In this document: positions 1 through 64,000 of the stretch, in pieces | How positions within the stretch are numbered: the stretch's first letter is position 1 | Layout of the letters: the number at the start of each line of letters is the position of its first letter | Source of the DNA: Amoeboaphelidium protococcarum X5 | Lineage: Eukaryota > Fungi > Aphelidiomycota | NCBI GenBank assembly: GCA_023515725.1 | Contig: JALDTO010000098.1 | Coordinates: 1,142,164 to 1,206,163 of the forward strand | Reading direction: 5' to 3' | Length of the DNA stretch: 64,000 bases | Translations under genes and position numbers: made by a program | The notes under the pieces: model-generated | Told to the model about the DNA's origin: nothing | The model's database searches: none | Seen by the model: the letters and a program-made list of their open reading frames with translations, nothing else

Positions 1-872
1 CAATGCCACCATCTTCCTAGCCTCCTGTGGCAGCTGGTGCATAACCTACTGATGCTAAGCAGTAACAATAGACTCAAAATGCCACGTCAATGAGTTTCCC
101 TCCTCCTCCATCAAGTGCGCCTTCAAAGAAATAATCGACTGATGCAATTAATGTCGCAAGTAAGAGCACTACTCACTTATCTGACACGGCTGGTAATGGT
201 AGTAATTAGCTCAGTGGTACAGTTGGTTCATTGAAGCCGGCCGAATCAACTGATAGTGATATTACAAGACAGATGGCTGAAGCGTAGGCGGCTGCGTTGG
301 CAGAAGCTCTCGGAAGTCAAGGCAATCTTCTTGGTGGAAGTAAGGTGAATCTATCCGTTCTACCTGAGCCTCGTAGTAGCTCACTTTAGAATGTGCAGCA
401 GGTTGGGCAGTCTGGTAACCGCATCGACACAAGTAACAGCGGCAACTATAACGCGGTCTCGACTTCTGACATCAGAGTCACTGATGCTAATGGAAACTAG
501 AAGAAATTGTCTATCGAATCTAAACCAAAGTCTGGCTTCCTGAGCCTTGGTGGTAGTTAGAGTAATCTGCCTGTGGTGGAAGATGAGAGCAAGGATGTGA
601 ATCCGCACATTGTAGTTTAAACTGAAGGAGATGCAATCACCACTAATCCTCTGCAGGCGATCACCAAGAGCAGATCCAAGATGACATTGAATGCTGGATT
701 GAGTAACTCTGACCTGTCTGGACAACCTCAGTCACATCAATAGTTGAATGGTGGTAGCGGTGTGGCCAGTGTTGGCGCGTCTCAGCTGCTCAGTGCTACC
801 AACATTGCCGTTCCCTCTTAGAAGAGTGCCGATGTTGAAAGTTCTGTCAAAGGATAATATTAAAGTGCTTGA
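1..872 (+). CDS. 3' end of an unknown protein (low-complexity S/G/Q/N-rich tail), truncated by the window edge
   Basis: Frame 3 is open from the window start to TGA at 870-872 with TAA/TAG read as Gln; no recognisable domain. Confidence 0.7.
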
Positions 873-1091
873 ATAGATGAGAGATTGAATGTGATTATAT
901 AAAAGTTTACTCTGGTTTGTATAACATAGTTGTTCTTTTATCTAAATTTATAAATGCGTTAAACACCATCACATTGTGTACCAGATGTGTATTAAGTGAG
1001 ATTCTCTCGGACTTGTCTGTTTCCTTTTATTAACCGTCTTGTTTCCGCTGCGATATTTTAGGAAATCTCCGTGAAGTAAACAGCTAATATC

Positions 1092-1500
1092 ATGTCTCAA
1101 GTTACTGTATACTACAGCTCAGTGAGCGGAAATATGTCGGTAAATATTTAATACTTTCGCTGCTTATTGCAATAGTTAAAAAATAAAAATTGTGTAGATT
1201 AAAAAGAACTAATAGGCGGTGCTCAATGTCCTTGATGGCAAGAAAGTTCCGTATAAGGTATCACTTCCCTTATTTAACATTAATTAATAACTAATCAAAT
1301 ATCCAATCGTAAAATAATTGTAGTTGGTTGATGTCGCTGCAGATGAAAAGGCTAGAGTTGAGATGAAGTAGAAGAGCGGTAAGGCCACCCTACCACAAGT
1401 GTTTGTCGATGGTCAGTTCAAGGGCGGATTTGAAGATTTTGAATTGGCCACTGAGGATGGAAAACTCAATGAATTCTTTGGACAATCTGGAGTATTTTGA
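1092..1500 (+). CDS. SH3BGR-family glutaredoxin-like protein (3 exons: 1092-1139, 1198-1257, 1324-1500)
   Basis: MSQVTVYYSSVSGNMS|IKKNQQAVLNVLDGKKVPYK|LVDVAADEKARVEMKQKSGKATLPQVFVDGQFKGGFEDF; two GT..TGTAG introns; ends in TGA. Confidence 0.85.
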
Positions 1501-1615
1501 ACAGTTAGTTCTATTGATTATGAGATTATAATAAGATTATAATTATGTTGATCAATTATAAAATCCTTCACAAGAACAGAGTAGCATAATACTCAAAAAT
1601 CACTGAATATAAAAT

Positions 1616-2448
1616 TCAACTATTATTACCTACGTGACCAACAATGGTTAAATCTCTCATCTGCTACAGTGCAGACTCCACGCTGCTTATCGGTCCTCCA
1701 TACTGATGAGCCAGTTCCTCCAGATTGGACATTCTTTCATGAGCATCTTTCACAAAGTTGAGCTAACACTTGACCAGAGCCTCCAACGATGGATCCAAAT
1801 AAGGAACTCGGATATCGATAAGCTTTGGCAAATCCTCAATCAGCTGTTTGTTAAGCTCCTCATAGATTTCTCTACATTCAGCCAGCTTACGTTCAGCAGA
1901 CGGCAACTTATCCGGATCATCATGCGGCTTCTCCACCAACCGCTTCACTTTGGCACGTTGAGAGTCATAGTCGAGTAGCTTCTTTTATCGCTTCCTGATA
2001 GCTTCATTCACCTCTGGAAAGTAGGCATTAAACTTGCCCAGTGGTTCCAGCACGGTAGTTCTATAATCCTTGTCCAAGGCAGTTCTAACATCTTCATCCA
2101 GAGCACTGGCAACCTCTTTGTACTTGAGCCCGACTTCGGCGAGTTGACTATTCTCATCATAAAACTGATTAATCGTGTCCGCCATTCGTTACTGCGCCAA
2201 TGTCATTGCCCTCACAGCATCCAGGTATCCTTTAGCCTCCTTATTCAACTGAACAATCTTCTACTCCAAGATCTTGAACCTCCTCTCCTCATCATCAAAG
2301 TCTCTATCCACAGTCTTTTCCACGACACCAGTCTTTTACATGATCTACACACATTCACACTATGCATCTACAATTTATACAGAGTCAAAATTAAACTTAC
2401 AGAGGTGGATGCTCTATCAAACGCTTTCTATATACCCTTGAAGCTCAT
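1616..2448 (-). CDS. RVS161: BAR-domain amphiphysin-like protein Rvs161/Hob3 (one intron ~2345-2400)
   Basis: MSFKGIQKAFDRAS|IMQKTGVVEKTVDRDFDDEERRF...KKLLDYD...LPKLIDIRVPYLDPSLEALVKCQ; BAR domain only, no SH3. Confidence 0.88.
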
Positions 2449-2700
2449 AATTATTACGTGTACAATTTCAAAGTACCTTTTGTAAGTATATAGTATGAGT
2501 GTGATATAAAGCTAGATATTTTATGATCAGTTATATTAAGTGGAGAAGGGAAGAAAGGAAAGGTAGAGGGGCCGATCACTTTCTCGCGGAATCATCAAGT
2601 TTACAGACCTGATGATACTGAGCAAAAAAACAGATAGAAAAGTGAATATCTCTGCTGTCTCTATAACTTGAAATTACTAAGATTTTTAAAACAGCGAATA

Positions 2701-3657
2701 TCACTATTATTATTATTAAAGTTGGATGGTGAGAGTGCGGATACATTCTTCGACTTCGTCAGCCTTCCGACCGCTCCAGATGGTGCAAAACTTGTTGAAA
2801 TCAATGGGAAGATCCAACTACAATGAACGAATCGCAATGTAAACACAGGACAGTGCAAGAACTCGCGCGATCGTCCGTGTTTCAACCGTGTAATGTTGAG
2901 AGTCTGCTGGATCTTTGACGCGTTCTACACGAACTGTTTTTGTTTCCCCTTATACTGTAGGCGATTATGTAGCAGTTAAATCTTGCGTGTATCCAGGCAG
3001 TTTAGGTAAAATACATATATTCTAGTGATACGCAGCGTTTGCAATTGATAGTGCAATCTGACAGACCATTTACGACGCCACAGAGTCTTGCATCATCACT
3101 TTACATATTCGCATAATCCACACATGCGGCAACTCTACTTGCATGTTAAAGCCAAGTATACGCAGTAGAATAAACTCAACTTTCGTGCAAGAGTCCCGAA
3201 TCTTGAAGTACTGCTCATTAATCTTCATAAACTACTCACCGGAGTGCATAGCTTTATACACACATCCAATGACATCTCGTGATTTCCGGTGCTCTTCAGT
3301 GGACTTGCAAGCCAAAATTATGCACACGGTGAGGATGAGAGACTCTGGAATATTCTTAAACTTGCTATCCTAGTCCTATTGTTTTTACTCAATAAACTAC
3401 TTATATCTATGATAATAAAACAGAGCAGTACATTCAGCATGTATACTGAGCTTGAGCATGCTACATGATGGAGACAAGAATCGCAGCAGGTCAGGGCTAT
3501 TAGCAGAATCTTCCACGCTTGGCGTGGACTGTATCGCGCAATTGTCACTTGGAGCAATAATAGGTGTATTCACGGTGGAACTACTGTCAATCATCATGCT
3601 GTCTTGTACATCTTAAGAACTGTCTACGCGCTATGGTGCCGATGGACTTTCCCTCAT
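2701..3657 (-). CDS. Cyclin, transcription-type (cyclin Q/FAM58-like)
   Basis: Cyclin box LACKSTEEHRKSRDVIG and YFKIRDSCTKVEFILLRILGFNMQVELPH; 318 aa open frame ending TAA-TAA-TAA-TAA-TAG-TGA. Confidence 0.75.
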
Positions 3658-3797
3658 CGTTCGCTGACTGTAATATCACTATAACCAGGATAAAATAAAC
3701 ACAAAATTCTAATGATTGAGAGAAAAACGTTGAAGAATCAAAAGAGAGACACATTGAGTTCCAAACATCAATCTAATACAATCAATCAATCAATCAA

Positions 3798-4928
3798 TCA
3801 TACATCATCATTCTAAGTTATTTATAAGTGAGGATACATAACAATTAAATCAGTTATATCGCTATCGGATAGTAGATTTCTGCGATACCAGCCATTGTCA
3901 GAAAAGACTAATCCTGTTTTTATTGTCAGAGATTTAAGCTGTACTCCAGATGATGATAGAGTAGACATCATTTCGAGAAAATTCAGTATTCCTTGTCGCG
4001 TCATTACACCATAGTTAGAATCCAAATAGAGGTGCCGCAATCTTTGCTTACCGGGATCTTACGAGAGTTTCTGTGCAATTTATAGTAGATGATTTTGATT
4101 AAATTTTCCACATTTTGCTATAAACAAGGACGTAATGGAGCACCGATCATATATTCTAAGCAGTGATTTAAATGACACCTATTTGGCATAAGATACGCAA
4201 AACTTTTGTAGACGCGGACTGTGATGAGCAAGGAGGAGGAGTCCATCATCAGTCAAATGATACACTTTGCTGAGAGATAACGCGACCAAGTCTTAGAGTT
4301 GAGAATAACAATTCTACAACCATGCATCAGTGAGTAGAGAGCAGCCATTAAGATGCAACTGTCTTATGCATCTAGTTTAGAGGAGAATAGCAGTGAGCGC
4401 CTCATCAGTCAGCTGTTGACAATCAGACAGATTCAGCGCCATTAGATTCTGAAATAGCCGAGAATCGAGTTTTAAAATAGTTTCATTTCGCACGAGTATC
4501 GTACGGCTACTTAACTACGATAGATCCAACTGCCTAACTAGGGATAGATGAGAGTTGGCAATCATATTGTCACAGTCCAATAGTTTATTGAATGAAGAAA
4601 CTTTTCTGGGCTAGACGCGATGAAATAGCATTACCGTGGCTAAAGGGAGCAACTGTCTACTGGCAAGCCTCATTTGCCGATAATCAGCCTGACTCAGATA
4701 CATCATTATTCGTAACACTAACTCAACAGGTATTGGGATCGGTTCAGTCTTGATAGGAGTACATTTTTCATGGGTTATCAAGAATTTCTTTCGATCCATC
4801 AAGCGCAGAGGTTCCAGATACTCGATGAGTGATACTCTTTTAACTGAACTCTTATTCTGCTTACGATCAGTAAGGGTCATCCCATCAACAGATTCAATCA
4901 ATGATTATTCCGGCATTTTCTGTAACAT
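3798..4928 (-). CDS. F-box/leucine-rich-repeat protein
   Basis: F-box IPVELVLRIMMYLSQADYRQMRLASRQ, then LRRs (LNLSDCQQLTDEAL, LHLNGCSLLTD, LSLSKVYHLTDDGL); joins two track ORFs via TAA/TAG=Gln. Confidence 0.85.
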
Positions 4929-5301
4929 CTTATTAAGATAGTGTTTAATCAAGTTAAATTCATTGCGAGATTGCAAGAAATCTAGGGAGGCTGTAACGAT
5001 AAAAATAACCATAATGCTGATCACATGACTACGCAACTTATTTGTATCCAATGATCTTATCAAACCGACAAACAATACTAAAGTACTCTAGATATGAGAT
5101 ATATTCATAGTATCAGAGCAGTATCTCAACTCATTCAAAAAATTACTATACTTGGCTATATAAGGTCATCAAGACTGAGTTCAATCATATGTAAACTCTA
5201 GGGTTCATTCATTCATTCAAAACTAGACCGTTCAAGTTGAAACAGTTACAGATATGGCACGAGGCGCGCGTCACATCGGCAGCCTGCACTGCGAACAGAC
5301 C

Positions 5302-5328
5302 GAGAGAGAGAGAAAGAGAGAGAGAGAG
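5302..5328. repeat. (GA)n microsatellite
   Basis: gagagagagagaaagagagagagagag. Confidence 0.8.
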
Positions 5329-5429
5329 CAGTTCTGTGTCGCTTTGATGGTCAACCGAAACGAAAAACGCGCTCTGTCTCTCGATCATAATCTCAGCCTG
5401 ATCAGTCCTCATCTCTTTTCTTTCGCAAC

Positions 5430-5856
5430 GTCAAGGTTGAGATTGGGACAAACTAGTAAACATTACAAGCCTTAACTGTGCTTTGTGCCTTCACTTCATT
5501 TAGCGTGTACTTGTGGCTCCCGTATAAGAAGAAGTGACTCTTTGGCGGCTTCGGGGTGTCAGCACCTGAGCTACATGTACATTCTAGATGACGTGTTGTT
5601 TGCCTTTACCACGCTAGTAGGAAAGTCCGCGGCTGCATATAGTGTTAGACTTGAGTCGTTCCATTAATTGGGACCACTGGCATTAAAAGAGACACGGTGG
5701 GTGAATCATTATGGCAAGCGAGTACTATTTTATTATTATAGATGTATGATGCCGATTCACTCCATCTTGAGATATGCCCAGGCTAATCATTTTGAGTGCA
5801 ATGTTCCAGCGGGTGGCAACACCTGTTACAGAATGCGGATTATACTTGACCTTGAC
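5430..5856 (+). ncRNA. RPR1: Nuclear RNase P RNA
   Basis: P1 GTCAAGGTTGAG (5430-41) pairs with CTTGACCTTGAC (5845-56); P2 TTGGGAC (5443-49) with GTTCCAG (5803-09); CR-I GGAAAGTCCGC (5620-30) pairs with GCGGATT in CR-V ACAGAATGCGGATTA (P4); CR-IV AGTGCAAT (5795-5802); CR-II-like AGAGA; P19 hairpin with GCAA loop; oligo-T at 5861. Confidence 0.85.
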
Positions 5857-5972
5857 TCCCTTTTCTCTTTTACACTTTACACTCTTACTTTCTTTATCAT
5901 TAATCTTCGTGTTAAACACGCTTCAACAGGGGCGTTGGTTGTCTTGTCCGCCTCTATACAACAATAATAAAG

Positions 5973-7016
5973 ATGGCTACCGGTTGCGCGGAGATTAGAG
6001 TCTCCGGGAATCAAGTGTCGTCTCTGGCTGCACATTATCCTCTCAAATTACACAAACTTTAATCGTCAATTAATACAGAGTCTGTGTATTTGTACCTCAT
6101 AACGTATGGTGGTGGATTACTAAGCGGAGACCATGCGCGCATTAATGTTGAAGTGAAGAATGGTGGATGCGTGTCTTTATACTCTCAAGCATCGACAAAG
6201 ATTTACAAGCAGTAGAAACTTTAAGCATTATCACCCTCCTCCTCAGCTCCTCTGGTCCAGACTTCTTGCAGTGAATGTTCGTTGTACTCTTATAAGGAAA
6301 GTGATAAAACAACGCGTCAAGACTTTTATAGCAAGGTGCAATCTGGCAGTGAATTTTACCATCTTCCTGAGCCTATTACACCATTTGCTGATTCAAGATT
6401 TTCGTAATGCTCTAATATAATTATGGATTTAATGTAATAATAATAAGCGCAAGACGGTAGTTAAAACAGTGATGATATTAGTACTTCAAGCGGAGATTTA
6501 CCAGACATAATATGGTTGGATTGGATGTCTTCAGGACGATCTGCGCGTGGAGAACGTTGGATTTTCGATTCATTTAGGAGTGAAACAAAGTTATCCATTG
6601 CAACAACAGATATGAAAGATGTACACAACGGAGAATGTCTTATATACCGCGACTGCTACTAGATATAGAGGCATAGCAGATTTGTGATGAAAGATCAGCT
6701 GAACGTTATGGGAACCATTCTTTTAGTCGCTGGTCCGAAAGTATCTCGCCTTATTGAGTCTATCAAGGATCACATTGATTCGCATCAAATTGGAACTCAT
6801 CTGCCTAAATAGAATCATCTCATGGCGTATTCTCCTATAATTTATAAACCATTATCTTCCAAATAGTCTCAAGTGGGTGAAGAATGCGTGGTAGGTATAG
6901 TGGTCAAGTTTGCATTTACAGAAGTTCACTTGGCGCGGTAATGGATTCTCAATGTAGTGCTGAAAGATTATGAGACTATCACAGGGCGGCGGAATCTATT
7001 CGCCAGGTAGTTATGA
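5973..7016 (+). CDS. ureD: Urease accessory protein UreD/UreH
   Basis: YPLKL, TYGGGLLSGD, SQASTKIYK, LPEPITPFADS, WMSSGRSARGERW; single exon, 347 aa. Confidence 0.9.
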
Positions 7017-7078
7017 AAACTGTTTATGTATAGAACTAAAGCTAATGTATGTATGAGTGTTTCTCTTAATATACAAGT

Positions 7079-8098
7079 TCAATAATACTAGTATTATCCA
7101 GAGTATTATTGTTACTGTTAGTAGCCCGGTTGAGGGTATTGCTAAACTCGCGCTTGGTTCCCATAGCCATTTGCATATTGTTAGGAGTATTTACCAGCCT
7201 GCTGATTATAACCATATCCGTCTCTATATTCACCGCCTTGACGCCTTTAATAGTTATGTGATGGTCGCCGACCATACTGTTAATGTTGTTGATTTTGTTG
7301 CTATCTCTCCCTTTCAAGTCTCTCATATCTCTACCGCCGCTCAGCATCATATTTACCTCTCAGACCGTCATAAGATTCTCGCAATTTCATAAATCCCAAA
7401 TGTTACTTGCCTTAATTATGCGCTTATATCCGTTCTGGCGCGTCATTTTATACCAGTAAGGCTCCACAGACTTCGCAAACATCCATTTTCTTATCTTTGG
7501 CCTCTTCAGCTCTGAGGGCGTGCAATACAAGCATCAATTCTTCAGCCTCATTATCAGCAGCTTTCGCTTCTTCCACCAAGCCTTGGTCGCCAAGCTATTC
7601 AACTTTATTCTAAAATTACTAAATCTAGAACTCGGCAATGATTATCCGCTCGTGCCTCTCCTCCCGTGCCATCATCAATTATCTGTTGGCATCTTCATCG
7701 CCGACAGCATTCAGCCTCTCCTGTCCACGCTTAAGCTTTCGCTCCATATCTCTCAAGATATCTCGGACATAGTAGAAGAAGGAAGTCTCATACTCTTTCT
7801 GGAAGGCCATAATCTAACTGGCATATAACGATCTCCCATCCGGACCTTCAGTCTTAAAGTCGCGATTCTACTTGGCTTACTCCACGTACTACTAAAACTC
7901 TTTCCGCAATCTTTCATCGTGCACTTTGGTACAGTATCCCAGATCACTCTTTGTATTGATAAACATGTCGTGCGGACAGTACGCTACCAGGTAATGCTTG
8001 CATATTGCCTCTTCACTGAAATGACGCTTCCGAATCACAGGATCATCCCTGTCCACGCCCATAAGAGTATCCAGCAGTTTACGCGCGTACTCTGTCAT
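7079..8098 (-). CDS. LUC7: U1 snRNP-associated splicing factor Luc7
   Basis: ARKLLDTLMG; zinc finger 1 CKHYLVAYCPHDMFINTKSDLGYCTKVH; zinc finger 2 VCEVCGALL...HNQGKQHLGF; Q/Y/G-rich tail. Confidence 0.92.
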
Positions 8099-8284
8099 AT
8101 TTATCGCCCAAATATATGAGTTGATATTATAAGGATTGGTTAGCAAAATTCAGAATTACTGATAGAATAAAGATTAAACAAGGCTTTTTACAAAGAGAGA
8201 GAGAAAATCGCTTTTCATTACTCTAATCGCCTTCCGTAAGAACTCAAGATTTATATGGTACAATTGTTTTGATTGGTGTATAAA

Positions 8285-8527
8285 ATGGGTAAGTTACTGA
8301 TTACGTTGACTTGGAAATATTTCCCTTCAGAGTCTGGTCTTGTCAAAGGCTTCTTCAAGTATGTCCGATCTGACATGGTTCCTCGTAAATGCCGTAGTAA
8401 ACTGGTGAAGACATTTGCCAAGTGTGTGATGGAAAATGGTTCAGACAGTCTCAAGGATTTAACTTAAGATCTGGCTGACGAGTATGACTATGACATTGAC
8501 ATGGATGATCGTTGTGGCTACTACTGA
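8285..8527 (+). pseudogene. Fragment resembling the C-terminus of the neighbouring large F-box protein
   Basis: LVKGFFKYVRSDMVPRKCRSKLVKTFAKC resembles LVRGFFHCIESNELLPQERVSLIQSFCQE at ~11090-11180; weak, by-eye similarity. Confidence 0.4.
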
Positions 8528-8558
8528 TTCGGATGTTGATATTACTGCATACTAATAA

Positions 8559-8775
8559 ACGTGTTTGTTCTGATTCGCATCAAATTTAATGGTACAGATC
8601 CGTGAGCGACTTTATTATCTCCAGGTAGAAAAAGTTCAAGCTATCGCCCAGCAGTTCACTACTTTCTCATATCAGATTCGTAAATCCAACCTAGCAGAGA
8701 AGAGGCACGCCGGTCAGCTTTTAACAGCGAGATGAACATGATCTTGTCTTACTCAGACTAGTCCGTTATACTACT
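8559..8775 (-). pseudogene. Internal fragment of a Crinkler-like NTPase/REase gene (paralog of 11711-13318)
   Basis: 8659-8763 matches 12290-12394 at 92/105 nt by hand count; it has a premature TGA and a frameshift. Confidence 0.85.
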
Positions 8776-8905
8776 TATCATCATTATAGATCAGAGACAA
8801 GCGCGCCGGAGACCCCTTTATCAATATCTTGTCAACTCCTCTATGTTGATAAACTGAGAGGAGAGAGAGAGTTAAGCCATCCAACAGAAAAATTATCTTT
8901 AAGGC

Positions 8906-11277
8906 ATGATGTCTAATCTCACGAATCTTCTCTAGCTGCCCACGACTACTTTGCATTAATACCTGAGGCCTGTGGATCTATTGGAATTGTGTATTAGCTG
9001 CAAAGAATGCCGTGACACCATTCTTAAGTAAAGATTGCCTCTTTTTAAGGTGTACTTTTGGTACTATGGCCCTCTAATTGCTGCGGACCGCATCAGACAT
9101 CATGCGTACCTCCAGCTAACGTCTAAATAAGATTACAGATACTTCCTCCATTCTTATATTAAACATTTTCCGGTTCTATTAGACTTTGCAAGGCACCGTT
9201 ACGTCAATGAAAACGACGAGACTTTCATATTAGATATAGCATGGAGAAATGCCATCAAGGAGTTTTATCCCTCTAATACGAAAAGTTCTATTAGGAAGGG
9301 TAAGTACGAGCAAATAAGGTTTAAGAAATGGTCAGATTTGTATAGTAAGAACGAAATATATTGTACAGATAGCAAAGACTTGGTGCTGGCTTCATCTCAG
9401 CTTGACTTGATTATATCATTATTTGGCATAGTTGCGAAAGAGTTCTGGTATCCCGGGACTGAACAAGATCCTCCTGTTATGTCGGTTTTTGGTTATTATC
9501 ACGATGCTATAAAGAACTTCTGGCTTGATGCTCTGATGATTGTCGTAAATAAAGAATTTGATGCCCGAGACTATGATCATTGTAGGTCATTGAACCGGGC
9601 TTTTAATCGAATTTCTGGCTCGGTTCACCGCCTTGACGTATTTATCGATCAAATATGCGATTACTTTTGCCTTGGTACATGCGATGAAGTGAGAGAGAAA
9701 TTGTTCAATTACTTGGAATTTTCTCCCCATTTCTGTGGACTCTATGCGTATCTTAATATTCTCAAGTAACAAGACTTGATCGATGATAGTAAGAACCTAA
9801 AATAGTTCTTTTCTGAATTAGTGATGAAGATTTTGAACCACCCTGGCCAATCGAATCTTATTTCAAATGGTCTTCACCGATTTTGGTTGATCAGAGATTA
9901 TATGCAAATTTCTAATAAATTTGGTCAACTATTAACGCGTCATTTGTCTGCTGAGTGCATTCTCCAATAGATCGAAGAAGTGGAAGTTGCGTCTAGCATT
10001 GAATGGGGATGGGCTGTGTTGTCTCTACTAAAGTTGTACAAGAATGTTACTGAGATTAATGGTATTTACAGCTTGATTGTCATCGAAAGCTCAACAATGG
10101 TCTGGCAGTAGAGGCCATGAATTTGTTTATTGCTTTATATTCTTCCAAGGCTGAATACGCGTTTGAATGTGATACAGAACTGCTCTCTGATTCTGCAGTG
10201 TAAACGTTAGTCCAAGTGCTGGAATCACTATTGGAAAGTTAGATTGTACTTTGGAATGCTGTAGATTTTCAGATAGGGAAACCATTTTTATCTGCTGAGA
10301 AGTTCTTACTAGATCATAGATAATTTTTCATATGCAAGACTATATCAATGTTTAACCGAGTTCGCTGTAATGTAATGTATGATTGTACTGGGTTGCATGA
10401 TTAAGTGAAAATGATTGTTGAAAGTCTTGGTGGACTAAAGAAATTTACAAAGTATGTGCTAAGTATTCAGCCAGACGTATTTAGTGGACTGAATTATTGC
10501 CTTTTCATGGATATTCTATGCGATCACATCCCTCTTCATGATCAAATTACTCTAGAGGAAGTTTCCGTCCATATGGTGAAATTATGTTTTCAATAGACTC
10601 ACTTCTGCCCTGACATTCTAGCTTAATACTTTGAAAATATGTACAGGTGTAACGCGTACTCCCCGGTGGCTTGCTAGAAACTATTAAAGATTGCTGATGA
10701 TGAGTAGTTAGAGTGGCTATTCAACTATTTTAGTCAAGATGAGATAGTTGCTTTGAATATAGGATCACGGTTCTTGCAGCCGTGGGTTAATAAATTGATT
10801 AAGATTGAAGAAGACTCTTAATTCCCAGATAACATCATATAGATTGTGCAAATTTGCCATACAAATGATAAAAATCTATATTTTGCTCCCACTAGCGTTC
10901 GCAGAATTCTGGCTCACTGCATCAGTAATGCCGTCTTGCTATAGCCGGAGCACAGTACATCTAGATACTGGTTCTTTGAAGGATTGCCACTCTTCATTAT
11001 GCAGGAAAGAATCATACTGAGAATTTATATTGATATTTGGCCTCATGCAATACTAGCGTCTCAGAGTTTAAGAGTCTATGGGTATGAGGAGCTGGTTCGT
11101 GGCTTCTTTCATTGCATTGAGTCTAATGAACTTTTGCCTCAGGAGAGAGTATCGCTGATCTAGTCGTTCTGTCAAGAGGCTGCGGATGCTAATAATGATG
11201 CCTTGTTGGATGTGGCCTTGACGTTGGTAGAGCAGTCAAAGATCATTTCCATGGATGATTTGGAGCCTATAAGGTGA
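8906..11277 (+). CDS. Large protein with N-terminal F-box-like motif; frameshift between 10054 and 10117 (possible pseudogene)
   Basis: MMSNLTNLLQLPTTTLHQYLRPVDLLELCISCKECR; frame 2 open to TGA 10118-10120, frame 1 open from 10054 to TGA 11275-11277. Confidence 0.6.
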
Positions 11278-11410
11278 TACATTTGTAATACAATTGATAA
11301 TCCGATTTTATATCTTAATTTTAATAACTGGAGGGCCACATTTCGTTTTATCTCTCTCTCCTTTAAAATCTGTGACAGCTTTGACGCGTCGATTTGTCAC
11401 TCTCAAACTT

Positions 11411-11620
11411 ATGAACGCGGCATCTATACTTGAACTCTTGCTACTTCAGGACTCAAATCTTTATGGTTATTTACGGCCTGTAGATTTATTGCAGTCGAAA
11501 TTGTCATGTCGCGATGGTCAAGATATAATGTTGGGGTAAAAGTCTCTAATTCGTCGCACTTATTGGAAGCACTGTATTACGGACCAATGTTGGCAGTCTA
11601 TAGCTGAAGAGTGTCAGTGA
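11411..11620 (+). pseudogene. Truncated paralog of the F-box-like N-terminus
   Basis: YLRPVDLLQSKLSCRD versus YLRPVDLLELCISCKE; out-of-frame YYGPMLA versus YYGPLIA. Confidence 0.65.
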
Positions 11621-11710
11621 TTATATAATGAGTCGCCTAAAGATTTAGATATTTTATATTCCCAATATTTTTCATGAGATTTTATTTAATTCATAAAATG
11701 CAGCTAGAGT

Positions 11711-13318
11711 TCAATTAGTGAATTTATAATCCAGATCGGACACGAGCAGGAACTAGGAAATCTTACTCAGCAAAGACTTGTTGCCTTCAACTAAACGAAA
11801 CCTCTTCACGGCATTAACAAAGATTTACTGCTTTACAACGCCTTGCTCCACTCCATTTATTAGTTCAGACGCAGTATTATACCCATGATTGGCCAGAGAC
11901 GCAGCTCTTTTTATGCCTATTCCAGACAGACTTTCGACAGGACAATTTTCAATCGATCTCATTTCTGGCTCAATTTTGCGCGCCTTAAAATCATCCATAC
12001 CTTTGCAGACTACGAACACCAGATTTATCTTCAAATCTTTTCTATCAGCATAACCTTCTTTAACCAGAAATTCAATCAAAGAGCCAGACTTTACATCGTG
12101 ATTATAATCAAGTGTGATCTAGAACAAATAAAGTTTATTAGGAGCAAGTTCCAACAACCCATCAAAAACAGGACAATTTTACGAATGGACGTGTTTGTAC
12201 TGATTCGCACCAAAGTCTAATGCCACAGATCCGCCAACAGCTGGAGAATCCTCAAGAGGCAGGAGTTCAAACTATCCTCCAGAGGTCAACTACTTTCTCA
12301 TATCAGATTCGAAAATCCAACCTAGAAGAGAGGATGCTCGCGGATCAGCTTTTAAAAGCGAGATGAACATAAACTTGTCGTGCTCAGATTAGTCAATTAT
12401 ACTTTTTTAAACTTCATCTGCCACATAAGCAGAACAGAACTGCAGCTTATACATCCTCAGGGTGGTAAACGCGCCAAATTCAGGTTTCATAAAGAGCATT
12501 CGATGGACGACTTCTTTCGAATTAGCGTTAAACACCACAAAGTCATTCAATTAGGAATAAGACTTGATACCTCGACATTCTGCTTGGAGTTCCTAGATAT
12601 AATCTTAAACCTAATCAGGATCCAATGTCAGGCAAATACGCGCAGTGCCACCAACTAACGAATATCTTCTCTCAACCTCCGCTTGGCTAATATCCAAATT
12701 CAATAACTCACGCGCCTCGAGCAACTCATCCAGAGACCAAAAAGGCATGTAGTAAATAGCAGGTGCACTTTTGATACTGGACTTGAGCCAGCTATAGTTC
12801 GGGCTAGTAAAGCAAATCATTTATGCATAATCAGGGAAGAAAGTAGGCGGCCCATCATACAGATGAATAGCATCCGGATAATCAGTGATGAGATCCCTTG
12901 CGTCAATTTTTTTCAACTCGCCATTTGCGCTTCTAGCATGCTGAATCTCCTGAGCCCCATCTCTCAATCCCTTATGTGGCGGATAAACGACGACTTTTAA
13001 CAAATTTCTACCCCCATCAAAAGCGGCTGTCACAATCTACTTGAAAGGATTGGATTCGCGATACTTTTAAAAGAAATGAGCATAAAATACAGACTTGCCA
13101 ATACCCGGAGTTCCGCTTACAGTAGTAATAAACTTTTTTTTGTCCAAGGTTAGGATGAGATATTCATAATACTCATCATAGCAGTTACGAATGTAATATT
13201 TAGAAACGGCAGCCTTGTTAGACTATGGCAACTAGAGCTGAGCAGGCGTCATGTCGAATACAGACTACGCCATTATATTATCATAGGTATCATTGAAGGC
13301 ACGCGAGTTAAAAGTCAT
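11711..13318 (-). CDS. Crinkler (CRN/RHS)-like effector-family protein: P-loop NTPase + REase-fold domain + C-terminal HhH
   Basis: YIRNCY, GTPGIGKS, LYDGPP, FTSPN, MPFWSLDEL, VGGTAR, GWIFE, NCPVFDG, LFQITLDYNHDV, SLSGIGIKRA; 535 aa open frame. Confidence 0.8.
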
Positions 13319-13534
13319 ATTCAAATTCTAATCTCCATATATAGTATTCAGTAAGTTAAGAGTGATAGTATTTCGTTTAACTCAGCCTTATTAAGAGATC
13401 TTTTGCGTATAAAAAGAGAAGAAGAAGAGTGAGTAAGCGTTTTTTGAGCGATGAATGAGCGATAGTGAGGACGACGCTTAAGAAGTTCCCCATTTTCGTC
13501 TTTTTCTTCTCTCTCTCTGTCTCCCTCTAGCCTT

Positions 13535-14110
13535 GACCCCAGAGAATAAAGCTCACCTTGTCGTGGTTCTGGGGCTCCTCTTAATTAATTTTAAGAGGTC
13601 TAAGAAGCTTTGGTCATCGTCATTATTCAGAATCACCTTGTAACGAGTGTAGGCATAATTACTTGGAAATTAAGCAGTAAGTAAACGACAGGCTGGTATA
13701 TACTCAATCTCTGAATTGACGTGACGGAATGACCTAAGAATACTCTAACTGAACTTGCAAGCTACTAGTCTTCTGTTGAGCCCGGCATTGGCTGCAATAA
13801 ATGTTTGACCCTCAAGTCTTATATGTCAGTTACAGTTGGCGTCCTCTGATGCATCGTACGTCGACGGTTAACTGACCCGCTCTCACACGCGATCATTGCC
13901 GATCTTAATGTGCAGGTGACTTGAGTTAATTTCTGCAATACAGTTACTAGTAATCAGAATCCCAAGCATCAGAATGATCCTGGTATGTAAAGAAATACAG
14001 CGCCGTGAGCTGTACACTTCCTGCATGACCGACACCATCGGACAGTGAGCTGTAGATTGATAGGCCTCAGTTGCACTCCCAGTTAGTCGTGGCAGGAAGC
14101 GTCTACAAAG
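13535..14110 (+). ncRNA. Candidate structured non-coding RNA A (unidentified)
   Basis: No long ORF even under table 6; about ten nested 5-8 bp helices with G-U pairs that work on the + strand; ANANNA and ACA boxes follow hairpins. Confidence 0.5.
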
Positions 14111-14220
14111 CCTATGTCTTATGAAAGCAATAAGTCTTGTGTATGAAAACTTCAAAGGTAATTGGTGGCTACAAAAGATTCTTGGAACGACGTTCAATCA
14201 AGCAGCGGAACTGAAGTGCT

Positions 14221-14735
14221 CCGATCGGAACTTGTATCTTCACCCCCTCGTATTAACTACCGCTCATGTCCATCTCTGTTATCGTAAACCCTTCTCCCAG
14301 TAGTTAAAAGCGAGACAAATTTGGAGAGAAATTTAGTGGTATACTCTTTTAGACCAATCACAATGAACTCTCCCTCGCCTAGTATCCGCCCACGGAACTC
14401 ATATAAGACTTTATCAAACTTTGCTAGGATCGCCAAAAGACGGCATTGTAATTCGGACGTGAACGCGTAGTCTAAGTACGTCACCATGTAAGACTTTTAA
14501 TCAATACTAAGGAGACAATTCTACACCGAAAACCCGAGACTAGACGGGTAGCATAGAAGCTCGCAATCTGTCAAGCTATTGGCACGCATAGCACCTTAGA
14601 CAAATTAAAAGTCCACATCACAACATTAGAACTGACAACGCGAATTTCTGAAGAATTATACCCAACTTTGCCGAACACGTAAGCTAAAATTTAGTAACGC
14701 TCCTCAATATCGTAGGAGTCACTGCCCGATCTGGA
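14221..14735 (-). ncRNA. Candidate structured non-coding RNA B (unidentified)
   Basis: Ends pair (GATCGGG/TCCGATC); 11-bp helix GGACTTTTAAT/ATTAAAAGTCT and several other stems whose wobble pairs are G-U only on the minus strand. Confidence 0.5.
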
Positions 14736-14960
14736 TATTACCTAGTCATCGTCTCGCAGTTGGTCGCGTCTTTATACGTCTCTAAGTACAGTACTCTCCA
14801 CCTACCTGTCCTACATCTGTCATCCGCCCATTGAAACTTGAGCGTTTGTGCATTGAATCGTTGTTACGAACTCTTGATAGAATCACCGTAAACTTGCATC
14901 AACACGTTGCTTCTTTATCATTTCAACGCAGTTCTTATTTAAAACTCGACAACTTTAGAT

Positions 14961-16513
14961 ATGATTAAACCCAAGCTTATATTTATGGGACTTTCCCGGT
15001 AAGAATTAGTAATTGTTAATTTACTTATACCTTTTATACTTGAATGACTGACTGACTGACTGTGTGTAGAAGTGGAAAGAGCTCAATTTAGAAAGTTGTG
15101 TTCCATAAAATGTCACCCAATGAGACACTATTTTTGGAATCAACCGCTACACTCACGCGTTCTATATAATAAGCATCACCTGTGCACTTGGATATTCAGA
15201 ATTTTGGTGGTATTAGTGGTGGTGCTGTGGATAGTATAATGTCTTGGTCTTGCTTTAAAGATTTTGAATTATGGGACTTTCCAGCGTCTATAGAAGCATT
15301 TGAATCCGTTCTAGAGGATAGAAGTTTGCAGATCTTTCATGGGCCGTTCATCTCCCTGGTGTTCGTCATTGATGCTCAAGATGATTACTTGGAAGCACTG
15401 GCTAGACTATTTATGATAATCACGAGTGTTAATTAGTCGAATAGCAGAGTATCTTTTGAGATATTTATTCATAAGGTGGACGCTTTATCGGAAGACCATA
15501 AACTGGAGACACAGCGAGATATTTAGTAGCGCCTTGTGGATGAATTGACAGATTCTGGTCTGGATTAGTTTATTCAGCTGAACTTTTATCTGACCAGTAT
15601 CTATGATCATTCAGTGTACGAGGCTATGAGTAAAGTGGCATAGAAATTATTACCCGAGTTTCCGGCTCTCGAGAATCTGCTCAATGTTCTATGTGCCAAT
15701 TCTGGAATTGAGAAGGCTTTCGTGTTTGATATAGTGTCCAAGTTGTATATTGCGACAGATAGTTCACCTGTAGATATGCAGACTTTTGAAATATGTTCTG
15801 ATATGATTGACGTGGTCTTTGATGTATCCTTTATCTACGGAAGTAAATCATAGTTTCCCCATACATATCAGTAAAGCATTTAAGGAACTAGTAATTCAGT
15901 GTTAGATCCAGTTGGTAGTAAAGCGTCTTCTGAAATTAAGTAAGATGTTGCTGATAATAGTGGGAACCAGCAATAGAGTTAATCCAGGGATGGTTCTATT
16001 TCTGACTAGAACAATAAAGACTTGCTGGCGCACAATACTCTTTAATCTGGGCAGTCTGCAATGAGCTAACAACTGGATAAAAGTTTTGATAATGCCGAAC
16101 AAGTCTCCTATCTGAATGGACATGGTAATGGTGCTGATATTCCATTCCCTAAGGACGCGTCATGTCAGGCCACTATGCAATTGGCTGGAATGACCTTACA
16201 TTTGCGATAACTCACTCAATCGCTAGTCTTGGTGGCTCTAATTAAGCACAATATGCTTGGTAGTTCCGCATCTGCATCTGCTGCTGTTGGCCACACAATG
16301 ATGTCTCCGCCAAGTGCATTTCCATAAAGGAATAGTGGCACTTTCACAAAGTAATAACTTTAATTGTAGCAGTAGTAATAGCAGTTTAGTTCTAATCCAT
16401 TGGCGAAATAGATACGATTGCTATAGAATGGAGTTAAGCGTGGCATGACAGAAGTTAATTTCCTACGCTTCAAAGACGCCGTATAGAAGATATATAATGA
16501 GTCTCATCTTTGA
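14961..16513 (+). CDS. GTR2: Rag GTPase RagC/D (Gtr2); intron 14999-15069
   Basis: [11 protein letters not shown]|[74 protein letters not shown]. Confidence 0.93.
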
Positions 16514-16692
16514 ACTATGCGTGACTATCACAGTGATTGTAGAGTAATTAGCATTCATATTCTGCAACTTGTTGTTCTAAGTAATTAAACCAATTTATAG
16601 CTATTGGTAGCAAAGTCCCTTGAAGATTTAAAATACCATATTTATTCTACATTCAAATTCATAATATATTGCAATTAGCCAATATCGTTAAC

Positions 16693-17246
16693 TCATTTAT
16701 CATTGTTGTTCTCACGCACAATAATCACGGGGAAATCACTATTGTGTAGAATGTAGTCACTGACACTGCCCAGTAAGGATCTCTTAATCAGACCAAGTCC
16801 ACGGCTACCCATAACAGTCGCCGCCGGCTTGAACTTGTCAATGTACTCCAGAATGACTTGTCGAGGATCTCCTCTGACAATCACAGCCTCACACTTCATC
16901 TTGTCGGCAATCAGTCGATTAGTGTACTGAGATACCAACTGCTTGGCAGACTCTTGCACCTTCTACTCATACTCATGGATAGCTTCTTAAGACCACTCTA
17001 CACAGTGTTATTAATATGAAAAATAAGCTGATACATGTTCTAAATTGATAATGATATTAACAACAACTTACCCTTCTTCTGTTGCATGTCACTGGTTGGA
17101 ATTGGCAGGTCCAGACTCTTGTAATCGCGCGAGGCATGCAAGAGCCAAATGTGATCATCTGGTCGTAAGAAATTCTCTGCACTCCATCTGAATGCATAAT
17201 TAGCAGAGCTACTTCCATCAATACAAATTAAAATATTTCTAGGCAT
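16693..17246 (-). CDS. Universal stress protein (UspA family), one intron
   Basis: MPRNILICIDGSSSANYAFRW...GDPRQVI...VMGSRGLGLIKRSLLGSVSDYILHN. Confidence 0.92.
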
Positions 17247-17725
17247 GTTTACTATACTAGCTTTATCACTTAAGTTTAATTTAAGAAGTATAGGAAGAAA
17301 AAAATTATAACAAAGACCAAGAGAAGAGGGAGAGACAGGCAAAGCGGCGCGCTGAGTCATAAACTGTCACAATTGGTGACGTTTGAACTTATTAAGCCTA
17401 AAGAGAAATTGTGCGCCTGATTGGTCCGCCATTCCAAGGTTTGGATCTAGGTAAATTATAGTCCAGTCATCGATTTATGAGGCCTCATTAGTACCTGTTA
17501 ATACTTTTTACTCTTTCCACTACTATCATTGAAAATGAACTCAATGTTAATTTTACGCCCATCACTAGCTGTGGCTATTGTTATTGCAACCAAATGTCAG
17601 CTTGATGCGATGAACCAGCTCATCGTAACGATGACAATGCAAACGATCACATTGTCGACTGATATATGTCGCGTCGAATCAACTCTAGTATCCACCACTC
17701 TTTAATACTTTCATTACCTAACACA

Positions 17726-20700
17726 ATGACAGTAAAAGGGGCGCATTTGTAGTTTAGGAAGCGGTAGCTGTTTACAAACTCACGACCAATCGATCTACGT
17801 CGGTTGTATGAGATTGCGACAACATCGATAGGCGAAGGACTGAAGATTCAGGTAGACTTTTATGGCACTTTTTTCAGGCAGTTGCGTCGCATATTTAAGC
17901 GAAGTAAGTCACCCATAGATGCATGTATCAATATGATAAAAGAAGCATTACCTCTCGATCAATAACTTTGCGCAGGTGAAAAAACTATCCCGTTGAAAGA
18001 TGTGTTGACTTTGGTGTTTGATGGTGCGCCGTCGCGTGAAAAAGTTAGAACATAGTTGAACAGAACCAAGTCTAGATTGAAACAGATTATGAAATTGCAT
18101 GAGAAGCTGAATGGTTTGCCAAAAGACTCTAGAGTAAGCAAGTCGAAATGGTCTCAAATAAGAAAGTTGGAGTTATCAACGTGGCTACTGCATGATTCCG
18201 AATCATCTTAAGCTGCGTCAAAAGTTAAGCGACGCTGGCTACCGTGTCGATCTCGCTGCTGGTGAGGCCGATGTCCACATTGCAAAGTCCTGCTAGCCCA
18301 TCGTTGCCATAAGTTTTGATTCTGATTTATTCATGCACAAGAATATAAAGGTTGCTGCTAAACCCACATTTAAATCAGGCTTGATGAAATTTTTTGTCAT
18401 GGAACGTAGTGCCGTGTGCTCAAAACTGAAGATCAGTAACGATAAGTGGGTTTCTCTGGCGATTGTATCTGGGAATGATTACTCCGATAATGTGTATGGC
18501 TTTGGTTTTGGGAAGAATCTGAATATTATCCGCTCTATCGACTTTGGTTATAATGTGAAGCAGATTGTCGCGTAGTATGCCAAGATTATGGATGCAGGAT
18601 CGCACTTTGACGTGGCTTTGCAAGTGTTTGATGATTGTTACGAGTCTTTCAATAGTCAGTCCCTTAATGAAGAAGGCCGTACTCATCAGTAAAGTTGTAC
18701 ACTCAATTGTGTGGTTCAATAAATTTGCAGTGCTGAAGTCATTGAGTGGAGTATGATCGAGAATCTAGAGAAGATAGCTGCATCTGCCGATTTGTCATTC
18801 GATGAGCGTAACTGCCTGATGCTTAACGCGTTAAAATCATTATATGGCAGATGGATAAAGTAGGTGGAATAGCTGAAAGATGATAAGACTCGGTTGTATT
18901 AAGAATGGAAGAAAGGTCGCCATCAAGTAGGCCATGACCGTGAGTCGGTTAAGTATTTGTAGTTGCCAAAAAAGTATTAGGGATATAATAGATTCTGTCC
19001 CCTGTTCGAGAAGAATGCTCCTGCTGAAGCTGGTAATATCTTCAGAAAGAGCCGATATCTAAATAAAGCCGTTGATGTGAATCGTCCTTCCAAGTCTGAG
19101 ATACCGCCTATATAGGCGACAAGAACGATAGAATAAGAGTCGGATCAGTAGAATGATGCTCATGGAAGCTCTGAAGATTTATTGCAGCCTGTTGCAAATA
19201 ATAGACACCGTAACAAGAGACGCCGTGACTCCGGTAAGTCTGATAAGGTGTAGCGCGGCAACTATCGTCAAAGTAGTGCCAAAACTCGCGATAAAGTGAC
19301 TGCAATGCCTTCTGGTAAGAAGAGAACCAACAGTTAGGAGACACAGCTTTTTCGGTCACTTAACCGACGTCATGCTATTTGCACTAAAGAAATTGGTCAT
19401 ATATAAAAGTCTTTGTCGAAAGGCCAAGCATCTGCTGCCTTGCAAATCTTATTGAAGTATTCCATTGATACTGTAATGAAAGAGATGAATCTCCTCAAAA
19501 GAATGGCTTAGTTGGGGGCGCGGTGGTTTATTGATACCATTTTAAAGAATTTTCCTGACTAGATTTAACTGTTAGACAGCATCTGCTATGCTGATACTCC
19601 TGGACAAGGTGGTCGTAAATTTTGGCAGGGTATATTACGGTTCTTGCGCAATGGTAAATCTACGCGCAGCCAGAAATGTGCTGCTGTGCTGAAGTTTGGA
19701 TAGTTAATTAAAGATTAGTTAACGATTCTAGACAAGCTTTAAGGTTAGTTCGACAGAAGGATTACCGTTTCGTAGATCATTGATTAATTGGCTATAGTTT
19801 TAGATTCTGAGTTTGCTTCCCAAGTTATTGGTCGTATGGCGCTCCTTGCTGCCAAAGTCTTGGAGTTTGATGAAAGCAAGCGCGATTAAATAACTGAGAT
19901 TGATATGCTGGATTCAATTTTCTAAAAGTATGAGGCATTAAATTTTCTACTACCAGGGGAAGAGCGATTTACATACCCTCTTTCGTCACTGTCAGAGTGT
20001 TATGTGACTTTTACTGAAAATTCGTTAATGCAGCTTATATAGAGTGTTATTACTAATTGCTGGGATGTCGCTAAGTAGCAGCTTATTTAGAACGGATTAT
20101 GTAATGTGTCTGCTTAAAGCTTACGCCTGGAATTAAATGAATGGTATCAAAATGGTAAACTAATGAAGCAGAAGGGAGAAACGTTGGCTGGCATTCTTGG
20201 CTTGAAGATGAATGGAGGTCTTCGATTGCTCAAAGACTATGATCCAATATCTACTAAAAGCAAGATTCTTGGCTGTACTTTCATCGCCAATGGTATAGTG
20301 TTGAAGGTTCATTGCATTAACACCAAGTAGTCAAAGCCAATCGAACGTGTTTAAAGTGGTTCTCGCTCTTTGCTGTAAGGCGCTGAAGCTACTAGAGTGA
20401 AGATCCAAAGGAAGTTTTCGAGTAGGATTCGCGTGCCAGCAATTGAGCTATCTGACTACTGGATATGCTGCATTGATATAGGGGAGAGGTATACAGTGGG
20501 CGCTGTGGCCGAGAAAGGAGCTGGCGAAAGTCGTCAATTGCGATCACTTGCGATTGAGTCTGCTGCGTTGAACGAGCCAAATAGAAGATTTGAAAAGTGG
20601 TTTGGCGAGAGATCTCTTACGGTTTAGAATGCCGAACGCTCTCTGGAACGTCTATAGGTCGAGTCACTATAGGATTATTGGGTTCGTTATATAGCAACAT

Positions 20701-21230
20701 ATAGTTAACTTAGAGAGTTTTACTGCAGTAGTCGATGGAAAAGAATTTCATGGGATTAAAAGAAAGCGTAAAGAGCGGAATATGACCGAGCTACAAATGT
20801 CATTTTAAAAATGGTGGATGGTAAAATTAACCAGGAGTGTTACGGCAAAGTTATATTTGGTCTTGGTGATGCGTAGTTTGAGAGCATGTAAACTACTCAT
20901 TAATCTTTTGAAAAGTACTTCGTAGCAAAGGTGAAGAGTCTAGGATATCCTGTCATCTATCTAAATGAATATCTCACCTCCTAAAGAGCTCCATGCTGCG
21001 GCCGAATGTGCGAAAGCTTCGGTTTGCGTGTAAAGTATTGTAGACAGTGTCATAAGTTTTTTCACCGTGATATCATGGCCGCTGAGAATTTGGTGAAAGA
21101 CGCAAAAGCTGTATTAGCAGGGCTTGAAAGACCCCCTTATCTGTGTAGCAAAGCTAGCGGCAACATCTAGAGGGAAGAAGGATCTATGCGGCTTGGCAAG
21201 CGCGCAATTCAGTTACAGACGATATCGTGA
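17726..21230 (+). mobile_element. FEN1/XPG-like 5' nuclease fused to a Fanzor1 (TnpB-like) RuvC/zinc-finger nuclease, ~1170 aa, one +1 frameshift near 18190-18215
   Basis: N-terminal: MTVKG, VDFYG, VFDGAPSREK, EADVHIA, SFDSDLF, SGNDYSDNVYGFGFGK. C-terminal: CIDIGE (D 20475), IFGLGDAQF, LNEYLTSQ (E 20967), PCC..C..CRQC, HRDIMAAEN (D 21069), RPPYL. Confidence 0.85.
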
Positions 21231-21345
21231 AGATTGAGTTCTTGTAAAACTTTTATTTCACACTTTAACAACTATTCACACGGCATATTAGAAATATTCT
21301 TCACGTCCATCAATAATACAAAGCATCATCAAATACACATTCAGT

Positions 21346-23843
21346 TCAGCCGGAGCACATCATGCAGTCATCCTTGTTGTTGATAGAACAAGACAGAGCG
21401 GCCAAGTTCTTGGCAACTTCATCACTCTCACCAGAGATACTGGACTCGTATTCATCATTTTCCTCCTTCAGAGCATTCTAATCCACAGTGAATTTGATTG
21501 CATCAACTGCTGGACGACTTCTCAAGTAATACATACCAGTCTTCAATCCCTTTTTCCAACCATAAAAGTGCATGCTCGTCAACTTGCCAAAGTTAGGCTC
21601 AGCAATATGAATGTTCAGCGACTGAGACTGGTCAATGAAAGCACCACGGTCAGCAGCCATATCAATGATGATCTTCTATGAAATCTCCCAGGTGGTCTTG
21701 TACAGTTCCTTGATGTCATCAGGAATACCACGGATACGCTAAATACTGCCACTATCAGCAATAATTCTGTTCTTCATTGAATCATTCCATAGTCCCATGT
21801 CAGTCAGATCCTTCAGCAGATGAGGATTCACAATCTAAAACTCGCCAGAGAGGACACGGCGCACATAAATATTGGACGTATACGGCTCGAAGCATTCATT
21901 ATTTCCCAGAATCTAAGAGGTGGAAGCAGTTGGCATCGGTGCAACCAAAAGACTATTACGCACACCATGCTTAGCAATCTTAGCCTTCAACTCTGCCCAG
22001 TTCCAGCGGTCAGAAGGAGTGACATTCCACATGTCATATTGCAGAATGCCTTAACTAGCAGGAGAGCCTGGATAAGTCTCATAAGGACCATCTCTTTCAG
22101 CCAGTTCACAACTAGCCTCCAATGCAGAATAGTAGATGGTCTCAAAGATGTCACGATTCAGTTGACGAGCTTCAGGAGAATCGAATGGGAAGCGCATCAG
22201 GATAAAAGCATCAGCCAGCCCCTGGACGCCCAATCCAATAGGACGATGTCTCATGTTCGAGCGTCTAGCAGCTTCAACAGGGTAGTAATTGATGTCGATA
22301 ATCTTGTTCAAATTCTTAGTAACGACTTTAGTCACTTGACGAAGCTTCTCAAAGTTGAAAGTCTTCTTCTCAACAAAGTTGGGTAGAGACAAAGAGGCCA
22401 AATTACAGACAGCAACCTCATCTGGAGCACTGTATTCAACAATCTCAGTGCACAAATTACTGCACTTGATGGTGCCCAAATTCTTCTAGTTACTCTTCTC
22501 ATTACAAGCATCTTTGTACAGCATGTAAGGAGTACCAGTCTCAACTTGCGACTCCATAATTGCATACCACAACTTCTATGCCTTCACAGTCTTACGAGCA
22601 ATTCCCTGTTATTCATACTGCATGTAAAGCTGTTCAAACTTTTCACCATAGCAATCAGCCAGGCCACGAGCTTCATTCGGGCAGAAAAGACTCCAGTCTT
22701 CATTGTTTTCAACTCTCTTCATAAACAGGTCTGGAATCCAAAGAGCATAGAACAGATCACGAGCGCGATTCTCTTCCTTTCCAGTATTCTTCTTCAGGTC
22801 CAGAAAGTCAAAAACATCTGCATGCCAAGGCTCCAGGTACATTGCAAAAGCACCAGGACGCTTGTTTCCACCTTGATCAACATATCGAGCAGTGTTGTTA
22901 TAGACGCGCAGCATCGGGACCAGTCCGTTGGAGTATCCATTAGTTCCACCAATGTACGAGCCTGCAGCTCTGATACAGTGAACATTAAGACCGATACCAC
23001 CAGCACTCTTACTGATCATGGCGCAAGTTTTGAGAGTGTCATAAATTCCCTCGATGGAATCATCAGACATTGTGAGCAAGAAGCAACTAGACAATTGAGG
23101 ACGAGGAGTACCAGCATTAAATAGAGTAGGACTTGCATGGGTGAAAAACTTTTCGCTCATCAGATTGTATGTCTCAATAGCAGACTCGATATCTCTACCA
23201 TGAATACCGATAGAGACTCTCATCAACATGTGCTAAGGACGCTCGGCAACTTTTCCATTGATACGCAGCAAGTAACTTCTCTCCAGAGTCTTGAAACCAA
23301 AGAAATTGTAGTTAAAGTCACGGTCATAAATGATGGCAGAGTTCAGACGTTCTGCATTCTCCATGATGATAGCGTACGTTTCTTCACTAATCATCGGAGC
23401 CGGCTTGCCATTTTTTGGATTGATATAAGTGTACAGATCCTCAATAACTTGAGAGAACATCTTCTTGGTTTCCTTGTGCAGATTAGACACAGCGATACGC
23501 GCAGCAAGGATAGCATAATCAGGATGTTTTACGGTCAAACACGCAGCAGTTTCAGCAGCCAAGTTGTCCAATTCGACAGTAGTGACACCGCTATAAACAC
23601 CATTGATAACCTACAAAACATCATGAGATACTTGAAGTAAAACGTGTACTACATACCTTCTAAGTAACTTCAACAGGCTCAACAAAGTTTGTGTTCAAAC
23701 CGTAACACAACTTGCTGATACGAGAGGTAATTTTATCAAAGAGCACATTTTCAGTGCGCCCGTCTACACGAAAATTACAATGCTATTGGTAATGACAATG
23801 ATGGGTGGTGAATTAAACACTTACCTCTTTTTAGGACATACAT
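21346..23843 (-). CDS. RNR1: Ribonucleoside-diphosphate reductase large subunit (introns 23764-23824 and 23611-23656)
   Basis: MYVLKR|DGR ATP-cone; [48 protein letters not shown]; C-terminal CxxxxC pair. Confidence 0.98.
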
Positions 23844-24297
23844 ATGGGGCATAGTAGAGCGATATAAGGCTCACTTAAATAATAATAGTGATATATGTGT
23901 GGATTCAAATGTGACTCCAGTATTACGTAATGAAGAGAAAAGAGGAGATGCAACGCGGGTCGAGCAAGTTGTTCGTCAAAATGAGAGCGATGAAACGGTT
24001 TCAGTTGATAATAGTTGCCTAATTGAAATTGTTGCATGCCGCAGACGGGCCGAGATCTGCTCAAAATCGGAAAGATTAATTGTTTGAGGCTTAAATGGAA
24101 GTCTATCGATTTCATGTTTAGTGAAACATTCCAGAAAGGGAATCCTACACAGTTATTCTGAAACATGTGTTGCATCTGATCGGCGTCGTCATGGCTTCAC
24201 AATGAACTATAATAAACCAATCATAATAAGTAATAGTTCTCCTTTGATATCTCAACCAGCTTGATTTTCTTATCGCTATTCAATCAGGATTATCAAA

Positions 24298-26382
24298 ATG
24301 GATTCAAGCTCTAATTACGATCCTCAACCAGCGCAATCGAAACTCAATACTGATCGTCGGGATGTTAATCAGGAATTTAAATCTCGATTTTAAGGATTAT
24401 CCGTGTCCCCGAGGTTATAAACTTTAAATCAGAATAATCAAAGCTTATCTGCCATCAATAAGCAACTTTGGTCGCCATCAGCTGGAGTTTTAATTGCACA
24501 TGGCCCTGCATCGCTGGCTTTCATGATCGACTACATGCCTCCTCCGAGTCCGGTCAGAAGGCGTCGACTGCGAAGGCTCGATTCCATGCACAGCTTTGCA
24601 CCATCTAAAATTTCCTTGCAGACTGTAATTGCAAAGATTGATGCTGCATATCAAAGAAAATAGAAGTAACTGCTAAGAACTTAATATAGATTAAGATAGA
24701 AGGCAGCATAAGTTCAGCTACGCCAAAGTTAGTAATACTTGACCAAGAGTCAATTCTCGGTTCAGTTGAGTGCGAAAATACAACTTGATCACGAACTCGC
24801 AAATCTCAGGCGTAAAATCATTATTGAAGGGATAGTCAGCAGAAGCAGTTATTAGGTGCAGAGGGCTCAAAAATTGGCAACTATATAAAGATTGCGTAAA
24901 TAATTACAATTGAAAAAGTCCCTAAGTGCAAATGACTTGGCAAAGTTTGCTGCTGGCTCATCTCATGGGAGCGCGTCTGCTCTCAAACGATCAATCAGTA
25001 CCAATTAGATATTGGATATTCAATAACAAGATTAGTCTAAAATTAAAGATTATCTATTTAATCTCGCCGCCGTGTTTGGATCCAATCTTCCTCCAATTAC
25101 TAAGAATTCTATGCGAGAGTTGAATTTAGAGTCCATCTCGAGTAATCTCCAGTTGCGACACGATATGTTATTTGATGAGAATCTCGAGTTTAGACCAAAT
25201 TACAATGGCGATAGAGCTACTAGACTGAAATAGCAATCTCTTGCGTTTTGGTCGTAGCTCAAACTGGAAATTGATCAAGACTCCTCTAGAAAGACTTTCA
25301 AGAAAATACCAGTGCTACTTCACGAGATTAAGGCGATTCTCCTCGATATTGTGGCTAATGATGATTACAAGCGTTCATTAGAGCAGAACATTGATGTGTC
25401 GTTAATTGATCAGTAATTACAGAGGGGAGTTTTTGATGCTGCGAAATTCATTGCATATATCGCTGACCTGTTAAAATCACATTGCGCGCCTATTAGAGAT
25501 ATACTGGTCGAAAATATGGTGCAGACTTTTGAATGTGGTGATCTAATCGGCGCATTACGTCAAGCTTTTGAGATTTTGGAAAAGATGAAGATCGACCTGG
25601 CTAATGATTAGCTCCGTCGACTTCGACCGTATGTTGTTCAAGAAGCGGTAAATTACGAGAGGCTTTGCTTCAAAATGTCTTTAAAGAATAGAAGTGGTTC
25701 TGTGAAGAATACTGTTGTCTGGTTAAGGCCTTATGCTGCTGCCATGTAGAAAGATGGTGCTGATGCTTCCACTGTATATTACAATGCGCTCATAGATTTG
25801 ATCAAAGACTTTTCAGACACGTAATAAGCCGACTAGTCGTCCCTACCAGAGACATTTAAACTTGATGTTGGTCGTCTGAAAAAGTATCACGATGATTGGT
25901 AAGATTTGGTTGTGGTGTCTACAATCTTGCTGATTGTTAAGCAGTACGCTGGGTCGCGATGTAATAACTTTCATATTAAAGAGATTAAATAACATCTCAA
26001 GTTACTGCTGAATGAATAGGATACAAAGATGGCTTAGTTGACGGATTTCTGTGTGCATGAAGCTTCAAAGATTTGTGGTCGGCAGTTCTCTGATGTAGAG
26101 TCCACCTAAATGTCCAACCTAATTGATAAATCTTTATACCCAGATAGTCATCTTTATGTTGCTCTGTTTGCACGTGTATAAAACATCATTTTGGAGTATC
26201 TCAAGTCTGGTGGCGTTCTTCCCTCAGACGACGTGTCGGTCAGATAAGGCGTGGCTGACGTGAAGGATGATCTGTTAGATCTATTGAAGCGCATCAAGTT
26301 TTTCGCTGATCACAACAGAGCAGTGTATGTTGACGTTTACGATGAAATACTTCTTTAGATTAAATAGAAATAGAACTCGTGA
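24298..26382 (+). CDS. T-complex protein 11 / Sok1 family protein
   Basis: LPPITKNSMRELNL..LRHDMLFDENLEFRPN, HCAPIRD, MKIDLAN, LPETFKLD; single open frame. Confidence 0.88.
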
Positions 26383-26533
26383 CATTTGGAAGAATTCCAT
26401 ACGCCTTTTATTCACGATAATGTTTCATCACTATCGGAAATCTTTCAGCGTCTTTTATTCAACGCGCGGCCTCTCTTCGTCTTTCCCTTGTTCGTGACAT
26501 TCACATTCATTGGCATTAGATCATTACATAAGA

Positions 26534-29500
26534 ATGACGAATAGTTGTGATGTGATATTTCACAAATTAACTTAATCTTCTGATAATGAAGTTGAATAGC
26601 TATAAACGGAGCTTATTTTGTAAATTTTGAATTAACCGCCTGATATGCTCAAGTTGCAGTCCCATCTGCGCGCGTGTGAGTAATGCTGTAAGGCGTACCG
26701 GTAGATTGCCAACCATTTGGAAGATGCCAAATTCAATATGGCCCTAAAGCATGACATTGATAGAGTCTCTGACGTGCTCAAAGGTGACCAAGATTATTAT
26801 TCTGTGTCTCTGAGAGATAATATCAAGATATCATTGGCATTTTATGAGGTTCTTCATTAGCCGTTTCTGTTGATGGATAATGGACTTGCTCGTGAGATTT
26901 CGCAAAGATTAGGCGCTCTGTTGAAGGCCACGTAGAAGCTCTTTGTTCCTGTGGTGAATGGCTATATACCTGTCTCTTTCCTATGGCTGATTGTTCATAA
27001 AGACTAGACTCTGCGATTTTGGTCCGCGTAAGTTTTGTAATACTTGCAGAGAAAGTCTATTTAGGATATTCGGTTCGATCTGGGAAAAGATGCTAGAATT
27101 ATTGTAAAGGTGTGGTCATATCTCTTGGACTCGGTATTTGTGCAGGTAGATTCCCTTGCTGTCTCGTCATAGATAATCGATGCTCAATATTGCACTGATG
27201 TCTCCAGGATGCTTGATAATGCGTTTGCTGATAGATTATTGCTGATCACTCTGAAGACTTTACGAAGATTAATATCTGATAAGTGCCGCAGTATTGGTAA
27301 ACTTGTATAACTGATATGTAATTTTATGCAGACATATCTTGATATGAAAAGAGTGGTTGGAGTAAAGTGTTTGGACTATATGCAGCAATCTATCATACCT
27401 TTGCAATTCGATGAATGCTCCTCACTCGCCGCCAAGTTGACTCAAGTTTTGGATTATGAATATTCTATGCGCCGGACATCTATTCCTGTATCTTCAAAGC
27501 CTATTTAATAGGCTAGTAATATTCAATAATCTACATTGTCATTTAAATCGCTGGCCGGCTCTTAAGTGGCAAAGACTTTGCAGTAGTAGCAGTTTAGTGC
27601 AATCCAATAGAGACCTTCAGTTATTCAGCCGCTTAAGACTAGTAGTCAGCGATCTGCGGCATTTTAAGCAATTAAGTAATAGGTAAAGAATGATCCCATA
27701 AAATTGCCATCAAAACGCCCTTAGTAAGAGATGCTTGGTGATACCTAAGGCGGTGATTCGCAGGGTAAGCGATTAACTATTGAATCTCTAGGGTCTGTGA
27801 CTGCTAATAGTTCCACTGGTAACAGGCAGGTTAAGTTATTGTCTGGATTCACTCCAAAGAAGCCTGCAACATTGATTCAACTTCCTGGTGCCTCTAATCA
27901 AGTACGAAGAGCCAAGACTGTGGAGCTATTTGTCAATGATCTTCTTGAATGGAGCGTGTAAAAACTCTAGACCAATCTGCAATTATTCAGGAAGCCTCTA
28001 TCAGTGTTTAGTTCTACTGATGCATATATTAATCACTTTGAGCCATTGTTTATCATGGAAGCTAAAGCTTAGCTACTTGGGTAGTTGCAAGAATTTTAGG
28101 CAAGTTAGCTGCTTTAGTTTAAACTGGTCAATGCCGTAGCTGTTGACTCTAATCATGAATTGATATTTGAGATTAAATCGTCGGATTATCAATTGATAGA
28201 GAATGATCTGCTGCTGCTTTGTAATGATGAACTGTCTAATTTGAAATCTCAAGATTCTGTCTGGTCTTATTTGGAACACTGCAAAAGTTTTACGTTTGGC
28301 AAGGTGATTGTTATCAAGAGAACATCCCAGGTAAGTACCATGTCTGTATTAGTGCGTAATACAAGTGGAAGACTTTTACACAAGAGTTTAAATTTGAATT
28401 AAATCTGGACCGTCGGCAAATTGGGATCTATTGGGAGTCTAGTAAGAGAACTATCAGCACTGTATAGCATCGGCAACATAAGGCTTGTCAATCATATTCT
28501 TAATCCAGCGTTGAAGAATGATAATGTTAATGATTGTGTGAGAGTTGACAGTGTTGCCGATAAGTATGGTCTTAATCCATCGTAAGCCGAGGCTGTCGTC
28601 TCTTCTTTGAACATGGCTTAAGGCTTTAAACTCATCCAGGGTCCTGCCGGTAATGGCAAATCGCTGACCATAATTGCGTTCCTCTCTTAATACTTCAGTC
28701 AATAGTCTCGTTTAGTATACGAAGATGGTAAGCGCGTCCTCTTGTGTGCTCCCTCCAATGCTGCCGTTGATGAACTAGTGCGGCGACTGAGAAACGGCGT
28801 TAAGTGCTCTGATGACCGTAGAATTAAATTGAATGTAGTTAGACTTGGCACGATGGAGGGAGTTCACGAGAGTGTTAAGGATGTCACGCTTGAGTCTTTA
28901 GTTGAGATTAAAATAGCTGAAGAGGAGGACTAGGATGAGTCTGTCGGTTAAGATTCTTCCACTGATGCAAAGCAATAATTAAGTAATCTTCGTAGCACAT
29001 TAAAATCGATAAAGGATGAGTTGGATGGTTTGTATCTCCATTAAGATCAAGCAAAATCCGCCAAGGAAGCTGATGATATTGGCTCAAAGATTTCTGAGTG
29101 TTACGATAGAAAGTAGAAAGTAGTTGAGCAGATTACTTAGCTGAAAAGTCGGCGAGATATAGATAGAAAACTTATGGACAGTCTATAGCTTAAATACAGA
29201 AAACAGATTATGAATCAGGCTCAAGTCATATGTACCACTCTAGGATTCTCTGGCCATGATAGCTTTAATTTAATAGATGGCGGATTTAACTATTTAATCG
29301 TTGATGAAGCATGTTAAGCAATAGAGCTTTCTACGCTGATTCCTCTCAAATTCCAAGTCAATAAATGTATCCTAGTTGGAGATCCCAAGCAATTGCCTCC
29401 AACTATTATATCTGAGGACGCAAAAAAGTATGGATATGACTAGAGCTTATTTTCTCGTATGCAGATTGCTTGTCCTCATAGCGTCCATTTATTAAACGTT

Positions 29501-30184
29501 TAGTATAGGATGCACCCAGCAATATCTAAATTTCCGATCTAAATGTTCTATGATGGTCTCTTGCAAGACGGTCCGGATATGTTACGTCTAAGTACCAGGA
29601 AATGGCATGCAGATCAGTCGTTTCCTCCTTATTAATTTTATGATGTTGGAAAGTCCGCTGAGGAGAAGTCTGGCTTTTCGCTGGTCAATAAAGCTGAAGC
29701 AGATGCCATCATGGCAAAGTTCATCCAGCTTTGTTCTTCGTATCCAGAAATTGGCTTCTCCGGTCTGATTGGCATTATCACTCCGTATAAGATGCAAAAG
29801 GTGTACTTGCAGAATATGTTCAGGCGAAAGTTTGGGCCCGAGATACTGAATGCTGTGAATATCAACACTGTTGATGGATTTCAAGGATAGGAGAAGGATG
29901 TGATCTTGTTCTCATGCGTGCGAGCAAATGCAAGGCAAGCTGTTGGCTTTTTGGCTGATGAACGCCGATTGAATGTCGGACTGACCAGGGCCAAGAGTTC
30001 ATTGTGGATATTTGGTCATGTCAACTCGCTTCAGTCCGAATCATGTTGGCGACAGTTGATTGAAGATGCGCGCCATCGTGGCTGTTTCTCCTCAGTAAAG
30101 GCGCCTTATTTTGGAACAAGAAAATCCTAGTCGACGCGCTGTGACAATGCTCTCCATACAGATGGCGAATAAAGCGCCTCTTGA
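26534..30184 (+). CDS. SEN1: Sen1/senataxin SF1B RNA/DNA helicase
   Basis: LIQGPAGNGKS, CAPSNAAVDE, IVDEACQ, VGDPKQLPPT, QYRMHP, TVDGFQGQEKD, RRLNVGLTRAK; N-terminal CxxC motif. Confidence 0.88.
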
Positions 30185-30730
30185 TGAGAATAATATGTCA
30201 ACGCTGTGGACTTTTGATAAATGATCAGGAGTTGGTCTCTCGTATTTTAGATTGACAGTGACAGCTATTGAATGGATTAAATTAATCTCTAAGATCGTGA
30301 CACAAGTTTCAACTTGAATATTTCCATTTTCTAGCCAAAAGATTGAATGATTCTAAACACCTGAATTAATACAATCACTCGCGTACTGTTTAAAAGGCGC
30401 TCCGCGGTGGCTTGATGGAAGCGCGGTGCAGTAGCTTGACAATGACAGCCCGCGCGACTTGACGGACAGTCCGACCGACCAACGTTCGTTTCCAAGCCAA
30501 TTTTCAAAACGGTCCGTGTGAAATTTCTCTACCGAAGTCAACTCTTTCTCTCATCGAATACTTTTGTGCAGCCAATACGATTGAACGTCAAGTATAAAGC
30601 GTTTCGTATTTGAGTTTGAAACAGACTTCCTGTAGTGTGTATCTTGAATCCTTAAGTTTATATTGTGACAAGTATCTACCTCAAGAGTTGAAAATTTAAC
30701 TGTTAGAACCACAGCGACTATAATAATACA

Positions 30731-31039
30731 ATGCCTGCCTAGACTAGTAATAATCAGAATGCTTCCGCTTCAAACCAGAGTGGAAAGTCTCTGTTTGCGT
30801 TCAATGTTGCCGTGCCTTACATTGTCAGTGTTGGTGTTGATGTGAGCAAGACTTCGGTCGGCGTCAAGGGTCAGTGGGGCCAGTACAAGGAGAGAGCAGT
30901 GAATGTTCCAGTACCTGAATTGGTACAGAGAAGTGCTGCTTATGGCTACTCTTTCGTCGCTCCATACGCTCAGTGGACGTATAAGAAGGTGTTTGAGCCT
31001 GCTCCTGCTACTGCTGCTGCTGCTCAGAAGGCTAAATGA
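30731..31039 (+). CDS. Small protein of unknown function (102 aa)
   Basis: ATG in A-rich context (ATACAATG), coding-like codon usage, TGA stop, followed by an AT-rich 3' region. Confidence 0.65.
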
Positions 31040-31915
31040 GTTGTGACAATTCTGTAAATGAGTTTGTCCACATCAAGAATGAGTACGACTCTTTAATAGT
31101 TTTGTATAAAAATACATGATGTTTTCATCACTGTTGTCTTTTTTTTTATTTCACAGTTTTTACGTAGTGTTGTATAGTGAGAGTTGTTGTTGATAGACAG
31201 AGGATCACGTTTGAAGCAGCACCTACAGTACTGTGGTGTTTATAATAGTTTGTTGTCAGTCATGTATCGAAAGCGATCACAGATGGAAAGTGCCATGCAT
31301 GTTCTTCAGTATAAGCGCTCTCTAATGGATTCTGCGTTGGCTTACTGCCGGATTAATTGGCTGTATGTTTCTAGCAGAAAACCTTTTATCCGTTTCAATA
31401 TCGTGTTGTTTCGCTAATGACGATCAGTGGCCACTTTCTTACTGTGCTATTTGATCACTGTACAAGTTTACCATTCAACTAAGAATAAGGAATAAGGTCA
31501 AATTATGATTTCGATTATGGATGATAGCGGCACATTAAAGACGCGTTTATGTTTGTATAAGTGTTCTGCCCAATAGTTGAGCTTCAATTTCAGATTCCTC
31601 CTCTGGTCTCAACGTTCCCCTTTCAGTATTAGCAACTTTAGATTCTGTATGTTGACGTACTGTAGAAGCGCTTACATTTATAGAGACAACGACTAGTACT
31701 GTAAATGGAAAGTGTTATAATGGTCAGAGGGTGGGGATGGGCGTGATGCAGTAGATTATTCAATGTTGATCAGATAGTGTCGTCCACTTATGTTCGTCGG
31801 GTTCGTTTTCGTTTGTTTCTTCCTCATAGAACCGTTGAGATCCTCTATCCTCTCTGGTGATTATTTGGTATCCTGGATCTAAAGTCTTCTTGAACATTCC
31901 TAATAGAGTTCCTGA

Positions 31916-34714
31916 ATGTCATCTAGTATTTTGTATGAGCCCAAATCGGGTATATTGAGATTGGATGATGCCACTGTTCTATTGGATTGTCGCTGTACTG
32001 ATATAGATTCACTCACCGATGTCAAGATTGATGCCATATTAGTCTCTCATGGAACCATGCAAATGGCCATGAATATTCCCCTTCTACTACTGAGTAATAA
32101 ATATTCAAGCGGCTTCTATAGGAATTTGTATACGCAGTCAGATGCAACTGCGCCGGGTTCTGTCGACTCTGGGCAAGAAGTTTAAATCTTTTGTACTTGG
32201 CCAGTGGCTCAGATGATGTACGCGTCATGGCTCACTGTGCAGAGTGCTCACTTTTAATCTCATGGCAGACCATACTATTTTTGTAAAGATTTAGAGGATG
32301 ATAATGATAATTAGAGTCAAGTCTCAGATTAAGACTAACAGTTTATGGATGATGTGGATGCTTTCCATAAGTCAAATAAGTTCCTTCGCTAATTGACGAG
32401 CAGTGTCAGGACCGTAAAGTATAATGAGTCTCTTACTCTATTCTCTAGCAGTAAATCGGTTATTCTAGGCACTGCACTAAGAGCTGGTCATTCTATAGGT
32501 GGCTCTATGTGGAAGCTTGTAATTAGCGATGCACTGATGAATATTGACAGTACTCAGAATGGCGGTTAGTAGATACCCACTTAATCCTCTTCGATGATCA
32601 CGTCTGCTAACGACTCTGTCCTCTACATGCCCATTATAAATCACCGTAAAGATCGACACATTAATGGTGCAGATATTCTGTAAAAGGCCAATGTTTTGAT
32701 ATCTGGTGTTGGCTGTGTGTAGATTGATTCTAGTTAAACTGTATCAGATGGTGATGATCTAGATGTAATTTCACAGACAGTTCTACCAAGGTCGGCTAGA
32801 GATAAGATTGTATTTGATTATATTAGTAACACTGTTAGTGCTGGCGGAGACGTACTGATACCTGTGGAAATGCCTCGAATACTAGAACTATCTTTACTCT
32901 TAGATACCATGTGGTCGTTGCCTTAGCTAAATCAATATCATGATCTCATTCTATGTCTACCACAAGAGATGTTATAAGTTTTTGATCTAGTCAAAGGTAT
33001 GCTTGAATGGATGGGAGATGCCGTCATCTCATAGTTTGAGTAGAGTAGAGAGTCTGTGTATGCGTTCAAGTACATGAAGATTATGAATGCTGATTAATTT
33101 GATAGCTATTACAAGTAGAGTCGTGCTGGATTATAGTAGTAAAAGTTTTATACTGGAATGTAGCTATAAAGAAGCATGTGCGTTCTTACTGTGTCCAATC
33201 TTATGCTGGAAGGCGATCTATCTGTAAAGTTGTTCATGTAATACTTTTACGGTAACTCTCTGAATCTATTGCTGTTTACTCAATAGCCGCCTTCTCACGT
33301 TAATTCTCCATCTCTGGGTTAGTCTCTATTTGAATATTACATCACAGAGTCGACGTTGTAACTTTAATAACAGCCTATGAGGATTGATATCAATTGGACA
33401 GAGAAGTAGGAGTTGGATGAGATTGATTTGGCCACTTACACTTAAAAGAAATAGGATGAGCAGGATTAAAAACTTTTGGATGAAGCTGTTTAGAGAAGAA
33501 AGTAATAGCTGCTGAATGAGCAACTTGTAGGGGAAGACGAAGAAGATGACGGGGATAATCTGGCTGGAGATTCTGGTGATAAGTCACTGAATGCTAAAGC
33601 TGGAATAAGCACAAACTAATTACCCTTCCAGTTGCAGTTATTGTTCAAAGACTGGGATCAGGATGCGGATCGTATATTATTCTAGAATCGCCATGATTGG
33701 GTACTTAAACCTCTTGTCGCTTAGAAAGAATCATTCAGCTAAGGTGCGGCTATGAATGAGGATGGAGTGGTTGATGAAGGTTATGATGATATGAACGATT
33801 TCGCGATAGATTAAGAGAAGCCAGTATCTTTTCCAGCATTAATAAATTACTAGCTCTCTGATGAGTATGGCGAAGTTATTGATCTTGATCATTTCAAGAA
33901 GTTCAAAGAGACCGTTGATGACGATGGAGACGCTATGAACATGGCGGGTCGAAAGACGAGTGTTGACAATTCTCAATAACTTGTAGATGCGGCATAACCA
34001 TCAAATATGGATCCATGGAAAGATTTAACACCAAAGAGATTGAATTAAAAGCGCGTGTAGATATCTGTGCAATGTCAGGTAAAATACGTTGATTTGGAAA
34101 GCGTTTCCGATCCCAAATCAATGTTGAATGTCATTAGTCACATCAATGCCAAGAAGTGTGTGCTAATTGAACCCGACCACCGCTTAATTGTCAGCTCTTA
34201 GTTGAAGAGAGCATTGATGGATAACATGCCTGAAATGGAGGTACATCTCCCGGACAGAGATCAAATGGATTTATCATCGGATGTTAACGTGTGGAAGATC
34301 AAGCTGACCGACTCTCTTCTGCAGTCTGTGTAAATGAAGCCTCTGAATGATATGGAACTTGGCTACGTGTCTGGTGTGGTATAAATGATCGATAATGTTC
34401 CCGTGTTGGATGTATCGCCTCAAGATGTTAGGTGGATGGGCCACCAGGATATCCCCGTTGGAGATTTGAAACTGTCATAGCTGCGGTAGAAATTGACTGC
34501 AATGTTTAATACGCAATTAAAGTCAGGTATGAAGTAGAAGAGAAGAATCAAATGCGAGTTTGACCGTGGTAACTTGATTATTGAAGATTTAGATCAAGGA
34601 GTGTAGTGTCGTGTAATTAGAGATCCTAATGGTGCCCTCATCATTGAAGGACCTTTCAGCAAATTGTTCTGGAAAGTACGCAAAGTCATATACTCCATGC
34701 ATGCCATTGTATGA
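31916..34714 (+). CDS. CPSF2: Cleavage and polyadenylation specificity factor subunit 2 (CPSF100/Cft2), beta-CASP family
   Basis: LLDC, AGHSIGGSMWK, YNHRKDRHING, GGDVLIP, MLEWMGD, DEYGEVID, IEGP..RKVIYSMHAIV*. Confidence 0.88.
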
Positions 34715-35335
34715 TTTAAGTAAACTTTTTTAAAATTTAATATTGAGCACTTTGTAGTTCTACTCACGGTCTCTTTTTGTTATTTTATAACTTTTTAGAA
34801 TAGTTTCCTTCTTCTCTGTAGTCATAACTTGCGCGGTGTGGATCTTAATGATGATTCTTGTGGTGATGCACCCAGAAGAGTAATTGTATAGAGTTCAAGT
34901 GAAAGATGATTAAGAGCGTGTTACAGTGACTCTCCCGAGTTTGTAGCAAATCTGGATGTTCCTTGCGTCACTGTATAAACCAATGGCTGCATGTAATGAA
35001 ACTGTTCCAGATGAGATTCAAATTGTCGGAATGAAATTGTACATTCAGCAGTATATATAAGGTGATGACAGAAACTATCCAAGGTTTTAAAGTAAAGAAT
35101 AAACTTGTTTATACTTATAAAAGAAGACTGAAGCAATATTGCAGCTGGCACGACGTGTTTATGAAGATGATGTGTGCCGGAAGTAAAAGACTGTAGGTGT
35201 ATCTATACACGACTGACTGAATGAATAAATGAATGATCAACGCGCTTTGTTTCTCCGTTCGCCTTGATTAGTCGAATCTCTCCGAATCCTCTTTTCTCTC
35301 TGTTGAACGCTTGAGAATTTTTTTATTTCACCCAA

Positions 35336-35737
35336 ATGATGATAATGGACACTTCCGCTGATTCTGATGTGTAAGATACTAGTAGCGGTAAAATTACGAG
35401 TGGCATAGCGGTAAGTCGTGAGCCAGAGATAAATAGGGGATTAGCATCGACGTTGGAATTATTGAGACAGAGAGGAGTGGTCAGGCGGAAAGAGGAGAGC
35501 GGCGATGCCTAATAATCTTACTCCAAAGATCCATAGCTGATTAAACGCGACAGATTTGGACGCGAGCTGTCCGTGAAGGAGCAGTGGAAAGAGTTCTCTC
35601 GCAAGTTTCATGGCCGTCAGAGTGGTAAACGAAAGACTGAGAAGGAGTAGAAGCGTATTAAAGAGCAGTTGTAATCTATGCGCGCTAGCTTGTTTGAAGA
35701 GCCAAGTATAAGCAAGTCGTCTAAACAGTAATTATGA
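35336..35737 (+). CDS. Miniature SART-1/Snu66-like protein (C-terminal motifs only, 133 aa)
   Basis: EPEINRGLASTLELLRQRG and DRFGRELSVKEQWKEFSRKFHGRQSGKRKTEK. Confidence 0.75.
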
Positions 35738-35822
35738 TGTCAAATAAAGTATGTTGTTAATTTCCATATACGCGCGTTTGTATAAAATTACATATATATT
35801 TCAATAATAATCCCAAGTATTC

Positions 35823-38800
35823 TCATAAATCAGCAACTTGTTAAAGTACAGATTCGACTTGCTACAATGTTACACTTGAAGGGAGATACTTTTTAGTTCT
35901 TATCTGATTGATCTCTTCCACAATCTTTTCCTTTTGCTTCATTGTCAATGACTGAAATTGCTTCAGCGTTAAAAGATCTACAATGCCAGTGAGTTCATCA
36001 ATTCCATACTTCATCAGCTTTATAAATTCTTGAGGCAGCTACTGACCAGGATCAGCAAATTTATTCTTCACAAGACACAGACAGAGCATAGACAGGAGAG
36101 AGTAATGATCACTATCCAGAGAACGCAATTCACTAATAGCTCCACTCGCGCAACTATAAATTACAGATCTTGGTGGCTATGCTGATTTTTCATCAGAAGC
36201 AGTAGCAGCAGCAGGTTACTCTATAGACGCGACAAAGTTGGAGCCCAAAGAGCCAGCTTATAACGTATTAACCACCTCTCCGGTCATGAATGCAGATTTA
36301 TACACCAAATTATTCTTTTTAGTAGCAGAATCCTATTCCACCTCCATGAAAATAATCATACCATCTTCAGTAGCGACACAAACATTCATAGCATCCAGAA
36401 ATACACAGCAAGTGGTCCAAAGCTTATTGTAATCCTAGGCTACCAAGTCAAGCGTATCCTTCTCCTGATTGTACTTTAGAATTGTCACAGACTTTATCAT
36501 ATCACCAACCAGCACGTACTCACTCTAACAGATATCCAAATTGATAATCATAGAACTTCCTTTGTATTATCCAATAGTTTTCATGGTGATACTTTACTGC
36601 TTTCCACTCTACGCCGACATTTCAATAAGTAACAATCTGCTGTTAACACCAGCCACCAATCTCTGGTCATTAATAGCTCGTACGGAACGTACAGCACCGT
36701 TAACTTTCAGAGATGATAGTAAGCTCAACTTTTTATTCTTGAACTGAACAACATAAATATGACCAAAAGAGCTCTCCAACAAATGCTATTCTACTTAAGA
36801 GACTTCAGTGCCCACAGCAATTAACACCTCACCTGCTGCAGCTTCTTTAATCACACTGACACAATCCAATACTTGACTATCGGCAAACTAATGACTGCAC
36901 ACCAACTTTCCTCCGTTCAAATAGTCCAATACGACCAGCTTACCGCACATTGTAATGATGAACTGAAATGGAGAGTTTTGAGCGCAGGCACTGGATATAA
37001 CATCATAGTGAACGGGATATCTCTGAATATTTAATTGATAACTACCACTTTAAATGCTGGTAATAACACCACTACCGACTGACGCGGGAGGTAATGCATC
37101 TTTCTCAGTGGTCTAGGCATTGAAATCAGCAGAAGTCTTCTAAGTATACATGAACGATGCTCCAGGATAGATCTGATTACTGAAATTGCAGATGGCATGT
37201 ACAGGATCATAATTGAGGCGACTATACGAAAGCTTTTCATCTTAATACTAGATCAGCACTGAGGAGCTACCACCATACGCAACAACGCCTTATTCGATGG
37301 CAGCAAATTATACAGCACCCGAATCAAATTTCAAAGGCTTCTCCTATTCCATCTGATGAGACTCCAGATTCAACTGATACTGATAAACTGTATCATTGAG
37401 AGATAGAAAACATAAAACGGGACCTTCTTCCTTCAACTGGCAGAGAATAGAATGTCTGACCACCTACTAATCACCAAACTCTTTTCTCCAAACTGGCTAT
37501 TAAATATCTTTGATATGGAACAGTTCAAGCAGCCCACGATCCCATCTAGATATAATCATGTAGTCCTTATGCACATACAGAGAAGATATCTAAAAACCTT
37601 TATCCATAGAAGTCGCAAGATGATACTTATCAGGCTATATGTGGAAGATGAGAATACGCCCGTCAGACAGAGCAAGTGCCAAATAGGTCTCGTTACCGCA
37701 GGCATGCATAATTTTGGCACCCTAATCAGCGTACCATATGAATCTTAATCGCTTATCCACAGCAGATACCACCACCATACATTCAGAGGTAACTTAAACC
37801 CACAGTTGTCCATCAGCAAATGATTTCGCAAATAAAGTGGACGACTTCTGACTCTGGAAACCGTCAATATCAACAACTTCAAGCGAAGCCTCTCCACTCG
37901 CAGAATCTTCAACATCCAGGCGAATAAACTTGGTCTCTTCAATAAACGATAAGACCAAGTATTACGATTCCTTAGTCTCAGGATCAATCAAACTGAAAGC
38001 AGATTGTAGATACTCCAAATCAATCTGAGCCACTTCCTTTACTTGAGAACCGAATGACATCACGGCAAGATGTTGAGGACTACCCCAATTGCAAGAGGCA
38101 ACAAGCAGAGGGCGAGATCTATTTTACAACACCAGCTACTGCTCTATTATAGGACCAACATTCACAAGAGCAGACGTGATTTGAACAACCTTTAAATCCT
38201 CTTCCAATCTGATTATGGAAGAATCTTGTACCCAACTGGCAATAAAGAACGATTACTCATCTCCCAATGGAATCATAAACTTGCTAATAGGAACGTGACC
38301 ATCCACATTAACTATAGCAGCTTTACGCTCATCATTAACATCACGTAACAGCTTCACAGATCCCGATCTAGTAACCATCACAATCTGAGCCGCGTCATTA
38401 GCTTAAATCACGCTACTACAGTATACACCCTCACTGTACGGAAGGGAAAACTAAATCTTATTCCAAGTGCAAACAATCAATTATCCTGCAGACGCAACAA
38501 ATACATAATCCTTGATCACGGCGACAAACTTTGTGGTCACTTTAGAAAAAGCTAAAACTTCACCATGTGCAGGTATTGTGAAATTCTTCTGATCCAGCAC
38601 ATACGTTACCATCTGATAGTCATGAAGCAGTGTCTAATTCAAAACATACAACCTTTCATTCTAATACTCAAAGTCATGAACAATTGGGAGCCTCATCTCG
38701 ATGGTGTTCATCTTCAACTATTTAGACATGTCAATCACCACAAGTTTCCTCTTATATACCATAATCAACAGCAAATTGCCGGAAGATCTAAACACAGGGT

Positions 38801-39113
38801 CGCGCATTGGCTGGGCAAAGTTGTCTTGGATGGAAGCACTTTGCACCACCTTGAACGCATCTTTAATAGACAGTAACTCCATGGTGAAGTCTTTGTATAG
38901 AACGTACAGATTAGAGCCATAGCAGTGAATATAGAGAACATGCTTAGACAGAACGTGTTCACCAGTCTGATCCAGAGAGCCACCAGGAAGCTGATACTTG
39001 AACTGACGCAATACTGATCCACTTGCAGTGATGATACAATCTTTACCATATAATGCGGCAGAAACCACCGCACTTGCCTAATTAACACTCTTATTAAGAT
39101 AAAAGTAACTCAT
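35823..39113 (-). CDS. DDB1: DDB1-like triple beta-propeller protein (DDB1/SF3B3/CPSF1 family, closest to DDB1)
   Basis: NVGPII, VLVGDMIKSVTIL..VAQDYNKLW, FMTGEVVNTLQAGSL, SVIYSCASGAI; start and stop in the same frame (1096 aa). Confidence 0.75.
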
Positions 39114-39534
39114 TTTCCACTATTATTATTATGACTTGCAGAACTTAACTGAGTTGGGGAAAAAATAGAATTAACGACTCGATCGCGTTTGAAAAGTCTC
39201 CCAGTTAATTCTTCTTCCCTGTAAAATAGCTGTAGCTTTGTGATGAAACGAGCAATAGGAGCGTACCGTGTGCTAGTTGATATATCCTTTTAGCATAATG
39301 ATTATCATGCCATTTCGCACAGATATGGTATTCTTCATCATCGTTGATGATCCTATCGTTTGATCATATTTTCACTCATCCCAAATGTGTTACCAACAGG
39401 CAAAGTTTGTCGCTTATCAATTGGATTGATACTGTATTCTACTTTTTTATCTTTTCTCCCTTAGACATTGATAAATATAAAATTTAAGGTCTTTATATAA
39501 TAATCCTGGCAATAAAAGTATTGTAGATTAATTA

Positions 39535-42247
39535 ATGACCGTTTCAGGATAGTAGAATTTGTATGGAGGACTGCTTGGTGGAATCAATCCATTAAAGGAG
39601 CCACTGTCTTTACTGATAATTTAGACTCTTCTGATAATCACACTGTTTCGCCTCTCCTAAATGGCTCTGAAACGGATTAGATAGCCGACTGTGTTGGGTC
39701 ACATACTGACAGGCATCCTCATTGGGCCCTCTGTGCTTGGGCAGATTCCAGGATTTCGGGATAGTTTGTTCCCAGATTCTAGTATGCCTCTGCTCAATGT
39801 TATCGCCAACTTTGGACTGATATTCTATCTCTTTATCGTTGGACTGGAGTTGGACTTATCCGCCGTATCTAAGCAGGTAGAGTAGTCTCTGTTTATATCG
39901 ATAGCTGGAATGGTTGTTCCTTTTATGCTTAGTGGAGGTACTGTGTATTTGCTGTGGACCATCTATCTGAGAGACAGAACATCATACGGCACATTGTATT
40001 TATTTACTGGTGTGGCGTTGTCCGTTACATCATCCGCTGTTCTCATGCGTATCATTAATGAGATGCGCCTGTTTGCAACGCAGGTTGGTGTGCTCAGTAA
40101 TACTGCGGCTGCTTTTGATGACGCGGCTGCCTGGGTTGCTCTTGCATTGATGCTGGGAATCTGTGGTTCCAACTCTGCTGTGGACACAGTGTATGTTGTA
40201 ATCTTGGGTGTGGCTTTCGTGTTGTTGATGATTTTCCTTTTGAAACCAATGCTTGAAAGGGTGGTAGCCTCCGGAATAAGTAATGATGGCGCGATAGATC
40301 ATTGGGTATTGGCAGTGATTATGATTGGACTTTTATCGGCAGCCATAACGGCGCATCTTATTGGTGTGGACGTGACTATGGGTGGATTTGTGACTGGTGT
40401 ATGTATTTCTAGAAAGAACAACTTTCACTTGCGTATCACTGAGAAAGTTGAAGATTTCGTTGAAGTTATCTTTCTGCCGTTATACTTTGCATATAGCGGC
40501 TTAAGAACTGATTTTACTCTACTGAATGACCCTGTATCGTGGGGTATGATTCTGCTTCTAATCGCTACTGCTTGTATGGGCAAGATCTTTGGGTGCTTCT
40601 GTGCGGCGCGTTACATCAAATATCCCATGGCGCGAATCTCTGGCTATAGGATTTTTGATGAATTGCAAAGGGCTGGTTGAGTTTTATGCTATAAATTGGG
40701 GCCTCGACTTTAATATAATCGATCAGAAGGTGTTTACGATATTTGTTGTCATGTCTGTTGTTGTTATTCTGATGATCGTGCCGTGTGTATCCTACATATA
40801 TCCACCCACTTATTACAAGAAATACAGCGCTAAAGCAGATGACGCAGAATCTCCTGATGATATTCAACTCTCTACACTGGCCCAGTTTCGGCCCATGTTC
40901 TGCCTCCCCAGCCTTACATATACTCCAACGATGATGAATGTGGCACAATTATTGCATAAAAGGACTTCTTTATTCTTATAACAGTCATTGTCTCAGTCCT
41001 AGTCTAAAGAAGTTGCTGAATCCTTTGAAGTACACGCTCTTAGAATAATAGAAGTATCTGAGAGGAGTTCAAGTTTAATTAAAGCTGCCCAGCTCACACA
41101 GCAGATGGACCAAGATCCCATTCTTAAAGTTTTCCGCACCTTTGCTCTATCAAATGGATATGAATACTTTTAGCATATCTCTATAGCATCCATATAGAAT
41201 GGAGCTAATGATGTTTGCGAGACTGCTTAAGGAAATAATATTGGCACTCTAATTGTACCTTGGGGTAACCCAAAAGAGAAGTTTGCCGACAATATGATTG
41301 AATCAACAGGTAACAATTATCAGCACCATCATAACATGGTCAGAAGTCTTCTAAAGCGATGGAACAAGTCAATGGCTATAGTTATGGATAAGGGGCTGAA
41401 TGCGTTAGATGTTGGAGGTGATTTAAAAATGTTAGTCCCTTTTTTCGGTGGCCCAGATGATAGAGAAGCCTTGAGGTATGCTCGGATGATTGCAGCTAAA
41501 GGCTCAATCAAGATTGATATCCTTCATGTTGTTCAAGTTCACGGTACGTCTCATCTTGCAGGTGATGTCACTGCACAGCCTCGAATCGCTGAACTTGACT
41601 AGAAGATGCTAGATTAGTTTATCGGATTTGATAATGTCTCATATACAAAAGTGCAATGGAGTTGTAAAACTGATACTAATCCTATTGCGACTAGACTTGG
41701 TAGTTAGCATTACATTCTCTCTATAGTTGGTCATGTTGGTTCCAAATGGGCACTGGCCATGTAATAGAATTAGGCACTATTCGATAATGAGTAGACTCTC
41801 AATTTCCAAGAGTTGCGTCAGATTTCTAACATTGTATTCTCAGATACTAGTGGTGTTCCAGTTGAATAGTTTACTGTGCGTGGTCCATCGTAACTTGTCT
41901 CTTATGGAGATGCTCTCTCAGCCAATGACACTATACGGTCAATCAAATCAATTGGCCGAAAAGAGAAGATATCTTAGCTTGCTATGTCGGAGAGTACCAC
42001 CAAGGCGCGATCATCGGTTGACAATATAGATGATCAGGTCAATGGGAAAGTTAAGGCGTAGAAAGTTTATTCTGGTACTGTTTACAATGTATTAGGCGAG
42101 ACTGGCGATTTGATTAATCATTTCGCGCCCAATACTTCCCTCATATCAATAAGAAAGGTGCCGTTTGATAACCTCATGGCAAGTCTGGTATAAGACTATC
42201 ATCTGTCTACTCCTACAGCGGTTGATATACTCAACCAAGTGTAATGA
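39535..42247 (+). pseudogene. CPA2 K+/H+ antiporter (KHA1/CHX-like), copy 1, with a 1-nt insertion at ~40621
   Basis: GILIGPSVLG, FLPLYFAYSGLRTD; ATC AAA T ATC CCA TGG versus ATT AAA ATC CCC TGG in copy 2 shifts the frame before MNCKGLVE. Confidence 0.8.
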
Positions 42248-42577
42248 TTTGGGCCATTGTGATAATTTTGATCAATAAAATCACACATTAATCAATTTAA
42301 TGATTTTTTATCTGAAATTCAAACAAGTATATATCAGTAATAACTTCATCGATGAATTAAAGTCACTGCTATACCAAGGTAATGCATTGCTTAAGTTGTG
42401 AGATCAATGATTGGATAGAGATTAGATTAAATCTGAATCGTTTCGTTTCGTTTCGCAAAAAATTTTAACTTTCTTTTCTTCGCCTCCTTTTAATTATCCT
42501 TGATCAAGAATTGAATTGACATTTTTTTATTTAAACGTTTACAGGGTTAGTCATCAAGCTCTTCATTTCTAAATAAA

Positions 42578-45277
42578 ATGGCTGGCGGTGGATCAGGCGA
42601 AAATCTGCATGGTGGACTTCTTAGTGGAATAAATCCTTTGAAAGAGCCTCTATCTCTACTTATCATCCAGACTTTGATCATCATTATTCTCTGTCGAATC
42701 ACGCAGATCTTTTTGAAGAGACTGAAACAGCCCACAGTGATTAGTCATATACTTGCCGGAATACTCATTGGACCATCTGCATTGGGATAAATACCCGGAT
42801 TTAGGGAAAATTTATTTCCAGACTCCAGCATGCCCTTACTCTTTGTTATCGCTAATTTCGGGCTGGTCTTCTATCTATTTATTGTGGGCCTTGAACTCGA
42901 CCTAACTTTGCTGGCGACGCGTATCAGAAGATCGCTACTTATATCGGTCGCTGGTATGGTGGTCCCTTACATGCTGAGTGGCGGCACGGTGTATCTTTTG
43001 TGGACCATATACCTGGACGACAGTGTCTCTTTTGGAACTTTATTTCTGTTTACTGGCTTGGCTCTCTCCATCACGTCCTTCCCCGTGCTAGTGCGTATCA
43101 TTAATGAAATGCGTCTGTTTATCACGCCGGTCGGTGCCCAGACTGTCACTGCTGCAGCCTTTGATGATGCTGCTGCATGGATTCTGCTTGGACTTGTGCT
43201 AGGAATTGTTGGCTCTGATTCGCCGATACATACCGTGTATATAATTCTGATGGCCATCGCTTTTGTGGCTGCAATGTTTTATTTTGTGAAGCCAATGCTT
43301 GAGCGACTTGTTGTCACAGGCGTGAATAATGACGGCGTTGTGGATCATTGGGTGCTTGCAGTAATAATGATTGTTTTGCTCTCTGCTGCTATGGTTGCCC
43401 ATCTGATTGGCGTTGATCTCACTTTGGGTGGCTTTGTGACTGGTCTGTGCATTTCGCGGAAACATAATTTCCATCTGCACATTACTGAGAAAGTGGAAGA
43501 TTTCGTCGAAGTCATCTTTTTGCCAATTTACTTTGCTTATAGTGGTCTCAGAACGGATTTTACATTGTTAAATGACGCTGTTTCGTGGGGGATGGTTCTG
43601 CTTCTAATTGCCACTGCTTGTATGGGAAAGATATTTGGATGCTTTTGCGCTGCTCGTTACATTAAAATCCCCTGGCGTGAATCTCTGGCTATTGGGTTGC
43701 TGATGAATTGTAAAGGTCTGGTAGAGTTGATCGCTCTCAATTGGGGCTTGGATTTTAATGTCATTGACCGCAAAGTGTTTGCGATATTCATTTTGATGTC
43801 TGTGGTAGTTACTTTGATGATTATGCCGCTAGTATCGCTAATTTATCCTCCAAATTATTACAAAAAGCATTTGGGCAAGAAAGACAATGAATAGTCTGCC
43901 GACAGTATCAACTTATCTATCTAAAATCACTTTAAGCCTATGTTCTGCCTGCCTAGTCTTGCATTTACTCCCACCATCATGAACATAACTCAGTTACTTC
44001 ATCGATAGACGGCCAGGGACAGTGCATTGAAGTCAACTTATGACAGTAATGAATAGTCAAATTCATCATTTGAAGTACATGCTCTTCGTATAGTCGAAGT
44101 TTCTGAGAGAAGTTCAAGTCTGATGAAAGCTGCGTAATTAACACAAGAGTTAGACGAGGACCCGATTCTGAAAGTATTTCGTACTTTTGCGCTGGCCAAC
44201 AATTACCAGTATGACTAACATATATCTATTGCGCCTACCAAAACTGCCCCTAACGAAGTCTGTGAGATTGCAGCTGAACATAACATTAACACACTGGTTG
44301 TGCCTTGGAATAATCCTAAAGAGCAGAATCATGGAGCTTAACAGGACTTATTGGGAAGCTCGTTTCTTCACCATCATCACATGGTTAGGAATCTTTTGAA
44401 AATGTGGAACAAATCTATGGCTATTGTGGTCGATAGAGGCCTAATAGCTGCAGAACTGACGGACAATTTGAGGATATTGGTTCCTTTTTATGGAGGGCCT
44501 GACGACCAGGAGGCTCTCAAATACGCGCTTCTCATGTCTGACAAGGATAAAGTGAAGATTGACGTCCTTCACCTGCTTGAACGGTCGCCTGATAATGTCG
44601 ATCATTTTCATTCATAGCAGCATGTAGTAGATGGTCCAGAGAAAGAGATGCTCGATGTGTTACTTTCCCGTCCTAATGTGGTTTATGAGCAAGTCAATTA
44701 TACTTCTCAGTTAGGCAAACACCCTATAATCGATAGATTGGCGGAAAAGTAATATATATTAGCCATATTCGGTCGCATTGGAGCTAAGTGGGCCCGCACA
44801 ATGAAGTCTTCGCCGGAAAATTACGACTTTGAGGCAACTGTTAGAAGTCATGACCTTCGAAGCATGTCTAATGTCGTATTTTCATCAACCGATGGCCATC
44901 CTGAAGAGTAATTGACCGTGCGTCACCTCTCGCCGTTAAACTACACTAATGATCTTCACGACGCACAAGGCACTGTGAAATCTTTGCGATCCTTGATGCG
45001 AAAAAATAGGTCATCGGCGCTGTAACCTCTTTAGTAGTCTCATGTGGCCAGCCAATTGTCAGTAGATACTATTGACGTGGCCGTTTAAGACCGACAAAGA
45101 TCTCAATTTGCGTACAAGGCGTTCTCTGGCACAGTATTCAATGTACTTGGCGAGACTGGTGATTTGATCTATCATTACGCTCCGAAGACTTCACTTATAG
45201 CTATCAGAAAAGTTCCTTTTGATAACATAATGCAAACACTTCCTTAATAAGCTAACTAAAGTCCTGATGATGAATGA
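42578..45277 (+). CDS. KHA1: CPA2 K+/H+ antiporter (KHA1/CHX-like), copy 2, intact
   Basis: QPTVISHILAGILIGPSALG, SITSFPVLVRI, AAAFDD, LMNCKGLVELI, PFYGGPDDQEAL. Confidence 0.9.
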
Positions 45278-45392
45278 CATTACTATACAAAAAAATTATA
45301 AAAAACATTCAGTTCATGCAGTGATTAAGTTTTATACGTCTTCAACTAAATAAAGTTGTTTGTTCCTTCCAATTCAGATAGCAATATGAAGT

Positions 45393-47092
45393 TCATCCTT
45401 CTACTACTTATGTTTAAAGCTTCCTCATTCGGTACTGTATAGATAACAATTCTGCTGTTAGTGAACCGAAATATGTGATAAGTGGCAATCCTACCAGCAA
45501 ATGACTCATAAACGACACTTTACCATAAAAAGTCTCCGGCTTCATATCACCCAGACCAATGGTAGTTGCAGTCACGTAGACATAGTGGAACGAGTCCAAG
45601 AAGTTCCATGATTCAGCAAGCATCATAGAGACACAGAACACAATCCAGTAGACACTCACAATGATCAGAAGTAGCTCAAATCGACGTATCAAAGCGCGTT
45701 TCAATGCTTGCATCACAATCAACCGACACTGGAACTCGTGCTCATCATTCTAATCCTCCAAAATAGCACCTATCTGATCAACCATAGTCTTTGGTTCCAC
45801 AACAGGCATAGTCATAACAGTCTAGAACCGTTGCCGCAGACTCGGAGTCAGTGGAATCACAAATCTACTTGATGAACTCGGTTACATAGTCAAATCCCTT
45901 CGGTGTCCATTATTATAACATTTCGACTCATTGCGGTGATACTGTTCGTGATAGCGTTGAATTCCAGAGCAGAATGAATCTGTCATTGTCCGAACTCGAT
46001 GTCGCTGCTGAGATTAGATTAGAGAGAAGTAATCGCCACCACGTTCCTCATCAACTTGATCATTAGACTCCAAAGATCTCTCTGCACGTTCATTATTATG
46101 ACCCTGATCTGACAAGGCTTTATTCAAATCACACCTGAAATCCCGTACCCAAGTCGCCTAACCATCAGTAAAATCATCATTAAAATCATCTGCATTCACA
46201 GCGTGTAGTAAAGCCTATCCTTCAACATCCAGACCAGAGTCTACAACGTGCAGCCAAGAATCTAAAAGATCAGTCAGGCGGTACTGAAGTTGACTAGTAA
46301 GATGCATCAACACCACCCTACGAATAGAGTAAATAGATAATCCAAACAGGAGAAGGCCAACCAACGATACAAAATCAAACACTATTCTGGATAAGCCTCC
46401 GCTAGGTGCAATATCCCCATATCCAATCGATGTAAATGATGTCACCAGAAAGTAGACACTGTCAAATGCAGATACTTGCGGTTCAAGCCACAAAGTGAAA
46501 AGTAGACTAGACATTGACAGATACAAAGCAGCGACTGCAATTGTTATCACAAAGAGATCTGTGACGTCTAATTCTTGATCATCTTCAGATTAAATTCCAA
46601 ATGAATTAGCTTTCCGTCTAAGCCATGACAACAAGACTACGCCTATACATTAATACACTAAAGCCACTACAGAAATAAGCGCGCTTACTAAGGTGATGTG
46701 CATCCAAGTGTAAAACTTACCGCTTTAGAATACGGTTTCAGCATCAAACGTTATAATTTGATCTCTGATTAACTTAGAGACAATAGCGGATGTAACACAT
46801 AGTACTACTGTACACTATTAATTGAAAATCCCTATAAAACATGATATGTTCACTGCATACCTTGAAAGATCGATAAAGCGCGAGTTATCAGTAAATGTGT
46901 TGAATTCTGTAAAGAGAATCTCCAGGCAGTCATTATTAATATCACGTTCTAAATAAATGACAGGAGCCAAGCACTAATTGTTAAAGTAATCAGCAAGATA
47001 TCACCATCAAATCCAACGAGAAATGAACCGGCACACAGATACTACACCACCTGAGACATTGGCAATAATACACCGAGCCAAATCACAATCAT
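45393..47092 (-). CDS. Two-pore-domain K+ channel (TOK1-like), one probable intron ~46808-46860
   Basis: Two pore loops (TSIGYGDIAP, TTIGLGDMKP) preceded by several extra N-terminal hydrophobic helices; start codon tentative. Confidence 0.8.
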
Positions 47093-47312
47093 CTCTCTCT
47101 CTCTCTCTCTATTATATTCTGGTCGCGTATATTTAGTCCAAGCTGTTTTTTCAGTCAACCAAAATAGACAAGTGGTCGCTGAGAACGTCAAGAGAAAAAT
47201 ATCCGCGGCGAAATACAAAGAACGTGTAGTAAATAAACTGAGCTGGCACTAAATAAAATACATATAGAAAGTGATATTAAAATAGCATAAAGAGATAGTA
47301 TTGTTCATAATA

Positions 47313-47735
47313 TCACTGTGCCTAGCGTGCCCATATATCAGAGTCGTACTTTTCACGTTCAGCGTGTTCTGCCAGCACTTGCTCAATGAACGGCAAGAGA
47401 TAGCTCTTATCCTACTGCGGAGTCACCCACTAGCTTTCTGGCAGTTCTTTTCTGCACAGACTGTAATGCAGAGCAACTTTCTGTCTCTAATAGCGCCCGT
47501 ACAACACCTCTTTAGGTACACGCTTCAGAGCTTACTGAGTAACATCGTGTTCCTCAATGATGAGATCATCCTTCCATAAGCCAAACTTCTTCCAGCGATT
47601 ATTCTAAATCTTGCGCTTCGCAATCTATTCCAGAAGTCCATTCACACTACCCGGAGCATTCTGCTTTAAAGCATTGCCAACCTTCAAGTATCTAAATATT
47701 CCCTTAAAGTGAAATAAGCTATCGAATTTAGACAT
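47313..47735 (-). CDS. QCR7: Cytochrome bc1 complex subunit 7
   Basis: KKFGLWKDDLIIEEHDVTQQALKRVPKE..R..LPESQW....DKSYLLPFIEQVLAE. Confidence 0.88.
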
Positions 47736-48631
47736 GTTTATCTCTCGACTTTTACTTTTAGTGTGTCGTAATTGATGAGGACGGAAATCTGTCGAGAGCG
47801 AAGAAAGAACGATCAAAGAAGGAAGAACGAGATGAAGCGACGAAGTAAATGTACCAGTTGCTTAAGCAGAGAATGACATCAGAGAGACATACACACGCGA
47901 TAGAGAGTGCACTTGATACAATTCTTAAGACGTATACGCGCTTTTAAATACAACACAAGGAGTTCAAATGAAATTTTATATGTGCTATTTCTAGATATGT
48001 CACACTTTCTTGTGTATGTTTTTAAAACTCTAACAGCCACACTTTTTAGTTTCAAACAGCAAAATTATTGATGGCTGTATTCAAAAAATTTAGAGGTTAT
48101 TATAAACTCTAATCGCGCACATGTCACCAAGTTTCTAGCTTGACTTAAAATGGGCGCAGCAGATAACCTTGCTCTCATCAAAGACGAGTTGATAATTAGC
48201 AGCCACAGATGACACATCTTGATTAAAAAAATCGTGTTTAAGCAGCGAGTCGCCAATATCGTCAGAGTTACGTGATACATCGCAGCGATGAGTACTAAAA
48301 GATACAGAAACACCGTTCTAATGGATACCATAGTCAAGCATGGAAATCTAAGTACTTCCAGGCAACATGAGCTATTAAAACCATACTCACTTTTCTTAAT
48401 CTTATCGAAAATTATCCTTATATCGAAAGCACATTGTCAATCGCAGCAAGCACACCTTGATGCAGATATTTAGCAGACGCTTTCGTTGCAAGGGGCGAAC
48501 CGTTTAGAAAATAAAAACTCAATGTTAGCCGGTAGAAATAATAAAGTACTATAGTGTTAGCATTACAATTGATTTATATTTCTTAAATAGGTATACATTT
48601 TTAATTAGAACAAATGATAGAAGCAAATGGC

Positions 48632-49698
48632 TCAATTTTCAAATTATGAAGAGTTAGTGTCCGAGACAGAGGGAGATGCATCACGAGAGTCCTCTCTGTC
48701 CGAATCGGCATTCTACTAATTCTCTTCATGCTCTTCCTACTATGTTGCTTTTATTGCTTTAGACTCTTTGGACACTTTCTTTGCGGAGCCAGACTTACCA
48801 TCAGACTTCTACTACGCGTTAAGCTGCTTGCGCAAGTCTCTGATATACTAGGCCGCGCGTTTAAGAAGCTCCGCTTTACTCTCACCATGTCTTGTATTGG
48901 CAATAGTCGCATCAACTGGCGGTAGGACGTAGCGCAACTCATTGAAACCATCATTGATCACGGATCTGCGTCGCTGCTCACTCTTGATATGAGCAATACG
49001 TCTTGAGGAGGTGGCAGCTTCACTTGCAGAGGATTTATCATCTTTTACAGGTGACTACTGTTGTTACGCACTAACATGATGAACTTCCTATTAGGCTACT
49101 GCATGCGGATAATGTGCATAAGTAACAGGTTGATATTATGGGTAATTTGAATGTGGGTATGGCTATTACGCGTGTATTTATAGTGCAGGAGCAGGTGCAT
49201 GAGGACTTCTCACTGGATAATCAGGCATCGAGGAAATTGGATGAACTGGATGGCGGCCAGGAACATACATACTATTGCCATGATCAATTGATACGCGTTA
49301 TCGTTTAGGCACGTCCTAAACTACTTATAAAGGTGCACCATAGATACTATTGTGCATGGTATCGCTAACCACCGATAGGCTTCTCTTTCCACGCGCAACA
49401 CCACTCACTGCAGTTGACTAAGGAAAGTGACTATCAGGCACCGCTTCATATATACGAGGCAATGATGTAGGAGTAGGGTATTAGGAGGTATTATGAGCAG
49501 ATGTACCATGACTTGTGCTAACAGATGGTAATCCGTGATCAGCAACGTGTTGAATGGGTTTAACAGCATTCTCACACGGTATACCATCAGCTGTTTCAGG
49601 ATTGTTTGAGCTACACGCACGTAAATCGAGTCATGTAATAAATCGAATAACAACGCGCTGTATAATTCTTACCTTGTCATCATCTTTCTGATATCCAT
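48632..49698 (-). CDS. bHLH(-ZIP) transcription factor, Max/Mlx-like basic region; one 5' intron
   Basis: RRIAHIKSEQRRRSVINDGFNELRYVLP...ESKAELLKRAAQYIRDLRKQ; intron GTAAGA..GTGTAG. Confidence 0.85.
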
Positions 49699-50092
49699 AG
49701 TGAGGTATAATATTGTAATAATTTTGGTATTTGTATCAGCTTTTCGAGAAATGAAACAATGAGATAGGGATGGTGGTCACCAGATTTGGTGGCACCCAAA
49801 ATCTCGACCAATAATGTCTTTAGCGGAGATCAATCAGGATGATGTGATTAGTCGATTGAAGTCTGCAGAAGAATCGATGTTACATCAATAGATGATATTC
49901 TCTTTTTGTCGGACACAAGTGCTACTGTTATCACTGAATACGGTATGGGAGATGAAGTTGATCTTTGTGTTGTACTAATGCACAAGAATTTTTCGTCTTC
50001 ACAAGTCTTTGCTTTGTGAAACTTTGCCCATTCAAAGAACCGACTTTAAATTTTTGAATTTTAATAGCACTATATATCTTTTGAGAATTAGA

Positions 50093-50830
50093 ATGATGAA
50101 TAAGGGGAATAATAATGATAACGTTGTAAGCTCTCCCTTGGTAAGTCCGGGAAATGATACAATGTAGTTGGCACTACTAAGTTAGGCTTTCCAGACAAGG
50201 TTGGAGCAGCTGTAGGAGGCCAGCAACAAAATCATTAATGGAGAGTTTGAGCAGTTTGAACTGTAATAATAGCGCGTTAAGTCTATAGCGGATTAAGCAA
50301 ATTAGCTTTTAAGTTGTAATTATTAATTGGTAGAGAAGAGTAATGAAAGAGTGCCTTATTTTGACGAGCAGGGCGGTGTAATCGGAAGATCTGTGAAGGA
50401 TATTGCGCAAAGTGTTAGTTCATGGCACGACAAAATCGATTCTCTTATCTAGTAAAAGATCTCAATAGCGTCATAAAAGCAACAACTTATAGTATTACTT
50501 AAGATGCATGATGATTTGGCAGAGATTTCGAGTCTACTCACTGATGTCAAGTCATTGAAAGATGAGGATCTCTGGTCCCTGGAGTAATTAGACGCCTGCA
50601 GTAAAATGCTTGCATAGTGGCACTTATCTTATACCAGTAATGCAAAATATTAAAATTGGGCATTTGTGCGGTAATCTCAATCATTTATTGATCAAGCATT
50701 GCAGACTGTGCTCGCATAACTGGAGCGAAGTTTATAGAGTGCTTTAAAACTGTCTGTTTCAAGCGGAGATTTGAACAGAATACTCGACTGCTGCATGACA
50801 TTATCGCGTCAATTTGATTCTTAATAATGA
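50093..50830 (+). CDS. COG2 N-terminal portion (coiled-coil), apparently a separate ORF
   Basis: LEQLQEASNKIINGEFEQF resembles the COG2 LINxDYxDF motif; ends TAA TAA TGA at 50822-50830 followed by AT-rich sequence. Confidence 0.55.
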
Positions 50831-51234
50831 CACTGATTCATGATATACAAGCCTGTCATATAAGTATTTTAATTTTTTGTTTTACTACTATAATCTTATC
50901 ATTATGATTAAGAATATATTGATCTGGACTTAATTAGTACCAGTAGCCATCAGTTCGAGTTCGAGAGCCATAAGAAAAGTTATTTGGAGACATCAAATAC
51001 AGCAAAGCCAAACTGTTTCACTGTCTCTTACGAACTGTCACTGAGTAATTCGGCGTTACGGTAATTGTGTGCTGTAAAACATGTCAAAAGTCTTTTGAAA
51101 TGGTCGCGCGTTACAGAATAGAAGTCTGCATGAGTGAAATTGTATAACATCTTTTCTTCATTCGTGCTTAAACTCAAATTCACTCTCCCCTTTCACTGTT
51201 CGAATCTTACCTTTATTGCAATTATATTCAAGTG

Positions 51235-52824
51235 ATGATGGTTGAGAAATTATTCAATCATACAGTTGCTCAAGTTATATACGATGCCAAGTTCAAGAAC
51301 AAGATTGAGAATTGTGTATAAAAGTCTAAAGATTTTGAGACTTGTCTGAGATCCATATTGGCGGTGATTGCTGTAGAAGTGAAGCCGGTGTTGGATTTAA
51401 TGGATAGCCAATACATCCAGTATTTCGATTTATGGAATGCTGCCATTATTGAGCCTGTACTAAAATTCATAGCGGAATCTGATGGAAGATATGATATTTT
51501 TAGTCTTATTAACATTAAGTAATTCCAAAGTCGATACACGCAGTGTTAAAGATTCTGTTCATAGTTGATGTCTATTGCATTGGAAGATTTGAATGGTAGA
51601 GGGATTGCTACAGCTAGTTTTCAATCTTCATCTCAATAAGCAGTTGATTAACTATTGGATAAATTCTCTGTTGGTGTATACTTTTAGATGGTGTTCAAGT
51701 AGGTGGCCTTTGAGTTAGAAAAGAGTCTGCCGTCAATTAGTGATGTTATAGGTGGATTTGCTGAAGATGGAAGTAAGCATTAGACGGAGATTCCTCAATT
51801 CATAAATGCGGCCTAGACATTAGTCAGGCAAATTTGGGATAATTAATAGTTTTGTATTGATGTTCTCACTCCAAAGTTGTGGAGATTCACCTTGTAAATA
51901 GTAATCAGAGTCTAGAGACACGTAAAGTATCTGAGTGATGGTCTGCGTCAAAGCACTAATAATGGAAATGTTGATGAAGGTGGTAAAGATGCAGCATCTA
52001 ATCTACCTGCTCTTCCGTAACGCGCGAATGATGATCCCCTGGGTCGTGGTGCTGTGCCGCGGTAGAAAGTCTGGTCCATTTGCTTTTATCTAATCCACGG
52101 ATATTCTCGTTTTGTTAAAGAGCTAAATTAGGTATTTCAATCTCATATATAGTAATTTATTCCAGCGGATGCTTTGGAAGACGTTCAGGAATAGTTGAAT
52201 ACTTAAGTGCAGAAGTTCAACTTGTAATAGGATAGTGACAATGTACTGTCTCAACTGCAATAAATGTTAACTCAATCTCTATCCTAATCTGGTGTTGAAG
52301 TCTTAAAGCAAGTCAAGACAATACCGGCACAGTATAGAAGAACTGGGCGTGATGTTCCAAAGCAAGCTTCATACTTCATTAAGAATCAGTCTGGAGAGTC
52401 TACAATTTTGGCGTAACTGAACACTTATCTCAAAGCTGCGAATAATGTTCGGATCTAATTACATTCAGATGATACTTTTCACGCTGAGACAGTCTGTAAC
52501 AATGTCGTGATTGACGTTGCTTCTTCATATCGTTAGCTGTTGGAAGATCTATTGACTAATCTAAAGTACGTTGAGGATAGCTTGAAGAAATTGCAAAGCA
52601 GCAGCGCAAGAGTCAGTTCAGTCGGTGGTCCAGGAGGGAAAGTGAGCGATGAAGACAAAATCAGGACTCAGCTGTTTATCGATGTTCACGCTTTTGTGGA
52701 TGATTGTCACTTGCTTTACAAGACATTTGATCATTCTGAATCTTAATCGGTTACGGAATAGTTAAGTTCATTATCAAAAACGGTCGAATAAGGAAATTAG
52801 GCTCCAATTAATAGTGATAAATGA
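51235..52824 (+). CDS. COG2: COG2 C-terminal portion (conserved oligomeric Golgi complex subunit 2)
   Basis: TIPAQYRRTGRDVPKQASYF, EDSLKKL, SDEDKIRTQLFIDV; start codon tentative. Confidence 0.75.
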
Positions 52825-52978
52825 ATATGGCAATGAATAGTTACATCTCATGGCAATCGATGCCCCTGATTTTGCAACCTCATGAAGATCTGTCAATCGT
52901 GAACAATATTTTTTATACTGTCTTTTTCTTCTTCATGCAATTCAAATGGCGTATCTTATAATTTTATTATGTTTCCTA

Positions 52979-54121
52979 ATGATGATGGCAACCAGCTGCT
53001 CTAGAATTACTAATGTCAATCATAAAAAGTAGATTTGGGATCGACTTGATGATCATGAAAGGTCGCAGATCCGTAATTTTAATTTGATTTGCTATAGAAG
53101 CCTTTTTGTAATACCGCAAAATGGCGCAGCGATTGCATTCAGGTATAGACTAGATAGATTAATTGGTTAAGGCTCTGCAGGATCTGTATATTCTGCGACT
53201 GATATGTGTTCGCGAAAGTCTTTACGCGTCGCTGTGAAAATAATTAATCGTAATGTGCCTGTAAGGTAACGGCGTGTGAAATTCCAGCAAGTTGATACGG
53301 AGCTGAAAACAATGAAGAGCATTGTCGATCCTTCAAGCCATTGCATGTCTCTCATAAATGTGTACGATCTGGGTAAATGGGTAATCTTTGTCATGCCTTT
53401 ATTTCAAACGGATGCTTTTGTGGAAGCCAATGCACTCGCATAATCCGATCCTGCCAATCGGTTGAAACTCGCTTAGCAGGTCAGCAAGTAAACTCTTTAA
53501 TGCCTTCGCTATCTCCACTCCATCTCTATAGTGCACAATGATGTAAAGCCTGAGAGTATATTTTTGCGTAAAGTCAACGATATTGATGATCAGTCGCAAT
53601 AGCAAAAATACTACGCCGTCCTGGGAGACTACTCTCACAGCGTAATTCTTGACCAGTAATAAACAAAAATTTGGAAGCTGGGGACAGTGTTGTACTAAGC
53701 GCCTGAAGTATCTCTGTTTAGACGCGGATCTACTGCTAATGATATGTGGTCATTGGGGCTCACGCTATTTACGATATGGAATCCTCCAGGCTTCTCCTAG
53801 CTACATAACATTATCGCTGAGACGATTAATAGCCTCAAAGTTTCTAGATCTGACCCATTGAGTGATTCTAAGTTAGATGATGATGATGATGATAATATGG
53901 ATAAAGTTCTGCTGCGCCGATTTGATGATATTTCTGGTAGATTTAAAGATTTCCTTGGCCGCGATTTTGTAGACCGTGCATTTCTTTACCAAAATGTTGA
54001 TATTAAGTTGCTGAAGTATTTCTACGACTTTATATCAAGATGTCTTACAGCTGATCCTGATCTAAGGCTCACTGTTACTGAGGCCTTGGAACACCCATTC
54101 GTTGCGATGATTAGTACATGA
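52979..54121 (+). CDS. Divergent Ser/Thr protein kinase
   Basis: IGQGSAGSVY, VAVK, HNDVKPES, GDYS, GTVLYQAPE, DMWSLG, RLTVTEALEHPF. Confidence 0.85.
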
Positions 54122-54166
54122 ATAGAGAGAGAATATAGATTATTTCGTATACAGTACATTCATCTT

Positions 54167-55129
54167 TCATCTGTTTTTGTTAAATAAGCTTTTCATTCTT
54201 TCATAAACAAAAAAAGTAGTAGCAGTACCTGGGGCACTCTTTAGTAATGCCGGTAATAGGCCTCGAAATAGAGCGCGCCATCCCTCCTCTATCACAATAC
54301 GAAATCCAACCCGAAAGAATCTCACCTTTTAATCCGCTTGAATATAGTTTCTAGCAATCAGCTGGCTATTTGAAGATTAAATGGACTTCAGAAATTACGG
54401 AGCCTAGATCTACATTCTCCGCCTAATTGTGTCCAATGGCATTACGCAAGTTTTACCAATTATACCAGAGAGAGCACCACACACGAAATCTCGATTGTAT
54501 TAAGTCAGAAACATCTAAGCATTTGGCGTTGATAGAGCTAGCTGTAAGCTTTCATATGACTAGAAAACTATCGCCATATAGGGGAAGATCTACATTACAC
54601 TGGCAGCGAAACCTCGATAAAAGCCTCCAACTCCCTCCGTCTGATAAATAAGTCCCACAGCTTAAATAACTCTCTAATACTATCGCTAATCTTGTGCATT
54701 AGATGTCTACGCTATAAAACGCGTCCGTAAAGTATCCAGCGGGTATGAAATAAAAGTGGCAGTGGATCCGGCCAATCCTCCACAAATAGATGCCGTGTAC
54801 GACTAAAGACGATCGTCACGTTCCAAGTACGAACTCATGAATGATCGAAGTGTCGAGTAAGAACTGAACTGTATTCCGCCATAAGTCAAGTACAACCATT
54901 CAGCAGACCAGTTTCCTTTCCAGAAAGCAGTCAGACCCTCCCTGCGATATATGTCACGCACCACGGCGAGGATGTTTTATCGCTACTAATACTGGAATAT
55001 CTGTAATCTAATCTTGACAACATCTAGAGGCGAAACTACAAATCTACTAACAAGGCCCGCAACTCCTCCACTTATAGCTTATTAGATTCCCGTCAGCGGT
55101 TGATCGTCCTTTTACTAATTGCTGATCAT
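54167..55129 (-). CDS. TPC1: Mitochondrial carrier, thiamine-pyrophosphate carrier type (SLC25A19)
   Basis: [30 protein letters not shown], three carrier repeats. Confidence 0.8.
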
Positions 55130-55308
55130 TTCAGCTCTGTTCTATTCAGTAAAGTTGGTATAATCAAACGCGAAACTTAAAGTACAGTAAAACGACTCAA
55201 AATTAGAGATTGAAATACTAGCAGTCTTAATAATCCATGCTTTTGAAACACAAAGTAAATAAAAGAAACTCAATATAGAGGCAGTGAAAACTAACGCGAT
55301 ATATATGA

Positions 55309-56235
55309 TCATGAAGAATCAATCTGTGATGGGTCAAAACCACAAAAGTCTATAACTTGAGACAAGGCAGACTTGAACTAATCCGTGGTGAACAGCATAA
55401 CTTCTCGCTGATCAACAGCACCAATTCCATCATAGAAAGAAGCTGAAGCGTCGGGAACGCGAGAGCTTTCCGTTTGCTTTGGTTAGTAACTGAAACGAGC
55501 CTCGGCCAGTTCAGACAACACCGAATCTTCTTCATTGGCGAATCGAGGGAGATCAGACGCGTCAATATCACCATTCATATCCTCTATAGATGTGTATTTC
55601 ACAGCCTTGTATGTCTTACTAATGTATAGAATGTATTTCGCATCTTTCTCTTTAAACACTTCATCCATAACCAGTTTACTCAAAGGACCAGCAACCTCCG
55701 TCGGCATGTTGGTCAATCGCTCATTGATGAAAATGTAGCAATGTTAATCAATTTCAAGGGCCTTTCTAAAAGCATCAGTGCTTTATTTATCTTTCGACTG
55801 CTTCAGCTTTTTCTGTATAAACTGTTTTAGATTGCGACACCAAGATTAATCATTGAATGGAATGCAGCATGATATCGCTAAAGGATCATTCAATGAACCG
55901 TCATCATTATCATCACTGTCAGCGCGGATGACGGTTGCACAAGGTTGCAATGCAATGATAGAGTCAGCCATAGATCCCAATTCCAAATCTTGCGCATCGG
56001 TACTAAACAGCTAATTTAATAGATTCTTCAACGCATGATAATCACTTTCTATCGGTGAGTTGAATGCAAAATCAACATTTATCATTTCCTGCGTGATATC
56101 AGAATCACATTCACTACCACTATCAACGCTATTGCTTTCCGAATCAGATTCATTTTAACTCCAATTAGATTCAATTTCATCTCCAGATGCAATGGAGAGA
56201 GCATCTTCTTCATTAAGATTAAGCTTTCGTTTCAT
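55309..56235 (-). CDS. BCP1: Bcp1/BCCIP protein
   Basis: Acidic N-terminus, INVDFAF...DYHALKNLLNQLF, INERLTNMPTEVAGPL, FANEED. Confidence 0.88.
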
Positions 56236-56423
56236 TTCTCTAATGGTACAGTTAATGCAGATTTTTGATGAAATTTAAAATCTTACGCGTCAAATACCAA
56301 CAATATGTTGTTAAATGAGCCAGGTAACTCCTTTACAAAAGCAAAAAAATAAATTCAGAAAAAATCAATAATAATAAGAATTAAAGAGTATTTATATGTA
56401 TGATATATTCCAGAGATGGAGAA

Positions 56424-56846
56424 TCAACGATAACTCTTCTGGAAACGAGCACGAGCACCACGACCACCAAACTTCTTTGGCTCACAACGACGTGGATCAG
56501 CAACCAAGAGAGAACGGTCATACTGCACAAGAATATCCTTAACCTCCATCTTGCTCACCTCATCAACAAACTTCTAGTTGTATGCGACAATGCTCTTGGC
56601 AATAGCCTGACGAATAGCGTAAATCTGACTGACATGGCCACCACCACGAACGCGCACACGAATGTCCACACCAGCGAATCTCTCCTTGCCGAGCAGCAGG
56701 ATTGGTTCATACACTTTAGCGCGTAAAATCTCTGGCTAAAGTAATTCCAAAGGAACTCCATTCACCTTAATCAATCCCTTTCCTTTTTTGCAGTGAGCAA
56801 CAGCAGTCGCTGTCTTCTTTCTTCCATAACACTGAACAGCCTCCAT
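56424..56846 (-). CDS. RPS16: 40S ribosomal protein S16 (uS9)
   Basis: [14 protein letters not shown]...[17 protein letters not shown]...[25 protein letters not shown]. Confidence 0.98.
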
Positions 56847-57738
56847 TTTATTTATTATATAAAAATGCTATCCTTGATTATTTCTTGAGTGGAATAGAGT
56901 GGAAGGAAATCTATGCGTAATGCTTGTGGGCGGTCTGTGCGCGTCTACGCTGTAGGAAAGACTTTTCATTTTATCGTCTCGACGCGAAGAACCTAACCTT
57001 AATGATGAGCGCGAATATCCCACCAATCAAATTTGTTGCCGGTTGTTAAGCACGCGTTATAAACTATGTGTATCATGAATTTGTAATGGTTTTATCTTTA
57101 GGTATTCATTCTAAGGAATATGTAAGCGTGTAATGGTTCTGATGTTTATAAAGGCTCGCATGGTCGACTGAGAATACTATTTATCTACAACAACAATCAC
57201 TGAGAGTACAGTATTATTTTACAACACTCTTCCTCTACATACTGTATCAAAACATATGTCTGAACTTCTCCGGGTTCCATTCTCATTATGGAATGTGCGC
57301 TTCTTAATGATTATGAACAGTTCTTTTTGATAAACTCGTACTGGTGGTCTTTGAGTTATTAAAAAAAATGTCTGTAAAAGATGCCTAAAGTGATATAATT
57401 TCAATGCTTCAAGTGTCATCGTCCGATAGATTCAGCCTAATCACTTAGAACTTCGAACAACTTAACCAATTTACTACTTTTAAGCCCCGTTTAAAGAAGA
57501 TACGATATACACAACAATTTTGTGTGACGAATGTCCATCGTGCCATAACTTGACCAGAAGAGCAGTCAGCGTGATCGGGGGCTCTCAGGGGTAGATTGGT
57601 AGAATGATTGTGGTGCCGCAATTATCACTTTTACACTCAATTGAATACATATTTCCATCACTTGACTTTTTGTTTTCAGTTAAATTAGAGATTTCTACAA
57701 TTTATTCATAGAAAGATTAGTCTTAGATTCGAATTGTT

Positions 57739-60180
57739 ATGGATAATTAGGCAACGAATTGGTTGTATTCGTTCGGCTAAAAGATTATCGCGGCCGCCAC
57801 TCTAGACAGTGCTTTGACGCCCTATGCGCTCATGGTATACCCTGTGATTCCTGCTGGCGGTGAGTCTGGCGGTGAGAATGGATCTGAGTTTAATTTCGGT
57901 ACTTAGCTACTGCAGGGTGTTCTATTCGCGCTTGCTTTTCTCTGTCTGCTGGTCATTCTGCTGGCATTTTTGATCAGGCGCCTGTTAGGCAGATCTGCTT
58001 CTCGCTCTGCTGAAGGTAAGGAGTGGGCAGCACTGGAGACCTCTGACCCGTACCAAGAGCCTTCAAAGAACCGTGGCACCAAGGTATCCTATGCTTTCTA
58101 CTTCATCATGGCTGCGGTATCCATGGCTGCAGTTTGCTTTACCTTTGTCACGTCTGTGGATCTGAATCGCTCTTTGGCTCACTTGATCGATGATGTATAC
58201 GATGTTGCTGTACCGCGTCTAAGTGAAGATGTGCTATAGTACATGCGTACAGTCACCAACTCTAATGCCGATTTGTTCAAATACGTGTTGGATGCTGGCA
58301 GTCAGGATATGTCATTCCAGGTGGATAGACTGTGGCGCAATGAGAGCAACGCCAAGATTTTGCCTCTGATTTTGCCGGCTGAAAATGATACCTAGGCTTA
58401 TAATCTGTTGAATTTTACCACTCAAGCTGTTGAACTTTAGAAAGCTCTGAATTAGTCCTAGTAACACTACGATGTTATGAGATAGAGCCGTATTGAGCTG
58501 TACCAGATGGTGGAACTTGGATTGCCAGAGTTGCAGAGTCACTTTTAGAAGATCTTTGTGAATTCCTCTGAAGTTGGTCAGTATGGTGAATAGTTGCAGA
58601 ACATTTTGCAGGTCTTGTCTTCCGTTGACGCTGGATCATCTAACCAATCTCTGAAAGACGGTCCTTACTTTAACGTGACTCTTATTGATATTGCTATGGC
58701 TGAATTTAATCAATCCGTCTCTCAGCTGATTCCCGAGAGTTCAAAGACTGAAGAGCATCGTGCGCTGCAGTACCTAGGGGATTCACTGTACAACTAGCTG
58801 GGTAATCCATCCTAGTTGAAAAGATTAGTCGCTTTACGCATGCTGGGCTACACAGAAGCCGTATACAGCAATGAGACTGTGCAATTTGGCGGTTTATTGG
58901 GCTCTATGGTGGATTAATTGGTCGCCGGGCTGTAGTTTGGTGTGACTAGATGTTAGGTATCACTGAAAAGCGAGCAAGATATTCCCGCAGAGTCCCAACA
59001 TCAAGGTATTAGGGAGATTGTACTCTTCAATGGATTGGTGAATATGATGCGTATAGTTCGTAATTACCTGGTGCCTGTGGTGTTTGGTATATCTGCCGCT
59101 GCTTTACTGAGCTATTTGCTTGGACTTTTGTTTGGATGTCCAAGACGCGCCACATCTGTTGGGACCAAGTAGACTCTGTCTCCTAGTGGAATGAAGGCAG
59201 TCCTGACTTTGATCGTTATCTTCGCCGTAATTGCATCTTTTGGTATTGCTGGATTCTTTACACCAACCACTGCATTGTCATATGGTTCATGTCAGGATCG
59301 TCCGCTATTCTTCCCGTCGAATTACAACACCAGTTCTGCTGATGGAAGCTCTCAGATCAGCGCTGAACAGTCACAGTAGGTTGAAAAATAGTGGTTCCAG
59401 AATGACATCCCTAGCTGTGCTGCTTGTAATCAAGACAATCTGTTCTTTGGATGGAACAAGTTCAAGGATAGTGCCAACAATGTGCTCAAGCAGAATGTCA
59501 ATGTATCTCAGGCTTTGTCTTTGACTGAGCAGGATTCTGTGATCATAATGACTGTTATCGCCAAGTAGTAGATGAATATCAAGGGCCTTGTTGACGGCAC
59601 TCGTAACAGCGCTAAGGTTAGCCCTCCGAATAATTAAGCTTATAGAGATGGTCGTAATGGTTGGATCTCTTAGCTGAACGGTATCAAGGCTGAGTTGTAG
59701 AGAAATGCTAATAACGCGGATGCCATCAAGTTTGTGGACAATCTGTCTCTGGCTGCATAGACAATCTCCAACAACACTGAACTATTGTATTAGAATCTGC
59801 TAGAGTTCAAGACACAACTTGATGCAGCTATCAAGCCTATTGAATAGATTAGTAATACTTTTGGTGATCTGACTGACAAGATTCAGGCTCAATTCGGAAG
59901 TATTGTCGATGAGATGGATGGCCAGATTGTTAAACCAGCCGTGGTTAGATTCTCTGCAGTTCCCCCTATGGATCCTAGTGTGTAATGTCCTTCATAGCGC
60001 AGTAGTAATAGCTCCATCTCAGCTGAGGCTCAGACAGTGTACCAGAACGCGTCAGTTATTTTTGAAAATGCTTTGTGTGATCAGGCTCAGGTGTCCTTGG
60101 TGAAGACTTTTGGTTCCATCATCTTGGTGGCGATTGTGAGCATCCCGCTGTCCTTCCTGTCTTTGGGATTGCAAAAGTGA
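57739..60180 (+). CDS. Five-transmembrane protein with two large loops (prominin/tweety-like topology), 813 aa
   Basis: Hydrophobic helices near 57910, 58090, 59070, 59200 and 60110; Cys motifs after TM4 and before TM5; many N-x-S/T sequons in the loops. Confidence 0.7.
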
Positions 60181-60540
60181 AGTGAAAGTATAATACATTT
60201 TTTTATAATTAATATTAATATTAAGGTTATTCGATGTTTTCATGATAAGGATTGCTTTTACGAATCTTTTATAAACGCCTTTTACATTATAATCTGCAAG
60301 CACTTGGGTGTTAAACCAAGAACGCCGCGATCACTAGCGCCTCTCTCGCGCGTTAGTTTTACTATCGTAGAAATCGTCGTGCTTAACTCCCTCAGCTTTC
60401 CCTCTCTCTCATTACTCAGGCGGAATTCAACGGCTAAGAAATCTCTCGCGGTTCTACGTTCTTTCTAATTTGAAGTTTTAATCCGTGCCCATAGTAGTAG
60501 TAATAATAAACACAACAATATATCAACGCGCAAATTCCAG

Positions 60541-62368
60541 ATGGCGATGAAAGTTCCGAGAATGCCAGCCTTGCTCAAAGAAGGCTATAAGGTATAACAT
60601 ATTCATGTGATGTATGATTTTAACTTGATTTTGAAATCACCGCTTCGTGTAGATGATGCAAGGTGTTGATGAGGCTCTACTTCGCAACATCGAGGCGTGC
60701 AAAGAGCTTGGTACTCTGGTCAAGACATCGTATGGACCCAATGGCATGAACAAGATGGTAATCAATCATTTGGAAAAGCTGTTTGTTACCAACGATGCAG
60801 CCACGATTATGCGCGAATTGGAGGTGGCCCATCCCGCTGCGAGATTGATTGTTATGGCTAGTCAGCAGATGGAGAATGAGGTCGGTGATGCTACCAACTG
60901 GGTTGTCATTTTCGCTTCGGAACTGCTTAATAAGGCCGCTGAACTACTCAAAATTGGCGTCCACTCTGTCGACATTATTGAAGGATATGAAGTTGCAGTG
61001 AAGAAAGTTCTGGAGCTTTTGGAGCGCGAAGTTGTCAGTGAATTAACTGATGTCACGTCCTCCACCGGTCTACTGTAGTCTTTGAGAAGTGCCTTGGGGA
61101 GTAAATAGTATGGTTACGATGCTTTTCTTGCTGATCTAGTGGCTAAAGCTTGTATTGATGTCATGACCAAGAACCCAAAGTACTTCAGTGTCGACAGTGT
61201 GAGAGTTGTCAAAGTAATGGGTGCGTCTGTCTACGATTCCATGGTGATTCGTGGTATGGTATTCAATCGCGAGCCTGAAAGTGAATTGAAGAAGATCAAG
61301 GATGCCAAGGTGGCGATTTATACTTGCGGATTGGATATCTAGTAGACTGAGACTAAAGGAACCGTGCTGTTGAAGAATGCCGATGAGCTACTGTCTTTCA
61401 GTAAGGGAGAAGAAGCTCAGCTGGAGGGAATGGTGAAGGAGATTGCCCAGAGTGGAGTGAAGGTCATCGTTGTGGGAAGTGGTGTCGGTGATCTTGCACT
61501 GCATTTTGCTAACAAGTATGGTCTTGTGGTTGTGAAGTGTCTGTCCAAGTTTGATCTGCGTAGGCTGTGTAAAGTGACCGGTGCTGTGGCAATGACTAGA
61601 TTGGGTGCACCTACTGCCGAAGAGGCTGGACATGTTGATCAGCTGGACACTATTGAGATTGGATCTGATAGATGTACAGTATTCCAGTAGAACGAAGGCA
61701 AGGCAACAAGAACTATCACTATAGTCTTACGCGGTGCAACTCAGAATCATATGGATGACCTCGAGCGGGCTATTGATGATGGAGTGAACACGGTAAAGTT
61801 GATGACCAAGGATGGCCGTCTATTACGCGGTGCAGGATGCGTTGAAATATCTCTTGCAAAGAAGTTGGTGGACTAGCTATCTTCTTCATCATCCGATAGT
61901 GACAGTGCGAGTGCAATCGCTGGTAGTGTTAATGCAATGGGCGTTAAGGCGTTTGCTGAGGCTTTCGAGGTTATTCCGCGCACTCTGGCTGATAACGCTG
62001 GTTTAGATTCTACTTCCGTCGTTAGTGCGTTGTATTCTGAGCTGAGCAAGGGTAATGTCAATTCTGGTGTTAATGTCGAGGCTGAGTTTGGTATTCAGAC
62101 TGCAGTAGATTCAAACGGTGATTAGATTACTCCTGGTGACAAGGCGTCCCCATCAAAGGTTATCAGAGACATCACCAAGACTGGCGATAACCCGGATCTG
62201 TATCCTATTTATGATCCGTATGTTGCCAAGTATTGGGCAATAAAGTATGCCGTGGATGCTGCACTCACCGTCCTACGCGTGGACCAGATCATCATGAGCA
62301 AGCCAGCTGGCGGTCCAAAGTTGCCAAAGGGTGGAAATCAAATGTACGATGACGATCAGATGGCTTGA
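60541..62368 (+). CDS. CCT8: Chaperonin CCT subunit theta (intron 60592-60652)
   Basis: TSYGPNGMNKMVINHLEKLFVTNDAATI, GDATN, SKQYG, SKFDLRR, VDQIIMSKPAGGPK. Confidence 0.97.
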
Positions 62369-62675
62369 TTCCTTCCATATCTGATACGGTACTATCAACT
62401 ATTCATTTATAATACTATTTTTTGCTTTAATTCCTCTCTTTTATGATTTCAATATATGGGACACCAATAAATCAATGTCTTTATACCCATAAGTGGCAGC
62501 TTAATCAATCGAGCCGTCTTTGTTTCGGCCGTTCTTCTTCCGCGAGATCTCGCCGTTGTCGTTTACAATAAACACTGGACAACTTTCAAAAGTCTTTCAC
62601 TGTTTCAACACTGTTGATCTTTTTATTTTATCAGTAAATAATTTGTCCAACGTTTTGGTATAGTTTGTTGATAAA

Positions 62676-64000
62676 ATGACTAGCTTTGCACCGGTAAGTT
62701 TCTGTCAGTAGTTGATATAAATGATAGAATGAAAATGAGGGAATGTATGTAGGGACAGTGGGTATGGTTTACTTAGAACGGTGGAAATGTTAACGATGGT
62801 CGATTGTTGATGGCCGGTCAGATAACAAGTGGTCAAGGGAATTAATTTGTAATTAAAGCATTCAACAATGATCCTGCAGAGGTATGATGTACCCAGTTTT
62901 TATTTTGATGTTCATGTAATAATAACAAGTGTCCATCATTTGTAGTTGTAACAAGTGGATGCCTCATGCATTAAACCGATGCATCAGTCGTCGGTGGCGA
63001 GTGTTTCAGACATGACATTGTTGGCCGATTTGCACGAGGCATCGTTGTTACATAACATCTCACAGCGCTATCTGAATGATCTGATGTATACTTTCACTGG
63101 TAATATTCTGGTGGCTGTCAATCCATACAAGTAGTTGGATATTTTTGGTGGTGATCTGGTGAGACGCTACTATGAGATGGGCAAATCAAAGGTTATCACT
63201 GATATGGATCCTCACATTTACGCTATTGCGAACGAGGCGTATAGTTAGATGTTGCGCAAGTAGGAGAATTAGTGTGTGGTTATCAGTGGTGAAAGTGGAG
63301 CTGGTAAGACAGAGTCTACGAAGCTGATTTTGAACTTCTTGGCTACAGTGTCTTCGAAGAAGTCTCTTGTTCAAGATCAGATCATGGATGCATCTCCTAT
63401 TTTGGAAGCTTTTGGTAATGCAAAGACTGTGCGTAATGATAATAGTAGTAGATTTGGCAAGTTTCTTGAGGTTTAGTTTTCGAGCGACGGTAGTATTGCT
63501 GGGGCTTTGACTCTTTAGTACTTGCTTGAGAAGAGTAGAATTGTGTTTTAGGCTGCAGATGAGAGGAATTATCACATCTTTTATGACTTGATTCTGGGAG
63601 CTACCGATTAGGAGAGGAAGGTTTTGCAACTGACTAAGCCTCAAGATTATCGTTATTTGAAGTAAAGTGGCTGTTATACTCTGAAAAATGTATCTGACGT
63701 TGATTCGATGAAGGAAGTCCGAGAGGCTATGCACACATTGAACTTTACAAAGAATTAATAGGATCAGAAGATATTTCGTGCACTGGCTGCTTGTCTGCAT
63801 CTGGGCAACGTCACCTTTGAGGGCCCTGATGATGGTGTGCAAATCGTTGATAGCCAGCCATTGTAGATTGCGGCTGATCTTTTGGAGATTTCTTCAGAGA
63901 ATTTGAGCAAGGCCTTGATTAGCAGGACTTCTATTACTAGGGGTGAGACGTTTATTACGCCTTTGAATATGACTTAGGCGAATGATGCGAGAGATGCTCT
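62676..64000 (+). CDS. Myosin heavy chain, motor domain (class VII/X/XXII-like), truncated by the window edge; introns 62694-62751 and 62882-62945
   Basis: [79 protein letters not shown]. Confidence 0.92.

Follow-up and report, generated by a model that had tools for sequence, protein, structure and literature searches.

We describe a gene of Amoeboaphelidium protococcarum X5 that codes for a complete Fanzor1 with a FEN1/EXO1-fold 5′ nuclease fused to it. The gene lies at positions 17726-21230 of the window, the 64,000-nt stretch of DNA analyzed here, and the architecture is confirmed: comparison of both halves with known structures matched the FEN1/EXO1 and Fanzor1 folds, including for the C-terminal half. 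The element that carries the gene is best read, from its ends and from its kinship with a Helitron of the same genome, as a non-autonomous Helitron. An earlier sequence-only reading of this DNA had placed the feature at 17726-21230; these are the coordinates of the gene, whereas the whole feature is larger, at 17364-21244 (Table 1).

Table 1 Features of the fusion gene and its element in window coordinates (a slash within a motif marks the insertion junction, here and in the text)
Feature	Position	Strand	Evidence
Non-autonomous Helitron-type element (best reading), ~3.9 kb, carrying the fusion gene	17364-21244	+	Absent from homeologous contig C249; three other full copies
Left flank: target CA/TA (inferred TAM CATA), 4-nt TAAA target duplication	17358-17363	+	Filled versus empty site
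Left-end 33 nt, inverted relative to other copies; 5′ TC-(TTC)n start lost	17364-17396	-	Left-end alignment
FEN1/EXO1/XPG-fold 5′ nuclease domain, aa 1-300, with H3TH motif	17726-18630	+	Invariant alignment columns, PDB profile matches, Foldseek
1-nt insertion	18210-18211	+	Shifts the frame; extra A not in three sibling copies
Helical and basic linker	18631-19367	+	Low pLDDT in the P0003 model; least conserved, 38% aa between families; NLS-like stretch at 19203
Fanzor1 (WED-REC-RuvC-TNB)	19368-21230	+	Structural alignment of the sister protein; PF07282
Candidate omegaRNA scaffold: hairpin 1 (21188-21205), AGTT linker, stem 2	21186-21246	+	Motif conserved in eight lineages
Predicted guide (right flank)	21247-21266	+	Position inferred from Fanzor1 architecture (PMC10711439); 20/20 to the vacant C249 site beside CATA

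Genetic code and gene model

The gene neighboring the fusion, RNR1, contains 11 in-frame TAA/TAG codons and no TGA across 782 codons, and forms an unbroken ORF with table 6. RNR1 thus confirms that TAA and TAG encode Gln in A. protococcarum. Under this code the fusion gene runs from an ATG at 17726, through a frame change at 18210/18211, to a TGA at 21228-21230, and its translation comprises 1168 aa with an X placed at the break, in line with the protein of about 1170 aa and one frameshift that had been proposed. Remote searches were run with stop-free pieces or database proteins, the X-joined form being confined to local scripts. The window gene is annotated as KAI3640636.1, labelled hypothetical protein, and KAI3632336.1 is a further match to the fusion family in A. 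protococcarum. The element occupies the short intergenic gap between a universal-stress-protein-like gene (window 16700-17200, minus strand) and RNR1 (window 21349-23694, minus strand). Elsewhere in the window, tandem gene duplications were observed at 39472-45274 and 8582-12403, with spacings of ~3045 and 3631 bp and 69-77% identity.

The extra A at 18210/18211 is private to the window copy and could reflect either a genuine lesion or an error of assembly. Frameshifts are present in 4/4 full copies of the window family (family 1), one to four in each and at differing positions. Because of its frameshift the window copy is probably inactive, being either dead or mis-assembled. That it is active, by programmed +1 frameshifting or through an intron spanning 18210, we consider extremely improbable: GT-AG pairs lie nearby and the NCBI model KAI3640636.1 does splice across the break, but that model omits conserved FEN1 helices and the extra base is found in this copy only.

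The 5′ nuclease domain

All the FEN1/XPG/EXO1 motifs that had been listed for the N-terminal ~300 aa are present, and the residues expected of such a domain are in place (D44, D99, K106, R113, E180, D182, D198, D200 and D251). Six diverse proteins retain the seven acidic positions together with the Lys and Arg of the arch, except that the second Asp (D99) is Glu in a sister family, family 2. A profile of the N-terminal region matched archaeal FEN1 (E 1e-15) and human EXO1 (2e-11) in the PDB, as well as Rad2 and human FEN1; both profile and Foldseek scores are slightly higher against FEN1 than against EXO1. Pfam XPG_I yields 15.5-18.8 bits, under its gathering score of 24.9. By these comparisons the domain classes as a divergent branch of the FEN1/EXO1/XPG 5′ nucleases. 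It shares with that superfamily, which includes the giant-virus FEN1-like and poxvirus G5 proteins, the fold, the seven acidic residues, the helical-arch Lys/Arg and the H3TH motif, and differs from it in falling below Pfam cut-offs and in being tethered to a predicted RNA-guided nuclease inside a transposon.

The closest look-alikes of the domain are the giant-virus FEN1-like and poxvirus G5 clusters. A viral origin of the fusion was considered and set aside, as scans of viral contigs found no fusion. The host carries FEN1/EXO1/XPG genes of its own, and the domain is so remote from them (22-39 bits) that it does not represent a recent host capture. The basic, NLS-like stretch that had been noted between the two halves is found at aa 493.

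The Fanzor1 half

The C-terminal assignment to Fanzor1/TnpB holds, with the RuvC triad at D917 (20475), E1081 (20967) and D1115 (21069) and with the TNB zinc finger and RD motif present. The length originally given for this half, ~350 aa, does not: it spans ~600 aa including WED and REC. The Cys zinc finger that had been described is likewise present and is non-canonical: in this subgroup Ala stands in for the first Cys found in many homologs. The family-2 Fanzor half, when modelled (pLDDT 81), aligned with VIA-align to PpFz1 (Z 18.6, 484 residues, rmsd 4.9), SpuFz1 (Z 16.6, 472 residues, rmsd 4.5) and GtFz1 (Z 15.2), so that structural matches to Fanzor1 overall reach Z 15-19 across about 460-480 residues. 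For the model of P0003, a standard-code homolog (pLDDT 71), the top seven Foldseek matches are SpuFz1, GtFz1 and PpFz1, with FEN1 next, which establishes the presence of the Fanzor1-type WED/REC architecture. The fusion thus shares with these three proteins (PMC10432273, PMC11423790) the WED-REC-RuvC-TNB fold (~480 aligned residues) and the D-E-D triad, together with a right-end structured RNA that has target bases in its scaffold (a candidate here) and a TAM like CATA/ATN (inferred here). Unlike them, it adds ~550 N-terminal residues with a second nuclease and has no terminal inverted repeats, at 11-16% identity. A separate multi-copy Fanzor-like family with weak RuvC-II/TNB matches was also observed in the genome (C212:54.3k, C205:403k, C244:445k, C13:152k, C146:653k, C264:95.5k and C200:104k).

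Homologs and selection

Family 2 is 49% identical to the window protein over 1166 aa columns and is represented by an uninterrupted 1148-aa ORF on contig C179 and by an intact ORF in strain FD95. A profile search with the RuvC-I region retrieved full-length metagenomic homologs of 1102 and 1256 aa, in the standard code and 31-34% identical throughout, and two further full-length metagenomic homologs have 1281 and 1131 aa. Both domains are therefore encoded by one ORF on C179, in strain FD95 and in four metagenomic proteins, as the sequence-only reading would have it, and these intact ORFs rule out a wrong-code artefact or two adjacent genes. At four more metagenomic loci (L064, L065, L073 and L075) a FEN1 domain precedes a same-strand Fanzor by 2-3 kb and is in phase with it. 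Given the intact single-ORF homologs and the metagenomic loci, the fusion is real and not confined to the A. protococcarum genome. In the ESM Atlas there is a eukaryotic cluster of 58 members with a 1312-aa representative, whose commonest taxon, from three known members, is Mucoromycota. Searches for homologs by word index had low sensitivity (1, 4 and 2 matches), and the taxonomic range is therefore a lower bound.

The catalytic residues of both nucleases are invariant among homologs that are 30-40% identical. Where family-2 copies retain both domains, the FEN1 domain shows a dN/dS of 0.11-0.17 and the Fanzor one of 0.23-0.28, values indicating that the family-2 fusion is under purifying selection; family 1 is more relaxed (0.2-0.7). 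Helitrons capture genes, and most copies here are broken, as would be expected if one or both domains were dead cargo, passively captured and of no present function. We judge this very improbable in view of the invariant active sites, the dN/dS values well below 1, the recurrence of the same fusion in distant lineages and the remoteness of the 5′ nuclease domain from the host genes.

The Helitron element

Alignment of flanks for element ends and empty sites, which had been suggested as a check, placed the ends of the window element and identified its vacant site on the homeologous contig C249, where the flanks join at CA/TA. Four full family-1 copies, the window copy included, are 95-96% identical with unrelated flanks, and older copies retain only the 3′ 0.8-1.2 kb. 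Canonical copies (C264:681k, C233 and two FD95 family-2 copies) start with A/TC followed by a TTC run; this left end is altered in the window copy and in C264:1.83M and ambiguous in the C179 copy, and left junctions show inversions and short duplications. Right ends are CTAG/T in family 2 and CTTG/T in family 1, with hairpins present, the family-1 CTTG departing from the CTRR 3′ end of Helitron1. No terminal inverted repeats were found in the element, and target duplications are absent or variable.

The lack of terminal inverted repeats and of a fixed TSD excludes a DDE cut-and-paste transposon of the Mariner-like Spu-1 kind. LINE-like target-primed retrotransposition, considered because of the 5′ inversions and truncations, was dropped when the Helitron left end was found to be shared. 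The family-1 left end also occurs at C179:635.8-640.9 kb, where Helitron_like_N (E 7e-41) and PIF1 (E 9e-40) follow it on one strand; the body of this C179 Helitron and the empty sites on C214 and C207 are known here by their coordinates. Spread without a transposase, as originally supposed, finds no support in these observations: given the Helitron-type ends of the element, the left one in common with a Rep-PIF1 Helitron of the same genome, new insertions are best explained by Rep acting in trans.

Fanzor1-carrying non-autonomous Helitrons with precise 3′ ends, altered 5′ ends and short duplications have been described in Chlamydomonas as CRe-1,2,3 (PMC3627910). The fusion element resembles them: it too lacks a transposase of its own, has its 5′ end in common with a true Helitron, and combines precise 3′ ends with 5′ ends that are altered or truncated. 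CRe-1,2,3 differ in being Helitron2 elements with TTTT targets, multi-exon genes and no reported FEN1 domain, whereas the fusion element has TC...CTAG or TC...CTTG ends, A/TA targets and an intronless gene.

Several further features of the loci were recorded. The first ORF of the Helitron with the same left end (L053:1492-2669, C179:635.8-637.0 kb) looks, in our reading, like a small OB-fold protein; another copy of this Helitron (L054, C154:220-221 kb) is internally inverted, and a third, older copy lies at C249:187-188 kb. Relative to the filled locus L022:2630-2711, the vacant homeolog on C212 (L040, C212:719679-719753) differs by a 76-nt inversion with short filler that begins at the insertion site and may be a cleavage scar or have formed during insertion. 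A family-2 5′ piece at C98:1541.4-1542.4 kb and a right-end motif at C98:1558.9-1559.1 kb, ~17 kb apart on the same strand, may represent a single element interrupted by a large insertion. A 300-bp repeat (L024:870-1180, L023:1263-1566) has ~40 copies, several pairs of which are ~5.2 kb apart, as is typical of LTRs; one copy lies near each of two fusion elements. An old 3′-only copy is flanked by two tandem units, 79% identical, that encode glycine-rich proteins (L026:2490-3701, 5121-6400), and is an old insertion because it is common to both subgenomes and strain FD95.

Candidate omegaRNA, guide and target motif

Family 1, family 2 and six metagenomic lineages share a hairpin that starts with GCG and leads into a short A-rich linker and AGTT; this motif is placed at the 3′ end of the gene or immediately beyond it. 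A descriptor derived from these lineages, and hence partly circular, found only two other sites in 341 kb. The hairpin stem is paired in 83% of cells, whereas slid controls reach 29-54%; covariation is not above shuffles, and no Rfam match to the candidate was found. In family 1 the motif overlaps the last codons of the ORF. Stem 2 pairs TAC with the last G of the element and the target-derived TA of the flank, and TA directly follows every intact right end, which matches the fixed target bases that Fanzor1 scaffolds are reported to absorb (PMC10711439). The conserved right-end structure is likely an omegaRNA.

Reconstructed targets are CA/TA for the window copy, C264:681k and probably C264:1.83M, and TA/TA for C233 and the two FD95 family-2 copies. 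From these targets we infer a TAM of about YATA for the fusion Fanzor; known fungal Fanzor1 TAMs include CATA and ATN (PMC11423790, PMC10432273).

The first 7 nt past the TA are more alike in the four young family-1 copies than expected by chance (p 0.002, or 0.008 against an AT-rich background, in a post hoc comparison). Such similarity could arise if the guide biased new insertion sites by coupling RNA-guided targeting to Helitron integration, yet family 2 has no seed similarity (p 0.92-0.96), and with n=4 a target preference of Rep or pairing with the AGTT of the scaffold would give the same pattern; we therefore regard guide-biased insertion as improbable. Equally doubtful is its stronger form, a natural eukaryotic RNA-guided transposition in which the guide seed would partly pick the insertion site and the 5′ nuclease would prepare the R-loop junction.

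Proposed function

On balance, we lean towards a model in which copying is the work of the Helitron Rep, and the Fanzor cleaves vacant alleles whose ends are then trimmed by its tethered nuclease, favoring homing. Rep-PIF1 of an autonomous Helitron with the same left end would copy the element to new A/TA sites. A transcript of the 3′ end would yield the omegaRNA, its last stem using the TA of the target and the next 15-20 nt of flank serving as guide. The protein would then find the vacant allele through a TAM of about YATA and the guide match, and RuvC would cut it; the tethered 5′ nuclease would trim 5′ ends or flaps at the break, which would channel repair into recombination with the filled allele, restoring or spreading the element. 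Architecture, element ends, copy number, empty sites and selection are read from the sequence, and the later steps we infer. Cut-and-resect homing would fit these data. At two vacant homeologs, C249 for the window copy and C214 for the second C264 copy, the site is contiguous, and there is therefore no efficient drive now; that the C249 site is intact in spite of its guide match fits family-1 proteins being dead.

A less probable but still plausible alternative retains an RNA-guided Fanzor and assigns the FEN1 domain to another step, namely flap or primer removal in Helitron rolling-circle replication and strand transfer, or excision of the omegaRNA from the overlapping mRNA. The somewhat better match to FEN1 than to EXO1, the viral look-alikes, the overlap of the family-1 RNA motif with the ORF and the rearranged left junctions are in keeping with such a role. 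Yet the domain is fused to Fanzor, not to Rep, in every long locus examined, and the host has FEN1/EXO1/XPG genes of its own.

Homing after end trimming, the model we lean towards, has a parallel in the restorative homing of IS200/IS605 TnpB (PMC13565253), where an HUH-mobilized element also carries an RNA-guided nuclease (predicted here) that should target the vacant site; the fusion element differs in being a eukaryotic Helitron, with Rep in trans and an added end-processing domain. Taken as a whole, the data support the two-nuclease architecture, the Fanzor1 identity, intact active sites, homologs with both domains in one ORF and a candidate omegaRNA at the right end; they do not support the transposase-free spread of the original interpretation.

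Novelty and significance

Fanzor1 in Helitrons is already known. In the literature searched, most subscription papers and Repbase lying outside it, no account of a fusion between a FEN1-type domain and Fanzor or TnpB came to light, and no paper combined 'Fanzor' with 'XPG'. Supplementary Table 1 of PMC10432273 contains a 1219-aa A. occidentale Fanzor (KAI3658238.1), named only hypothetical, whose N-terminus is FEN1/PIN-like by eye; the architecture therefore probably sits unremarked in published data.

A natural Fanzor that carries its own predicted 5′ end-processing nuclease lends itself to a direct test of homing as what Fanzors do for eukaryotic transposons, and the hybrid genome offers the sites in both filled and vacant form. 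The window copy is a broken representative, the intact proteins being those of family 2 or of metagenomes. The fusion constitutes a natural counterpart of engineered Cas-exonuclease fusions, for which intact standard-code homologs exist.
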